This document shows, in pieces, positions 1-64,000 of a stretch of DNA of 64,000 bases. The translations under genes and the position numbers were made by a program. The stretch is from the NCBI GenBank assembly GCA_040218735.1, contig JAVJQW010000012.1, positions 32,001-96,000 on the forward strand, written 5' to 3'. The stretch comes from Deltaproteobacteria bacterium (GTDB lineage Bacteria; Myxococcota; Kuafuiibacteriia; Kuafuiibacteriales; Kuafuiibacteriaceae). The notes under the pieces were generated by a model that worked only from the letters and a program-made list of their open reading frames with translations, did no database searches and had not been told where the DNA came from. Each line of letters starts with the position of its first letter. Within the stretch, counting starts at the first letter, position 1.

Positions 1-2
1 GG

Positions 3-314
3 GAGCGTCGCGAGCGCGAGGACTGGGCGTTCGAGACGTCGGTGCTGATGCGCAACCGCTTCCTCGCGCACGAGTTCTACGAGGAGTACTACGGGCACGC
101 GATGCGGCGCTCGACGTGGAACAAGATCCTCCTCGAGTCGGACTTCATGGCGTTCTTCCGGACGAACATGTTCCGGCGCATCGTCCCCAACCTGCGTCGC
201 ATCGGCCTGCTCTCGGATCGGGTGCGGCCGTACTACGCGCAGATGGGTCTGCTCGTCTGGGAGAACGACAAGGCCGCGCCGGACCTCACGGCGGCGGACC
301 TGTTGGCCGCGTGA
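3..314 (+). CDS. 3' end of ferritin-like diiron (AurF-like) protein, truncated by window edge
   Basis: Frame open from window start: ERREREDWAFETSVLMRNRF...FRRIVPNLRRIGLL, resembling C-termini of AurF-like ferritin-fold proteins; stop overlaps next GTG. Confidence 0.55.
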   Translation, partial: ERREREDWAFETSVLMRNRFLAHEFYEEYYGHAMRRSTWNKILLESDFMAFFRTNMFRRIVPNLRRIGLLSDRVRPYYAQMGLLVWENDKAAPDLTAADLLAA

Positions 315-1114
315 GCCCCGCTCTGTTGCTGTTGCTCGCCGCCGCGCCCACGCGGCTGGCGGTGCTGCCCGTGCTGTCCGGCCCCGGCGTCACGGCGTCG
401 ATGGTGTTCTCGACGATCGACGACGCCGCCGCGCTGCGGACGGGCCTGCGGGTGATGTCCATCGACGACTACTTCTTCCACGAGGGCGGCGCCCTCGCGA
501 ACCGCGCGTTGGCGTGCGGGCAGGACACCGCATGCATCGGCGCGCAGCTCGAACCGTTCCAGGCGGACCTGGGGTTGGTGGTGGTGATCGACGTGGAGAT
601 CACGCCGCCGCTGTTGTCGCTGATCCTGATCGACACGAAGAAACGCGAGGTCGTCGACGAGCACTACGCGCAGGTCGAGGGGGATCGCGAAGCGTTGTTC
701 TCGCGTCTGAGAGCGGAGAGCGGCGCGATGCTGGACCGGCGGGGGTACGCGCGCTCGGGGCGCCTCTTGGTGCGGACCACCCCGGCGAAGGCCGAGGTGA
801 AGATCGCGGGCCAGCGCGCGGACATCGGCACGCCGAACCAGTTCACGCTGCCGCCCGGGACGTACGCGGTCGAGGCGTCGGCGGAGGGCTACGAGGCCGC
901 GTCGGGGAACGCGGTGGTCACGTCCGGCGCGACGACGGAGCTGCCGCTCTCGCTCGCACCGATGACGTCGTTCTTGGACTCGCCCTGGCCGTGGATCGTA
1001 GGCGCGACGGTGGTGGTCGGCGCGGCGGTCGCGGTCGGCGTCGCGGCCGGTTCGACGACCGAGGCGTGCGTTTGTTTCGTCACGGCGGACGTGGCGTGTG
1101 CGTGCCCGCGGTAG
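311..1114 (+). CDS. PEGA-domain exported protein with C-terminal hydrophobic anchor
   Basis: GTG overlapping upstream TGA; signal-like LLLLLAAA; PEGA pattern LLVRTTPAKAEVKIAG...GTP...LPPGTYAVEASAEGYE; C-terminal WPWIVGATVVVGAAVAVG. Confidence 0.75.
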   Translation: MSPALLLLLAAAPTRLAVLPVLSGPGVTASMVFSTIDDAAALRTGLRVMSIDDYFFHEGGALANRALACGQDTACIGAQLEPFQADLGLVVVIDVEITPPLLSLILIDTKKREVVDEHYAQVEGDREALFSRLRAESGAMLDRRGYARSGRLLVRTTPAKAEVKIAGQRADIGTPNQFTLPPGTYAVEASAEGYEAASGNAVVTSGATTELPLSLAPMTSFLDSPWPWIVGATVVVGAAVAVGVAAGSTTEACVCFVTADVACACPR

Positions 1115-1338
1115 CCGCCGGTCCCGGTCCCGGTCCCATTCCCATTCACCTTCCCCGACCCCCGTTTCGACGCTCCCGTTCCCGGTACGCGGGTCCCTTC
1201 CCCTCGAGCGCCCGCACGTCCCGTTCGATCCGATCGAGCTGCGCATCGACCTTCGGCGAGGCCGGCGCGGTCTTCACCATCGACACCTGCGCTAGCAGCC
1301 GCGCGACGCACGTCCGGGTGTCGCGCGGGTTGCGTCGT

Positions 1339-3393
<2,055 letters not shown>

Positions 3394-3411
3394 GCCCGGA
3401 TAGCGTAGCAG

Positions 3412-4275
3412 CTACGGCCGCGCCATGAGTCGGACCTCGGCGCCCGCCAGCGCGACCGAGAGGAACGACCGAACGAACGCCGCGATCTGCTGCAGCACAA
3501 ACGCCACCACGACCAGCCCCGCGTTCGTCCGCGCGATGCGGACGTCGACCAGCGAGAACAGAAGCGTCACGACTACCGCGAGGACCACGAACGGCAGATA
3601 CACCGCCAGCACGCGCAGCGGCGCGCGCCCCGCCGCCGCCACCCCACGCACGAACGCGTAACGCGCGCGGTGCTCGCCCCGCGTGACCGCCTCGACCTTC
3701 ATCAGGTCGTACGCGCCGTTCGCCCAGGACAGCACCAGGCCGATCACGAAGAACCCCAGCCACCGCGTGAGCGCGACGCCCTGCTCCGAGACCCAGTCCT
3801 CCGTGAGCTTCTTCTGGCCGAGCATCACGAGCGCGCCCACGACCCCGACCACCAGCAGCGAAAATCCCACGCCCAACGGGAACAGCCGCATCAGCCGACC
3901 GAACCCTCGACCGCCCGCCGCGAACAGCTCGTTCGTCCGCAGCGGCACGTCGGCGTTTACCGTCGACAGGACACCCCCCGTGAGGAACGCGGAGATCGCG
4001 ACCCAGAAGACCAGCCCCCCGAGCAACATCGGGCCGAACAACGCGAGCGCGTCGGCGCGGTCGAACAGCAGCTCGGCCCACAGCTGGACGTCGAGCCCCG
4101 CCGCGAAACGCTCCGCCTCCAGGCTCGACGCGAAGTACCCGTCGACCAGCGCCCCGAACGCGAGCGCGACCGGGAGCGCCGCGACGAACGACGCCACGTA
4201 GCGCCACGTCACCGCCGCGAGGTTCTCGCGCGCGGACGCCAAGCCGCGGCGCACGAGCTCGACGGAGCGCGTCAC
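3412..4275 (-). CDS. Multi-pass membrane protein coupled to M1 peptidase
   Basis: About six hydrophobic segments; start overlaps peptidase stop. Confidence 0.75.
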   Translation of the reverse strand: MTRSVELVRRGLASARENLAAVTWRYVASFVAALPVALAFGALVDGYFASSLEAERFAAGLDVQLWAELLFDRADALALFGPMLLGGLVFWVAISAFLTGGVLSTVNADVPLRTNELFAAGGRGFGRLMRLFPLGVGFSLLVVGVVGALVMLGQKKLTEDWVSEQGVALTRWLGFFVIGLVLSWANGAYDLMKVEAVTRGEHRARYAFVRGVAAAGRAPLRVLAVYLPFVVLAVVVTLLFSLVDVRIARTNAGLVVVAFVLQQIAAFVRSFLSVALAGAEVRLMARP

Positions 4276-6335
4276 AACAGCCCCCCGAGCACCTGCAACA
4301 CGGTCTGCACGACGTAGAGCGCGCTCGTCCCCCAGCTCCCCGCGGCGAGGTGTGACTTCTTGCGGCGGCGGCTGTCGTTCGTCCGGCGGAGATCGAGCTG
4401 CTGCTCACCGTCGGGGTGAAGCCGCGCCGACACCGCGCGCGACTGGGTCTCGAGCTCGAAGCGCTTCCAGCGGTAGGCGCCGTCCCACTCGAGGCGCTGC
4501 GTCGTGTCGTCCTCGAACGCCACTTCGATCGTCACGGGGAAGTCGACCGAGGTCTCGCGCCGCACGAAGATCTCCGTGACGTAGACGTCCTCCTCCTCGT
4601 CCTTCACGTCGTCCTTGTCGACGGTGCGCCGTTCGCCCTCCTCGTCGAACACCCCGGCCGCGACCTTCTTCTTCTTCGAAGAGAACTTGGTGATCGCGTA
4701 GTCGACGTAGTCCGGCGTGAACAACGCGCGTCGCGTGAAGTCGTCGAGCGACGCGCCGTGCACCTCTTCGAGGACCTTCACGAAGTCCGCGGTCGTCGGG
4801 TGCCGGAATCGATACCGCTCCTGGTAGCGCCGCATCGCGCGGATGAGGTTCGCCTCGCCCATCACGTTCTCGAGCTGCCTGAGCGTCAACGCAGAGCGCG
4901 GGTAGTTGTTCATCCCGTACGAGCCGTCGGACTCGTACGCCCACGACCGCCGCACGAGCGCGTCGCGATCTCCGCCGAGCATCGTGCCGATTCGCGCCAC
5001 GTCCATCGGCGACGTCGTCACGGACGAAAACCACGGCGTCAGCGGCAACCCACCGATGCTCGGCACGCGCACGAAGGGCCCGAAGGCGGCGTCGACGACC
5101 TTGCCCGTCGAGTAGGTGTTGAGCCCTTCGTCGAGCCACGCCTCCTCGAACTCGTTCGAGCCGACGAGCCCGTACCAGTACTGGTGCCCGAACTCGTGGA
5201 TCGTCACGTTCTCGGGGCGCCCGCTCCCGTCCGGCGAAGGCCAGCGCACGCCGCCGGTGATCAACGTCGGATACTCCATGCCCATCGCGCCATTCGCGCC
5301 GCGTGGGCCGTCGACGACGGTGAGCACCGGGTACGGATAGGCGCCGTACCACAGGCCGAACCACTTCAGCGCGGCGAACGTCGCCGCGAAGTAACGCTCC
5401 GCGTACTGCGCATGCTCCGGTTGGATCAGGAGGCGAACGTCGACGTCCTTCAGCGCGAGCGCGTCCGGCGCGAGGCCGAGCTTCTTCGCGACGCGATCGA
5501 CGTCCGCGGGATCGATCGCGCTCGCGTCGAACTTCCGCTCGATCACCTCGAACCGCGAGTCCGCCGTCCACGCGAAGTCGTGTACGTCTTCGATGACGTG
5601 GGTGTGGACCACGCGCCCGTCGGCGCGCTTCGTGTCGACGCGCCGGCCGCTCGCGCCGACGACGTAGCCTTCGGGCACGTCGATCGTGACCGAGAAGCGC
5701 CCGTAGTCCGCGAAGTACTCACTCGTCGCGTGGTACTGGTGGCAGTTCCAGCGCGGCTCACCGACGGTGCCCGTGACGGTCTCCTGGAGCACGCCAATCT
5801 TCGGGAACCACTGCGCGACCATGTGAAACGATCCCGAGAACCCGGAGCGCGCGAAGACCTTCGGGAGCTGGGAGACGAACGCGAAGTCGACCGCGATGGT
5901 CTCCCCCGGCGACACCTCGAACGGCAGCGGGGTCTCGAGCACCGTCTCGTCGTCGACGTTGCCGTCGTCCGGTTGGATGAACCGCGCGTTCTCGAGCAGG
6001 TCCGCCCGGCCGCCGTCCGGCAGGTGGGCCTGCATCGACTTCACGTCGATGTGCCCCCAGTTCTCGCGATCGAACTCATCGCCCCGGAGCGATCCGAGGT
6101 CGGACTCCCGCATGAACGTGGTGCGGTCGTTCTTGAACGCGTTGAGGTAGAGGTGCCACGGAAGCGACCGAACCGACGCGAGGCCGTGGTGCGTCCAGCG
6201 CAGAGTGCCCCGTCCCTCGACGGTGTGGGTCACCGGATCGAGGCGGGCGCTGAGGTCGTAGTCTACGGTCGCCGGAGCCCCCGAAGGCGCTCCGGCGAGC
6301 GAGGCCAAGAGCAGCGTGGCTGCCCAGGCCGTCAT
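4272..6335 (-). CDS. M1 family zinc metallopeptidase, exported
   Basis: Signal peptide MTAWAATLLLASLAG; GMEYP; HEFGHQYWYGLVGSNEFEEAWLDEG (HExxH-18-E). Confidence 0.9.
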   Translation of the reverse strand: MTAWAATLLLASLAGAPSGAPATVDYDLSARLDPVTHTVEGRGTLRWTHHGLASVRSLPWHLYLNAFKNDRTTFMRESDLGSLRGDEFDRENWGHIDVKSMQAHLPDGGRADLLENARFIQPDDGNVDDETVLETPLPFEVSPGETIAVDFAFVSQLPKVFARSGFSGSFHMVAQWFPKIGVLQETVTGTVGEPRWNCHQYHATSEYFADYGRFSVTIDVPEGYVVGASGRRVDTKRADGRVVHTHVIEDVHDFAWTADSRFEVIERKFDASAIDPADVDRVAKKLGLAPDALALKDVDVRLLIQPEHAQYAERYFAATFAALKWFGLWYGAYPYPVLTVVDGPRGANGAMGMEYPTLITGGVRWPSPDGSGRPENVTIHEFGHQYWYGLVGSNEFEEAWLDEGLNTYSTGKVVDAAFGPFVRVPSIGGLPLTPWFSSVTTSPMDVARIGTMLGGDRDALVRRSWAYESDGSYGMNNYPRSALTLRQLENVMGEANLIRAMRRYQERYRFRHPTTADFVKVLEEVHGASLDDFTRRALFTPDYVDYAITKFSSKKKKVAAGVFDEEGERRTVDKDDVKDEEEDVYVTEIFVRRETSVDFPVTIEVAFEDDTTQRLEWDGAYRWKRFELETQSRAVSARLHPDGEQQLDLRRTNDSRRRKKSHLAAGSWGTSALYVVQTVLQVLGGLL

Positions 6336-6336
6336 G

Positions 6337-6570
6337 TCAGCTCTGCTTGCATTCCTTCGCGCACTCGTCGCGAGCCACGCCGCAGGCGACCTTGCAGGCG
6401 TCCTGGTCGGCTTCCTCGCTGCACTTGTTGATGCACTCGGTCTTGGCCTCGTCGCAGGACGTGTTGCACGCTTCCTTCTTCGCACCGGACTTCACGTCCG
6501 CCATCGTGCTGCTCTTACAGCCACCCGCGAGGGCGCCGAGAACGAAACAAATCATGGTGATCTTACGCAT
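6337..6570 (-). CDS. Small lipoprotein with four CxxxC motifs
   Basis: Lipobox-like LAGGC; CNTSC..CINKC..CKVAC..CAKEC; abuts M1 peptidase start. Confidence 0.7.
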   Translation of the reverse strand: MRKITMICFVLGALAGGCKSSTMADVKSGAKKEACNTSCDEAKTECINKCSEEADQDACKVACGVARDECAKECKQS

Positions 6571-6640
6571 CGCCCAGCGCTCTACACCGACCTGAGGTTT
6601 CTCGCCACAGCGACCGAAAAATAGAGGATACTCCCGCGCC

Positions 6641-8098
6641 GTGACTCGACTGTCCCTCGCCAAAGACCTCAAGAGCGCCCTCAAGGGCGCCGACTTCGTG
6701 CTCGTCGTCGCGCCGAAGAAGACCCTCGACAAGAAGCGACTCCCGAAGCTGCTGCCGCCCAAAGCGCAGAAGACGCTCGGCGATCTCGGCAAGCTCGTCA
6801 GCCCCGGAGACCTCGGCGCCTCGATGTCGAGCCTGACGTTCGGTACGCCCGGTTGGGTCGCCGCCGGCGCCCTCCCCGACACGCTCTCGCGCTACAACGC
6901 GCCGTCACGGGCCGAGGCGATTACGAAAGTCGTGTCCGGTGCATCGTTCGGTGATGCGAAGAAACCGGCCATCATCGTGATCCTCGACGACGAAGCGCAC
7001 CACGTCGCCGCCGCCAACGCGGTGGGCCGCGCGCTCCCGATCTTCGACGCCCGTAGCAAGGGCCGCCGCGCCGTCCGGGCCCAGCTCGCGATGGTCGACA
7101 CCTCCGGCGACTTCATCACGCCGTCGCCGATCGCGCGCGAGGTGCTCCGCTGCTCCCGCGAGTCCGCGGAGCTCGTCGACTCCCCGCCGACGGACATGAA
7201 CCCGCGTGAGCTCGCCGAGCGCGCCATCGGGTTCCTCGAAGGGGCAAACGTCTCCATCGAGACGATCGTCGGCGACGCGCTCCTCGAGCGCCGCCTCGGC
7301 GGCATCCACGGCGTCGGCCGCGCCGCGGTCGAAGCGCCGCGTCTCCTCATCGCGACCTACGAGCCGGAGAACAGCGACAGCAAGAAACACATCGCGCTCG
7401 TCGGTAAGGGCGTCACGTTCGACACCGGCGGCCTCCACATCAAGCCGCGCGGATCGATGGAGACGATGAAGTGCGACATGGGCGGCGCCGCGGCGGTGCT
7501 CGGCGCGTTCCGCGTGCTCGTGAAGACCGGCTGCCCGCACAAAGTGTCGCTGTTGATGTGCCTCGCGGAGAACTCGGTCGACAGCCGCTCGTTCAAGCCG
7601 GACGACATCCTCACGCTGCACAGCAAGCGCACCGTGGAGATCAACAACACGGACGCCGAGGGCCGGCTGCTGCTGGGCGACGGCGTCAGCTACGCCGCGC
7701 GCGAGCTGAAGGCCACGCACGTGATCAACGCAGCGACGCTCACCGGCGCGCAGATGATCGCGACGGGCGCCGCGCACGCCGCGGTGGTCAGCAACGACGG
7801 CGACCTCGAGAAACACTTCGTCGAGTCGGGCTTCGCGACCGGCGACCTCGTGCACCCGCTGATCTTCGCGCCCGAGCTCTACAAGCAGGAGTTCTCGAGC
7901 AAGGTCGCCGACATGAAGAACTCGGTGAAGAACCGCGCCAACGCGCAGAGCAGCTGCGCCGCGCAGTTCGTCTACAACCACATCGAGGACACGAAGGTCG
8001 GCTGGGTCCACATCGACCTCGCCGGCCCGAGCTTCCGCGGCGAACGCGGCACCGGCTTCGGCGTCGCGCTCATCTCCGACGCCGTCCGGCGCCTGTAG
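6641..8098 (+). CDS. M17 leucyl aminopeptidase, NPEPL1-like
   Basis: GKGVTFDTGG, MKCDMGG, NTDAEGRL, ATLTGA. Confidence 0.93.
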   Translation: MTRLSLAKDLKSALKGADFVLVVAPKKTLDKKRLPKLLPPKAQKTLGDLGKLVSPGDLGASMSSLTFGTPGWVAAGALPDTLSRYNAPSRAEAITKVVSGASFGDAKKPAIIVILDDEAHHVAAANAVGRALPIFDARSKGRRAVRAQLAMVDTSGDFITPSPIAREVLRCSRESAELVDSPPTDMNPRELAERAIGFLEGANVSIETIVGDALLERRLGGIHGVGRAAVEAPRLLIATYEPENSDSKKHIALVGKGVTFDTGGLHIKPRGSMETMKCDMGGAAAVLGAFRVLVKTGCPHKVSLLMCLAENSVDSRSFKPDDILTLHSKRTVEINNTDAEGRLLLGDGVSYAARELKATHVINAATLTGAQMIATGAAHAAVVSNDGDLEKHFVESGFATGDLVHPLIFAPELYKQEFSSKVADMKNSVKNRANAQSSCAAQFVYNHIEDTKVGWVHIDLAGPSFRGERGTGFGVALISDAVRRL

Positions 8099-8203
8099 TC
8101 CGCGCGCTCGCCACGTACGGCCACACCCGTGCGGCTGCGCCACGCCGCAGCCGCGTCCCACCACGGGCACGTCCCTGGCACATCCTCTGCACGTTCCGTC
8201 GGC

Positions 8204-8644
8204 ATGATGAAGAACATGCAGCGACGATGGATTACGCGCTTCCTGGGCCTAGCGGGTGTCGGAGCCCTCGCCTCCGCCTCGTTTGCCTGCACGCCGAAGA
8301 GCGACCTCGAAAAGGCCGCCGAGCTGATGGAGGACGTGCACGAGGACAGGACGGAGCGCGCCGCCGAGACCCAGGAGGACCTCAACGAGCTCCGCACCGC
8401 CGTCGTCTACGACGACCGCGAGGCCGAGCTGTTCAGCCTCGAGAAGCGCCTCGAAGCGATCGACGACCGCGCGGAGGCATCGAAGCTGAGCGAGGCCGAC
8501 GCCGCGCACTTCGAGCGGCTCGAAGACGAGACCGAAGACACCCTCGAAGCGCTGAGCGTTCGCGACGACGACTACGCGATCAAGGCCGCCTACGTCGCCG
8601 ACAACCTCGAGTTGCTCGAAGCGATCGTCGACCGCGCGTCCTGA
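8204..8644 (+). CDS. Helical lipoprotein, unknown function
   Basis: Signal ending SFAC; acidic coiled-coil-like body; GC3-biased codons. Confidence 0.65.
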   Translation: MMKNMQRRWITRFLGLAGVGALASASFACTPKSDLEKAAELMEDVHEDRTERAAETQEDLNELRTAVVYDDREAELFSLEKRLEAIDDRAEASKLSEADAAHFERLEDETEDTLEALSVRDDDYAIKAAYVADNLELLEAIVDRAS

Positions 8645-8653
8645 TTCAGCCGC

Positions 8654-9757
8654 TCAGGGCGGTCCGCACACCGCGCTGCCGTCGGCCAGGCGCACACACG
8701 TGAGGCCCGGCACCGACGCGCAGTCGGCGGCGCTCGCGCAGGGGATCGTGCAGAACGCGCCGCCGGTGCGCGCGTCGTGCAGGCACAGCCCGTTCGCGCA
8801 GCCCGACGCGCCGGCGCAGGCGTCGCCGAACTGACCGCCCACCGATCCGGCGGGCGCGCAGATCTGGACGACGCCGCCGGCGCCGTCGTCGACCGCCGCG
8901 CAGGTGTACCCGGTCGGGCACGGGATTTGGTCGCAGAACGTCGTGCACACGCCCGTCGCGGAGCCCGCGACGCCGACACACAGCGAGGTCTGGCAGTCCG
9001 CCGCACGTGTGCACGACGAGCCGAACCCGCCGCCCGTCCCCGGGATGCACACCGGCTCGGCGCCGCCCATCCCGTCGGGGAGCGGTTGGCAGACGAAGTT
9101 CGGCGGGCACGCCGGCAGCGGTGAGCAGCGCTCCGAGCAGAACGGATCGGCGCTCGGGCGCGCGATGCAGATCTCACCGGCGCAGTCGGATGCCCCGTTC
9201 GGGCAGATCGCCCCGGTCGGCAGGCCGGCGTTCACCGACGCGCAGAAGAAGCCGGCGCCCGGCACCTCCTCGCAGGTGTCCGGCCGAACGCAGTCGAGAT
9301 CTTGCGTGCAGGGGATCGTGCAGCGCCCGCTCATCGAGGCCGCATCGCCGACGCAGTACGTGGAAGCGCACTCCGATCCGCGCGCGCACGCGGCGCCGTA
9401 CGGCAGCCCCATCGGCGTCCCGCCGTCGACGGGGCTCACGCCGCCGTCGCGGGGCGCCGCCGACGGGCCACCGTCGCGCACTTGCACGGAGACCGCGGCG
9501 CACAGACCGTTCACGCAGGTCTGCGCCGGGCCGCAGTCCGTCACCCGCGCGCAAAGGCGCGTCGAAGGACCGGGGTCGATGCACAGGCTCTGCTGACAGA
9601 TCTGCGGCGTCGGACAGTCGCGATCCTCACGACACTCCGGGACACACGCCCCGTCGTCGCAGAGCTCGTTCGCGGGACAGTCGCTGTTCAGCCGACACTC
9701 GACCTCGACCGGGTCGGCGCACGCACCCACGAGCAGAAGCCAGACGAACCGCCGCAC
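8654..9757 (-). CDS. Cys-rich repeat lipoprotein (myxobacterial type)
   Basis: Lipobox LVGAC; repeated G..C....C....C modules; DGG linker. Confidence 0.8.
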   Translation of the reverse strand: MRRFVWLLLVGACADPVEVECRLNSDCPANELCDDGACVPECREDRDCPTPQICQQSLCIDPGPSTRLCARVTDCGPAQTCVNGLCAAVSVQVRDGGPSAAPRDGGVSPVDGGTPMGLPYGAACARGSECASTYCVGDAASMSGRCTIPCTQDLDCVRPDTCEEVPGAGFFCASVNAGLPTGAICPNGASDCAGEICIARPSADPFCSERCSPLPACPPNFVCQPLPDGMGGAEPVCIPGTGGGFGSSCTRAADCQTSLCVGVAGSATGVCTTFCDQIPCPTGYTCAAVDDGAGGVVQICAPAGSVGGQFGDACAGASGCANGLCLHDARTGGAFCTIPCASAADCASVPGLTCVRLADGSAVCGPP

Positions 9758-9778
9758 CCGGGGAGTTTGGACCAAAAC

Positions 9779-10090
9779 TCAGTCGTCGTCGTCTTCGTCG
9801 ACATCCGCCGTATCGCGCTGAGCCGCGCGGGCCTCGGCGACTTCGAAGACGTCGATGGACTCCGTCTTCACCTGGTCGACCGCCTCGAGGATCTCCGACT
9901 TCGTAGGTCGCCGGAACTTCTCCAGCTTCTTGGACGCCTTGGAGTCGTCCCCGCGGTCCTCGTCCGTCATGTCGAGGGTCTTGTCCTGCGTGTCGTCGTC
10001 CCCGTCGAACGGCTCTTCGATGAGCGCCGTGGGGATCTCGGAGGGCTGCGTCGTGTCGCTGAGCGAGTTGGAGCGTCGAGGATGGGACAT
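9779..10090 (-). CDS. Small acidic hypothetical protein
   Basis: GC3-biased ORF filling the gap between same-strand genes; no recognisable motif. Confidence 0.5.
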   Translation of the reverse strand: MSHPRRSNSLSDTTQPSEIPTALIEEPFDGDDDTQDKTLDMTDEDRGDDSKASKKLEKFRRPTKSEILEAVDQVKTESIDVFEVAEARAAQRDTADVDEDDDD

Positions 10091-10146
10091 CGGTCGTCTG
10101 AGACTATCGGCCACCCGCGCCCGATTTGAAAACCCCGGCGATCCGA

Positions 10147-11310
10147 TCACACGAGGTGGAGCACCGTGATCTCCGCGGGTGCACCCAACCGCATCGGAGG
10201 GCCCCAGAACCCCGTCCCGCGGCTCACGTAGATCTGCGTGGTCGGATCATGATGATACAGGCCCGCGACGTACGGCGTCGTGAACCGCACGAACGCGGAC
10301 GCCGGCCAGAGCTGACCGCCGTGGGTGTGCCCCGACAGCTGCAGCCCCGCGCCCGCCTCCTCGGCGTAGCCGATCGACCGCGGCTGGTGCGCGAGCAGGA
10401 CGAGCTCCCGATCCGGATCCCGCCCCGCGACGATGTCGCGGACGTTCGGGCCGTGCCCCGGCGCCATGCCGTGAGAACGCTGATCGTCGATCCCCGCGAG
10501 GTCGAACGAAGCCGCGTCGCCGATCGACACGCGCTCGTTCCGCAGCGTCCGGATCCCGATCCGCCGCAGCTCGGCGAGCCACGGCTCCACGCCCGAGTAG
10601 TACTCGTGGTTCCCGGTCACGAAGAACTTGCCGTAGCGCGACTCGATGCGACCGAGCGGCGCCGTGTGGCGCGACAGCTCGCGCACGGATCCGTCGACGA
10701 GGTCGCCGGTGATCACGACGAGGTCCGGCTTCTCGGCGTTCACCTTGTCGACGATCGTCTTCATGAACTTCTCGCCGATCAGCGGTCCGACGTGGACGTC
10801 CGAGAGCTGCACGATCTTGAGCCCCGACAACGCCGGCGGCAGGCGCGACAGCTTCACCTCGAGCTCGCGCCGGTCGACGTCGCCGAGCGCGCTGCGCCCC
10901 GCCGGCACCGCGACGGCGCTCGTGAGCGCACCGGCGGTCACCGCAGCCCCCCGCGCGAGCAGCTCCCGCCGCCCCGCGAGGAGGTCCGTGCCGGTCGCCG
11001 CTTCCACGCCGAAGTTGAGGAGCTTCAGCAGATCCGCAGAGACGAGCACCAACCCGAGGTAGAGCAGCGACCCCATCCACGCGAAGCCGATCCCCGCGAG
11101 GAACCCACCGATCGTCCGCGGGACGAAGCGCGGCGCGATGGCGCCGGTCACGAGCAGCACCGCCATCAGCGCGACGAACATCAGCCCGAAGCGCTTGGCC
11201 TGCTCCGGCCAGTTCGGGTCCGCGAAGAGCCGCCGGTACAGATAGATGTGGGTGAGGACCGTCAGGATCGTCATGACCCCGAAGAACAGGGCAAAGGTCG
11301 CCGTACGCAC
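10147..11310 (-). CDS. Membrane metallophosphoesterase (YkuE/YaeI-like)
   Basis: N-terminal TMs; SDVH, TGDLVD, GNHE, LAHQP, SGHTHGGQ, SRGTG. Confidence 0.92.
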   Translation of the reverse strand: MRTATFALFFGVMTILTVLTHIYLYRRLFADPNWPEQAKRFGLMFVALMAVLLVTGAIAPRFVPRTIGGFLAGIGFAWMGSLLYLGLVLVSADLLKLLNFGVEAATGTDLLAGRRELLARGAAVTAGALTSAVAVPAGRSALGDVDRRELEVKLSRLPPALSGLKIVQLSDVHVGPLIGEKFMKTIVDKVNAEKPDLVVITGDLVDGSVRELSRHTAPLGRIESRYGKFFVTGNHEYYSGVEPWLAELRRIGIRTLRNERVSIGDAASFDLAGIDDQRSHGMAPGHGPNVRDIVAGRDPDRELVLLAHQPRSIGYAEEAGAGLQLSGHTHGGQLWPASAFVRFTTPYVAGLYHHDPTTQIYVSRGTGFWGPPMRLGAPAEITVLHLV

Positions 11311-11360
11311 CGATGTGAAGGTTACCAGCCGGGTCGAGGCTCTTTCGTTGTTTTGTGTTA

Positions 11361-11375
11361 ATTCGTCCGGCGAAT
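11361..11375. promoter_or_regulatory. Short inverted repeat in AT-rich divergent intergenic region; candidate operator
   Basis: ATTCG-TCCGG-CGAAT just before ATG 11379. Confidence 0.3.
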
Positions 11376-11378
11376 GCC

Positions 11379-13601
11379 ATGAAGATCGCGAGCATCGGCG
11401 GGGGTCCCGCGGGCCTTTACTTCTCGATCCTGATGAAGCGGCGTGATCCGTCCCACGAGGTCGTCGTCTTCGAGCGCAACCGCCGCGACGACACCTTCGG
11501 CTTCGGCGTCGTCTTCTCCGACGCGACGATGGGCAACCTCGAAGCCGCCGACCCCGAGTCCTACCGCGCGATCACCGACAGCTTCGAGCACTGGGACGAC
11601 ATCGACGTGCACATCGGCGGCGAGGTCTTCACCTCGACCGGGCACGGCTTCGCGGGGTGCTCGCGGCAGCGGCTCCTCGACATCCTCGCCGACCGGGCGA
11701 TCGAGCTCGGCGTCGACGTGCGCTTCGAGACCGACGTCACCGACTTCGACGCCTTCGGCGACTACGACCTCGTGCTCGCCGCCGACGGCGTGAACAGCGC
11801 GATACGCGATCACCACGCCGAGACGTTCGGCCCGCACGTGGACTGGCGCCCGAACCGCTTCGTCTGGCTCGGCACCACGTTCCCCTTCGACGCGTTCACC
11901 TTCTACTTCGAGGAGAACGAACACGGCCTCTTCCGCGTGCACGCGTACCGGTACGAGGAGGAGCGTTCGACGTTCATCGTCGAGTGCACCGAGGAGACCT
12001 GGAAGAAGGCCGGCCTCGACGCGATGTCCGAGGAGGACACGGCGGCGTACGTCGCGCAGGTGTTCGAGCGCCAGCTCGACGGGCACCCGCTGCTCCTGAA
12101 CCGCTCGATCTGGCGCTCGTTCCCGACCGTCTCCAATGACAAGTGGTACGCCGGCAACGTCGTGCTCATGGGCGACGCCGCGCACACCGCGCACTTTTCG
12201 ATCGGCTCCGGCACCAAGCTCGCGATGGAGGACGCCATCGCGCTCGCGGAGCAGCTCGATCGCCACCCCGCGGTGCCCGACGCCCTCGCCGCCTACGAGT
12301 CGGAGCGACGCGCGGGTGTGGAGAGCACGCAGCGCGCCGCGCAGGTCAGCCTGGAGTGGTTCGAGAACACCGAGCGGTACATGGATCTCGATCCGCTTCA
12401 GTTCACGTTCAGCCTCCTCACCCGCAGCATGCGCGTCACCCACGACAACCTGCGGGTGCGCGACGCCACGTTCGTGGATCGGGTCGACGCGTGGTTCGCG
12501 GCGTCGGCGGGCGTCGAGACGCGCCCCCCGATGTTCACGCCGTACCGGCTTCGGGATCTTCAGCTCGACAACCGCGTGGTCGTGTCGCCGATGTGTATGT
12601 ACTCGGCCGAGGACGGCACGGTCGACGACTGGCACCTCGTGCACCTCGGCAGCCGCGCGATGGGCGGCGCGGCGCTGGTGATCACCGAGATGACGGACGT
12701 CGCCGCGGACGGGCGCATCACCCCCGGGTGCGCGGGGATGTACCGTGAAGAGCACGTCGGTGCGTGGCGGCGCATCACGGACTTCGTGCACCGCACGCCC
12801 GCGAAGATCGGCATCCAGCTCGCGCACGCGGGCCGCAAGGGATCGACCAAGGTGATGTGGGAGGGGATCGACCAGCCCCTCGACGACGGCAACTGGCCGC
12901 TCCTCGCCGCGTCCGCCCTCCCCTGGGCGCCCGGCTCACAGACGCCGAAGGCGATGGACCGCACGGACATGGATCGCGTGAAAGCCGACTTCGTGCGCAG
13001 CACCGAGATGGCGGCCGAGGCGGGCTTCGATCTCATCGAGTTGCACGGCGCGCACGGGTACCTGCTCGCGACGTTCCTCTCCCCGCTGACCAACCAGCGC
13101 GAAGACGAGTACGGCGGATCGCTCGAGAACCGACTGCGCTACCCGCTGGAGATCCTCACCGCGATCCGCGTGGTGTGGCCCGACGACAAACCCATCTCCG
13201 TGCGCATCTCCGCCACGGACTGGACGCCCGGCGGGACGACCGCGGAGGACGCGGTGCAGATGGCGCGGGCGCTGGTGGCCGCGGGCGCGGACATCATCGA
13301 CGTGTCGACCGGACAGACCGTGCGCGGTGCGCGCCCGAGCTACGGGCGGCTCTACCAGACCCCCTTCGCGGAGCGGATCCGGTTGGAAACGGGCATCCCG
13401 GTCATGACGGTCGGGGGGATTTCGAGTTACGCCGACGTGAACAGCATCCTCGCGGCGGGGCGCGCGGATCTCTGTGTACTCGCGCGCGCGCATCTGTACG
13501 ATCCCTACTGGACACGGCACGCCGCGAACGAGCAGGGTTACGACCTCCCGTGGCCCGATCAGTATTCGCCGATGGCTCGGTACAACTTTCGTTTCAAATG
13601 A
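11379..13601 (+). CDS. Bifunctional salicylyl-CoA/2-aminobenzoyl-CoA hydroxylase-oxidoreductase (AbmA-like)
   Basis: GGGPAG FAD site, [32 protein letters not shown]; C-terminal old-yellow-enzyme domain ([26 protein letters not shown]). Confidence 0.92.
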
Positions 13602-14392
13602 ATCCACTGAAGGTACTCATCGTCGCGTCCCTCGTCGGCGCCTGCGCGTCGTCCACGAGCACCGCGCCCGTGGACAGCGAAGGCGCGAGCTCGCAGCCGT
13701 TCTCGATCCCAAAGTCCCCCGCGTACGACCTCGCGCGGCGCGTGGCGTGGACCGCGGGCTTCGACCAGTCTCCGAAGGTGAAGCAGCTCGACTTCACGTT
13801 CGTCGTGGAGCGCGAGGGCAAGAAGGTCTTCGCCGCCCAGCACAAGTGGGACCGCGTCGCGAACCGCGCGCGCATCACGTGGACCGACAAGGAGGGCTCG
13901 GTGAACGACGCCGTGCTGGACGTCGGCTCGCGCACCGCGAAGGGCACCGTGAACGGCGAGAAGGTCGTCGGGGACCGCGAGCGGAAGCTCGCCGAGGACG
14001 CCTACGGGCGCTGGATCAACGACACCTACTGGTTCCTGCTCCCCATCAAGCTGTTCGACCGCGGTAGCCACCTCCAAATGGCCGAGTCGCGCGACCACGA
14101 CGGCAAGCCTCACCCCGTCCTGCACATCCGCTACGACGGCGGGACGGGCCTGACGTCCGGTGACGAGTACTGGCTCTTCGTCGACCCCGACGCGTTCCGC
14201 ATCGTACGCTGGGAGATGAAGCTCGAAGGCCGGGAGGGCCCGCCGCGTGGCGTGTCTTGGGAGTCGTACCGTCCGGTGGGGCCGCTGCTGCTCGCGCACG
14301 ACCACCGAAGCGACGACGGCACCACCAACGTGAAGATCGAGGACAGCGCTGCGCACCGCGAGGTGAAGGCGGCCGACTTCGTCCTCGAGTAG
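13598..14392 (+). CDS. Lipoprotein, possibly DUF6503/LolA-like fold
   Basis: ATGA overlap; lipobox LVGAC; [16 protein letters not shown] motif. Confidence 0.65.
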
Positions 14393-14404
14393 GGCCCATC
14401 GACC

Positions 14405-15241
14405 ATGAAGACAGTCAGCACCAACCGCATCTTCGGCGGCACGCAGGGCGTGTACGAGCACGAGTCCACGTCGACGAACACCCCCATGCGCTTCTCGGTC
14501 TACGTGCCGGACGCGGCGCGGGATCATCGGCTACCGGTCGTAATGTTCCTCTCCGGGCTCACGTGCACCGAGCAGAACTTCACGACGAAGGCGGGCGCGC
14601 AACGTGCCGCGTCGAAGCACGGCCTCATCCTCGTCGCGCCGGACACGAGCCCGCGCGGCGAAGGCGTCGCGGACGACGACGCCTACGACCTCGGTCAGGG
14701 CGCCGGCTTCTACGTGAACGCGACCGAGGCGCCGTGGGCGACGCACTATTCGATGTACGACTACGTGACTTCGGAGCTGATCGACCTCGTGCGCGATCAC
14801 TTCGCGGCGGACGTGGATCGACTCGGGGTCACGGGTCACTCGATGGGCGGTCACGGTGCGCTGATCGTCGCGCTGAAGAACCCGGATCGCTTCAAGTCGG
14901 TCTCCGCGTTTGCGCCGATCTGTCACCCGACGGCGGTGCCGTGGGGGAAGAAGGCCTTCTCGGCGTACCTCGGCGCGGACACGTCCAAGTGGGGCGCGTA
15001 CGACGCGTGCGCGCTGATCGAGGGGGGCGCGAAGACGTCGAAGATCCTCGTGGACCAGGGCGAGGCCGACAACTTCCTCGAGGCCGGTCAGCTCCAGCCG
15101 CAGGACCTCGAGGCCGCGTGTGCGGCGGCCGGCCAGCCGCTCGAGCTGCGCCGCCAGGCCGGGTACGACCACAGCTACTACTTCATCGCGTCGTTCGTGG
15201 ACGACCACCTCGCGCACCACGCCGCCATTCTCGGCGCGTGA
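14405..15241 (+). CDS. fghA: S-formylglutathione hydrolase
   Basis: LSGLTCTEQNF, PDTSPRG, GAGFYVNAT, GHSMGGHGA, GYDHSYYFI. Confidence 0.95.
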   Translation: MKTVSTNRIFGGTQGVYEHESTSTNTPMRFSVYVPDAARDHRLPVVMFLSGLTCTEQNFTTKAGAQRAASKHGLILVAPDTSPRGEGVADDDAYDLGQGAGFYVNATEAPWATHYSMYDYVTSELIDLVRDHFAADVDRLGVTGHSMGGHGALIVALKNPDRFKSVSAFAPICHPTAVPWGKKAFSAYLGADTSKWGAYDACALIEGGAKTSKILVDQGEADNFLEAGQLQPQDLEAACAAAGQPLELRRQAGYDHSYYFIASFVDDHLAHHAAILGA

Positions 15242-15279
15242 CTTTCGCCTGGGCTCGGCCTCGCATAGCATCCGGCGCG

Positions 15280-16542
15280 ATGCGGCGGCTCGCATGGACG
15301 GTGCTCGCGTTTGCGTTCGCGACGACGCCGGCGCACGCGCAGGAGGTCTTGCCCTCGAAGATCGCCCTGGCGAGTGATCAGCCGCTGGCCTTCATCCTGT
15401 TCAACCCGAGCGGTGAGGCGGGCCGCGTCCGTAGCTCGGAGATCATCCGTATCGTCTCGGAGCTGGTCGAGGCGCACACGGACTTCACGGTGCGGGTGTT
15501 CGACGCCGACGAAGCGCGCGGTTGCTCGGGCCGGCTCGGGTGCATCGTGCGCACGGTGCGTCGCGACTACGAGCGCGACGACTACGTTCTGCCGAACGGG
15601 ACGGTCCGGCCCTTCGCCGAACACGTCGCGAAGCTCGACCGCGAGAAGGTGGCGGCCCCGCCCTACCTCATCGTCATGTCGAACATCACGGGCGGTGACA
15701 GCGACCGCATGACGATCACCGCGGTCGACACCAACGTCACGCTGACGCTGTACCACGAGGCGCTCCGCGACGATCCGAACTGGCAGCGGAACGTCGAGAA
15801 CGAAGTCCTCGCGCGGGCCGTCCTCGCGCGGCCGAAGCGCGGCACGGTGCGCGAGGAGTTCGAGGCGCGCCGCCTGTTCGAGGAGTACTTCAACAACGAC
15901 CTGCGGCGCCGCTTCGACGAGGCCGGGCACTGGGAGCCCTTCGGCCAGATCGAGATCGACGTCCCCGAGACCGGGATAGCGATCGACGTGGACGGCGTGA
16001 CGGTCGGAGCGACGCAAGCTGGGTTGACGACCCTCACGAACGTGGTCGCGGGCGAGCACACGATCAAGCTGACCCACCCCGGGTACGAGCCGTTCACGAC
16101 GAAGGTCGTGGCCAAGCGTCGCGACATCGTCCGGCTGAAGCCGCAGCTCTCGGCCGTGGCCTCGGGTGCGGCGCCCGCGTTGCGACAAGCGACGCTGTGG
16201 GGCGGGCTCGGCGTGGCGGCGATCGGCGCGGCGATCACGGTAGTCGCGATCGCCGGTCAGAACGACGACGTCATGACGCTCTGCTTCGACGGTGAGGACT
16301 GCGGCGGGAGCGACTTCACCACGTTCGGCTTCGACGGCGGCGCGACGCCCGCGCTCGACGGCTCGGTGAACCCACCCGGCATCTTGGTCGCGCCGCTCGG
16401 GTACAGCCTCGCGCTGACGGGTGCGACGTGGTCGTTGACGACGCTCTTGTTCGGCGAAGACGGCGACTACCCGTGGTTGCAGATCGCAGCGGGACTCGTG
16501 GTGGGCGGCGCGGCGTACGGCTTGTCGGCCGCGCTGGACTGA
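15280..16542 (+). CDS. PEGA-domain exported protein
   Basis: Signal ending AHA-Q; IDVDGVTVGAT...GEHTIKLTHPGYEPF; hydrophobic C-terminus. Confidence 0.75.
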   Translation: MRRLAWTVLAFAFATTPAHAQEVLPSKIALASDQPLAFILFNPSGEAGRVRSSEIIRIVSELVEAHTDFTVRVFDADEARGCSGRLGCIVRTVRRDYERDDYVLPNGTVRPFAEHVAKLDREKVAAPPYLIVMSNITGGDSDRMTITAVDTNVTLTLYHEALRDDPNWQRNVENEVLARAVLARPKRGTVREEFEARRLFEEYFNNDLRRRFDEAGHWEPFGQIEIDVPETGIAIDVDGVTVGATQAGLTTLTNVVAGEHTIKLTHPGYEPFTTKVVAKRRDIVRLKPQLSAVASGAAPALRQATLWGGLGVAAIGAAITVVAIAGQNDDVMTLCFDGEDCGGSDFTTFGFDGGATPALDGSVNPPGILVAPLGYSLALTGATWSLTTLLFGEDGDYPWLQIAAGLVVGGAAYGLSAALD

Positions 16543-17252
16543 TGCGCTTCCCGCTGTTCGCCGACGCCAGCGAGGCGTCGATGGCCGGGCTGAGGGCGGG
16601 CGCTTCGACGCACCGATTCTCTGCGGGTGCGCGCGTCATCGCCGAAGGTGACGAGAGCGACGCGGTGTACCTGCTCGAGTCCGGGCGGGTCGGGGTCTTC
16701 TACAGCAGCGAGCGCGGCGTCGACGTGTTGGTGAAGGTGTTCTCGGCGCCCGCGGTGTTCGGCGAGATGGAGATCTTCTTCGACCTCCCCCGCCTGGAGT
16801 ACGTGGAGGCGTTCGACGACGTGACCGTCACGCGCATCGCGAAGGCGACCTTCTTGGCGTTCCTCGAAGCCGAGCACGCGGTGTGCCTCGCCCTCCTGAA
16901 GGACGTCGCCGCGCGCCTGTGTATCTCGGCGTACAACGAGCGCGCCTTGGTGTTCCTCGCGGTGGAGCAGCGCCTCGCCGCGCTGATGCTGACGTTCGCG
17001 GACGCGTACGGCGTCGCCGATGGGGATGGCGTGGTGCTCGACACCAAGCTGACCTACGAGCGGCTCGCGCAGTGCCTGGGCGTCGCCGAGAAGTCCGTGG
17101 AGCGGACGATCGGGAAGTGGATCGACGAGGGCTGGCTGACGCGCGAGAAGAAGCGCTACCGCATCGCGCAGCTGTCACAGCTCGAGGCGAGAACCGACCC
17201 GGAGCGCTTGTCGCTGCACGCCCGGCTGGGGAAGGGCCCCGCCTCGCGTTGA
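16542..17252 (+). CDS. Crp/Fnr family transcriptional regulator
   Basis: cNMP-like VIAEGD..VYLLESGRV..FGEM; HTH LTYERLAQCLGVAEKSVERTI. Confidence 0.92.
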   Translation: MRFPLFADASEASMAGLRAGASTHRFSAGARVIAEGDESDAVYLLESGRVGVFYSSERGVDVLVKVFSAPAVFGEMEIFFDLPRLEYVEAFDDVTVTRIAKATFLAFLEAEHAVCLALLKDVAARLCISAYNERALVFLAVEQRLAALMLTFADAYGVADGDGVVLDTKLTYERLAQCLGVAEKSVERTIGKWIDEGWLTREKKRYRIAQLSQLEARTDPERLSLHARLGKGPASR

Positions 17253-17341
17253 TGGTCCACGCCGGAGCCCGGGCGCCGCCTCGGCTTCGTCATGGGCTTC
17301 GCGACACCTGGCTCACATCCGTCATTCGTCCTTCGTGCAGG

Positions 17342-17355
17342 ACGACATATGTCGT
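17342..17355. promoter_or_regulatory. Perfect 14-bp palindrome ACGACATATGTCGT; candidate Crp/Fnr-family site
   Basis: Between Crp gene and next lipoprotein; same core recurs at 20415-20426. Confidence 0.6.
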
Positions 17356-17426
17356 GTCGCGCTCGCGTGCCTCTGGCGTCCCATCCCACCGTCGCAATCA
17401 CGCGACGGAAGGGATCACGAACACAA

Positions 17427-18509
17427 ATGTCCAAGTCACGCTCAGTAGCCTCCATGACCCTCGCCCTCGCCCTCACCGCCTGCGGCGGGGGCTCCGACGG
17501 CCCGACCCAACGCGACCCGATCATCCCCTGCGGCGCCGATAGCTGCGGCAAGGAGTCGTTCCGTCGCGCCGTGCCCAGCGCGTCCACGCTGAAGATCGAA
17601 TTCCAGGGCACCTCGGGCTCCGGCCTGAAGGCCCGCTCGAGCCGCGCGCTCGAAGCCGTCTCGCCCGCCTACCTCTCCACGGCCGCCTACGTGGACGCGA
17701 TCAACGCGGACATCACGGCCATCTTCGACGACCTCGAAGCGATCGCCGGCACCGCGCCCGAGGTCGAGGACGACGCGATGCACGAGTGGCGCGAGGAGGA
17801 AGGCGCGCTCGAAGAGGTCCTCCACATCGACTCCGACGACGGCAGCACGTTCTCGCTGATGTACGGCGTCGGCGAGCCGGGCTTCGAGCTGTCCGCGGAC
17901 GCCGCCCTCCTCACCGCCCAGGTGCAGCTCGACGCGGACGGCGAGAAGGCGAGCTTCACGATCGACATCGACCTCGACGCGTGGACGGCCGCCGTCCCCG
18001 AGGCCGACGCCGAGGGCCGGATCCACATCCGCGCGATGCCGCTCGCGGGCGGTGAGCTCGAGGTTTGGTACGACTTCCAGGACGTCGCGGTCGGCGGTGA
18101 CGCGCCCGCGAGCTCGCAGACGACCTACTGGATCTTCGAGGGTGCGTCCGGCGCGCTCGAGTTCTTGGCGGCGGACGACGACGGCTCCGCCACGGCGTTC
18201 GTGCGATGGGCCGAGGACGGCGGGCGCTACGATCACCACGTCGCGTTCGACGATCCCGAGTTCGGCACGGTCGACGAGATCGTGACCAACTGCTGGGACG
18301 ACAGCGCCGCCGAGACCTTCGACGCCTCCGCGGTGCTCGACGACCAGGGCGCCTTCGAGGCCGACCTCGACGGCGAAGAGGAAAGCTGCCTCTTCGGACC
18401 GGTCGCGGACCACCCGAACCCGGGCAGCGACTTCGAGGACCTCCCCGGCGAAGGGGAGTGGCAAGCGCTCGAGGACGAAGCGTGCGCCGCCGACCCGGAT
18501 CAGTGCTGA
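17427..18509 (+). CDS. Highly acidic lipoprotein, unknown function
   Basis: Lipobox LTAC; strong GC3 bias. Confidence 0.75.
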   Translation: MSKSRSVASMTLALALTACGGGSDGPTQRDPIIPCGADSCGKESFRRAVPSASTLKIEFQGTSGSGLKARSSRALEAVSPAYLSTAAYVDAINADITAIFDDLEAIAGTAPEVEDDAMHEWREEEGALEEVLHIDSDDGSTFSLMYGVGEPGFELSADAALLTAQVQLDADGEKASFTIDIDLDAWTAAVPEADAEGRIHIRAMPLAGGELEVWYDFQDVAVGGDAPASSQTTYWIFEGASGALEFLAADDDGSATAFVRWAEDGGRYDHHVAFDDPEFGTVDEIVTNCWDDSAAETFDASAVLDDQGAFEADLDGEEESCLFGPVADHPNPGSDFEDLPGEGEWQALEDEACAADPDQC

Positions 18510-18510
18510 G

Positions 18511-19248
18511 TCAGGTCGAAGACTGAGGGCAGTCGTGCGCGCCCTTGGGCGTCTCGTTGTGGTTGTACGTCCGCGCGGTCTTCTCGAACGGGTTGCCGCA
18601 GCCTCCGGACGTCATCGACATCGCGGCGCCCTGGGCGTGGCCCCACGACATGCCGACGATCAGATAGGTCAGGTAGAAGCCGATCTCGTGAAAGGCCATG
18701 ACCTGCCGGCTGTGGAACGCCTCGTGCTGCGCGAGGTCGTCCTTGGCGCGGCCGCTCTCCTCGAAGCAGCCGCCCTTCGCCCACACCACGCCGCCGAGCG
18801 TGATCGCCGCCTGGCTCTTGCTCCCGATGTTCAGGAGCACCACGCCGCGCCGGAACGACACGTCGTTTGCGATGGCCACGACGATCGACGCGAGCATGCC
18901 GATCGTCGTGGTCAGCGGTGACTGCGTCCACTTCAGGAGAAGCGAGAACACCGAGGCCGCGTAGTGATCCGCGAGGTCCAACACCCGCGTGAGGAGCGCC
19001 CCGACGATCGACAAACCTGCGTACACGCCGAGCCCGTACACCACGATCTCGGGCGTCTTCTCGGACACCGCGATCCCGTACAGGATCCCCGTCACCGCCA
19101 TCGCCCCGACCTCCGCGGCGATCAAGTTGCAGAGCCACTCGTCCCAGGTCTTCGACTGGTTTGCGCCCGAGAACGCGAGCGACGCCATCAACCCGACGAG
19201 CGCCGCCCACAGGAACGTGTACTCGTAGATGAGCTGGATCTTCGTCAT
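18511..19248 (-). CDS. Membrane protein with HExxH motif (possible zinc peptidase)
   Basis: Several TMs then AITLGGVVW...QHEAFHSRQ...NPFEKTA; coupled to upstream gene. Confidence 0.65.
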   Translation of the reverse strand: MTKIQLIYEYTFLWAALVGLMASLAFSGANQSKTWDEWLCNLIAAEVGAMAVTGILYGIAVSEKTPEIVVYGLGVYAGLSIVGALLTRVLDLADHYAASVFSLLLKWTQSPLTTTIGMLASIVVAIANDVSFRRGVVLLNIGSKSQAAITLGGVVWAKGGCFEESGRAKDDLAQHEAFHSRQVMAFHEIGFYLTYLIVGMSWGHAQGAAMSMTSGGCGNPFEKTARTYNHNETPKGAHDCPQSST

Positions 19249-20372
19249 CAGTCGAGCCCCGACACCTCGAGGCTGTACGGCTCGGTGCAGCTATAGCCGC
19301 TGAACCGGCGCACCTCGATGAAGTACGTGCCGCTGTCGTCGCCGCCGAACCCTTCGCCCCACTCGATGTACTCGTCGTCGTTGTCGGCGTTGTCACTCGC
19401 GCCGATCGGGTCGAGCGCCTCACAGCGGCTCTGCGACGGGTACAGGTAGATGTCGTAGTCGGCGCCCGCGGGGACGTTCGTCAGCGTCACGTAGATCCAC
19501 TCGCGGTAGCTGTTCGAGTCGTCGGCGAGGAACTTGTAGCAGTCGACGTCGTCGTCGACGCTGTCGAAGCTCCCCGTCAACACGAGGTCCGGATCGGGCG
19601 TCGCCTGGATGAGCTTGCAGTCGGCGCAGGTGTCGTTCGGCTCGAAGGCGTCGGGCATCCGAAGGTCCGAGCCGTCGCAGTCCTGGTCGATCCCGTCGCC
19701 GCAGATCTCCGCGGAGCCGTCGCCGCCGACACACATCGCCCACGTGCCGCCCGCCTGACAGGTCTCAGTGCCCGCGCCGCACATGCCCATGCAAGCGCGC
19801 GTCGCGCCGACGCAGTCCGGGTCCATGCAGTCGACGAGCGCGTCGCAGTCGTCGTCGACGCCGTTGTCACACGACGCTTCGCGGTTGCCGCTCATGCACT
19901 GACACGACCCCATGCTGCAGAACTGATCCGCGCCGCAGACCTCGCCGCACTTGCCGCAGTGGTTTCGATTCGACACGACGTCGACGCAACTTCCGTTGCA
20001 GTCGAGGAGGTCCGGCGGGCAGACACACGCGCCGCCGACGCAGTCGCGATCCTGGGGGCACGCACGATCACAGCGGCCGCAGTGCGTGCGATCCGTCTGA
20101 AGATCCGTGCACGCCGATCCGCACGCCGTGAGGCTCGGGTTGCAGATGGCGACGCACTGCCCGTCGTCGCAGAACGACGAAGCGGGGCACGGCAGATCAC
20201 ACCCGCCGCAGTGGCTCGGGTTGTTCGAGGTGAGGACACACGCCCCGCCGCACAGGACGAAGGGCGCCTCGCACGAGCTCGGCGGACCACCGTCGCGGCG
20301 CTCCCCTCCGCCGTCATCGCCGCCCGAACACGCGACGATCAGGCACAACCCGGCGAGCCATGCGGTCTTCAC
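19248..20372 (-). CDS. Cys-rich lipoprotein with DDDC Ca/metal-binding repeats and C-terminal PPC-like domain
   Basis: Lipobox IVAC; NPSHCGGC/RTHCGRC/RNHCGKC repeats; CDNGVDDDCD, EICGDGIDQDCDG; DAFEPND; DYDIYLY, GTYFIEV. Confidence 0.8.
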   Translation of the reverse strand: MKTAWLAGLCLIVACSGGDDGGGERRDGGPPSSCEAPFVLCGGACVLTSNNPSHCGGCDLPCPASSFCDDGQCVAICNPSLTACGSACTDLQTDRTHCGRCDRACPQDRDCVGGACVCPPDLLDCNGSCVDVVSNRNHCGKCGEVCGADQFCSMGSCQCMSGNREASCDNGVDDDCDALVDCMDPDCVGATRACMGMCGAGTETCQAGGTWAMCVGGDGSAEICGDGIDQDCDGSDLRMPDAFEPNDTCADCKLIQATPDPDLVLTGSFDSVDDDVDCYKFLADDSNSYREWIYVTLTNVPAGADYDIYLYPSQSRCEALDPIGASDNADNDDEYIEWGEGFGGDDSGTYFIEVRRFSGYSCTEPYSLEVSGLD

Positions 20373-20414
20373 CCCCTGAAAATACCCAAAATTCGGCCGC
20401 GGGGAGTCCACATA

Positions 20415-20426
20415 CGACAGATGTCG
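20415..20426. promoter_or_regulatory. Palindrome CGACA-GA-TGTCG in divergent promoter
   Basis: Matches core of the 17342 palindrome; lies in AT-richer divergent intergenic region 20373-20481. Confidence 0.55.
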
Positions 20427-20481
20427 GATTAGGGGGGATGTTTCCGCATATGTACAGTTCTCCGTGGAGGGACTCCGAACG

Positions 20482-22029
20482 ATGACCGCCGACCTGCGCC
20501 GCACCGCCATCCTACTCGCCACACTCCCCATCTTCGCTTGCGGAGAAGATCCCGTCGCCCCCATCGGCGATACACCGGACGTCGCGACCGCACCGCACGT
20601 GCTCGCACTTTCGACTTACGGCGCGAGCGTCGGCACCCTCGTCGAGGTGTACGGCGAGAACTTCGGCGCCATCGATGGTTCCGTCGCCAACCTCCTGTTC
20701 GAAGGCCACTTCCTCCACAACGACGGCACGGTCGAGACCGTCTCGTCGATCCAGGACGCCCGCATCGTCGACAAGTCCACGATGCGCTGGACGTCCTACG
20801 GCCCCTACGCCAACCCGTTCACCACGGACGGCTCCGGCATCGGGACGTTCGAAGGCACCGTCGCCGCGCTCATCACCGAGCCGGACGGCACCGCCCACGC
20901 CGACCCGCAGCCGATCGACGTGCGATTCGACGTCAAACCGTCGCTCCTCGTTCGCGGCTTCCAGCCCCTCACCGCGAGCTGCAATGGCAACGTCCTGCGC
21001 GGGATCGGCGGCGCGTCGTACCGCGTCGAGGTGGAGGCCATCGGCTTCGAGCCCGAGACCATCACCTACACCCTCGCGGCCCCCGGCATCCTCGAGTTCC
21101 CGACCTCCGTGCGGCACCTGACCTCGGACAAGATCGACAGCGTCGGTGACCGCGGCAACTTCCGGCTCCCGCAGGTCCCGGACGGCATCCCGTCCTACGG
21201 CGCCATCCTCACCGCGCAGGCGCGCGACGCCGAAGGCAACCTCTACAGCAACGCGTTCGGCTTCACGGTGCACCGTCCGATCGGCGTCTTCTACAACGGC
21301 AACATCGAGGTCGGCGAAGTCCTCGAGCCGACGCCCGTCTCGGGCTGCATCCCGGGCGGCGTGAACGGCCGACAGGTCCAGTACACCGAGTCGCAGGCGG
21401 AGACCCGCAGCCGCAGCTACGGCGTCAGCTGGAACCAGAGCTGGCTCGCCTCGCACACCGTCGCGAGCGGCAGCTCCGAGACGGTCGGCCTGTCGGAGCG
21501 CAACGGCGTCGGGTTCTCGACGACGGACGGCCAGTCCTTCAACTGGTCGCTCGGCGGCGAGGTCGGCGGCACGTTCGGCCTCGACAAACTCGTCTCGCTC
21601 GGCGTGAAGACGAGCGCCGAGGTCGGCGGCGAGCGTAGCCGGCAGACCTCGAACAGCGTCAACCGCGAGACCGGCGTGAACGCGTCCTCGACGACGACCG
21701 AGACCGAGTCCGTGTCGCAGTCGGCCGGCGGCGGCGTCGGTGAGCAGTTCGCATGGAACGTGAGCTCCTCGCAGGTCATCAGCCAGGGCTTCGGCGGGCA
21801 GGTCATCGCCGGCACCTTCGGCGTCTTCTACCGTCAGACGCTGCGCCTCACGCGGCGCGCGGCGCTCGTCGCCTACAACCAGTGCGGCTACGCGACGGTC
21901 GTCGGCGAGGTCGACTTCACCGACTGGACGTGGTCGCCGGACCTCGCCATCGGCAACAGCTGCCCGCCCCTCCCCGCGAGCAACCTCCCCACCGCGCAGT
22001 GCTACACGCCGCCGTGTGCCGGCCAATGA
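20482..22029 (+). CDS. Lipoprotein with Ig/IPT-like N-terminus and putative beta-pore-forming (aerolysin/ETX-like) C-terminal domain
   Basis: Lipobox IFAC; GTLVEVYGENF; long Ser/Thr/Gly alternating tract around FNWSLGGEVGGTFGLDKLVSLGVKTSAEVGG. CDS is certain, function is inferred. Confidence 0.6.
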   Translation: MTADLRRTAILLATLPIFACGEDPVAPIGDTPDVATAPHVLALSTYGASVGTLVEVYGENFGAIDGSVANLLFEGHFLHNDGTVETVSSIQDARIVDKSTMRWTSYGPYANPFTTDGSGIGTFEGTVAALITEPDGTAHADPQPIDVRFDVKPSLLVRGFQPLTASCNGNVLRGIGGASYRVEVEAIGFEPETITYTLAAPGILEFPTSVRHLTSDKIDSVGDRGNFRLPQVPDGIPSYGAILTAQARDAEGNLYSNAFGFTVHRPIGVFYNGNIEVGEVLEPTPVSGCIPGGVNGRQVQYTESQAETRSRSYGVSWNQSWLASHTVASGSSETVGLSERNGVGFSTTDGQSFNWSLGGEVGGTFGLDKLVSLGVKTSAEVGGERSRQTSNSVNRETGVNASSTTTETESVSQSAGGGVGEQFAWNVSSSQVISQGFGGQVIAGTFGVFYRQTLRLTRRAALVAYNQCGYATVVGEVDFTDWTWSPDLAIGNSCPPLPASNLPTAQCYTPPCAGQ

Positions 22030-22889
22030 ACCGCTACGCCGCGTCGACGATCGCGGCGTTGGCGTTCGCCGCGTGTGGAGGGCCGACGATCGATCGTCCG
22101 GACGGCGGCCCGCTGTTCGAGATCGACGCCGGTGTCTTCGTGCCCGACCCGCCGCGGTGGGACGTGCGCGACATCGACACCCGCACGCCCTACGGCATCG
22201 CGACGCTCCGCGGACGCAGCGACGCGCGGCACGTGATCATCGAAGGGCTCGACAACCCGGTCCACCGGCGTGTGCTGCCCGACGGCACGTTCTGCATCGA
22301 CCTCGATCTCGGCGGCCCGGGCAGCTACGTGTTCACGGCGATCGGCCTCGACGGCGGTGAGCGCTCCGGCGCGAGCGACCCGATCACCATCGAGTTCGAT
22401 CCGAACGCCCCGGACCTCCCGCAGGCGACGACCTGCAGCGGCGACCACCCCGCCGCGTGCCTCAACGCCGTGGAGATCTGCGGCAACATGCGCGACGACG
22501 ACTGCAACAGCCTCATCGACGAGGAAGATCCGACGTGCGCGATCTGCACGAACGACCCCTTCGAGCCGAACGACGATCCGAGCGCGCCACAGGTCGAGCC
22601 GGGCACGATCACCGACCTGCAGTTGTGCCCCGACGACGTGGACTACTACGGCGTGTTCGCGGACGAGAACCAGACCATCACCGCGCGCATTTTGTTCTTC
22701 CACTCCGAGGGCAACCTCGACCTGATCCTCTACGGACCGAACCGGACCAAGGTGATCGCGCAGAGCCTCTCGGACACGAACAACGAGACGATCACCCACA
22801 CGGCGACCCAGGCGGACGTCTACTCGATCGAGGTCTCCGCGGAGCGCAACGTCTCGAACAGCTACACCCTCGAGCTCGAAGTCAACTGA
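22026..22889 (+). CDS. Lipoprotein with DDDC motif and PPC-like domain
   Basis: ATGA overlap; lipobox FAAC; EICGNMRDDDCNSLIDE; DPFEPND; DVDYY, GNLDLILY, YTLELEV. Confidence 0.78.
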   Translation: MNRYAASTIAALAFAACGGPTIDRPDGGPLFEIDAGVFVPDPPRWDVRDIDTRTPYGIATLRGRSDARHVIIEGLDNPVHRRVLPDGTFCIDLDLGGPGSYVFTAIGLDGGERSGASDPITIEFDPNAPDLPQATTCSGDHPAACLNAVEICGNMRDDDCNSLIDEEDPTCAICTNDPFEPNDDPSAPQVEPGTITDLQLCPDDVDYYGVFADENQTITARILFFHSEGNLDLILYGPNRTKVIAQSLSDTNNETITHTATQADVYSIEVSAERNVSNSYTLELEVN

Positions 22890-22899
22890 GTCGACCCTC

Positions 22900-24783
22900 A
22901 TGCGCGCGACCGCGATCCTGCTCGTGACGGTCGTCGCGACGGCCGCGCAGACGGCGTCGGCGGCGCCCACCGAGTGGAAGTGGCGGCAGATCCTCTCCGT
23001 CCCGCGCATCGGCGCGCGCCTCACCGCGATCGCCGTCGACGAGCAGGACCCGAATCGCATCTTCGTCGGCACGCAGGAGGGCACCGTCCTGCGCACGACC
23101 GACGGCGGCGTGACGTGGCGCGAGCTGGAGCTGCGGCCCTTCGTCGTCGCGGACCGCAGCCTCGGTCTGCGCGCGCCCGGCCTGCCCCGACTCGGCGCGA
23201 CCACGCCCGAGGACTTCAAGATGTTCGTCGACGCACCAGACCAGGAGGTCGGCGACCGCATCGGGATCTCCAGCGTCGCGAACCCGTTCGAGATCAAGCC
23301 GTCGTTCTTCTACGCGGGGTTCGTCGTCGAGGAGACGCCGCCGACCGTCGACGTCCTCAGCGCGGTCACCCGCTCCCGCTCGAGCGAGCTCAAGCCGGTG
23401 ATGCGCATCGCGATCTGCCCGGGCGCGCCCTTCCCGATCCTCGTCGCGACCAAACGCGACGTGTACGGCTCCTACGACGACGGCCTCACCTTCGTTCGGC
23501 TCTTCGCGAACCCGGGCCGCACCAACATCGACCATGTCCTCTGCGCACCGGGCCGCCCCAACGACGTCGCGGTGGCGACGCAGATCGGTTTGTTCCGCTC
23601 GCGCGACGGCGGCCTCACCTTCGACCAGGACCTCACCGCGTGGCCGGGGCAGCGCGCGACGGCGGTGGCGTACGGCCCGTCGAAGGATATCGGCGACGTC
23701 CGCCTCTACTCGGCCGCCGGCTCGGAGCTGTTCGCCGGTGACCTCGACGACCCGAACGGCCTGACGACCGTCTACCCGAACGACGCCTCCACCGCGCCCT
23801 GGCTCCCGATCTGGTGGATGGCCACCACGAAGGAGGGCGACGTCTGGCTCGCGACCGACGACGGCGTCCGCCGCTCGCGCGACAAGGGCGTCACCTGGGA
23901 GACCGTCGCGCGGACGTTGCTGTCGCGCCAGGCGGTCTGGCAGGTCGAGGTCGGCGAGAACGAAGACGGCGGCCGCCGCGTCGCGATCATCATCAACGTG
24001 CAACCGCGAAAGGCGCTGCAGAACTCCGTGATCTACGCGAGCGACGACGACGGCAAGACGTGGCACGGCTTCTTCACGGGCCTGTCGCGCCGCACGTTCC
24101 GGATGATGGCGACCGTGCCGAGCACGGCGGAGCGTCCCGCGGGCTGGTGGGTCGCGACGTCCGGCGGCATCTGGACCAACTGGCCCTCCCCGGCGCACCT
24201 CACGATCGACGGCGAAGCCGCCGCCTGGGCGGACGATCGCTTGAGTAGAACCGAGAGCCTCTACGACGTCCTGCAGGAGATGCTCGACAACCTCGACCTG
24301 TCCAACGAGGCGATCGTCGAGCTGATGCACAAACACCGCGTGTCCGCCTGGGTGCCGCGCGTCGACATGCGCTTCGAGTACACGGACCGCGGGTTCCTCG
24401 ACTTCGAGGGGCAATCGCCCAACGCGGGCATCAACCCGATCCGCATCCTCACGCAGCAGAACGATCTGCTGTGGAACCGCAACCTCGTGTACTTCCTCTT
24501 CCAGCTCTCGTGGCGCCTCGGGAGCCTGCTGTCGATCGACGAGCTCAACGCGTACACCCGCGGCCCGATGCACGAGCTCAGGCGCCAGATTCAGTTCGCC
24601 ACCGAGGACGCCTGGCACGAACGCCAGCAGCTCCTCCTCAATCTCAGCGAAGGCCTGAGCGATCCCGTTCAGGTCGAATCCACCAAGACCCGCATCGAAG
24701 CGTTGGAAGCGATGATGGCCGTCTGGCTCGGCCGGCCCTATCCTGCTTCCGCCGCCTTCGTGCGAGCGAGGTCCAAGCAATGA
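22900..24783 (+). CDS. Exported BNR/Asp-box beta-propeller fused to a single TolC/OEP-like repeat
   Basis: Signal peptide; five Asp boxes TTDGGVTW, SYDDGLTF, SRDGGLTF, SRDKGVTW, SDDDGKTW; C-terminal helix-AWVPRV-strand..LSWRL-helix pattern. Confidence 0.7.
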   Translation: MRATAILLVTVVATAAQTASAAPTEWKWRQILSVPRIGARLTAIAVDEQDPNRIFVGTQEGTVLRTTDGGVTWRELELRPFVVADRSLGLRAPGLPRLGATTPEDFKMFVDAPDQEVGDRIGISSVANPFEIKPSFFYAGFVVEETPPTVDVLSAVTRSRSSELKPVMRIAICPGAPFPILVATKRDVYGSYDDGLTFVRLFANPGRTNIDHVLCAPGRPNDVAVATQIGLFRSRDGGLTFDQDLTAWPGQRATAVAYGPSKDIGDVRLYSAAGSELFAGDLDDPNGLTTVYPNDASTAPWLPIWWMATTKEGDVWLATDDGVRRSRDKGVTWETVARTLLSRQAVWQVEVGENEDGGRRVAIIINVQPRKALQNSVIYASDDDGKTWHGFFTGLSRRTFRMMATVPSTAERPAGWWVATSGGIWTNWPSPAHLTIDGEAAAWADDRLSRTESLYDVLQEMLDNLDLSNEAIVELMHKHRVSAWVPRVDMRFEYTDRGFLDFEGQSPNAGINPIRILTQQNDLLWNRNLVYFLFQLSWRLGSLLSIDELNAYTRGPMHELRRQIQFATEDAWHERQQLLLNLSEGLSDPVQVESTKTRIEALEAMMAVWLGRPYPASAAFVRARSKQ

Positions 24784-25382
24784 AACAGCGAATCACCCTG
24801 CCCGTCCTGTTGGTCGGCCTCCTGTCCAGCGGCGTCGCCGCCGCGCAGGGGGGCGCCGAGGCGATCGAAAAAGCGAAGGCCCAGTTCGCCAAGGAGCCGG
24901 CCGTCGCCGAGGTCGTCGAGGTCGCCCTGCGTTACTTCCGCGTGCACCCCGACGTGCTCGACAGCCTGCGCACCAAGGCGAAGACCCGCGCGCTGCTCCC
25001 GCTCGTCGCGGCCGGCTACCGGTACGACGACGACCGCTTCATCCGGCGCGAGGAACAGTTCCCCGACCCGGTGCTGAACATCGACGAGAACCACAACATG
25101 CGCGCGAACTCGATGTCGGTCGGCGCGGTCTGGGACCTCCGCCAGCTGGTCTTCAACCCCGCCGAGGTGCAGGTGTTCGGCCTCATCGGCGTTCAGCGCG
25201 ACATCATGCTGGAGGCGACGCGGACGTACTACCTCAGGAAGCAGCTGGTGCTCCGCAAGCTGTACAGCCCGCCGACGGATCCGATGGCGGTCGCGGCGCT
25301 CGACATGCGCATCGACGAGTTCACCGCGCTGCTCGACGTGCTGACCGGCGGCTGGTTCTCGAAGCAGTCGAACGCGAGTTAG
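24780..25382 (+). CDS. Exported single-repeat TolC/OEP-like protein
   Basis: ATGA overlap; signal peptide; ALLPLV strand, VGAVWDL strand, ATRTYY helix, LDVLTGG end. Confidence 0.65.
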   Translation: MKQRITLPVLLVGLLSSGVAAAQGGAEAIEKAKAQFAKEPAVAEVVEVALRYFRVHPDVLDSLRTKAKTRALLPLVAAGYRYDDDRFIRREEQFPDPVLNIDENHNMRANSMSVGAVWDLRQLVFNPAEVQVFGLIGVQRDIMLEATRTYYLRKQLVLRKLYSPPTDPMAVAALDMRIDEFTALLDVLTGGWFSKQSNAS

Positions 25383-25795
25383 TCCAAGACACGTCCGCCG
25401 AGGAGCTCGTAGGCGACGCGGAGGAAGTCGGTCTCCGTGATGATGCCGGTGAGTTTGCCGGAGTGGTCCACGACGGGCAGCGCGCCGATCTTGCGGTCGA
25501 GCATCAGCGCCGCCGCCTCGTAGGCGCGGGTCTCGGGGCGGACGATGACCACGTCCTCTCGCATGACGCTGCGAATCGAGACGGCGTTGCCGAGCGACTC
25601 CCCCAACGCCACGAGCAGATCGCGGTGGCTGACGATACCCACGACCTGCTCCTCGTCGTCGACGACCGGGAGGTGCCGGATGTCGGCCAGCCGCATCTTG
25701 GCGTCGGCGAGCCCGACCTTCGCGTTGGCGTGAACGGTGACCACGGCCTGCGTGGCGAGGTCGGCGACGGTGGTGTTCGAGATCTGAGTGCTCAC
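25379..25795 (-). CDS. CBS-pair protein
   Basis: IRHLPVVD..VGIVSHRDL; IGALPVVD..GIITETDF. Confidence 0.9.
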   Translation of the reverse strand: MSTQISNTTVADLATQAVVTVHANAKVGLADAKMRLADIRHLPVVDDEEQVVGIVSHRDLLVALGESLGNAVSIRSVMREDVVIVRPETRAYEAAALMLDRKIGALPVVDHSGKLTGIITETDFLRVAYELLGGRVLD

Positions 25796-25875
25796 ACCCC
25801 TCGCCCCTGGAAGAAACGTTCCAGCCCGAAGTCGCGACGCCGCCGGCGGGTCACGTCACGGTTCGGTAGCGTTCG

Positions 25876-26883
25876 TCAGAGCCGCAGGACGAGCTTGCCG
25901 AAGTTTCCGCCCGAGAAGAGCTCGTTGAGGACGGCCGGGTAGGCGTCGATGCCGTCGTCGCGCACGTCCTCGCGCATCTTCAGCTGGCCATCGCGGTGCC
26001 AGGCGCCAAGCTGGGCGGTGGCCTCGTCGCCGCGCGCCGCGAAGTCGAAGACGATGAAGCCGCGGACCTCGAGGCGGTTCACGAGGATGCTCCGCAGCGC
26101 GGGGACGGAGAGCCCGCCGAGGTCCTCGGTCGCGTTGTAGTGGTGGATGAGGCCGCACACCGGGACACGCCCGAAGCGATTCATCCGCCGGAAACAGGCG
26201 TCGCCCACCGGGCCGCCGACGTTCTCGAAGTACACGTCGATGCGGTTCGGCGTGGCGGCCTTCAACTGGTCCACGAAGTCTTCGCGTTTGTAGTCGACGG
26301 CGGCGTCGAAACCGAGCTCCTCCGTGAGGAAGCTGCACTTGTCCGGCCCGCCCGCGATGCCGACCGCGCGCGCCCCCTGGAGCTTGGCGATCTGCCCGAC
26401 GATCTGCCCGACCGCGCCGGACGCCGCGGACACCACGACCGTCTCCCCCGCCTTCGGGCGCCCGAGATCGAGAAGGCCGAAGTAAGCGGTGCGGCCCGGC
26501 ATCCCGAGGCCGCCGACCCAACGCTCGACGGGCGCGGCGTCGAGATCGATCTTCGCGACGCCCTTGCCATCCGACACCGCGTAACGCTGCACGCCGAACA
26601 AACCGGCGACCGCGGTGCCCACCGGGAAATCCGGGTGGTTCGACGCGTCGACTCGGCCCGCCCCGTACGCGCGCATCACCGCGCCGAGATCGACGGGCGG
26701 GACGTAGGAGTGACCTTCGTTCATCCAGCCGCGCATCGCGGGGTCGAGCGAGATGACCTCGACGTGTACGCGAAACTCACCGGCGTTCGGCTCCGGGGCC
26801 GGCGCGTCGACGAAGTCGAAGTTGCTCGGGTCGACGAGGCCGACGGGTCGGCTCGCCAGGCGCACCATGCGGTTCGTGGTCAT
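25876..26883 (-). CDS. NADP-dependent oxidoreductase (CurA/YncB, PTGR-like)
   Basis: SLDPAMRGWM, GMPGRTAYFGL, SAASGAVG, YFENVGG, GNFGKLV. Confidence 0.93.
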   Translation of the reverse strand: MTTNRMVRLASRPVGLVDPSNFDFVDAPAPEPNAGEFRVHVEVISLDPAMRGWMNEGHSYVPPVDLGAVMRAYGAGRVDASNHPDFPVGTAVAGLFGVQRYAVSDGKGVAKIDLDAAPVERWVGGLGMPGRTAYFGLLDLGRPKAGETVVVSAASGAVGQIVGQIAKLQGARAVGIAGGPDKCSFLTEELGFDAAVDYKREDFVDQLKAATPNRIDVYFENVGGPVGDACFRRMNRFGRVPVCGLIHHYNATEDLGGLSVPALRSILVNRLEVRGFIVFDFAARGDEATAQLGAWHRDGQLKMREDVRDDGIDAYPAVLNELFSGGNFGKLVLRL

Positions 26884-26915
26884 GCCGTCGGCGTACCGCG
26901 CGGACACATCGCCGT

Positions 26916-28147
26916 CTACCGGCACTGCGTATCGAGGCGCACGACCTCCACCGTGTGTTCGACCGCCGGGGACCCCGCGTAGTTGAACGCGACGTACTCC
27001 CCGTCGAAGCCGAGCTCCACGGGCGCCCACAGGCGGCCGCAGCACAGGCATGGCGCGCCGGTCCTCCCCACGACGTTCGGAGCCTCGGGCCGCGACAGGT
27101 CCGTGACGCGCACCTCGGTCGTCGGATCGGGGCTCCCGGTGCACGGCAAGTCGGGTGTCGCGTAGTGCACCCAGGCCAGACGCGTGCCGACGAGGCGCGG
27201 CGCGAAGTAGAAGCCTTCGTCGTCGATGCGTCGATGGGTGCGTTCACCGTCGAAGTAGGTGAGGTGTGTACCGAGCGCCGGGTAGATCTCGCCACGGTCG
27301 CTGCACGCGGCGACGGCGCGCCCGCCCGAGGACGACGGCGGACCGCACGGCCCCGCGTCGAGCGTCACGACCCTGCGCGTCGCGAGGTCGAGGTGCATGA
27401 AGCTGGACCCCGCGAGGTAGAAGACCTGGTCGCCCGTCGACACCACGTTTGTGATGATCTCCGCGCTGCTCACGAGGGTCTCCATCGGGTCGTTCGGATC
27501 CGTCACCATCACCAACGAGGACCCCGCGCGACCGCGCAACGCGTAGAACAACCGGTCGTCGGTCACCGCGACCGAACCGACCTGCCCGAACGGGAGGACC
27601 GCGAGGTTCCCGTCGCGCCACCACCTCAGATCACCGCCGATGTGATACGCGACGCCGTTGGCGCTCACGCGCTGCGGGACACCGCCCTCGAAGGACACCG
27701 TCAGGTTCGGACGCTCGTCGTCGTCTCCCAGCGCCTCGACGAGCGTCTGCGTAGCGTTGACGTGTCGCCCCTGCCAGATCTCGTAGCGATCCGAGCCCCC
27801 GCCAACACAAAGGTCCCTTCGCGACCGCCCAAGACGAACGCGTCGACGCCCTCGGCCTCGATCCGCTCGCTGGACGTCGCGAGGTCCCGGTAGATCACCC
27901 GGGGCTCGCGCGGTCCGGACGCGACACGCATGAGCAGCTTGCCCGCGTCCACGACCAGCCCGTTCCACCCCGGCCACCCCGTGTCTTCGACGGACAAGGT
28001 GCGCGGCTCCAACCCCGGGATGCACGCGCCCGCGTCGAGCGCGACCGAGGCGTCGCGCGTTCCGTCGAGGCCGTCGAGTGCATCGGCGACGCACGCCCCG
28101 CACGTCAGGGCGGTCGCGAGCGACAGCAGGACACGGGACTTCGACAT
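26916..28147 (-). pseudogene. Lipoprotein (propeller-like) split by a single frameshift at a G5 run (27796-27800)
   Basis: N-half MSKSRVLLSLATALTCGAC...GTFVLAG continues as GSDRYEIWQG...CR in another frame; one extra G restores a single ORF. Confidence 0.65.
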
Positions 28148-28202
28148 GACGACGACCGGGGGATATTGACGGCAGCCCTCGTTTCGAAGCAATCGGACGA
28201 CG

Positions 28203-30962
28203 ATGATCGAATCTCGCCCGGAGGACCGCCCGCTCCACGATGACGTCAAATGGCTCGCCGGCAAACTCGGCGCCGTCATCGCCCGGTTGGAGGGCGAGAC
28301 GACGTTCGAAGCGGTCGAGCACCTCCGCGTCGCGTGCCGTTCGCGGCGCCGCGGCGAACAGGACGCCGCGACGCTCGACGCGCTCCTCGAACAGATCGAC
28401 GGCCTCCCGCTCGACGTCGCCGCGGGCGTGGCGCGCGCGTTCACGCTGTTCTTTCTGCTGATCAACACCGCCGAGCAGGTGCACCGCGTCCGCCGGCGAC
28501 GGAGCTACCAATCCGAAGACACGCCGCCGCAGGCCGCGTCCGCGCTGTGGGCGTTCTCGCGCCTCGCCAAGGAGGGCGTCGACGCGGCGGCCGCGCGCCA
28601 GCGCGTCGCTTCGCTCGCCGTGCGCCCCGTGCTGACCGCGCACCCCACGGAGTCCACGCGGCGCACGGTGCTCGCGCTGCAGGCGCGCGTCGCGGATGCG
28701 TTGCTCGCGCGCGACCAGGCGCCGCACTCCGAACGGCTGCGCCTCGACGAAGCCCTCGAAGCCGACATCGAGCTGCTGTGGCTGACGTCGGAGGTGCGCC
28801 GCGATCGCCCGTCGGTGCTCGACGAGATCAGCACTGCGATCTGGTACCTCGAGACCCGCCTCCTCGAGGCCGGCGCGCGGACGCAGGAGTCGATCGCGCA
28901 GGCGTTCCAAGAGGTGTTTGGTGAGCCGCTCGGTGTGCCCGTGCGCATCGAGCCCGGGAGCTGGGTCGGCGGCGACCGCGACGGCAACCCGTTCGTCACG
29001 CCGCAGATCACCGTGTCGGCGGCGCGACGCGCGGCGCGCGCGCAGGTCGCGCACTACCGGCGCAAGGTGCAGGGGTTGATCGAGCGCATCTCGATCTCCG
29101 CGCAGCTCGTGCCCTGCCCCGCCGCGCTGACCGCTTCGTTCGAGCGCGACCGCGATGACCTCCCCGACGTGTGGACGATCAATCGCCGTCGTGACGGCGA
29201 AGAGCCGGTGCGCCTCAAGCTCTCGTTCATCGCCGCGCGCCTCGGTCGCCTGGAGACGGCGCTGTCCGCGTTGGAGCGCGGGCGAGACGCCGACACCAAC
29301 GGCGCCTACGCGAGCGCCGCCGCGTTCCTCGCGGACCTCGAGCTGGTGCGCGAGGCGCTCGACGTCGCGCACGCGAAGAGCGCGCGGTCGGCGTGGCTCG
29401 ACCCGCTGATCGCGCAGGTCGCGCAGCTCGGCTTCGCCGGGTACCTCCTCGACGTCCGCGAAGACGCCGGCGCCCACGAGGCCGCGCTCGACGCCGTCAC
29501 GGAGGCGCTCCACCTCGACAAGCTCGACGCGGACGGGCTCCGCGCGGAGCTGCTCGGCCGGCGTCCGCTGGTGTCGGACTCGATCCCCCTCGACGACGCG
29601 ACGAAGAAGACCCTCGACGTGTTCCGCTCCATGCGGGAGGTGCACGAGCAGATCGATCCGCGCGCCGCTTCGACGTACATCATCTCGATGGCGAGCTCCG
29701 TCGAGGACCTCCTCCGGGTCCTCCTGCTCGCGCGTGAAGCCGGGCTGGTGGACCTCGCCTCCGACCCGCCGCGCTCGCAGATCGACGTGGTCCCGCTGTT
29801 CGAGACGCGCGACGACCTCGTGAACGCGCCCGACGTGCTCGCGGACCTCTTCGACGACGTCGCCTACCGTCGCCAGCTCGAAGCGCGCCACTTCCACCAG
29901 GAGGTGATGCTCGGCTACTCGGACTCCGCGAAGGACGCCGGCGTGTTGCCCGCGGCGTGGGCGCTGTACCGCGCGCAGGAGGAGCTCGCACGGGTCTGCA
30001 ACGAACACGGCGTCCACCTCACGATGTTCCACGGACGCGGCGGGACCGTCGGCCGGGGCGGCGGCTCGCCGGTGTACCGCGCGATGTCCGCGCTCCCGCC
30101 CAAGACCGTGCAGGGGCAGATCAAGGTCACCGAGCAGGGCGAGATCATCTCGCAGAAGTTCGGCCTGCTCCCGATCGCCGAGCGCAGCCTGGAGGTCCTC
30201 TTCGCGGGGACCCTCGTCGCGACGCGCGAGGACTGGCGCAAGGACCTGGAGAGCGACTGCGAGGCGAAGTACTTCGACGTGATGGACCGCCTCTGCAGCA
30301 TCGCGCTGCCGGCGTTCCGCTCCCGCGTGCACGAACACGACGCGCTGTTCGACCTCTTCATGCAGGCCACCCCGGTGCGCGAGCTCGCGCACGTGCACTA
30401 CGGCTCACGCCCCGCGTACCGCGAGCGCGGCTCCGGGAAGATGGAAGGCATCCGCGCCATCCCGTGGGTGTTCGGCTGGACGCAGATGCGGCTCATGCTC
30501 CCCGGGTTCCTCGGCGCCGGCTCCGCGCTGGCGACGGTGGCCGAGGAGCCGGGCGGGCTCGAGACGCTCCAGGCGATGGTCGCGAACTGGCCGTTCTTCG
30601 ACGACCTGCTCCGCAAGATCGAGATGGTCTGCGCGAAGGCGGACCTGGACGTCGCGCGCATGTACGTCGACCGCCTCGAAGGCGACCGCCCGCTCTTCGA
30701 CGAGCTGGAGGCGGAGTACCACCGCACCGTGAAGAGTGTCCTCGCGATCCGCGGCAAGCAGCGCCTCCTGGAGGACCACGCCGTGCTGCGCGCGGCGATC
30801 GATCTGCGCAACCCCTACGTCGATCCGCTGTCGCTCCTGCAGGTGTCGCTCCTGTCGAAGAAACGCGCGGGCGGCGCCACCGAGGTCACCCGCGCGGCGC
30901 TCGACGCGGCGCTCGGCACGACGCTGAACGGCGTCGCCCAGGGCCTGCGCAACACGGGCTGA
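28203..30962 (+). CDS. ppc: Phosphoenolpyruvate carboxylase
   Basis: VLTAHPTE, SWVGGDRDGNP, QEVMLGYSDSAKD, FHGRGGTVGRGG, RAIPWVF, GLRNTG. Confidence 0.97.
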   Translation: MIESRPEDRPLHDDVKWLAGKLGAVIARLEGETTFEAVEHLRVACRSRRRGEQDAATLDALLEQIDGLPLDVAAGVARAFTLFFLLINTAEQVHRVRRRRSYQSEDTPPQAASALWAFSRLAKEGVDAAAARQRVASLAVRPVLTAHPTESTRRTVLALQARVADALLARDQAPHSERLRLDEALEADIELLWLTSEVRRDRPSVLDEISTAIWYLETRLLEAGARTQESIAQAFQEVFGEPLGVPVRIEPGSWVGGDRDGNPFVTPQITVSAARRAARAQVAHYRRKVQGLIERISISAQLVPCPAALTASFERDRDDLPDVWTINRRRDGEEPVRLKLSFIAARLGRLETALSALERGRDADTNGAYASAAAFLADLELVREALDVAHAKSARSAWLDPLIAQVAQLGFAGYLLDVREDAGAHEAALDAVTEALHLDKLDADGLRAELLGRRPLVSDSIPLDDATKKTLDVFRSMREVHEQIDPRAASTYIISMASSVEDLLRVLLLAREAGLVDLASDPPRSQIDVVPLFETRDDLVNAPDVLADLFDDVAYRRQLEARHFHQEVMLGYSDSAKDAGVLPAAWALYRAQEELARVCNEHGVHLTMFHGRGGTVGRGGGSPVYRAMSALPPKTVQGQIKVTEQGEIISQKFGLLPIAERSLEVLFAGTLVATREDWRKDLESDCEAKYFDVMDRLCSIALPAFRSRVHEHDALFDLFMQATPVRELAHVHYGSRPAYRERGSGKMEGIRAIPWVFGWTQMRLMLPGFLGAGSALATVAEEPGGLETLQAMVANWPFFDDLLRKIEMVCAKADLDVARMYVDRLEGDRPLFDELEAEYHRTVKSVLAIRGKQRLLEDHAVLRAAIDLRNPYVDPLSLLQVSLLSKKRAGGATEVTRAALDAALGTTLNGVAQGLRNTG

Positions 30963-30999
30963 TGGACGGGGCTCGGCGCGGAGGCTAGCTTCGCCCGCG

Positions 31000-31254
31000 G
31001 TGGCGAAGAGCAAGACGGTCGAACGTGTTCAGACGGGCATGCGCATCGAGAAGCGCATGGTGAAGGTCCTCAAGGCGCTCGCCGAGTACCACGACATCAC
31101 GCTCGGCGATCTCGTCGAAGGCATCGTGCTGCACGCGTTCGAGGGCAAGGCGCCCTTCTCGCCCAAGTCGCGCAAGCTCATCCGCGAGCTCAAGAAGATC
31201 TACGAGATGGACTACGGGGCGGAGTCGGCGCACAAGCTGGTGGAGAAGCGCTGA
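31000..31254 (+). CDS. Small ribbon-helix-helix-like DNA-binding protein
   Basis: RVQTGMRI strand plus helices KRMVKVLKALAE / LGDLVEGIV. Confidence 0.65.
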   Translation: MAKSKTVERVQTGMRIEKRMVKVLKALAEYHDITLGDLVEGIVLHAFEGKAPFSPKSRKLIRELKKIYEMDYGAESAHKLVEKR

Positions 31255-31615
31255 TTCGATCCGGCCACACGAACCGCCGCTTCGCACGCTCCGACCACAA
31301 CGTCTCGGGGCGGTAGTACTGCTCCAACACACTCGGCGCCCACGCGAACAAATCCGGATTCGCGGCGGCGAACGCCTCGAACGTCGGCTCGTCCCCGCGG
31401 CGATCCGCGATCAACAACACATAGGCCCACGTCACCGTGACGTGGAACTTGGGGACGTCCGCGAGGTGCTCCGCGAAGCGCTGCATCACGACCTCGGGCG
31501 GGTGGTGCGCGAGGTACGACCACGCGAGGCGAACGTGGTCCGCGTGGTGGAACGTGGCGCCGTCGAGGGTGCCGGACTCGAAGCGATGGATCAGGTCGTC
31601 GTCAGGCTGACTCAC
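31190..31615 (-). CDS. Conserved hypothetical His-rich protein
   Basis: FHHADHVRLAW, KFHVTVT, YYRPETLWSERAKRRFVWPD. Confidence 0.65.
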   Translation of the reverse strand: MSQPDDDLIHRFESGTLDGATFHHADHVRLAWSYLAHHPPEVVMQRFAEHLADVPKFHVTVTWAYVLLIADRRGDEPTFEAFAAANPDLFAWAPSVLEQYYRPETLWSERAKRRFVWPDRISASPPACAPTPPRSPSRRSS

Positions 31616-31638
31616 GGTACCAGTGTACCAAGGTACCG
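31615..31638. promoter_or_regulatory. Triple GTACC / CGGTACC-N10-GGTACCG element, candidate operator
   Basis: CGGTACCAGTGTACCAAGGTACCG directly upstream of the 31615 start. Confidence 0.45.
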
Positions 31639-31689
31639 CGACGCTCGACAGTAGTTTCGCGCCGCCCGTCGTGGCATCGTCCCTCCGCG

Positions 31690-32277
31690 ATGAAGCTCGA
31701 CTACCCCGCCACCGGCCGAAACGGCGCCGCCATCGAGGAGGTCCTCACCGGCCGCCTCCCCGAAGAGGGCCTCGTGCTGGAGATCGCCAGCGGCTCAGGG
31801 CAGCACGGCCTACGATTCGCCCGCGCGTACCCCAAGCTGCGGTGGCAGCCCACGGATCCGGAGGACGAGGCCCGCGCGTCGATCGACGCCTACCGCGCCG
31901 ACGACGGGCCCGAGAACCTGCTCCCCGCGCTCCGACTGGACGTCACGGAGCTGCCCTGGCCAGTGGAGCGCGCCGACGCGCTGTTCTGCGCGAACATGAT
32001 TCACATCGCACCGTGGGCCGCTACGGAAGGGCTCTTCGCGGGCGCCGAGCGAATCCTGCCGAGCGGTGCGCCGCTCATCCTCTACGGGCCGTTCCGCATC
32101 GACGGCGCCCACACCGCGCCGTCGAACGCGTCCTTCGACGCGTCGCTCCAACGGCGCAACCCCGAGTGGGGTGTACGTGATCTCGCCGAGGTCACCGCCG
32201 TGGCGTCCGCGTTCACGCTCGAGGAGCGCCACGCGATGCCCGCGAACAACTTTACGCTGGTGTTCCGGCGGCGTTGA
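31690..32277 (+). CDS. DUF938 SAM-dependent methyltransferase
   Basis: VLEIASGSGQH, WQPTD, NMIHIAPW, YGPF, WGVRD, MPANN. Confidence 0.92.
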   Translation: MKLDYPATGRNGAAIEEVLTGRLPEEGLVLEIASGSGQHGLRFARAYPKLRWQPTDPEDEARASIDAYRADDGPENLLPALRLDVTELPWPVERADALFCANMIHIAPWAATEGLFAGAERILPSGAPLILYGPFRIDGAHTAPSNASFDASLQRRNPEWGVRDLAEVTAVASAFTLEERHAMPANNFTLVFRRR

Positions 32278-33733
32278 GCGCCGCCTCGTCCACGACGAAC
32301 GTCTCGCGGCCCGGGGCGAACGGGTCCTCGGGCCAGTCGGGATCGATGCCCTCGAAGTAGCTGCGCACGTACCGCAAGCAGTTGAGCGCCGCACCGATCT
32401 CCGTCATCAGCGACACCAAGCCGAAGCCGATGCGGTTCAGGAAGACGGCGTCCGCGGGCATGTCGAGTTTGAAGAGGTTCGGGTTGTCGACGAACATCTT
32501 CCGGAACGTGTCGCGCGGCGGGTGATCGCGGAAGTCGAAGTCGCGGTCCGCGAGGTACGGCTGGTACAGGTACCGCATCAGCTCCCGGAAGCTCTCGAAG
32601 TCGTACTGCGAGCTCTCCGTCACGAAGCCGATCTCCACGGCGAGCCGCACCATCGCGTCGCGGTCGTCTTCGTTGACCGCGTTCAACATCTCGACCCACT
32701 TCGCGCGACGGTCCGCCGGATAGAGGCGCGAGCAACCGTAGTCGAGGAACACCACGCGGCCGTCGTCCATGAACAGGTAGTTGCCGGGGTGCGGGTCGCA
32801 GTTGAAAAGGCCGTCCATGTAGAAGCCGCCGAGGTAGAAGCGGAAGAACAGCTTCGTGACGCGGTCGCGCTCCTCCGCGGACGGGTCGCCTTCGAGCCAC
32901 TGGTAGAACGTCTGCCCCTCGTAGAACTTCGTGACGAGCACACGCCGCGAAGACAGCTCGGTGTAGACCTCGGGCGTGACGATCCACGGGTGCCCCTTGA
33001 AGCGCTCCCGGTACAGCTCTTGGTAGTGCGCCTCCTTCTCGTAGTTGCACTCGTCGAGGAAGCGCTGCTCGAGCTCGGACATGATCGCGTCGGTGTCCGT
33101 TCGGAAGAACATCACGCGCTGAAAGAGGCTCATCATGCGCGCGTTCTTGAGGTCCGCCGCCATCGCGCTCTCGATGCCGGGGTACTGCACCTTCACCGCG
33201 ACCGCGGTGCCGTCCGGCAGCGTCGCACGGTGCACCTGACCGATGCTCGCGGCGGCGATCGGCTCGTGCTCGATCGACGCGAACACGTCCTTCGGATCCC
33301 GCCCGAGTGACTCGGTGAGCGCCGCTTCGACGACGTCCCAGGTCATCGGCGAGACGTCGCGCTGCAGCACGGTGAGGACGCGGCGCGCCTCCGGCGGGAG
33401 CGCGTCGTCGAGGTAACTCAGCATCTGGCCGAGCTTCATCGTCACGCCGCGCATCTCGGAGAAGGTCTCGAGCATCTCCGCCGCGAGACCCACCGAGACG
33501 GCGCCCTTCGCGCTGCTGTCGAGCGCGCTCTTCGCGCGATCGACGACGGCGCGCGACGCGCTCTTCGCCGCGAAGCGCGACAGCTTCAGCGCGCGCGACA
33601 TACGACCGGTCGAGAGCTTCTCGACACGTTTGTCGAGGACACGATTCACGCTCTGCTGCGCCCGCTCGGACAGCTCGTTTCCAAGCGCGGCGAGGAGGTG
33701 CTTCGGGAGCGCTTTCTTGTCGTCGTCGCTCAT
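32252..33733 (-). CDS. ABC1/UbiB (AarF) family atypical kinase
   Basis: MKLGQMLS, AAASIGQVHRA, VAVKVQYPG, DPHPGNY, LDYG. Confidence 0.92.
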   Translation of the reverse strand: MSDDDKKALPKHLLAALGNELSERAQQSVNRVLDKRVEKLSTGRMSRALKLSRFAAKSASRAVVDRAKSALDSSAKGAVSVGLAAEMLETFSEMRGVTMKLGQMLSYLDDALPPEARRVLTVLQRDVSPMTWDVVEAALTESLGRDPKDVFASIEHEPIAAASIGQVHRATLPDGTAVAVKVQYPGIESAMAADLKNARMMSLFQRVMFFRTDTDAIMSELEQRFLDECNYEKEAHYQELYRERFKGHPWIVTPEVYTELSSRRVLVTKFYEGQTFYQWLEGDPSAEERDRVTKLFFRFYLGGFYMDGLFNCDPHPGNYLFMDDGRVVFLDYGCSRLYPADRRAKWVEMLNAVNEDDRDAMVRLAVEIGFVTESSQYDFESFRELMRYLYQPYLADRDFDFRDHPPRDTFRKMFVDNPNLFKLDMPADAVFLNRIGFGLVSLMTEIGAALNCLRYVRSYFEGIDPDWPEDPFAPGRETFVVDEAALNAAGTPA

Positions 33734-34941
33734 GACTCCGCGGTTCGTCGGCTGACGTACACCACCGCCGCGAGCAAGACCACCTCCAACGCCACGGCCA
33801 CGAACAGGGCGGCGCCGAGGCCGCCGTACGGGGCGACCCACCCGACGACGTAGGTGCCGATCGAGCCCACGCCGAACCCGAGCACGAACTTCCCGGCGTA
33901 CGCGCGCCCGCGCCACTTCGATGGCGACAACCACGCGACGAGGCTGTTCTCGATCGGCTGCATGCCGATGCCGAAGAAGATGTAGAAGAACAGGCACAAC
34001 AACAGCGGCCAGCCCGCGAACCAGGCGGCCCCCAACAAGAGCGGGAGCGCCGCGAGGTGGAAAGCGAAGTAAGCGCTGACGAGCCGGTAGCGGTCGGCGA
34101 TCTTGCCGCCCCACCACTGCCCGAAGATGCCCATCGCGTAGGCCGCCGACACGAGCGCGGTCGCCGCGAGGTTGTCGACGTTCTCGACGTTCTCGAGTCC
34201 GAGCGCCCGCGTCCACGTGACGAGGAACGGGATGCGCTCGGCGATCAGCGCCGGCATCACCAGGGTGTGGAGTCGGTACACGAGGCCGCCCACCGTCACG
34301 GCGACGGCCATGCCGACGAGTGGGCGCCAGTCGTTCGATACGCCCGAAGCGACCGGCGCGCCCGGGTCCGCGTCGTCGTCACGTTCGCGGCGCTCGAAGG
34401 GGAGCAGCGCGAACACCAGCCCGACGACGAGCACGGGCGCGCAGAACACGACGTACGCCGCGCGCCACCCCCACAACGAAGCGACGATACCGGCGACGAT
34501 CGGCGTCCCCGCGATCCCGACGTTGCCGGCGATACCGTTGATCGCAAACGCGCGACCGATCTTGCCTTCGAACCACACCGACAACAGCGCGAGTCCGGAC
34601 GGGTGATACAGCGACGCGAAGAAACCGAGCGCGGCGAGGGAAGCGACGAGTGTTGTCGTCGACGTCGAAGCCGCGACGGCGATGCCGCTGAAGCCGCCGC
34701 CGATCAGACAAGCGAGGAGGACGCGGCGTGCCCCGTAGCGATCCGAGGCCCAGCCGGCGACCGGCGCACCGAACCCGAACAAGAGGTACAGCGGCCAGGC
34801 GAGCGCGACGGCCTCTTCGAAGGTGACGCCGAAGTCACGCGCCAGCGGGATGGCGACGGCGGGGAACACCAGCTCCCACGCGTGGGACGCTGCATGGCCG
34901 ACCCCGGTGAGGCCGACGACCCGAGCACTCGCGTTCGCCAC
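33730..34941 (-). CDS. MFS transporter
   Basis: About 12 TMs; GWASDRYGARR; SLYHPSG. Confidence 0.88.
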   Translation of the reverse strand: MANASARVVGLTGVGHAASHAWELVFPAVAIPLARDFGVTFEEAVALAWPLYLLFGFGAPVAGWASDRYGARRVLLACLIGGGFSGIAVAASTSTTTLVASLAALGFFASLYHPSGLALLSVWFEGKIGRAFAINGIAGNVGIAGTPIVAGIVASLWGWRAAYVVFCAPVLVVGLVFALLPFERRERDDDADPGAPVASGVSNDWRPLVGMAVAVTVGGLVYRLHTLVMPALIAERIPFLVTWTRALGLENVENVDNLAATALVSAAYAMGIFGQWWGGKIADRYRLVSAYFAFHLAALPLLLGAAWFAGWPLLLCLFFYIFFGIGMQPIENSLVAWLSPSKWRGRAYAGKFVLGFGVGSIGTYVVGWVAPYGGLGAALFVAVALEVVLLAAVVYVSRRTAES

Positions 34942-34969
34942 CTCGCCCCATTCTACGTGGGCGCGTGAA

Positions 34970-35716
34970 TCAAGTCTCGTGGAAGATGACGAGGAGGATC
35001 AGGTCGAAGCGGCTGCGGACACCGAGCTTCTTCATGATGTTCGCGACGTGGAACTTCACGGTGCGCTCGGCGATCCCCTCCGCGTCTCCGATCTCCTGGT
35101 TTCGCATGCCGCGCACGACCCCGAGGAAGATCGAGACTTCCTTCTTCGACAGCTGCTTCTCCCGCGCGAGTGAACGCGTCGCGCGTTCGAGCTCGCGCTG
35201 TCGATCCGAGCGTTCGTCGGTGACGAGCTGCGGGACGAGCGGAGCGGGGTGCATCCGGAATCGACGATCGCGCGCGTGCGCGCTCGGCGTCGCCGCGACG
35301 GTCGCGCGCCAGATGCGCGTGCGCGCGACGGCGCTGCGAACGGCGGCGATGAAATCGTCCAACTCGAACGGCTTGAGCAGGACGTCGAACGCGCCGTCGG
35401 CCAGACACTCCTGCACGAGCGACGGGTCTTGGGTCCCCGTGATCATCACCGAAGCACAGAGCACCGGACGCGCGCGGAGGAACTGCATCGCCTCCACGCC
35501 GATCTCGTCCGGCAACCAGTAGTCGACGACCGCGGCGTCGAGCACCGTGTGCGGGAGCAGCTCCTTCGCTTCCGCGACGCTGCTGACCGTGTAGACGGTC
35601 GCGCCCTCGCTGTGGAGGACACGCTCGAGGCTCGCACGCGTAGACGGTTGGTCGTCCACAATCAGAATGCGGGCTTCGTGCAAGGATTTGAGCTCGATGG
35701 CGGTACTCTTGGTCAT
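34970..35716 (-). CDS. Response regulator with LuxR HTH
   Basis: ILIVDD, VVDYWLPD, ITG, LKPF; LSKKE..GMRNQEIG..TVKFHVANIMKKLGV. Confidence 0.9.
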   Translation of the reverse strand: MTKSTAIELKSLHEARILIVDDQPSTRASLERVLHSEGATVYTVSSVAEAKELLPHTVLDAAVVDYWLPDEIGVEAMQFLRARPVLCASVMITGTQDPSLVQECLADGAFDVLLKPFELDDFIAAVRSAVARTRIWRATVAATPSAHARDRRFRMHPAPLVPQLVTDERSDRQRELERATRSLAREKQLSKKEVSIFLGVVRGMRNQEIGDAEGIAERTVKFHVANIMKKLGVRSRFDLILLVIFHET

Positions 35717-35771
35717 GAGCACGCGTGCGAGCGTATCGTACTCAACCTGACGCGAAACCCTGTCCTCGAGG

Positions 35772-36467
35772 TCAGGTATCGATACCCGGGACGTACCGGT
35801 AGCCGGCGCCGTGCACGGTCGTGATCCACCGGGGTGCCTTCGGGTCGGCTTCGACCTTCTTGCGCAGCTTCGAGACGTGTTGGTCGAGCGTTCGGCTGTT
35901 CGGGTAGTGGTCGATGCCCCAACATTTCGAGAAGAGGAAATCCCGATCCAGGACACGATCCGGATGTGCGGCAAAGCAGCGTAGGAGTTTTACCTCGCGC
36001 AACGAAAGGTCGATCGTCTCGTCGTCGCGACGCGCGCGTAGCTCGTCGGGGAGCACTTCGAGATCGCCGAAGCGAAACGCGGTCGACGCGACGGCGCGAC
36101 GCGACGCCAGACAACGCCGACTGATCGCACGCACCCGCGCGACGAACTCCTTCACGCCGAACGGCTTCATCACGTAGTCGTCCGCGCCGAGCTCGAGGCC
36201 CAGCACCTTGTCGATCTCTTCGGACTTCGCCGACAGGAATACGATCGGGATCGTCGCATCCTGTGCGCGAATCCGACGGCACACTTCGTAGCCGTCGAGC
36301 TTCGGCATCATGATGTCGAGGCACACGAAGTCCGGACGCGCGCGCTCGAAGAGCACCCACGCCTCCTCCCCATCCGACGCGGCGACCGCGTCGTAGCCCT
36401 CGCCCTCCAGGACCTCGACGATCCCGCGGCGCATGTTCGGATCGTCTTCGGCGACCAGCACCCTCAT
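35772..36467 (-). CDS. OmpR-family response regulator
   Basis: VAEDD, LDIMMP, GADDYVMKPF, RTLDQHVSKLRKK, TVHGAGY. Confidence 0.94.
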   Translation of the reverse strand: MRVLVAEDDPNMRRGIVEVLEGEGYDAVAASDGEEAWVLFERARPDFVCLDIMMPKLDGYEVCRRIRAQDATIPIVFLSAKSEEIDKVLGLELGADDYVMKPFGVKEFVARVRAISRRCLASRRAVASTAFRFGDLEVLPDELRARRDDETIDLSLREVKLLRCFAAHPDRVLDRDFLFSKCWGIDHYPNSRTLDQHVSKLRKKVEADPKAPRWITTVHGAGYRYVPGIDT

Positions 36468-38053
36468 GAGCTCCCCCCTCTCGGCAACCTCAACTCGAAC
36501 GTCGCACCGCTCTCGACGGGCAGGCATCGCAGGTCGCCGCCGTGCCGCTTGGCGAGCTCCCGCGCGATCGACAAACCGATCCCCGTCCCCGTCACGCCGT
36601 CGGTCAGCTTGCTGCTGACGCGATAGAACGGCGCGAAGATCCGCTCGCGCGCGCTCCCGTCGATCGTCGGCCCGTCGTTGTGCACGGTGACGATCAGACC
36701 ATCGTCGTCCTGAACGGTCGTGACGGACAGCTGCGCCTCGTTCGGCGCGTACTTCTCCACGTTGCTCACGAGGTTCGCGACGATCTGTCCGAGCGCGTCC
36801 TCGTCCGCCTCGATCGGCTCCGGCGCTCCCGCCTGGAACACGACGTCGATGCGTTTCTCCTCCAGCGCGGGCCCGAACTGTTCGAGCACACGCTCCACGA
36901 CCGCGTCGATCACCACGGGGCGCTTCTCCAACGCGAGCGCGCTCCGACGCTGTCGCGCGTACGTGAGGATGTTGTTGATGAGCCGCGTGAGCCGGTGGCT
37001 CTCTGCGACGATCACCTGGAGCCTATCCACGGCCTCCGGATCCTCGTCCTCCAAGCGCGCCTCCAACAGCTCGGCGTAGAGCCGGATGTTGGCGAGCGGC
37101 GTCTTCAGCTCGTGCGACACCTGCGTCACGAACGTCACGCGCGCCGCGGCCTCGCGCAGGTCACGCGAGCTCTCGCGGTAGAAGTACACCGCGAACAACA
37201 GCAGCGCAGCTACGAGGCCCCCGAAGCCGAGCACGAGCGTCGACGTCTCCGTGCGCGCACCGACGAGCTGCGCCTGTTGATCGCTCGACAGGTAGAACGC
37301 GAGCCGCCACGAATCGAGCGGGTACGCGAGCGTCCGCACTGCGACGGGCGGCGCGTCGTTCGGCTCGTAGCTGCCCCACTGGTAGACCGGGTCGTCGCGG
37401 GAGTCCTGCAGCACGACGCGCCCCCCGTCGACCTCCACGTCCGGGAGCTGGCCGATCAGGCGCGACAGCAGGACGATGCGCTCGATCTCCACGCCGTGCA
37501 CCCCGCCGTCGGCGCGTTTCTGCCAGAACAGCAGGTGCAAGCCTTCTTGCCAGTACCAGGTCACCCACCCCGAGCTCTTGCGCTCCGCGAGCTGGCGCAG
37601 GCTGTCGCCGCGGCCCTTCACGGTGGTGACGGCGTCGCCTTGCTCGGGCGGGCGGTCGTAGAGGATCGCGCGTCGATCCCAGATCGCGCGCGTGCGGGTG
37701 AGGAAGTCCTTCTCCCGCTGGCTGCTCGTGTCGTCTTCGGGCGGGAAGAGGAGGCGCCCCTCGCCGTCGAGCACGAACATCGCGCGTGCGAGGGGCTCCG
37801 CGCGGACCGCGGCGCGTCGGGCGTCGACGTCGTCCGCGGTTGCCTCGAGGAACTTCGTGAGCTGACGTTCGAGCGAGGAAGTCGTCTTCTCGATCGTCGC
37901 GTCGAGATCCGCGAGGCGCCCCTCGAACACCCGGGACAGCTCGACGGAAGCGACGGCGCGCTCGTCCGCCCGCATGCGCAGCACCAGCCAGCCCACCGAG
38001 AAGAGCGGGAGGAGGACGAGCGCCACGAAGACGACGGCGAGACGAGCGCGCAA
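36464..38053 (-). CDS. Sensor histidine kinase
   Basis: Two TMs; VSHELKTPL; NLVSNVEKY; GTGIGLSI; TTG start chosen by position. Confidence 0.92.
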   Translation of the reverse strand: MRARLAVVFVALVLLPLFSVGWLVLRMRADERAVASVELSRVFEGRLADLDATIEKTTSSLERQLTKFLEATADDVDARRAAVRAEPLARAMFVLDGEGRLLFPPEDDTSSQREKDFLTRTRAIWDRRAILYDRPPEQGDAVTTVKGRGDSLRQLAERKSSGWVTWYWQEGLHLLFWQKRADGGVHGVEIERIVLLSRLIGQLPDVEVDGGRVVLQDSRDDPVYQWGSYEPNDAPPVAVRTLAYPLDSWRLAFYLSSDQQAQLVGARTETSTLVLGFGGLVAALLLFAVYFYRESSRDLREAAARVTFVTQVSHELKTPLANIRLYAELLEARLEDEDPEAVDRLQVIVAESHRLTRLINNILTYARQRRSALALEKRPVVIDAVVERVLEQFGPALEEKRIDVVFQAGAPEPIEADEDALGQIVANLVSNVEKYAPNEAQLSVTTVQDDDGLIVTVHNDGPTIDGSARERIFAPFYRVSSKLTDGVTGTGIGLSIARELAKRHGGDLRCLPVESGATFELRLPRGGSS

Positions 38054-38063
38054 CCGGGGCTCC

Positions 38064-39371
38064 TTAGAACGACTGCTGCGAGTCGAGCTCGTACTGCGTC
38101 TTGCGCATCGTCTTGCGCTGTTTGTTCCAGCTGCGCTCGTCGAGGTTGCTCGCGTCGTCGAGGTTCTTGGTGCTGTACGTGTTGAGGCGCTTCGACTTGT
38201 ACTTCCTCGCCTTTCTCTGGAGCCAGCCCGCGTTGTCGCGCAGCACCTTCTCCGCCTCACGCACCTTGCCCTGGTCGCGGAGCGCGACAGCTTCGCGGTT
38301 CTGCGCCACGGCAATCGACTCGTAGGCGGCGACCATCACCGCGCGGTTCTCGGCGCGGGCGACCTCGTTCTTCGAACGCGTGAACGACAGCTGCACGGTG
38401 TCCTTCGTGCGCTCCGTCTTGCCGGTCGCCATGTTCGCGTAGGACAGCGAAACGTCCGCGGCGCTGAGGTTGGTGTTCGCGCCCTGCGGCGACACTTCGA
38501 TCTCCAACAGGAAGAACTTCTCCTGCTTGGCGTAGAGCTGGTTCAGCCCGAGGACCACTTCTTGGCCGTGGATCTCGCCGTCGCGGTTCAGCACGCGCAC
38601 CGGGCGGATGCCCTCCGCGAGCTTCACGGTCATCGACAGCTCCTGCGCCACGACCGAGAGGACGTCGCCGAGCTCGTAGCCAAAGATCTTCACGAGCGCC
38701 TCGCCGTTCTCCGCGAACGCGTGGTTGCCGTCGCTGCGGCGCGCGAGCTGCTCCATGAGGTCTTCGTTGTACCCGAGGCCCAAACCGATCGTCGTGACGG
38801 CGATGCCCTCCTTGCCCGCGGCCGCACCGAGTCGACCGAGCTCGTTCGGCGAGCTGGGGCCCACGTTCGCCTGACCGTCCGACAACAGGATCACGCGGTT
38901 GACGCGCTGATCGTCGAGGAACTTACGCACCTCTTCGATGCCGCGGCTCACGCCCGCGAACAGCGCGGTGGACCCGCGCGGACGAATGCGGCGAATGCGC
39001 TGCGCTATCATCTCGCGGTCGGTGACCTTCGTCGCCGGGACGAGGACCTCGACGCCGTTGTCGTAGGCGACCACGGAGAGGATGTCGTTGGTGCCGAGCC
39101 GCTCGAGCACGAGCAGCGCGGCCTCACGCGCCTTGGCGATCTTGTCGCCGCTCATGGAGCTGGATCGGTCGATGACGAGCGAGAGGTTCACCGGCGTGCG
39201 CGAGGCGTCTTCGCGCTCGAAGCCGGTGACGGAGAGTTTGAGGTAGTTCGTGTTCTTCTGGTTGGCGAGGAGGATGGGTTTGCCGAGCTCGGCCCCGAGC
39301 TTCAGGGGGGCGGCTTCGGCCGACGAGGCCACGAGCAGGGCGAGGGCGGCGACGGTGACGGTTCGATTCAT
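38064..39371 (-). CDS. Exported VWA-domain protein (YfbK-like)
   Basis: Signal peptide; MIDAS DRSSSM, GSTAL, LSDGQAN. Confidence 0.9.
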   Translation of the reverse strand: MNRTVTVAALALLVASSAEAAPLKLGAELGKPILLANQKNTNYLKLSVTGFEREDASRTPVNLSLVIDRSSSMSGDKIAKAREAALLVLERLGTNDILSVVAYDNGVEVLVPATKVTDREMIAQRIRRIRPRGSTALFAGVSRGIEEVRKFLDDQRVNRVILLSDGQANVGPSSPNELGRLGAAAGKEGIAVTTIGLGLGYNEDLMEQLARRSDGNHAFAENGEALVKIFGYELGDVLSVVAQELSMTVKLAEGIRPVRVLNRDGEIHGQEVVLGLNQLYAKQEKFFLLEIEVSPQGANTNLSAADVSLSYANMATGKTERTKDTVQLSFTRSKNEVARAENRAVMVAAYESIAVAQNREAVALRDQGKVREAEKVLRDNAGWLQRKARKYKSKRLNTYSTKNLDDASNLDERSWNKQRKTMRKTQYELDSQQSF

Positions 39372-39463
39372 GGGTGTGGGTGTCTCCTTGACCATCACGC
39401 TAGAGAAGTTGCCCCGGGCGGTGGTCTGCCGTCCGTAAATGGGTTGTAAAGCAATCGTAAAAC

Positions 39464-40642
39464 GTGGGCCGGGTTCGACGCATCCTCGTGCTGTCCGCGC
39501 TCTACCTCGCGCAGGGGATGCCGTTCGGCCTCCAGGCCAACGCCCTCCCCGCGTATCTGCGCGAAGCGGGCCTCTCGCTCACCACGATCGGCCTCGCGGG
39601 TGTGCTCGCGGTCCCCTGGATGCTCAAGCCGCTGTGGGCGCCGATCGTGGATCGGTGGTTCGAGCGGCGCCGGTGGATCCAGGTGCTGCTCGGGCTGCTC
39701 GCGCTCCTCTCCCTCGTCGGTTCGCAGCTCGCGCTCGATGACATCCGCGTCCTCGCGCTCCTCGTCCTGCTCATGAATGCGCTGGCCGCGACGCAGGACA
39801 TCGCGGTCGACGGGCTCGCCGTGGACATCCTCGCGGAGGACGAGCTGGGCCCGGGCAACGCCGCGCAAGTGGTCGGCTACAAACTCGGCATGATCCTCGG
39901 CGGCGGGGTGCTCGTCGCTCTCGCCGGCCCCGCGAAGCTCCCCGGCCTCTTCCTGTGGATGGCGGGCGCGTTCGTGCTGGTGCTGCTCCTCGCGCTCACC
40001 CTCCCCGGCGGCGACGCGACCGCAGAACCGAACCTGTCGCTCTTCGCGATCCTGCGGCGACTGTTCGGCTCGCTCGCGCTGCCCGGCGCCGTCTGGCTGT
40101 ACGCGGTCGTCGGGACCTACAAACTCGGCGAGACGCTGATCGACGCGATGTACAAACCGTTCCTCGTCGACCTCGGCTACTCCGCCGAGCGCATCGGCGT
40201 CCTCGCCGGGACGTACGGGATGATCGCGAGCGTCGCCGGTTCGATCTGCGGCGGCGCGCTCGCGCGGTACCGCCCGGTGCTCACCGCGGTCGCGATCGCC
40301 GCGACGCTGCGCGTGTTTCCGCTCGCCGCCGAGTGGTGGATGACGACCGGCGCGCCGTCCGAGCTCGCCGTCGCGACCATCACCGCCGCCGAGCACTTCT
40401 TCGGCGGCCTCCTCACCACCACGGTGTTCGCGCTGATGATGTCGCGCGTCGACCCGCGGATCGGCGCGACGCACTTCACGCTGCTCGCGGCGGTCGAGGT
40501 CTGGGGCAAGCTCCCGGTCGGCGCGGCGTCCGGCGTGCTCGCGGATCGCGTCGGCTACACGACGGCGTTCGGACTCGGCGTCGGCCTGTCCGTGGCGTTC
40601 CTGGCCCTCCTCTTGCCGTTGTCACGAACGCGCTCCGCCTGA
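39464..40642 (+). CDS. MFS transporter, AmpG/RhtX-like
   Basis: LYLAQGMPFG, PWMLKPLWAPIVD, ATQDIAVDG. Confidence 0.9.
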   Translation: MGRVRRILVLSALYLAQGMPFGLQANALPAYLREAGLSLTTIGLAGVLAVPWMLKPLWAPIVDRWFERRRWIQVLLGLLALLSLVGSQLALDDIRVLALLVLLMNALAATQDIAVDGLAVDILAEDELGPGNAAQVVGYKLGMILGGGVLVALAGPAKLPGLFLWMAGAFVLVLLLALTLPGGDATAEPNLSLFAILRRLFGSLALPGAVWLYAVVGTYKLGETLIDAMYKPFLVDLGYSAERIGVLAGTYGMIASVAGSICGGALARYRPVLTAVAIAATLRVFPLAAEWWMTTGAPSELAVATITAAEHFFGGLLTTTVFALMMSRVDPRIGATHFTLLAAVEVWGKLPVGAASGVLADRVGYTTAFGLGVGLSVAFLALLLPLSRTRSA

Positions 40643-40683
40643 CGAGTTGCCACGCGGTCCGGCCCGCGTTACGTCGGCTCGCG

Positions 40684-41958
40684 ATGGCCACCGCCGCGGC
40701 CTGGACCCCCACCCAGCGAGCGAATCAGCTCAAGAAGTGGCGCGTGCTGATGTTCGCGTGCACGTGGCTCACCTACGCCACGTTCTACCTGACGCGGAAG
40801 AACTACGCCGTCGCGCAGCCCGCCTTCATGGAGGCGCTCGGCTGGGGCGCCGACGACGTCGGCATCATCATCACGACGTACCTCACCGTGTACGCCATCG
40901 GGCAGTTCACGAACGGCGTCCTCACCGACCGCGTCGGCCCGCGCATCATGATCGCGGTGGGGCTCGGGCTCTCCGCTGCTCTCGCCATCGGCCTGAGCCT
41001 CTCCGGCACCATCGTGTTGATGACCGTGCTCTACGGCGCGAACGGCTTCGCGCAGTCGATGGGCTGGCCGTCCGTCACCAAGGCGATGACGAACTGGATC
41101 CCCGTCAGCATGCGCGGACGCGTGATGGGCTTGTGGGGCACCTGCTACCCGGCGGGCGACGCCATCGCGACGGGCTTCGCCGCGTTGATCCTCGCGTCGT
41201 TCGGGTGGCGCGCCGCGTTCTTCGTGCCCGCCGCGCTCGCCGCTTCGATCGGCGCGGGCATCGTGTTCATCATGCGCAACCACCCGCGGGACGTCGGCCT
41301 CGCGACGGACGGTCCGTCGCGGTCGAGCTCGGACGCGCGCGGCGGCCACTGGACCGACTCGGTCAAACACCTGAAGAACGGTCGCGTCATCGTGCTGGGC
41401 ATCGCGTACTTCTGCCTGAAGTTCGTGCGCTACTCGCTCTTGTTCTGGATCGGCGTGTACCTCGTCGAGGGGCTGAAGTTCTCGCCGGAGGACGCCGGCT
41501 ACCTCCAAGTCCCGTTCCCGCTCGTAGGGCTCACCGGGAGCATCTTCGGCGGTTGGCTGTCCGATAAACTCTTCGGCGCACGCCGCGCGCCCGCTGCGGC
41601 GGTGATGCTGGCGTGCCTGATCGTGATGTTGCTCTTCCTGCAGGTCGCGCCGGCGAACTTCTACGTCATCGCGATCGCGTACGGGCTCGTGGGTTTCTTC
41701 CTGTTCGGCCCGGACATGCTGATCAGCGGCACGGCGGCGATGGACTTCGGCAGCGAAGAGGCCGCCGCGACCGTCGCGGGGTTCGTGAACGGCGTCGGTG
41801 CGATCGGCGCCGCGCTGTCGGGCGTGGTGATCGGCAACGTCTCGAAGATGTTCGGGTGGCCCGCGGTGTTCTACCTGCTGATGGCGATGGTCGCGGCGTG
41901 CGCCGTGGTCACCGCCACGTTATGGAACGCGCGCGGCGACGCTCAAGCGACGGCGTAG
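40684..41958 (+). CDS. MFS organophosphate:Pi antiporter family (GlpT/UhpC/SLC37-like)
   Basis: YLTRKNY, QSMGWP, YFCLKFVRYSLLFW, GWLSDK, AGFVNGVG. Confidence 0.9.
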   Translation: MATAAAWTPTQRANQLKKWRVLMFACTWLTYATFYLTRKNYAVAQPAFMEALGWGADDVGIIITTYLTVYAIGQFTNGVLTDRVGPRIMIAVGLGLSAALAIGLSLSGTIVLMTVLYGANGFAQSMGWPSVTKAMTNWIPVSMRGRVMGLWGTCYPAGDAIATGFAALILASFGWRAAFFVPAALAASIGAGIVFIMRNHPRDVGLATDGPSRSSSDARGGHWTDSVKHLKNGRVIVLGIAYFCLKFVRYSLLFWIGVYLVEGLKFSPEDAGYLQVPFPLVGLTGSIFGGWLSDKLFGARRAPAAAVMLACLIVMLLFLQVAPANFYVIAIAYGLVGFFLFGPDMLISGTAAMDFGSEEAAATVAGFVNGVGAIGAALSGVVIGNVSKMFGWPAVFYLLMAMVAACAVVTATLWNARGDAQATA

Positions 41959-42272
41959 CGCGCGAGGTGCGGCCCGAGTCGGCCGGTCCACATCAGCGCC
42001 CACATCTTGAAGTCGGCGATCAGCGACCACAGCGGATACTTGAACGTCGCGGGACGGTTCTTCTCCACGAAGAAGTGCGACACCCAGGCAAACGCGTACC
42101 CGGGGACGAGCGCCGCGGCGAGCAGCCACAGCGGCCCTGCGGTGACCGCGGTGACCACGATCGCGACCGCGATGTTGGTCCCGACCCAGTGCATCCACCG
42201 GGTGACGGGTTTGCTGTGCTCTTGGAGGTAGTACGGCCAGAAGGCCTCGAAGGACTGCAGGCGATCGCTCAT
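41943..42272 (-). CDS. DUF962/Mpo1-like membrane protein
   Basis: FWPYYLQEHS..RWMHWVG; AWVSHFFVEKNRPATF. Confidence 0.9.
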   Translation of the reverse strand: MSDRLQSFEAFWPYYLQEHSKPVTRWMHWVGTNIAVAIVVTAVTAGPLWLLAAALVPGYAFAWVSHFFVEKNRPATFKYPLWSLIADFKMWALMWTGRLGPHLARYAVA

Positions 42273-42337
42273 CGCCGTGAGCGTGCCGTGTCGGATTTGG
42301 GCTCGCCATCGGTCGACCATCGCGCGATTTTCCCGGC

Positions 42338-43453
42338 GTGGGGTTGCTCGATGCGATTCGTCGGACGCGCGCGCCGGGGCGCTCGGCGCACGACCTCGGA
42401 CCGCCCGTCGACGTCCGGGGAAAACGCGTCCTCGTCGTGTACCTCTTCCGCGCGTTGGGCGACGCCGTGCTGGTCGCACCGGCGGTCCAGGCGCTGTTCG
42501 ACGCGGGCGCGGAGTCGGTCGACGTGGTCGTGCAGAAGGGCCCTGCGCGCGTCCTGAAGTACGTCGCGTTGCCCTGGAAGCTGCACCCGCTCCCCGAGGC
42601 GCTCGACCTCCCGGCGGAGGACCCGAAGGACAAGAAGTCGCCGTGGCGCGCGCCCGACGTCCGCGAGGCCGCGGAGAAGCTGGAGAAGAGGCTCGCGCGC
42701 CGAAAGTTCGACGTCGCGATCGACCTCACCGCGCGCGCCGACGTCGACGGGCGCCGGTGGGTGAAGGCGTCCGGCGCCGAGCACCGACTCGGGTGGATCG
42801 TCGACGGCGAGACCGCGGAGCAAGTCGGGTTGACGTTCGGGACGAAGGACGTGCGCTTCCAGACGGATCGGCACTGGTCGAAGTTCCAGGTCCTCCCGAT
42901 GCGCTGCCTCGGGGTACATCGGCCGGCGTTCGAGCTCGGCTTCGAGCTCCCGGACAAGGCGTTGGCGAAGGCCGACGAGCTGTGGGGCGCGGGTCCGCGC
43001 GTGGTGATCGTCCCGGGGTCGCGTCAGGAGGAGCGCCGGTGGCGACCGGAGTGTTTCGCGCGCGTGGGGCGCTGGGTGACGGAGCGCGGCGGCTCGGTCG
43101 TGGTCTGCGGCTCACCCGACGAACGCAAGCTGGTGCGTTCGGTGCAGCGTTTGATCGGCGACGGCGCAGAGATCTACGCGAATCAGGATCTAGGCGCGCT
43201 CCTCGCGCTGCTCGAGTCGGCGGATGCGGTGGTCACGAACGATACGGGCCCGATGCACTTCGCCTTCCTGATGCAGCGGCCGACGCTCGCGATCTTCACG
43301 TACATGTCGCCGCTCGTCTGGGGGCCTCCGGTTCAGGACCCGCGCTACGTGGTGATGACCGCGCAGGCGCGCACGGAGACGACCGCCGCCGACGAAATCC
43401 AGGCGCGCGCCGCCGTTCACTACCTGGAGGGGCTCCTCGAGTGTGCACGCTGA
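42338..43453 (+). CDS. GT9 glycosyltransferase (heptosyltransferase-like)
   Basis: ALGDAVL, FDVAIDL, PGS..RRW, VTNDTGPMHFA. Confidence 0.88.
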   Translation: MGLLDAIRRTRAPGRSAHDLGPPVDVRGKRVLVVYLFRALGDAVLVAPAVQALFDAGAESVDVVVQKGPARVLKYVALPWKLHPLPEALDLPAEDPKDKKSPWRAPDVREAAEKLEKRLARRKFDVAIDLTARADVDGRRWVKASGAEHRLGWIVDGETAEQVGLTFGTKDVRFQTDRHWSKFQVLPMRCLGVHRPAFELGFELPDKALAKADELWGAGPRVVIVPGSRQEERRWRPECFARVGRWVTERGGSVVVCGSPDERKLVRSVQRLIGDGAEIYANQDLGALLALLESADAVVTNDTGPMHFAFLMQRPTLAIFTYMSPLVWGPPVQDPRYVVMTAQARTETTAADEIQARAAVHYLEGLLECAR

Positions 43454-44157
43454 TCGTCTTCTTCCGCGCGTACGACGACGCCCCGCTGATCGTCGCCGCC
43501 AACCGCGACGAACGCCTCGACCGCCCCGCGCGCCCGCCGTTCGCTTGGGAGGGTGAAGACTTCGTCGCGCCCCGCGACGAGGTCGCGCTCGGCACATGGA
43601 TGGGCGTCAATCGGAGCGGCGTCTTCGTGGGGATCACGAACCGTCACCAGGCCTTCGTCGACGCGCAGCGCCCGAGCCGCGGCCGCCTCGTGGTGGAGGC
43701 GCTCCGGCAGGGGAGCGCGCGCGATGCGTTCGAGAGGATGCGGCAGTACGACGGTGGTGACGAGAACGGCTTTCACCTCGTCATGGCGGACTCGGAGGCA
43801 GCGTACCTCGTGTGGGGCGACGGGGAGCGCACGCACGAAGCGGAGCTGGAGCCTGGCGTTCACGTCGTCACGGAGCGGAGCTTCGACGCAGCACCGACGG
43901 AGCGGGAGCCGCGAATTAGGGCGCGCGTGGAGGCGATGACGGAGGCACCGGGGGACGAGGCGCTGGTTCGGTTGCTGACGCTGCAGGAGGACGGCGGCGG
44001 GTTCGACGACGTGACGGTGCACGTGCCGGACTTCAACTATGGAACGCGATCGGCTTCGATCGTGCGGCTGGGCGCGGAGCCGGTGTTCCGGCACGCCGCG
44101 GGGCCGCCGACGACGACGGGGTTCGAGGATTTCTCGCAGCTGCTGAGGCGCCGGTAG
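43441..44157 (+). CDS. NRDE/TANGO2 family protein
   Basis: Starts (M)CTL; AANRDE; GTWMGVN; SRGRLV; YGTRS. Confidence 0.93.
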   Translation: MCTLIVFFRAYDDAPLIVAANRDERLDRPARPPFAWEGEDFVAPRDEVALGTWMGVNRSGVFVGITNRHQAFVDAQRPSRGRLVVEALRQGSARDAFERMRQYDGGDENGFHLVMADSEAAYLVWGDGERTHEAELEPGVHVVTERSFDAAPTEREPRIRARVEAMTEAPGDEALVRLLTLQEDGGGFDDVTVHVPDFNYGTRSASIVRLGAEPVFRHAAGPPTTTGFEDFSQLLRRR

Positions 44158-44282
44158 CGTTCGATGGGCGGGGTCTATGCGGGCGGTGTGGGATCGGGCG
44201 CCTCGCGCTTCGGAGGGTCCCGCATTCTGAACACGGGCCCCACACCCGAACACGGGGTGCGAAATCCTCTGAAGTAGCTCCA

Positions 44283-44510
44283 TCCGGTCGAAGCTCCCCT
44301 CGCGGTCCCTAGCTAGGTACGCGCTTCGGAACGCCTCCGCGCACGGTCTCGAGCGTCTTCTTGTATCGCGCCGGTGCTCGAATCACTCGCCTGCTTCGCA
44401 GTCGTGTCGTGCTTCTCGTAGCCGAGGTGCGACGTGGACTCGCCCGCCAGCGCGCGCTCGACCTGCGGCGCCCGTCTGGATCCCGATCGTCCGACCAGGG
44501 CGTTACGAAG
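44283..44510 (-). mobile_element. Decayed IS256-family transposase N-terminal fragment
   Basis: Minus strand reads VERALAGESTSHLGYEKHD, then YKKTLETVRG..VP, then RDREGSFD across two frameshifts and a stop; matches IS256 pattern ERAL..E...HLGY..KT..T..G..VPRDR.GSF. Confidence 0.7.
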
Positions 44511-45410
44511 TCTTCTGAACTATCTCATCCGGGAAACGCGAAGTTCCCCAGAAGCGCGCCGTGCACGCCAGGGTCCGCACGGACATCACGGCGTCGGCCC
44601 CACGCCCGACGCCGACATCAAGTCACCGCGAGGGCGTCTGGGGTGCGCGTCGTACGAACGCGGCGTGTGCCCGATCGAGCTCCTCGTGAACGTCGACCAA
44701 TCCCGGTAGCGCCCCGAACCCCACCACAACACCCGGAAGCTGAGCCACCGAAACTTCGATTTCGGTCCGGAGACACACCAATGCCGCCCCTCCCTCCAAC
44801 TCGTCGACATCCAGCCCCCTTCTGCGACCAATCCCACCCACTCGCGCCCCACGCCTAACAACCCCACGAGGGACCCCAGTAGCCCACTGCTGATGCCGTC
44901 CGTGCAACGGCGGTCGAGGAAGCTCGGCCGTGACCACATCGATCGCTGGCTGGTGAGCGGAGAGGCTCGGGGCGTTGGCCGTGCGCCGTAACGATGGCCG
45001 TGCTGGTCGCGGTGCGAGGAGGCGCGCCGACTCGCGTGTACGCCGTGTCATTTCTCGGCCGTGGCCCTTGGGTCCGGGCGAGCGCGGGCGCGCGAGGTTT
45101 GCGGTGCAGAGCTCGCTCGAAAGGACCGCCTTTGGTGGGCGTTTGGCTTGGCTGCGTTTCTCGTGGTGTTGCAAGTTGTGTTGACGCGGCGCTCGTAGGC
45201 GCGACGCGGTGTCGAAGGGACGGACTGGGGATCGAGCTTGGTCAGCGCGCGGCACCACCGCCCAACCTTGGAGCCACCTGAGTCGTGACCCCAGAGCGCG
45301 TTTGGATGACGGTCGTCGCCAAGCCGACCGCTCGACGTGATCGCCTCGCTTCCGAAGCCCTCGGCCGCGCGGACCGCCTGCCGCGGCCGCTCCGACAAAT
45401 CACGCTCGCT

Positions 45411-45444
45411 CAATAAGTCGCGCCCGCTCCAATAAGTCGCGCCC
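45411..45444. repeat. 15-bp direct repeat CAATAAGTCGCGCCC x2 upstream of RAYT
   Basis: Copies at 45411-45425 and 45430-45444. Confidence 0.75.
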
Positions 45445-45512
45445 CCTCATTCGGACGCAGGCTGCAACGAACTGCTTGCCAACCGGGGATACAATTGTTA
45501 GCCTTATTCAAG

Positions 45513-46199
45513 ATGCAAGGCGTCCTTCATTTCCCCTTCCGACACGGCGGTGCTCGGAAGAACGCGGGTCGTAAGAAGGGCAAGGGGCGCCGCAACGTCG
45601 AGCACCGGCGGCGCGAGTCGATCCCCAAGAGTGCTCCGGTGCACGTGACGCTTCGGGTGTCGCGGGTCGTCGGGAACCTTCGAAGCAAGCGGCGGTTTCA
45701 GCCGATCAAGCGGGCGCTACGGGACGGCGCCGAACGCTTCGAGTGCCGCCTCGTGCACTTCTCCGTGCAGAAGAATCACCTGCACCTCCTGGTGGAGCCC
45801 CGAGACCGACGGTCACTCATGCGCGCGATGAAAGGACTTCAGGTTCGCTTGGCGCGTCGCCTGAACACCGCGCTGAAGCGCCGCGGGCAGGTCTTCTCGG
45901 ACCGCTATCACGCACACGTGCTGCGAACGCCTCGCGAGGCGCGCCACGCCATCGCTTACGTGCTGCTCAACGCGCGCAAACACGCCGCGCAAGGTGGCCA
46001 TACGCTCCCGAAGCGCTGGATCGATCCCTACTCGTCCGCGCGCTGGTTCGACCGGTTCGAGAACGGCGGAGCACGCTCGACGGACGAAGTCCGCATCGGC
46101 GGTCCGCCGCGCGTATGGCTGCTCCGGAGAGGGTGGCGCGACGCCGGACCGATCTACGTCGACGAAGTGCCCGACCGGCGCGCTCGCGGGCGCCCGTAG
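45513..46199 (+). mobile_element. REP-associated tyrosine transposase (RAYT, Y1 HUH)
   Basis: PVHVTLR, NHLHLLVE (HUH), GQVFSDRYH, YVLLN, DPYSS. Confidence 0.88.
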
Positions 46200-46341
46200 G
46201 TCGTCGGCCGGTAGCCGAACGACGCGAAGCCCCCAGAACCGCCGACACGGCGCGCGCGCGGGCGTCGGTGGGCCGTTGATGACGCGAAGCCCTCAGAACC
46301 GCCGACACGGCGCGGGCGCGGGCGTCCGTAGGCCGTTGGCC
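46185..46341. repeat. REP-like GTAG hairpin and 60-bp-period tandem repeat
   Basis: GTAG (46196) + GTCGTCGGC-cggta-GCCGAACGAC hairpin; 46221-46278 vs 46281-46338 differ at 4 of 58 nt. Confidence 0.75.
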
Positions 46342-46451
46342 CCGTCGCGCGAAGCTGGGGTCCCCGCTGCCACGACTTCGCCACATCTCGGGAACCAGAT
46401 CGCCTCCCCCCACCAACACCAACCCCACACGCGCCCACCATCCTGGACAGC

Positions 46452-47882
46452 GTGGGAGCCCCCTCGAAGACCACCGCCGCGAACCTCGCGACGCTCGCGC
46501 TCTGGTTCACCGCCTTCTCGCGGCCCCTCGCCTGGTGGGGCCGACGACTGGCCGGCGAGCCCTTTCAACTGCTCCTCGCGGTGATCGCCGCCGGGCTCCT
46601 CGGCCGGCTCGCGTACCGACACCGCGCCGCGATCGTCGCTCGCCTCGCCGCGCCCCCTACGCTCGCGCCGCTCCCGCTCGCGATGGTACTCGTCGCCGCG
46701 CCCGCGTTCCTCGCCGCGGAGCGGTGGCTCGACGTCAGCATCCTCTCCGCGTCGCTCTTCTCGCTCGGCACCTACGGGCTCTTCGGCCTGTACGCGTCCG
46801 AGACCACCTGGCGCCGCGGCGCCCCCGTCGCGCTGCTGCTGATGGGCCTGCTCCCCGTCGGCGCGCACCTCGACGCGTACGGCGGCTTCGTCCTCCGCGC
46901 GCTGAGCGCCGACGTCGCCTCCTCCCTCCTCGACGCGCTCGGCGTCCAACACGTGTCGAGCGAGACGATCCTCGTCCTCGAAAACGGCGTCGCCCACGTC
47001 GACATCCCGTGCAGCGGCATCCGCGGCCTGTGGACGGGCGCCCTCTTCTTCCTCGTCGCGACGATCCTCGCGCGCCGTGAGCTCGGCGTTCGCTTCGTCC
47101 TCGTCGGCGCACTTCACGCCGCCGCGATCGTCGCCGCCAACATCATCCGCGTCACCGCCATCACCCTGATCGCTGTCGAAGCCGACCTCCCCCGCGTCGC
47201 CTCGATCGTGCACGAACCACTCGGGCTCCTCGGCTTCATGCTCGCCGGCGCGATGAGCTGGGCGCTCCTCCGCGGTGCCCCCGCTCGGAACGCGCCACGT
47301 GCGCTCCCCCGCACCGCGCGCGTGCGCTGGGTCGTCGCCCTCACCGCGCTCCTCACGCTCGTCCTCCACAGCCCGCGACCGAAGGCCGCCACCGACGTCG
47401 CCCACGCGGCGATCGTCGCGCCCGCCGCGCTGAGGCCACACGCGCTCGCGCTCACCGCGGAGGAGATCGATCTGTTCTCCCGCTTCGGCGCTTCGGGCGC
47501 CGCCAAGTACGTCGGCGTCCTCGACGAACATCCGATCGAGCTGGTCCTCGTCGACAGCACCGCGTGGCGCGCGCACCACCCGCCCGAGCTGTGCCTCGCC
47601 GCGAGCGGTCACCGCATCCAGCGCATCGAAGACGTCGTCGTCGACGACCAACGCCGTTTCCGGCTCGCCAAGATCGAAGGGGATCGCGACGCGATCTTCT
47701 GGTTCCAGTCCGCGCACCGCACCACCGGACGCGCCCTCGACCGCATCTTCTCCGGGGTCTTCGATCGCGGCCGACGCTGGGTGCTCGTCAGCACTCTCGT
47801 CGACGACGACGCCGACCCCCGCGCCGTCTTCGAAGTCATCGCCAACGACCTGGCCGCCCAGATCGAAAGGAATTCGCCATGA
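46452..47882 (+). CDS. xrtO: Exosortase O
   Basis: Multi-TM; VDIPCSG (Cys), ANIIRV (Arg), IVHEPLG (His); HHPPELC C-terminal domain; coupled to a PEP-CTERM target. Confidence 0.85.
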   Translation: MGAPSKTTAANLATLALWFTAFSRPLAWWGRRLAGEPFQLLLAVIAAGLLGRLAYRHRAAIVARLAAPPTLAPLPLAMVLVAAPAFLAAERWLDVSILSASLFSLGTYGLFGLYASETTWRRGAPVALLLMGLLPVGAHLDAYGGFVLRALSADVASSLLDALGVQHVSSETILVLENGVAHVDIPCSGIRGLWTGALFFLVATILARRELGVRFVLVGALHAAAIVAANIIRVTAITLIAVEADLPRVASIVHEPLGLLGFMLAGAMSWALLRGAPARNAPRALPRTARVRWVVALTALLTLVLHSPRPKAATDVAHAAIVAPAALRPHALALTAEEIDLFSRFGASGAAKYVGVLDEHPIELVLVDSTAWRAHHPPELCLAASGHRIQRIEDVVVDDQRRFRLAKIEGDRDAIFWFQSAHRTTGRALDRIFSGVFDRGRRWVLVSTLVDDDADPRAVFEVIANDLAAQIERNSP

Positions 47883-50632
47883 GTCTGTCCGTCGTCCGCG
47901 GGCTTTCGCGCCCGCTCTACCACTTCGTCTTCTGGACCTGGAACGTGCTGCTCGGGACCGTCGTGTACTTCGGCCTCGTCCCCGCGCTGTTCACCGACTC
48001 GTTCCTCCGCGACGTCGCCGACTGGCCGGGGAGCTTCCTCGCCTTCCTCGCGCTGCTCGTGCTCGCGCCCATCACCGCGCTGACCATCGGCATCTTCCGA
48101 CTCCGCAAGGACGCCACGAAGCTCATTCGCCTGTTCTACGGCGTCGAAGCCCCGCTGTTCGTCCTCGCGCTGATCCGCATCTTCGCGTTCCGGCAACTCA
48201 CCCCCGCGACCGGGTGGCTGTTCGGCGCGCTCGTCCTCGGCGCGATCGCCCACGGCGTGCTGCTGCTCGTCGGCCCGGAGCGCCGCATCACGCGCGACGC
48301 GCTCCTCGTCGGCCAGACCGCGGGCGTGCTCATCGCCGCCTACGTCGCCGTGGTGCTGATGTTCTTCGTCGCCCCGGCGACCGTCGAGATCTGCCGCTCG
48401 CTCTTCGAGGGCGGGTTCATCCGCGACCTCGTGTTCGCGCGCTCGTTCCTCGCTCTCGTCGGCGCGATGCTCTTCATGTTCTCGGCGACGCTCTTCGTCG
48501 CCCTCCCGTTCGCGTTCATCCTCAGCCACATCGCCGGACTCAAGGAGCTCGTGCGCGCCGCCATCCTCGACGGCCGGGGCGTCCGCGCGCTGGTGACCGT
48601 CGCCCTCACGACCGTCCTCGGTGGCGGCATCACGACCTACCTCGTCGACGAGGGCGCCAAGACCCCCGAGACCCTCACGCGGCTCGCCGAGCTGCCCACC
48701 TCCGATGCCGAGCGCCGCGACCGCCTCGACGACGCTGCCACGATCCGCGACCGCCTCGTCGACGCGCACCTGTGGCGCTACCGCTACCTCGCTGCCAACG
48801 GCGAGGTCCGCGAGATCCGTCGCATGTACGAAGACACGCTCCCGTACGGCGCACGGCACCTCGCCCCCGACGTCCAGGCCGCCTTCGAAGACGTCGTCTC
48901 GCCCTTCCTCTACCCCGGCACCCGCGACGACGTCCGCGACGCCGAGCTTCGCTACGCCGAGTTCTTCGACGAGTCGATCCAACGCGGCGCCCGCGCCCAG
49001 CTCAAGGACGCGGTGAACGCGACCTTCGAGCGGGTCGACGTCGCCGCGAATCTCCTCGACGTCGACGAACGCGCCGTCCACCTCGTCGAGCAAACCATCA
49101 CCGTGAACCCCGACGACTTCGCCGCGGACGTGGAGATCTTCGAAGTCTACGAGAACCGCACCAAGCAGGACGTCGAGATCCTCTACACCTTCACGCTCCC
49201 CGACACCGCCGTCATCACCGGCCTCTGGCTCAACGAGCTGGCGCCCGACAAGGACAACGCCTTTGCCTTCCGCGTCTCCCCGCGCGGCGCCGCGCAGCGC
49301 GTCTACGAAGCCGAAGTGCGACGCCGCGTCGACCCCGCGCTCCTCGAACAGATCGGCCCTCGCCAGTATCGGCTCCGCGTCTTCCCGATCCCCGCGAGCC
49401 GCGACGAGCCTCGCCGCATGCACCTGTGGCTGACCTACCGCACGCTCCCCACCAACGACGGCTGGCCGCTCCCGCAGCTCCTCGAAGCGCGCAACGTCTT
49501 CTGGGACGACGACACCAAGCGCACCGTCGCGGGCGAACAGACGGACGGCGAGTACGCCTGGAGCAGCACGACCATCGAGATGGACGTGCCCGAACCACGT
49601 CGTCGCGTGTTCGCGGTGGGCGACGCGCAGATCGTCGCGACGCCCCTCGACGGCGACGTCGGCCTCCCGCGCGGCGGTCGAAACTACGCGGTCGTCCTCG
49701 ATCGCTCCTACTCCATGCACGAGGTCGAGGACGAGCTCGACGACGCCTTCGCTTGGCTGCGGGAGAACGTCTACCCGCGTTCGAACGTCGACGTGTACCT
49801 CACCGCGGCGCCCACCCGCGGCGCTCCGGCGCAGCGCGTGGACGACGCGACGAGCTACGACGTCACGTCCGAGATCTTCTACGGCGGCCAGTCGACGACC
49901 TCGATGATGCAGCAGGCGATCGAGCTCGCGGAGGACGCCGACATCGCGTGCCCGTTCGGCAAGACCGGCATCGACTGCTACGACGCCGTCCTCTTCTTCA
50001 CCGACCGCGGCCGGATGGAGATGGAGAGCGGCGGCGCCCTCGCCTACGACGGCGACGCACCGCTCTGGATGATCCACCTCGGCGGCACCGTCGCCGTCGG
50101 CTACGACGACGCCGTCACCGAGGCGATGCAGAAGAGCGCCGGCGGCGTCGCCACGACCCCGGCCGAGGCCTTCGCACACTTCGCGCTCGCCGAGCAGACG
50201 AGCGAAGCCTTCATCGGCTTCGGGGGCGGCTACCGGTGGACCCTCGAGAACGGCACCGGCGGTGCGACCGACCCGATCGCCGCGCGCCAGTTCGTCCGGG
50301 CGGCGATCCAGACGCAGGATGTCTCAGATCGTGACGTGCTCCAGCGTATCCACAGCGTGGCGACGCGCGCGAAGATCGTCACGCCGTACTCGTCGATGAT
50401 CGTCTTGGTCATGGACCGGCAGCACCAGGCGCTCGACATCGCCGAGAATCAGGCCGATGCGTTCGATCGGCGCACGAACACGGACGGCACCGCCCTCCCG
50501 CAACCGGGGGACGCCCTCGGGCTCACCGGAACGCCGGAGCCCGAAGTGTGGGCGCTCCTCCTGATGGGCCTGATGATGCTGTTCGTGATGCACCGGCGGT
50601 CCCTCAACTTCGGAGTACGCGATCCGAATTAG
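47879..50632 (+). CDS. PEP-CTERM integral membrane protein (TIGR02921-like; VIT and VWA-like domains)
   Basis: N-terminal TMs; PRGAAQRVY..DPALLEQ..YRLRVFPI; LDRSYSM; VTPYSSMIVL; C-terminal TPEPEVW-hydrophobic-HRR. Confidence 0.87.
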   Translation: MSLSVVRGLSRPLYHFVFWTWNVLLGTVVYFGLVPALFTDSFLRDVADWPGSFLAFLALLVLAPITALTIGIFRLRKDATKLIRLFYGVEAPLFVLALIRIFAFRQLTPATGWLFGALVLGAIAHGVLLLVGPERRITRDALLVGQTAGVLIAAYVAVVLMFFVAPATVEICRSLFEGGFIRDLVFARSFLALVGAMLFMFSATLFVALPFAFILSHIAGLKELVRAAILDGRGVRALVTVALTTVLGGGITTYLVDEGAKTPETLTRLAELPTSDAERRDRLDDAATIRDRLVDAHLWRYRYLAANGEVREIRRMYEDTLPYGARHLAPDVQAAFEDVVSPFLYPGTRDDVRDAELRYAEFFDESIQRGARAQLKDAVNATFERVDVAANLLDVDERAVHLVEQTITVNPDDFAADVEIFEVYENRTKQDVEILYTFTLPDTAVITGLWLNELAPDKDNAFAFRVSPRGAAQRVYEAEVRRRVDPALLEQIGPRQYRLRVFPIPASRDEPRRMHLWLTYRTLPTNDGWPLPQLLEARNVFWDDDTKRTVAGEQTDGEYAWSSTTIEMDVPEPRRRVFAVGDAQIVATPLDGDVGLPRGGRNYAVVLDRSYSMHEVEDELDDAFAWLRENVYPRSNVDVYLTAAPTRGAPAQRVDDATSYDVTSEIFYGGQSTTSMMQQAIELAEDADIACPFGKTGIDCYDAVLFFTDRGRMEMESGGALAYDGDAPLWMIHLGGTVAVGYDDAVTEAMQKSAGGVATTPAEAFAHFALAEQTSEAFIGFGGGYRWTLENGTGGATDPIAARQFVRAAIQTQDVSDRDVLQRIHSVATRAKIVTPYSSMIVLVMDRQHQALDIAENQADAFDRRTNTDGTALPQPGDALGLTGTPEPEVWALLLMGLMMLFVMHRRSLNFGVRDPN

Positions 50633-50640
50633 AGGAGACG

Positions 50641-50991
50641 ATGGAAGTACCCGTGCTCGACCGCGCCCGGCTCGAAGACGCCTCCGCCGGCGACGAGGAG
50701 TTCCTCCGAGAGCTCGTCGACATCTACGTCGAGGACGCCGAAGAGCGCCTCGCGGAGATCAAGGAGGCGCTGATCAGCGCCGACGAGGAGGCGCTCGGAC
50801 GCACCGCCCACCAGCTGAAGGGTTCGAGCGCAAACATGGGCGTCGTGTGCGTCGCGGACCACGCGAAGAAGATGGAGGACCTCGCCCGCGAGCACGCGAT
50901 CGCCGACGCCGCGGAGATCCTCCCGAGCCTCGAGCACGAGCTCGGACGCGCCCGCGCCGCCCTGTTCGAAATGGCCGGCACCTCCGTTTGA
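50641..50991 (+). CDS. Stand-alone Hpt phosphotransfer protein
   Basis: GAGGAG RBS; AHQLKGSSANMG. Confidence 0.92.
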   Translation: MEVPVLDRARLEDASAGDEEFLRELVDIYVEDAEERLAEIKEALISADEEALGRTAHQLKGSSANMGVVCVADHAKKMEDLAREHAIADAAEILPSLEHELGRARAALFEMAGTSV

Positions 50992-51022
50992 CCTGTCGCC
51001 CGACGCCCTCGATCATCACGCG

Positions 51023-51721
51023 GTGATCGACGAAGGCCTCGACATCCTCGCGCGCCGAAACGCCGGCGCGCTCACGCCCCTCGCCTTCCTCGACTTGGAC
51101 GTCCCGCTGTGGCCCGGGCTGCACGTGGTAACGGGCGACGTCGGCGTCGGCAAGTCTCAGCTCGCGCTACAGGCCGCGATCTGCGCCGCGCGCCACGGCG
51201 TCGTCACCGCGGTGAACACCCCGCTCGCCTCGGTCGCGGAGACGACCGCGCGCCTGCTCGGGCTCGTGAATGGTGCGAGCTGGAGCGCGATCTACGCGGG
51301 TGACCTCAGCGTCGACGCGGGCGCGCTCTCCTCCCTCCCGCTCGCGATCCGCGCCGCGCCGACGGACGAGACACTCGTGGTCACCGATCGTTGCCCGCGC
51401 CACATCGATCGTGATCGCGAGCAGACCGTCATCGCGACCGTCGACGCCCCCATCACGGTCGACGCCGCCTCCCTGATGGACCTCCCCGCGGACCGCGTCC
51501 TCGCGCACGTGCAGATCGACCCCGAGCTCGTCGCCGCCGCCGACACCATGTTCGTGCTGGCGACGATGCCACCGCACGAGCCGGGCGCGTGGCGTGGGGC
51601 GCGGCTCGCCGTCGCGCACCGCCGCGCGGGGGTGCCACGTTGGATCGATCTACGCTTCGACGGGACGCGCTTCGAGCGCGAGGCGGAGGAGATTCAGATC
51701 GAGTTCGACGCGGAGTCGTGA
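51023..51721 (+). CDS. Degenerate DnaB-like RecA-fold domain protein
   Basis: Walker A GDVGVGKS; ARLL; AADTMFVL; LAVAHRRAG..LRFDG. Confidence 0.6.
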   Translation: MIDEGLDILARRNAGALTPLAFLDLDVPLWPGLHVVTGDVGVGKSQLALQAAICAARHGVVTAVNTPLASVAETTARLLGLVNGASWSAIYAGDLSVDAGALSSLPLAIRAAPTDETLVVTDRCPRHIDRDREQTVIATVDAPITVDAASLMDLPADRVLAHVQIDPELVAAADTMFVLATMPPHEPGAWRGARLAVAHRRAGVPRWIDLRFDGTRFEREAEEIQIEFDAES

Positions 51722-52740
51722 TCGCGCACGAGCTCGCAGACGGCGTCGACCCAGCGCGGGTGCGCGTTGAGCGAAGGGATCAGCTTGAGGTCCTCGCCGC
51801 CCGCCTCGACGAACTGCTCCTTCGCCCGCATCTCGAGCTCTTCGAGCGTCTCGAGGCAGTCCGCGACGAACGCGGGTGAGAACACCGCGAGGCGCTTCTT
51901 ACCGGCCGCCGCGAGCTCGTCGAGTACGACGTCCGTGTACGGTTTGATCCACGGCGTTCGACCGAGGCGCGACTGGAAGGAGACGCCGTGTCCTTCGGCG
52001 GACAGTGACAGTCGATCGACCAGGGCGCGTGTCGTCGCGAAGCACTGCGCGCGGTAGCAGTAGCGGTTCGCCTCGACCATCGCGTCGCAGCAGCTCTCGG
52101 ACGCGAGGCAGTGGCTCCCCGTCGGGTCGCTCTTCAGCATGTGGCGCTCCGGGAGGCCGTGGTAGCTGAACAGCACGTAGTCGGCGCCGAAGTCGTCGAG
52201 CACCGGCTTCGACACCTGCACGAAGGCATCGATGAAGCTCGGGTGGTCGAAGAACGGAGGGACGGTGTCGATGTTCGGGACGTTCCAGCGCTGGGCCATC
52301 AGCTCGAGGAAGCGCTCCAACGCCGAGCCGGTGGCGGCCGACGAATACTGCGGGAAGAGCGGCAACACGACGATGCGCTCGAAGTGCGCGAGCTTCTCGA
52401 TGGCGGCGGGGATCGACGGCTCGCCGTAGCGCATCGCGAGCACGACCTCGTACCGATCGCCGAGCTTCTCCGCGACGCGATCGCGGAGGTCTTCGCTGTG
52501 GAAGAGCAGCGGCGAGCCGCGCTCGGTCCAGATCTTCGCGTACGCCTCGCCGGACTGCTTCGGCCTGAACGGGAGAATCGCGAAGTTGAGCAGCGCCCAG
52601 CGGCCGACGGGGTTGATGTCGATGACTCGCGGATCGCTGAGGAACTCGCGCAGGTACACACGTACGTCGCCCGGTTCGGGAGACTTCGGCGTGCCGAGGT
52701 TGATCAGGCACACCCCGGTCTTGTCTGACGCGTGGGACAT
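51694..52740 (-). CDS. hemH: Ferrochelatase
   Basis: NLGTP, FLSDPRV, MRYGEP, PLFPQYS, FSYHGLP, FQSRLG, FVADCLETLEE. Confidence 0.96.
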   Translation of the reverse strand: MSHASDKTGVCLINLGTPKSPEPGDVRVYLREFLSDPRVIDINPVGRWALLNFAILPFRPKQSGEAYAKIWTERGSPLLFHSEDLRDRVAEKLGDRYEVVLAMRYGEPSIPAAIEKLAHFERIVVLPLFPQYSSAATGSALERFLELMAQRWNVPNIDTVPPFFDHPSFIDAFVQVSKPVLDDFGADYVLFSYHGLPERHMLKSDPTGSHCLASESCCDAMVEANRYCYRAQCFATTRALVDRLSLSAEGHGVSFQSRLGRTPWIKPYTDVVLDELAAAGKKRLAVFSPAFVADCLETLEELEMRAKEQFVEAGGEDLKLIPSLNAHPRWVDAVCELVRDHDSASNSI

Positions 52741-52784
52741 GCGGGGCTTTTAGTCCAAGCGGGGCATCGTGCAAACTTCACCGT

Positions 52785-53639
52785 TCACCGGATCGGCCCG
52801 AGGCCGTGCGCGTAGGGGCTGGGCCGAAGGAGCGAGGCGAGGCGGACGTTGGCCGCGTGGGCGATCGGCCCGTCGAAGGTGTGGCTCGCGATGGCGGCGA
52901 CTCCGGGCGCCCGCGCCGCGAGATCCAGGCACGCAATCAGGCCGCCCAGGACCATCGGCTTGAGGACGATCGCGACCACCTCGGGGTGCGCGGCGCGCTC
53001 GATGCCCTCGGGGTGTCGGAGGGATTCGTCCAAAGCGACCGGGACATCGAGGTCGATCCCGGGCTCCTCCACGAGCTCCACCGGGAGGCCCCGGAAGCGG
53101 TCGGCGTCCTCGGGGCGCAGCGTCCCGTTGGCGTCGACGCGCACCTTCACCCGTTCGGCGGCGCGGCGAACGGCGGAGAGCTCGGTGCCGAGGTCGCGCC
53201 CGATCTTGATCTTCACGGTGCGAGCGCCGGCTTCGATCGCGCGTTCGAGCGAGGCGGGATCGTAGGCGTCGACGAGGTGCGCGGAGTCGAAGGTTCGCGA
53301 GGGTGCGCCCCACGGGTCGCCGACGAGATCGATCAGCGCGGTCTCCACGCCGAAGCGGACGGAGGGCACCACGATCGGCGTGAGGAGCTCGCGGAGCGTG
53401 TCCACGTTTCGCACGACGTCGGCGTCGACGAGGTCGAGCGCCGCGAGCGCTGCCTCGGCCTCTTCGTAGGTGTCGGGCGCGTAGCCCTCGAGGGGCGCGG
53501 CGACGCCCACGCCGGTCATGTCGTCGGCGAAGACCGTGATGCGGAGCCCGCGCCGTTCGCCGAAGCGCTGCTTCGCGTTGCCCGCGCCGACCGGCGCGCG
53601 CCACACCAGCGGCTCCACTTCGACGCGTTCAATCCTCAC
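52785..53639 (-). CDS. menC: o-Succinylbenzoate synthase
   Basis: KIKIG, RVDANG, VEEP, ALDES, VLKPM; position in men operon. Confidence 0.8.
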
Positions 53640-54508
53640 ACGGCGATCCCGACCGCGAAGAGCACCGAGAAAACGAGCAGGAGCTTCGCGGTGCCGGCGA
53701 GCGCGCCGTTGAGCACGACGCCCTCCTCGCGCCGGACGACGAGCCACTGCTTCAGCGCCAACGGGATCGTCACGAGCGGGAGCAAGATCCAAGGCGAGGC
53801 CAGCGCCAGCCCCCACATCACGATCGGCGTGGCGTAGGACGTGAGGATCAGCACCAGCCACTCCGCGCGCGCGAAGCCGCCGCCGAAGCGCACCGCGAGC
53901 GTTCGTTTGTCGGCGTGCACGTCCTGGTGGCGATCGCGGAGGTTGTTCACTGCGAGGATCGCCGTCGCGAGCGCACCCACGGGGATGCTCGCGAGGGCGC
54001 CGCGGACGGTGACCGCGTCGGTCTGCACGTACGACGTCCCGAGGACCGCGACGAACCCGAAGAAGAGGATGACGAACACGTCGCCGAGGCCGACGTACGC
54101 GAGCGGATACGGCCCGGCGGTGTAGAGGATGCCGCTCGCGATCGACAACACGCCAATCGCCACGATCACCGGCCCGGAGATCCACGTGAGGTACACGCCG
54201 CAGAGCGTCGCGAAGAGGAACGCGACGATCATCCCGAGGCGAACGGCACCCGGTGACAGCAGCCCCGCGGCGACGGCGCGCGTCGGCCCCAGGCGCTCCT
54301 CGGTGTCGGCGCCCTTCTCGTAGTCGAACACGTCGTTCGCGAAGTTGGTGCCGATCTGAATCGCCATCGCCCCGAACAGCGCGGCGAGCGCAGCGGGCCA
54401 GCGCAGCTCGCCCTCCGCAAACGCGACCGAGGTCCCGACCGCCACGGGAGCGACGGCCGCGGTGAGCGTCGCGGGACGCGACGCGAGCAACCAAGCGCGT
54501 GCGCTCAC
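53636..54508 (-). CDS. menA: DHNA polyprenyltransferase
   Basis: [43 protein letters not shown]. Confidence 0.95.
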
Positions 54509-56172
54509 GAGCGTACCTCCTCGCGCAGGGCCTTCAGCATCGGCGCGGCGTCGCTCGGCGGGACGCGCGCGTGGACGACGGTCGCGCCCCGTCGTTGGAA
54601 GCCTTCGGCCAGCGCGGCGCGGAGCGCGGCTTCGTCGTCGACGCTCCGGTAAGCGACGCCGAACGCCTTCGCGGCGCTCTCGAAGTCGATGCGCGGCGGC
54701 GTCGTGAAACACGCGAGCACGGCGGGCGGGGGATCGGTGTCCATGAGCGGGAGCATCTCGAAGATGCGGCCGCCGTCGTTGTCGATCACCACGACGACCA
54801 AGGGCGACTCGGCGCGCGCGAGGAGCGCGAGGGAGCCGACGTCGTGCGCAAACGTAACGTCTCCGATCAACACCGCGAGCGGGCCTTCGCTACGGGACGC
54901 AGCCCCCGCCCCGCCCGCGAGCATGCCGTCGATCCCGTTGACGCCGCGCTGATGCAAGACAGGTTGCACAAACGGATCCGCATAGAGATCGAGGTGGCGG
55001 ATCGCGAGGCTGTTGCCGACGAAGATCGAGGCCTCTTCGGGGAGCGCCGCGGCAACGGCGCGGGTGACGTTCGCCTCGGACCACGAACGCTGGGCGATGA
55101 GACCGCGCACCCGGCGGTCCTGCTCGCGCCAGCGGTTCAGCCATTCGGGTTCGGCGCGGCTCTCGGCTTCGAGCAGCGACGCGGCCGTCGCTTCGATGTC
55201 TCCGACCACGATCTGCGTCGCGCCGCCGAACGGCTCGGAGTCGGCGGTCTCGTCGATGACGAACGTCGGCACGTCGCGGTGGCGCGCGAAGAACTTCGGC
55301 CACGCGGTCGGCGTCGGCGGCGCGCCGAACCGGATGACGACGTCGGGGGCCAGGTCGTCGCGCGTGAGCAAGACGTCCGCGGTGGAGATCGCATCGGCGC
55401 TCCGGAGCTGACTCGCGACGTCCGCGAGCAGCGGCGCACCAATGTGCTCCGCGAAGCGTGCCACGGCGCCGTGACGACGGCGCATTGGACCGGCGACGAC
55501 GAGCGGGCGCTCCGCGGTCTGTAGCGCCTCGACGACCGCTGCGACGGCCCCGGCCTGCGGGCGAGCCGCGTCGATGTGCACCAGGTTCGCGAGCCGTTCG
55601 TCGACCGCGCGCTCCAACGCCAGCTCCGCCTCCATCGTCGCGTCGAACGCTTCCAGCGGCTTGCGCGCGCGGAAGTTCACGTGCACCGGACCCTTCCGAG
55701 CGTAATGCACCGCGCGCGCCGCGCTGCGGGCGAGCCCGTCGAGCGCCTCCGGATTCGCGTCGGGGAGCCCCAGCTCGATCTCGGCGAGGACGTGGCGTCC
55801 GAACAGACCGCGTTGGTCCATCGCCTGGGGCGCACCGACGTCGACCAGCTCGAACGGTCGGTCCGCAGTGACGACGATCAGCGGCAGCCGCGAAGCCTCG
55901 GCTTCGAGCACCGCCGGATAGAAGTGCCCGCCCGCCGTGCCCGACGTACAGAACACCGCCGTCGGGCGCTCCGTGACCCGGGCCTGCCCGAGCGCGAAGA
56001 ACGCCGCGGCGCGCTCGTCGAGGATCGAGTGGATCCGAAGGGCGGTCTCGCGAACGGCCGCCACGATCAACGGCGTGTTGCGCGACCCCGGCGCGATGAC
56101 GACGTCCTCGACCCCGGCGCGACGCAGGGCACCGACGAACAGCCGCGACCAGGCGGTGAGGAGGTTCTTCAC
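54505..56172 (-). CDS. menD: SEPHCHC synthase
   Basis: [47 protein letters not shown]. Confidence 0.95.
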
Positions 56173-57521
56173 GACGCCTCGTCCGTACGGAGCGCGTCGA
56201 GCATCGTCTGCTCCTTCGCGATGGTCTCCGCGAGCTCGGCCGCCGGCTCCGAATCCGAGACGATGCCCGCGCCGACGAAGACACGTGCGCGCCGGCCTTC
56301 CACGAGCGCGCTCCGCAGCGCTACGAACAGCTCGCCGGATCCTTCCGTGTCGAACGCACCGACCGCGCCCGCGTACCAACCCCGCGGACGCTGCTCGGCG
56401 GCGCGGATCGTTCGCAACGCGACGCCGAGCGGGGCGCCGCCGATCGCGGACGTGGGGTAGAGCGCGTCGGCGACACGAAGGACGTGCATCGGCGCGAGGA
56501 GGCGGCTCTCGACGGGGGTGACGAGGTGGACGATGTGCGGGAGCGTTCGGGTCTGCGGACGGTCGGGCGCGACCACGGCTTCGGAGAGCGGCTCGAGGCG
56601 ATCGCGGATCCAGCGGACGACGTGCCGGTGTTCTTCGAGGTTCTTCGTCGACGCCAGCTCATCTTTCGACGCCGCGGTGCCGGCGAGGGCCTCCGTCGTC
56701 GCCTGCCGTCCGTGCACGCGGACGAGGCGCTCCGGGGAAGCGCCCAGGAACGTCTTGCCCGCCGTGCGAACCGCGAACACGAGCGCCGGCGACGGCTTCG
56801 CGAGCGCAGAGAGGACCCGCGCCGGCGAGAACGGAACGTCGGCTTCGACGACCGTCTCGCGCGCGAGCACGACCTTGTCGACCTCCCGCGCGCGGATGCG
56901 ATCGACGGCCTCGCCGACCGCGCGAACGTAGCGCTCGGCATCAGCGCGCGTGACGTGCGTGGTCCCGACGGGCGGTGCGAGCACCCCCCTCCGCAACGCG
57001 GCGAGGATGGACGCGTACTCGGCGACGACCCGCCCCGCCATCCGCGGCGCCTCCGCGGCGAGCAACACCAACCGGAGTGAAGCGACGTCACGGTCGCGCC
57101 GGTACGTCCAACGCGGCACGACGAAGCGTGCCGAACCGAACCGCGCCCAGTCGCCGTGTGCAGGCTCGGGCTCGAACGCGAAGCCCCCCAAGAACTGCAC
57201 GGGCCCCGCATCGGCCCCGTCCAGCGCGACACGATCGTAGGCCTTCGTGAACGTGTCCGCGCGGCGCTGAACGTCCGCGAGGCGTTCAGGCCCCTGGGAC
57301 GTCGCGGCGACCGCGACGCCGAGACCCACGACCACCGCTTCGTCGCGCGGCGCGAACAAGATCGCGTCCTCGTCGGGGACCGCTTCGAGCAGCGCCTCGG
57401 TCACCCCGAGCGGGGCCGGCAGCTCGATGACCGCGTACGGGCGCGAACCGGTCCACCCGGACACGGCGTCGAAGAGCGCGCGCGTCTCGTCGGGGGCGCC
57501 GGGGCGCGCGGACGGGTTCAT
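56169..57521 (-). CDS. menF: Isochorismate synthase
   Basis: KVVLAR, GASPERL, EALAGT, KNLEEH, RGWYAG, GAGIV. Confidence 0.9.
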   Translation of the reverse strand: MNPSARPGAPDETRALFDAVSGWTGSRPYAVIELPAPLGVTEALLEAVPDEDAILFAPRDEAVVVGLGVAVAATSQGPERLADVQRRADTFTKAYDRVALDGADAGPVQFLGGFAFEPEPAHGDWARFGSARFVVPRWTYRRDRDVASLRLVLLAAEAPRMAGRVVAEYASILAALRRGVLAPPVGTTHVTRADAERYVRAVGEAVDRIRAREVDKVVLARETVVEADVPFSPARVLSALAKPSPALVFAVRTAGKTFLGASPERLVRVHGRQATTEALAGTAASKDELASTKNLEEHRHVVRWIRDRLEPLSEAVVAPDRPQTRTLPHIVHLVTPVESRLLAPMHVLRVADALYPTSAIGGAPLGVALRTIRAAEQRPRGWYAGAVGAFDTEGSGELFVALRSALVEGRRARVFVGAGIVSDSEPAAELAETIAKEQTMLDALRTDEAS

Positions 57522-58237
57522 GCGTCGACCTCGCGTCGCTTGCCGACGAACAGCACACAGGCGCCGAAGGTCAGCGGCTCGACGAGCTCCACCTCGAAGC
57601 CCGCACGGACGAGCCGGTCCTCGAACGTCTCGACCGAGTCGAACGCTTCGATCGACTCGCGCAGGTACTTGTACTCGCCGTGGCTCGACAGCAGCGCGCC
57701 GATCGCCGGCACGCCGTACTTCACGTGCAGGCGCGCCATCGCCGCGAGGAACCCGTTCTTCGGCTCCGACAGCTCCAGCACCGCGAGGCGCCCGCCGGGC
57801 ACGAGCACGCGGCAGATCTCCTTCAGCGCGAGGTCGCGGTCGGGGACGTTGCGGATCCCGAACGCCATGGTCGCGCGATCGAACGAGCCGTCCGCGAACT
57901 GGAGCGCCTGGGCGTCACCCTCGACGAGCTCGATCCGGTCCGCGTGGCCGCTTCGTTCGATCTTGCCCCGGCCGACGTCGAGCATGTTGGTCGACGGGTC
58001 GAGGCCCACGACGCGCACGTCGGCGAGCTGATCCGCGATCATCGTCGGGAGGTCGGCGGTGCCGGTCGCGAGATCGAGGACGCGGTGCCCCGGCAGGATC
58101 GAGAGCGCCTCGATCATCCGACGGCGCCACGATCGATCGAGCCCCAGCGAGTTGATTCGATTCAGTAGATCGTAGCGCTGCGCGATGGCGTCGAACATGC
58201 GCCCCGATCCGTCGGGCGACTGTGCGGTGGCGTTCAT
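57518..58237 (-). CDS. menG: Demethylmenaquinone methyltransferase (MenG/UbiE)
   Basis: MFDAIAQRYDLLN, LDLATGTAD, FGIRNV, YLRESI. Confidence 0.93.
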   Translation of the reverse strand: MNATAQSPDGSGRMFDAIAQRYDLLNRINSLGLDRSWRRRMIEALSILPGHRVLDLATGTADLPTMIADQLADVRVVGLDPSTNMLDVGRGKIERSGHADRIELVEGDAQALQFADGSFDRATMAFGIRNVPDRDLALKEICRVLVPGGRLAVLELSEPKNGFLAAMARLHVKYGVPAIGALLSSHGEYKYLRESIEAFDSVETFEDRLVRAGFEVELVEPLTFGACVLFVGKRREVDA

Positions 58238-59415
58238 TGTCGCTTCTCCCTTCGCGCCTCCTCCGCTTCGGCTTTGCGGTGGTGCAGGCGCATGTGTCCC
58301 TTTTGGATGCCCTCCCCCGCGAGCGCCTTGAGCGCCGCGAAGTTGCAGGCGAGCCCGGCCGCGGCCATGACCACGGCGAGCTTCTTCGCATCTCGGCTCC
58401 CGAGGAGCTCGAAGGCCGCCTCGACGCCGCCGTGCGCGCGCGTGGATCCACCCACGGTGGCGACCGCGAGCGGCATCTCGAGGCGCCCCTCGACGCCATC
58501 CTCGGTGCGGCGCCACACGGCGATCGGCTTGTAGCTCCCGTCGAGCGCCGCGTAGGCGTGAGCGCCGGCTTCGATCGAGCGCCAGTCCTGGCCGAGCGCG
58601 ACCGCGACCGCGTCGACCGCGTTCATCACGCCCTTGTTGTGCGTGACGGCGCGGAAGGGATCGAGCTCCGCGAAACGGCTCGCGCGCACGATACGCTCGG
58701 CCATCTCGTCACCGCCGAGCGCCTCGGCGCTCACGCGCGCGGCGACCCAGACCATCCGACGCAGCGGGAGGTTGCTGAGGATCCGCAGCCCGATCTCGCC
58801 GCCGATGCGCTCCTGGACGACGGGCGCCACGGCCTCCGCGACGGTGTCGACGAGGTTCGCGCCCATCGCGTCGCCGACGTCGACGTAGAAGTGCAGGACG
58901 ACCACGCCCTCCGCTTCGTCGAGCACGCGACAGTCGAGGTCTTCACAACCGCCGCCGCGCTGGACCATCCGCGGGATGGCCGCGTTGGCGGCGTCGATCA
59001 ACGTCTGTTTGGCGGCCTCGATCTTCGCGGGGGCATCGGCGGCGTTCGGCACCGCGTCGAGCTGAACCTGCGCCGTCATCACCGCACGGTCCGCTTCACC
59101 CGTGAAGCCCCCCGCGATGCGCACGAGGCGCGCAGCGTTCGAGGCGGCGGCGACGATCGACGGCTCCTCCACCGCCATCGGGACGAGCACGTCCTCCTGG
59201 TTCACGCGGAAGTTGAGCGCCACCGACAGCGGGAGCGCCTGCGTGGCGACGACGTTCTCGCTCATCTTGTCGACGTCCGCGACCGGCACGACACCGCCGG
59301 CCGCGAGGTGTTCGGCCGCCGCGTCGGTGAGCACGCCGGTGTCCACCAGGCGCTGCAGGCGCTCCGGTATCGCGAGGCGATGGAAGCCGGAGATTCGGCT
59401 GGTGAAGTTGGTCAT
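58234..59415 (-). CDS. mvaA: Class II HMG-CoA reductase
   Basis: SENVV, PMAVEEPSIVAA, DAMGAN, RILSNL, THNKG, GIQKGHM. Confidence 0.93.
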   Translation of the reverse strand: MTNFTSRISGFHRLAIPERLQRLVDTGVLTDAAAEHLAAGGVVPVADVDKMSENVVATQALPLSVALNFRVNQEDVLVPMAVEEPSIVAAASNAARLVRIAGGFTGEADRAVMTAQVQLDAVPNAADAPAKIEAAKQTLIDAANAAIPRMVQRGGGCEDLDCRVLDEAEGVVVLHFYVDVGDAMGANLVDTVAEAVAPVVQERIGGEIGLRILSNLPLRRMVWVAARVSAEALGGDEMAERIVRASRFAELDPFRAVTHNKGVMNAVDAVAVALGQDWRSIEAGAHAYAALDGSYKPIAVWRRTEDGVEGRLEMPLAVATVGGSTRAHGGVEAAFELLGSRDAKKLAVVMAAAGLACNFAALKALAGEGIQKGHMRLHHRKAEAEEARREKRQ

Positions 59416-60386
59416 GGGGCATCCTTCGCGTAGGCCGCGATCGCGGCGATCGTGTCGATGGAGACGGCCTGCGGACCGTCGCTCAGCGCATCCGAGGGCC
59501 GGTCGTGGGCCTCGACCATCACGCCGTGCGCGCCGGCCGCGAGCGCCGCCCGCGCGAGCGGCTCGACGAGATCCTTGCGCCCCGTGCCGTGCGACGGGTC
59601 GACGATGACGGGCTGCCCGTACACGTGCGAGACGAGCGCGACCGCGCCGAGGTCGACGAGGTTGCGCGTGCTCGGATCGAAGCTCCGAATGCCGCGCTCG
59701 CAGAACACGACCGCGGGCGCACCGTGCATCAGGCAGTACTCCGCCGAGCTCAGCCACTCCTCGACCGTCGCGGACATGCCGCGCTTGAGGAAGATCGGCT
59801 TCTTCGCCCCGGCCGCGTGCTCGAGCAGCGCGTAGTTGTGCATGTTGCGCGAGCCGATCTGGATCAGGTCCGCGAACTCCGCGACCTCGTCACGTTTGTA
59901 CTCGCTCATCAGCTCCGTGATGAGCCCCATGCCGTGGTCGTGCGCGGCGCGCGCGAGCCACCGGAGCGCCTCGTCCCCGTGGCCGCGGAACGCGTACGGC
60001 GATGTGCGCGGTTTGAACGCCCCGCCCCGCAGGAACGAAACGCCCAACGGCGCGAGCTGCCCGGCGATGCGCCGGACCGAGTCCTCCGACTCGACGCTGC
60101 ACGGCCCCGCGATCACGGTGCGCGGCGCGTCGACGCCGATCTTGTGCGCACCGATCTCGATGGTGCGCGGCTGCGCGTCCAGGAGGGGGTGCGGCGACTT
60201 CTTCGTCGCGACGGACGCGACGCCTTCGATCGACTCGATGACCTTCGCGTCGATGTTCGTCGAGTGTGCGCTCGTCGTGAGCACGACCCGACCGTCCGCG
60301 ACATGTTCGTCGGCCCAGACTCCGAGCTCGACGAGCGTTCGCTTCACCTTCTTGGGGTCTGCAGTGGGTTGAATGGTGATGATCAC
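59412..60386 (-). CDS. aroF: DAHP synthase type I-beta
   Basis: AAAGGAGG RBS; IAGPCSVES, GGAFKPRTSPY, IGSRNM, CERGIR, DPSHG, SDGPQ. Confidence 0.93.
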   Translation of the reverse strand: MIITIQPTADPKKVKRTLVELGVWADEHVADGRVVLTTSAHSTNIDAKVIESIEGVASVATKKSPHPLLDAQPRTIEIGAHKIGVDAPRTVIAGPCSVESEDSVRRIAGQLAPLGVSFLRGGAFKPRTSPYAFRGHGDEALRWLARAAHDHGMGLITELMSEYKRDEVAEFADLIQIGSRNMHNYALLEHAAGAKKPIFLKRGMSATVEEWLSSAEYCLMHGAPAVVFCERGIRSFDPSTRNLVDLGAVALVSHVYGQPVIVDPSHGTGRKDLVEPLARAALAAGAHGVMVEAHDRPSDALSDGPQAVSIDTIAAIAAYAKDAP

Positions 60387-60402
60387 TGTCGGACCTCCTT
60401 TC

Positions 60403-61479
60403 TCAAGCCTTCCGCGAGAGCGCGGCGCGGGCGACGACTTCGAGGGCGTCGCGAGCGGCGCTCGGCGGCAGCGTGGACAACAGCTCGATCGCGCGATCCA
60501 CGTGGGTGGTCGCGAGCGCCGTCGTCTCTTCGATGGCACCGGTCTTCTTCAGCGTCTCGGCGACGCGACCGGCGATGTCGGCGTCGACGCGCCCCTCGTT
60601 GGCGGCGCGTTGGAGCCAGGGGCGTAGCGACGGGTCCCGCTCCAACGCGAGGAGGATCGGGTACGTCACCTTGCCCTCTTCCAGGTCGATGAAGAGCGCC
60701 TTACCGGTCTGGTCGGCGTCCCCCGCGAGGTCGAGCGTGTCGTCGACGATCTGGAACGCAAGACCGAGGTGGCGGCCGTAGTCCTCGAGCGCACGCACCG
60801 CCGGCTCCGGGAGCCCGCCGGCGCGGGCGCCGGCCTGCATCGCCCACTTGAAGAGCGACGCCGTCTTGCCGTCGATGACCGAGAAGTACACCTCGCGGTC
60901 GGCCATGAGGCGTCCGCGATGCTCGAGCTGGAGCGACTCCGCGACGATCATCGTGTCGATCGTCTCGAGCAGCTCGTCGAGGACGCGGTCGACGCCGGCC
61001 TTGCGGACGCGGCGGAGCGCCTCGATGAGGAGCCAGTCCCCGGCGAAGACACTCGCGGCGTTCCCGTACAGCAGGCGCGCGGTCGGCTCGCCGCGACGCA
61101 CGGTGCCCTGGTCGACGACGTCGTCGTGCAGCAGGGTCGCGCTGTGGACGAGCTCCACGGAGACGGCGAGCTCACGGGCGCGCTCGTCGAAGCCCGACCC
61201 GGCGCGCGCGGCGAGCGCGACGCAGACCGGGCGGAGGCGCTTGCCTTCGAGCGACAGCAGGTGCCGCGCGCTCTTCTGCACCAGGTCGTCGGCGGCGCCG
61301 AGGCGGGACAGGACCATCTCCACCTCGACGAGGTCGCCGGCCACGAAGCCGGCGAGATCCGAGATGGCGACCGCCAGCTGCTGCATCCCCTTGGCTTCAC
61401 AGACGCTCTGTAGGCGGTTGAGGACCTGGGTCTCCACCGGCGGTTCGATGTTTTGGGCCAGCACTGCTCCATCCGTCAT
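60403..61479 (-). CDS. Polyprenyl diphosphate synthase (IspB/HepT-like)
   Basis: GKRLRP, LHDDVVD..RRG, KTASLF, FQIVDDTLD. Confidence 0.93.
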   Translation of the reverse strand: MTDGAVLAQNIEPPVETQVLNRLQSVCEAKGMQQLAVAISDLAGFVAGDLVEVEMVLSRLGAADDLVQKSARHLLSLEGKRLRPVCVALAARAGSGFDERARELAVSVELVHSATLLHDDVVDQGTVRRGEPTARLLYGNAASVFAGDWLLIEALRRVRKAGVDRVLDELLETIDTMIVAESLQLEHRGRLMADREVYFSVIDGKTASLFKWAMQAGARAGGLPEPAVRALEDYGRHLGLAFQIVDDTLDLAGDADQTGKALFIDLEEGKVTYPILLALERDPSLRPWLQRAANEGRVDADIAGRVAETLKKTGAIEETTALATTHVDRAIELLSTLPPSAARDALEVVARAALSRKA

Positions 61480-61501
61480 GGGCTCTCCCTCGTTTCGTTG
61501 A

Positions 61502-61614
61502 TTCAACATTCGTTGAACTCCGAGGATTTCATTGCGATCCGAAGGATTCATGGGTCGGATCCGCGGCGAGCGGACTATGTCGCATCACCACGGGTTGTTC
61601 AATGGCTATTGAAC
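61502..61614. promoter_or_regulatory. Two TTCAA-N6-TTGAA inverted repeats; candidate GbsR-type operators
   Basis: TTCAACATTCGTTGAA (61502-61517) and GTTCAATGGCTATTGAAC (61597-61614) in the divergent intergenic region. Confidence 0.7.
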
Positions 61615-61664
61615 TCGATGCGATCAGGTGACGTTTTTTCAACGCAACGCGACACGAAAGGAGT

Positions 61665-62285
61665 ATGGTGGTGAGCGTGGCGAAGCCGTCGAGCAACCGT
61701 GGCGCGCCTTTGGGCGCCGCGCCGAGCCCCGGCTCGGACCGACTCACACTGCGCGTCGTCGCCGTCTGTGACGCCGTTGGCGCCTATATCGAAGGTTGGG
61801 GCTTCCGGTCGATCCACGGCCGCGTGTGGGCCCTCCTTGCGATGCGCAGCGGACCCATGTCGCAGGCGGAGATCGCCGAAACCCTCGGCGTCAGCCGCTC
61901 GCTCGTGAGTTTGGCGATCTCTGAACTGACGCAGTTCGGCCTCGTCCGCCCCACCAGCGACGCCCGCAACGCGCCCTGGGAGCCGACCTGGGACGTGTGG
62001 CCGACCATCACAGACGTCATCCGATCCCGCGAATGGATGCAGATGGAGCGCGCGCGCCAGGCACTCGAGGCGGCCCTGTCCGAGGTTCAGTTCGCCCGCG
62101 ACAGCGGCACCCCGTCCCCCTGGGACGAGCGGCGAATTCGACTGTTGTTGACGATGACCGAGTTCGCACAAGTCAGCCTGCGCGCGATCCTCTCGGTGCG
62201 GATGCCGCGCTCGCTCGACCAGTTCGGGACGTGGCTCGAGCGCAGCAGCCGGGTCATCGAGCGCGTGAAGAACTTCCTCCCCTGA
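61665..62285 (+). CDS. GbsR/MarR family transcriptional regulator
   Basis: AAAGGAG RBS; WGFRSIHGRVWALL, MSQAEIAETLGVSRSLVSLAISEL..FGLV. Confidence 0.88.
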   Translation: MVVSVAKPSSNRGAPLGAAPSPGSDRLTLRVVAVCDAVGAYIEGWGFRSIHGRVWALLAMRSGPMSQAEIAETLGVSRSLVSLAISELTQFGLVRPTSDARNAPWEPTWDVWPTITDVIRSREWMQMERARQALEAALSEVQFARDSGTPSPWDERRIRLLLTMTEFAQVSLRAILSVRMPRSLDQFGTWLERSSRVIERVKNFLP

Positions 62286-62294
62286 ACCCCGCTC

Positions 62295-63494
62295 TCAGGG
62301 CTCGGCGAGCGCGGTCTTCATGCGCCGCGCGACGGCCGCCATCGCCACCAGCAACGTCGTCGCCGCGAGCTGACCCGTCGGGTCGTGCGGCCCCGAGCGC
62401 TGCGCGACCTCCGTCACATCGATCCCCACGATCCGTCGCGACCAAGCGATCCGATCCACGAGCGACAACAGCTGCGAAGACGTGAGGCCCCCCGGCACCG
62501 GCGTCCCCGTCGACGGCGCGTGCGCCGGATCGACCGCGTCGATGTCGATGCTCAGGTAGTAGGAGAGATCGTCCGGCGCGGCGTCCAGGACCGCTGACAC
62601 ACCGGCCTCCTCCAACGTCGCCATCCCCACCGGGAACGCGCGCGGGTGGGTCTGGTCTTCGGCGCCCGACAGGAAGCCCCGCAAGCCGACTTGCACGACG
62701 CGGTCGACGTGCGGCAGCCGATCCAGCACCGCCCGGAACACGTTGCCGTGGTGGACCCGATCGATCTCCACAGACCCGAGATCCGTGTGCGCGTCGATGT
62801 GAATGATCCCCACGGGCTCCCGCGGGAACGCGCGCAGCGCGGGGTACGTAATGCTGTGGTCGCCCCCGAGCAACACCGGGATCGCGCCGGACGCGAGCAG
62901 CTCGCCCACGGCGCCCTCCACCCGATCGAACAGCTCGTGGGAGGACGATCCCGGCGGCACCACGACGTCGCCCGCGTCGGACATCCACACGCCCTCCAGG
63001 ACCGTTCGCCCGGACGACGTGTCGAAGAACCCCAGCGGCTGCCCCGAGTGGGGGTGGAGGCTGTAGACCATGCCGTGTGACCCGGCGCGGATCGACTCGG
63101 GACCGTAGCGCGCGCCGGGTGCGTGGGTGGTGCCCCCGTCGTAGGGCACGCCGAGGAACCCGAACGCCACCGGCGTATCCGGGGCGAAGCGCGGCGCACC
63201 GAACAGGGTCTCGGCGACCGGGGCGCGGTCGGGCCACGCGAGCGCGTCTTCGGACTCGAAGGGGACGAGAATGTTCGCGGCTTCCAGCGCTTGGAGCGCC
63301 CGCTCGGCCGCCGCGCGCGGTCCGGGCGCGGCGTCCGCGGTCGCGGCGATCGTCGCGCCCCGCTCGAACGTCGCGAGCACCGGGACCAGGGTCGCGTCGA
63401 TCACCACGACCTCGCCCCGGCGGCGGACTTCGTACCGACCGTCGCCGAGCGGGACGACCTCCGCGTCGATCGCGAGCATGCGCCGATCCGTCAT
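62295..63494 (-). CDS. Agmatinase/arginase-family ureohydrolase with extra N-terminal wHTH (RRE-like) domain
   Basis: GVPYD, GARYGP, GGDHS, DAHTD, SIDIDAVD, TGTPVPGG; about 80-aa N-terminal extension. Confidence 0.85.
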   Translation of the reverse strand: MTDRRMLAIDAEVVPLGDGRYEVRRRGEVVVIDATLVPVLATFERGATIAATADAAPGPRAAAERALQALEAANILVPFESEDALAWPDRAPVAETLFGAPRFAPDTPVAFGFLGVPYDGGTTHAPGARYGPESIRAGSHGMVYSLHPHSGQPLGFFDTSSGRTVLEGVWMSDAGDVVVPPGSSSHELFDRVEGAVGELLASGAIPVLLGGDHSITYPALRAFPREPVGIIHIDAHTDLGSVEIDRVHHGNVFRAVLDRLPHVDRVVQVGLRGFLSGAEDQTHPRAFPVGMATLEEAGVSAVLDAAPDDLSYYLSIDIDAVDPAHAPSTGTPVPGGLTSSQLLSLVDRIAWSRRIVGIDVTEVAQRSGPHDPTGQLAATTLLVAMAAVARRMKTALAEP

Positions 63495-63527
63495 TTCGTC
63501 ACCCGACTACCACGCGAATGGGGTCCC

Positions 63528-63920
63528 GTGGCGGCCAGACCGGAGTATAATGGCATCATCGAAGCGAAGCAGAAGGCTCTCGCCGCCGCGCGCGCGGCGC
63601 AGGACATCAAGGGCCAAAACCTCACCATCATCGATCTGTCCGGCGTGTGCTCGTACACGGACTACCTCGTCATCGTCACGGCCTACTCGGATCGACAGAC
63701 CCACGCGATCGGAGACGGCGTCGTGGACGACCTCAAGAAGGCCGGCATTCGGCCGCTTGCGCGTGAGGGCCAGGGCTCCTGGATCCTGATCGACTTCGGC
63801 GACGTCATCGTCCACGTCTTCCACGAGGACGCCCGCGCCTTCTACGATCTCGACAAGCTGTGGTCGGACGCGCCCCGCCTCCCGGTGCCGCCGCCCACCA
63901 GCGTCGTCGCCGCGAGCTGA
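63528..63920 (+). CDS. rsfS: Ribosome silencing factor (start uncertain: GTG 63528 or ATC 63555/63558)
   Basis: DIKGQNL..IDL, TDYLVI, WILIDFGDVIVHVF..RAFYDLDKLW. Confidence 0.93.
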   Translation: MAARPEYNGIIEAKQKALAAARAAQDIKGQNLTIIDLSGVCSYTDYLVIVTAYSDRQTHAIGDGVVDDLKKAGIRPLAREGQGSWILIDFGDVIVHVFHEDARAFYDLDKLWSDAPRLPVPPPTSVVAAS

Positions 63921-63949
63921 CGGCGACGGGCTTCGACCTAGACCATAAC

Positions 63950-63972
63950 GGTCCCTCGCTTCGCGAGGGACC
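63950..63972. terminator. Perfect 10-bp hairpin after rsfS; possible terminator
   Basis: GGTCCCTCGC-TTC-GCGAGGGACC; only a short T tail. Confidence 0.45.
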
Positions 63973-64000
63973 TTGGCACAGTCCTCAGACCCGCCGCATT

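Follow-up and report, generated by a model that had tools for sequence, protein, structure and literature searches.

What could be the function of a compact cluster of genes for exported proteins in which lipoproteins are encoded next to proteins recalling the outer-membrane channel TolC? The question is raised by four ORFs (A, B, C and D) on one strand of the window, i.e., the whole stretch of 64,000 nucleotides of myxobacterial DNA analyzed here. The initial annotation saw in them an outer-membrane assembly that displays a pore-forming protein. The features referred to below, including a divergent upstream gene (up1), are as follows.

19251..20372, reverse strand: up1, divergent putative lipoprotein carrying Cys-rich repeats of the Stig1/MopE type, C-terminus PPC-like
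20482-22029, forward strand: A, 515-aa putative lipoprotein with two Ig/FN3/macroglobulin-like domains and a C-terminal beta domain
21427..21771, forward strand: insertion of A (residues 316-430), Ser/Thr/Gly-rich and variable, the "hairpin" of the initial annotation
22026-22889, forward strand: B, putative lipoprotein of 287 aa, PPC domain C-terminal
22900-24783, forward strand: C, exported protein of 627 aa, BNR/Sortilin-type propeller fused to one D-like domain
22987-24189, forward strand: propeller of C (approximately residues 30-430), BNR/Sortilin-type
24208-24759, forward strand: D-like domain of C (approximately residues 437-620), a putative single TolC-repeat-like unit
24780-25382, forward strand: D, exported protein of 200 aa, a putative single TolC-repeat-like unit

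Read directly from the sequence, A and B overlap by ATGA at 22026-22029 and C and D at 24780-24783, while B and C are separated by 10 nt (22890-22899). The translations of all four start with a hydrophobic, signal-like N-terminus, and GC3 is similar across them (0.84-0.91). The gene arrangement described before, four exported products with these overlaps and this gap, was thus confirmed. A putative lipobox Cys, identified by eye after the hydrophobic stretch, is present in A, B and up1; in the latter it sits ca. 65 codons into a long ORF, which is why we place the start of up1 near 20372. It had also been claimed that no pump or membrane fusion protein is found nearby, and indeed none of the 12 neighboring ORFs scanned (between 10147 and 38314) codes for an ABC or RND pump or for an adaptor of this kind. 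It should be noted that linkage to a pump or adaptor is a weak criterion for membership in the TolC family of channels (OMFs), because the tolC gene of E. coli has no such linkage either.

The proposal had been made dependent on the co-occurrence of these genes elsewhere, and they do co-occur. A full match to the A family was found in 22 of 401 genomes, 20 of which also have a match to D, and in 16 of the 22 both genes share a contig and lie no more than 6 kb apart, across six families (f1, f17, f19, f21, f15 and f36). Three relatives from the same family have the complete A-B-C-D order, and two others retain part of it. Linkage of A to D is conserved but not universal, since no A was seen within 6 kb at 7 of the 19 loci where D has a close orthologue, and in one genome (G010) the A-B and C-D pairs are on separate contigs. 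The association between C and D is found at nearly all of these loci, with a C-like ORF immediately upstream of D in 18 of the 19, and a paralogous cluster repeats the pairing of a C-like with a D-like gene. Incidentally, up1, which lies outside the interval covered by the initial annotation, is a conserved neighbor of A. Its homologues adjoin A in G011, G004 and G008, in four f17 genomes (G042, G119, G090 and G138) and in G078, and are also present at loci L059, L061, L062, L071, L075 and L076. D-family genes as a whole occur in 108 of the 401 genomes; neither A nor D was detected in any of the 172 genomes of f9, the largest myxobacterial family sampled. We take f9 to hold the myxobacterial model species, and this absence may be the reason why the D domain has gone unstudied.

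Within the set, D shows the strongest conservation (120 homologues listed, with 54-100% identity). Its AlphaFold model (pLDDT 87.5, pTM 0.67) consists of three N-terminal helices (residues 23-72), a beta-hairpin (75-117, strands of 19 residues each) and two further helices of 36 (127-162) and 22 residues (168-189). D is homologous to the C-terminal part of C, of ca. 190 aa (BLASTP E value of 2e-6, 22% identity over 176 columns; D-domain HMM E value of 2.3e-20). The domain common to both, of about 170 aa and with no Pfam family, is represented by 1799 clusters at 50% identity (E value up to 0.001). It was matched once in 148 of the 150 best representatives and twice in only two (P0328 and P0369), and it is also found fused behind propellers, in proteins of ca. 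500-740 aa, and behind HHH_3 domains, in proteins of ca. 290 aa.

C and D had been said to contain a repeat like that of TolC and its relatives (the OEP repeat). By Pfam this does not stand: the OEP model (PF02321, cutoff 22 bits) gave no match to C or D at E values up to 1, and of its 44 matches in the genome, none falls at the A-D locus. Neither did the D profile retrieve TolC from the PDB sequences. The likeness emerges only from profile-profile and fold comparison. When a profile of 121 D-domain sequences was compared by hhalign with one of 32 OEP repeats from the same genome, the two matched with a probability of 82.6% (E value of 9.7e-6, score of 38.8) over 81 columns, which run from the junction of helix and strand 1 through the loop and strand 2 into the beginning of the next helix. 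The controls stayed far below (reversed OEP profile, 19.7; 20 column shuffles, 16.0 at most; unrelated profile of A, 14.1; probabilities of 2.7% at most), although the value depends on the depth of the profile, dropping to 20.7% with only 39 close D sequences. The D-domain HMM, run against 59,410 ORFs from all six frames of the genome, placed a canonical OEP protein in eighth position, below the threshold (E value of 1.9), aligned in register through its second repeat. Together, these comparisons make a moderate case for remote homology of the D domain to the OEP repeat.

The structural comparisons point in the same direction, with more noise. The ten best PDB chains retrieved by Foldseek with the D model were all TolC-family channels (OprM, OprN and the like), led by 7akz_A (E value of 8.6e-3, probability of 0.98), although the matches are weak, none reaching an E value of 0.001, with TM-scores of 0.2-0.31 and rmsd of 12-15 Å. 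Realigning the Foldseek list with VIA-align gave TolC, VceC, CusC and OprM over 149-168 residues (Z of 4.7-6.1), with D placed on the first or on the second repeat, but helical bundles in the same list scored higher than the TolC-family chains (TorS, Z of 7.8; apoA-IV, Z of 6.4). No TolC-family chain was among the best 50 when D was compared by VIA-align with 48,161 PDB representatives; those 50 are generic helical bundles (Z of 5.7-7.6 over 51-135 residues). By these several weak to moderate lines, C and D appear to resemble the TolC repeat moderately.

The order of elements in the model of D also fits that of TolC, OprM, CusC and VceC, i.e., helices, a two-stranded beta-hairpin, a helical hairpin and a Gly-containing motif at the end, and C and D share with these proteins a putative type I signal peptide, recognized by eye in their translations. 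Taken side by side, C and D would amount to two nonidentical repeats such as are found inside one TolC chain. The differences are equally clear. OMFs carry two repeats in tandem, whereas here there is one per polypeptide, split over two genes and, in C, placed behind a beta-propeller. The D helices, modeled with 36 and 22 residues, have about half the length of those of TolC, and the hairpin is longer than in OMFs, with strands of 19 residues and a polar distal half. Hydrophobic alternation is restricted to ca. 5-7 residues per strand at the base, which is short for a membrane strand. Finally, in contrast to OMFs, the cluster has no adaptor or pump gene and is linked to lipoproteins instead.

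The propeller of C was correctly recognized from the beginning, as it exceeds the Pfam cutoffs of PF15902 (36.1 versus 33 bits) and PF02012 (30.4 versus 27 bits); its fusion to an OEP-like repeat is borne out only by the remote similarity described above. Matches to the propeller in the PDB include Ycf48-type proteins, a BNR hydrolase-like propeller and GH74 enzymes. A complex predicted from three copies of C(447-614) and three of D(36-197) had a median ipSAE of 0.36 (0.36, 0.59 and 0.29), the best of three controls giving 0.00, with a partner pLDDT of at least 59 and at least 79% of the contacts shared between runs, which the tool rates as weak support. When the tool was calibrated, 58 of the 80 solved complexes and 2 of the 110 mismatched pairs attained the mark; only 7 of the 80 solved complexes did so with a score of 0.60 or less, as did both mismatched pairs that passed. 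The pass may partly reflect the likeness itself, because TolC structures have already been solved.

As to the lipoproteins, A is a single-copy gene in its genome, with 130 homologues found, all unnamed or labeled Myxococcota/Deltaproteobacteria, and no Pfam family could be assigned to it or to its 51 aligned homologues, in which the putative lipobox Cys is at least 90% conserved. The AlphaFold model and fold searches indicate that residues ca. 35-268 form two Ig/FN3/macroglobulin-like domains (Z up to 10.5 but rmsd of 14.5 Å for both together; Z of ca. 9-10 and rmsd of 1.9-3.1 Å for the second alone). The modeled C-terminal domain has beta-strands of about 20 residues (297-316, 422-441, 446-465 and 471-491) and conserved cysteines. 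B had been described as a lipoprotein with a Ca motif and a PPC domain. The PPC domain (PF04151, residues 204-272) is retained as a borderline, full-length profile match (26.0 versus a cutoff of 25.9 bits), and the putative Ca motif stays below its cutoff (NF033662, 14.9 versus 41 bits). The gene at this position varies with the lineage; in f19 and f15, the lipoprotein encoded there bears a domain of the discoidin (F5/8 type C) type instead. The product of up1 matches Stig1 (2.6e-11) and the MopE motif (1.8e-3) in Pfam and weakly resembles B.

We propose that this cluster of uncultivated myxobacteria is probably an undescribed envelope assembly. The reading we favor, by analogy with TolC and with slightly less than even confidence, is that C and D form a split, short TolC-type module at the outer membrane, acting as a platform or conduit by which the linked lipoproteins are placed or held at the surface. 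Each protein would contribute one short repeat, TolC having two per chain, so that three C and three D could build a 12-stranded barrel with a short helical collar in the periplasm, from which three BNR propellers would hang. With helices about half as long as those of TolC and no pump or adaptor gene near, such an assembly is not expected to reach the inner membrane in the manner of an efflux duct. Rather, it would act at the outer membrane together with A, up1 and the variable lipoprotein at the B position, which would bring binding-type domains (Ig-like, PPC or discoidin, and Cys-rich), its likeliest role being that of a platform or conduit dedicated to these three. There are precedents for this logic in the systems dealing with surface lipoproteins, Slam (type 11 secretion) and SusC/D with SusE/F, and in the propeller lipoprotein BamB. 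As in Slam and SusC/D, a putative outer-membrane barrel would be encoded beside the lipoproteins thought to be served, and, like BamB, C would attach a periplasmic propeller to an outer-membrane machine. However, the A-D locus contains no DUF560 barrel, TonB-dependent transporter or BamA, and the proposed barrel would be TolC-like and heteromeric, so that what it has in common with Slam, Sus and BamB is logic, not homology. A bolder version seems to us quite unlikely. In it, C and D would be a heteromeric "half-TolC" channel, a living, split form of the single-repeat ancestor to which the internal duplication of TolC points, and would work with no inner-membrane pump, as an outer-membrane translocon of a new kind. 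The polar hairpin extensions of this channel and the length-variable Ser/Thr/Gly hairpin of A would coassemble into a beta-structure outside the cell that exposes or delivers the linked lipoproteins, and a sister system with a ComEA-like domain would pass DNA through the same channel.

The strongest competitor of the platform or conduit takes the D-like domain as an anchor instead of a channel, fastening periplasmic modules (the BNR propeller here, ComEA-like HhH domains elsewhere) to the outer membrane. The cluster would then be a periplasm-facing scaffold or assembly factor like BamB or Ycf48, with A, B and up1 also facing the periplasm and binding the propeller. The fusions of the domain behind propellers and HHH_3 domains and the matches of the C propeller to Ycf48-type and single BNR propellers are what one would expect of such an anchor, and the short helices of D disfavor a long duct. 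Nevertheless, the best conserved protein of the set is D, a bare domain of 200 aa with no passenger to fasten, which fits the partner in a barrel better. We consider the anchor possible but unlikely, and the two roles, anchor and channel, can both hold.

Alternatively, the cluster could serve nutrient capture, with A, B and up1 catching a polymer that the C/D barrel admits to the periplasmic propeller, in a function resembling that of SusE/F. The Ig/FN3-like domains of A, the weak similarity of its N-terminus to the IPT/TIG domain of a Bacteroides surface glycan-binding protein (5e7g_A, E value of 0.037) and the galactose-binding-like discoidin domains at the B position in f19 and f15 would fit, and the best sequence matches of the C propeller in the PDB are GH74 xyloglucanases (2cn2_A, E value of 4e-19). 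However, the latter run through short stretches of the repeated Asp-box motif, and GH74 enzymes require two propellers while C has one. The NCBIfam glycosylhydrolase model stays far under its cutoff (65.6 versus 175 bits), and the 12 neighboring ORFs scanned include no glycoside hydrolase, TonB-dependent transporter or sugar metabolism gene. On balance, polymer uptake is improbable.

The initial annotation regarded A as a beta-pore-forming protein whose giant amphipathic hairpin would insert into a target membrane, with C and D displaying or delivering it in predation or cell-to-cell exchange. Residues 316-430 do include one segment of alternating hydrophobic and polar residues, rich in Gly, within Ser/Thr-rich flanks, and a hydrophobic Gly-rich tip recurs in both long and short homologues. 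The strands modeled in the C-terminal domain make an elongated sheet of the kind seen in aerolysin-type toxins, and the linkage of A to C and D is tight. Features in common with the aerolysin and ETX/MTX2 proteins would be the long strands and the hydrophobic tip, rich in Gly and set within Ser/Thr-rich sequence. Nevertheless, the putative stem is modeled as disordered (pLDDT of 20-44, no confident hairpin) and, in contrast to the fixed-length stem of such toxins, varies tenfold, from ca. 25 aa in f19, f21 (G053) and f15 through ca. 130 aa here to ca. 270 aa in f17. Columns 318-420 of the A profile are left unmatched in the short homologues, and those with ca. 25 aa, from four families, still adjoin C and D. 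No HMM or profile similarity connects A with these toxins: neither A nor its 51 aligned homologues match a Pfam toxin family, and when A or its C-terminal half was compared by hhalign with nine ETX/MTX2 proteins of myxobacteria, the probabilities were 1.3-1.6%. The corresponding model, PF03318, has no match in the source genome and is found in 10 of the 401 genomes, all of them from f9, the family in which neither A nor D was detected. Fold searches with the whole of A returned Ig-like matches only, all to residues 35-268, and bear little on residues 268-515; a lipoprotein with two Ig-like domains is unlike aerolysin or ETX/MTX2. Thus, of the assembly displaying a pore-former, the assembly fits the TolC-repeat-like C and D, while the pore-former is not supported and the giant hairpin reduces to a variable Ser/Thr/Gly-rich stretch with one alternating segment; we consider pore formation by A improbable.

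Least probable of all is that the likeness to TolC arose by convergence or is spurious and the D-like domain is a soluble periplasmic or secreted coiled coil with a beta-hairpin: the helical bundles filling the whole-PDB list, the low TM-scores and the missing direct HMM match between the families are what it would predict, but the profile match is in register and far over its controls, the subthreshold HMM match lands in register on an OEP repeat, the ten best Foldseek chains are all OMFs, and the OMF alignments cover more residues than any of the 50 helical bundles.

TolC-type channels have, to our knowledge, always been described as trimers of two-repeat chains serving efflux pumps or type I secretion. 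The C/D unit, as we interpret it, would be a single repeat with short helices, encoded by two adjacent genes, fused to propellers (to DNA-binding domains elsewhere) and unlinked to pumps, within a D-domain family that is large yet still without a Pfam model. The link to the conserved A lipoprotein family provides a concrete candidate client. If this interpretation is true, single-repeat proteins such as C and D would show the origin of the TolC fold by duplication and would indicate roles of this fold at the outer membrane beyond efflux.

Four consecutive plus-strand genes, singled out in the window (G+C content ca. 69%) by a frame GC3 of 0.84 to 0.91, encode the proteins A to D, and a fifth gene, up1, belongs to the set:

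19251 to ~20372, minus strand: up1, Cys-rich lipoprotein with a PPC-like end
20482-22029, plus strand: A, 515 aa
22026-22889, plus strand: B, 287 aa
22900-24783, plus strand: C, 627 aa
24780-25382, plus strand: D, 200 aa

Direct reading of the DNA gave ATGA overlaps at the A/B and C/D junctions and a 10-nt gap between B and C. All four translations start with a hydrophobic signal-like segment that, read by eye, ends in a Cys (putative lipobox) in A and B and is closed by putative type I-like Ala-rich sites in C and D. The 12 neighboring ORFs scanned (10147-38314) included metabolic enzymes, a Crp-type regulator, a CBS protein, a PEP carboxylase, an MFS transporter, and a histidine kinase, and no ABC pump, RND pump, or membrane-fusion protein was found among them. 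The initial annotation had already described the four genes A to D in this way, and at the gene level its description holds. A promoter and terminator scan (no promoter-like and three terminator-like sites, the latter on the minus strand, not above shuffles) was uninformative on operon structure. B and up1 were not adopted as paralogues, since all they share is a short Cys/Asp motif (E 9e-4) and, weakly, a PPC-like end. Two other genes lie nearby, neither with a Pfam family. One is a 405-aa ORF with good GC3 (17292-18506, plus strand), single-copy in the genome and located between the Crp-type regulator and the up2/up1 pair. The other (18514-19248, minus strand) encodes a multi-pass membrane protein of 245 aa that contains an H-E-x-x-H motif; its start overlaps the up1 stop, and it was not detected beside up1 in five relatives.

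C carries a BNR/Sortilin-type propeller (Pfam), whose relatives in the PDB are Ycf48, a single BNR propeller, and GH74 enzymes, with matches running through the Asp-box stretches. The last ~190 residues of C are homologous to D (pairwise E 2e-6; D-domain HMM, E 2.3e-20). In 20 sampled representatives, no Pfam model covers this D-like domain, which appears alone, behind an N-terminal extension without a Pfam family, or behind a BNR propeller. A profile search with D among 1.84 billion proteins recovered 1799 cluster representatives at E ≤0.001; identity to D ranges from 54 to 100% among the 120 homologues listed, and those labelled are from Myxococcota. Likewise, the ESM Atlas matches for A and D are Myxococcota clusters only, and PDB sequence searches with A, D, and the profiles of both gave no useful match. 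Over the 59,410 six-frame ORFs of its own genome, the D-domain HMM recovers D, C, and a third paralogue on another contig (C70). In a midpoint-rooted FastTree phylogeny of 121 D domains, the tail of C sits on a long branch.

The initial annotation considered C and D to be TolC-like. OEP, the Pfam family of TolC-type outer membrane factors, has no match on C or D, none of the 44 OEP matches of the genome falls at this locus, and no TolC is found among the PDB sequences matched by the D profile. These negatives are what would be expected if the resemblance were spurious. With hhalign, a shallow D alignment compared to 32 OEP repeats of the same genome reached a probability of 20.7%, and 121 diverse D-domain sequences compared to the same repeats reached 82.6% (E 9.7e-6, score 38.8, 81 columns) versus control scores of 19.7 for the reversed profile, ≤16.0 for 20 column shuffles, and 14.1 for an unrelated profile. 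The register of the match is helix, Pro, strand 1, loop, strand 2, and helix; a relaxed alignment reaches the C-terminal Gly motif, with the gap falling where the TolC helices are longer. A canonical OEP protein also appeared at rank 8 in the D-domain HMM scan of the genome, with its second repeat aligned in register. The AlphaFold model of D (pLDDT 87.5) shows three helices followed by a hairpin with two 19-residue strands and then by helices of 36 and 22 residues, and the ten best PDB chains found with it by Foldseek are all TolC-family channels, at weak values (best E 8.6e-3, TM-scores ≤0.31). VIA-align placed 149 to 168 residues of D on a single repeat of TolC, VceC, CusC, or OprM (Z 4.7 to 6.1), with some helical bundles ranking higher, and none of the 50 best chains in its unbiased search of 48,161 belongs to the TolC family. 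Because of noise, the hydrophobic-moment profile of the D family distinguished helices from strands only at the two hairpin bases. Because the direct OEP tests fail and the sensitive ones are positive but moderate, we consider that the D-like domain is probably a shortened and distant relative of the TolC repeat that falls outside OEP in the current definition of this family.

A had been proposed as a beta-pore-forming protein with a giant amphipathic hairpin, displayed or delivered by an outer-membrane assembly with the TolC-like C/D pair. No Pfam family was detected on A or its 51 aligned homologues. Its model (pLDDT 74.4) is confident for residues 30 to 315 and 430 to 515 and contains two Ig/FN3/macroglobulin-like domains (fold search of the model, Z up to 10.5 for two-domain alignments; ca. 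9 to 10 for the second alone, rmsd 1.9 to 3.1 Å), and a C-terminal domain with four or five strands of ~20 residues and conserved cysteines. The supposed hairpin, residues 316 to 430, is a low-confidence insertion (pLDDT 20 to 44) of very variable length: in an alignment of ten members it takes up ~25 residues in families f19, f21 (G053), and f15, ~130 in the window, and ~270 in f17, with a Gly-rich hydrophobic tip and Ser/Thr-rich flanks in all of them. A Pfam search for ETX_MTX2, the family of aerolysin-type pore-forming toxins, had no match in the genome, and hhalign detected no similarity of A to myxobacterial ETX/MTX2 proteins, a profile-level negative that is compatible with an aerolysin-like fold. 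Fold searches with the whole model matched only the two N-terminal Ig-like domains, which fill the hit lists, and hence bear little on residues 268 to 515; therefore, the pore-former reading is without support, and we regard it as very unlikely.

Three same-family genomes (G011, G002, and G008) keep the A-B-C-D order, which is decayed or split in two more (G004 and G010, the latter with the A-B and C-D pairs on separate contigs). Of 401 genomes sampled from the phylum, 108 have a match to the D profile and 39 to the A profile; 22 of the 39 have a full A-family protein. This count leaves out G006 (match to the N-terminal domains only, in a frame of 1493 aa) and 16 weak matches (15 to the N-terminal Ig-like domain only and a short central stretch in G133). 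Nearly all the full-A genomes (20/22) also have D, and in 16/22 both are on the same contig within 6 kb, spanning families f1, f17, f19, f21, f15, and f36. The remaining six lack D within this distance; A is at a contig end in G078, G092, and G096, G108 is too fragmented to judge the linkage, and G096 and G112 (84% and 81% complete) have no D match at all. In f1 the order is A-B-C-D; in f17 the D and C genes diverge from A and up1; in f19 A is followed by a discoidin lipoprotein, C, and D, and in f15 by a discoidin lipoprotein and D. As for up1, it is divergent from A in the window and the f1 relatives and follows A in f17. In a species-level genome collection, close D orthologues were found at 19 loci, all from uncultivated Myxococcota, Polyangiales, or Sandaracinaceae and five of them from genomes of the 401-genome set already counted; 18 of the 19 have a C-like gene ahead of D, and 12 have A within 6 kb.

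Some loci depart from this pattern. Frame breaks interrupt C (four frames) and D (two frames) in G004 (L014, the same as L076), and A and B (two frames each) in L062; either the copies are decaying or the assemblies contain errors. L072 has two tandem C-like genes (propeller plus D-like domain) upstream of D, and therefore the number of propeller-bearing subunits can vary. In the largest sampled family (f9, 172 genomes), presumably that of Myxococcus xanthus, no match to D or A was found in any genome. The ten genomes with an ETX/MTX2 protein are all from f9, so the two gene sets do not overlap in the sample.

A paralogous conserved three-gene cluster was found in other Myxococcota families (L028, L029, L030, L037, L039, L043, and L044), often beside RuvA, RuvB, or RuvC or a metallo-beta-lactamase-fold protein. 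Its genes code for a BNR propeller with a D-like domain, a ComEA-like HHH_3 with a D-like domain (~290 aa), and a Big_5 plus lamin-tail-domain protein. In genomes of 1 to 2.5 Mb (L033 and L034), the HHH_3 plus D-like gene adjoins PolA and the other two are missing. The genome of the window has a diverged copy (G000:C70:339501-345360, L093), with a D-like protein (C70:340988-341587) followed by a Big_5 protein. This cluster could be an outer-membrane DNA-handling module.

The translationally coupled genes for C and D each encode an exported protein with a single TolC-repeat-like unit, homologous between the two, and in six families they are linked to the gene of a conserved lipoprotein and to those of lipoproteins with varying binding domains. 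A 3+3 prediction of the tail of C with D passed weakly, with a median of 0.36 (runs of 0.36, 0.59, and 0.29; best control, 0.00), in a range (≤0.60) where a pass is more likely to be false than true unless the complex was probable a priori. The partners had a pLDDT of 59 or higher, and at least 79% of the contacts agreed between runs. The calibration mark was reached by 58/80 solved complexes and 2/110 mismatches. In the most likely reading, an outer-membrane barrel resembling that of TolC would be built of alternating C and D, with a short periplasmic collar and three propellers and no link to the inner membrane; the lipoproteins A, B, and up1 would serve it at the surface as clients or partners. 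Less probably, the same genes form a pure anchor or scaffold, or, together with the lipoproteins, a polymer-capture system; the toxin-delivery machine of the initial annotation and a spurious resemblance to TolC are both very unlikely. Judged from its result listings, a full-text literature search turned up no account of a TolC that is split or has a single repeat, nor of the A-D cluster. What is new is the Myxococcota form of the D-like pair and the specific way in which it is linked, with conservation, to the lipoprotein family of A.
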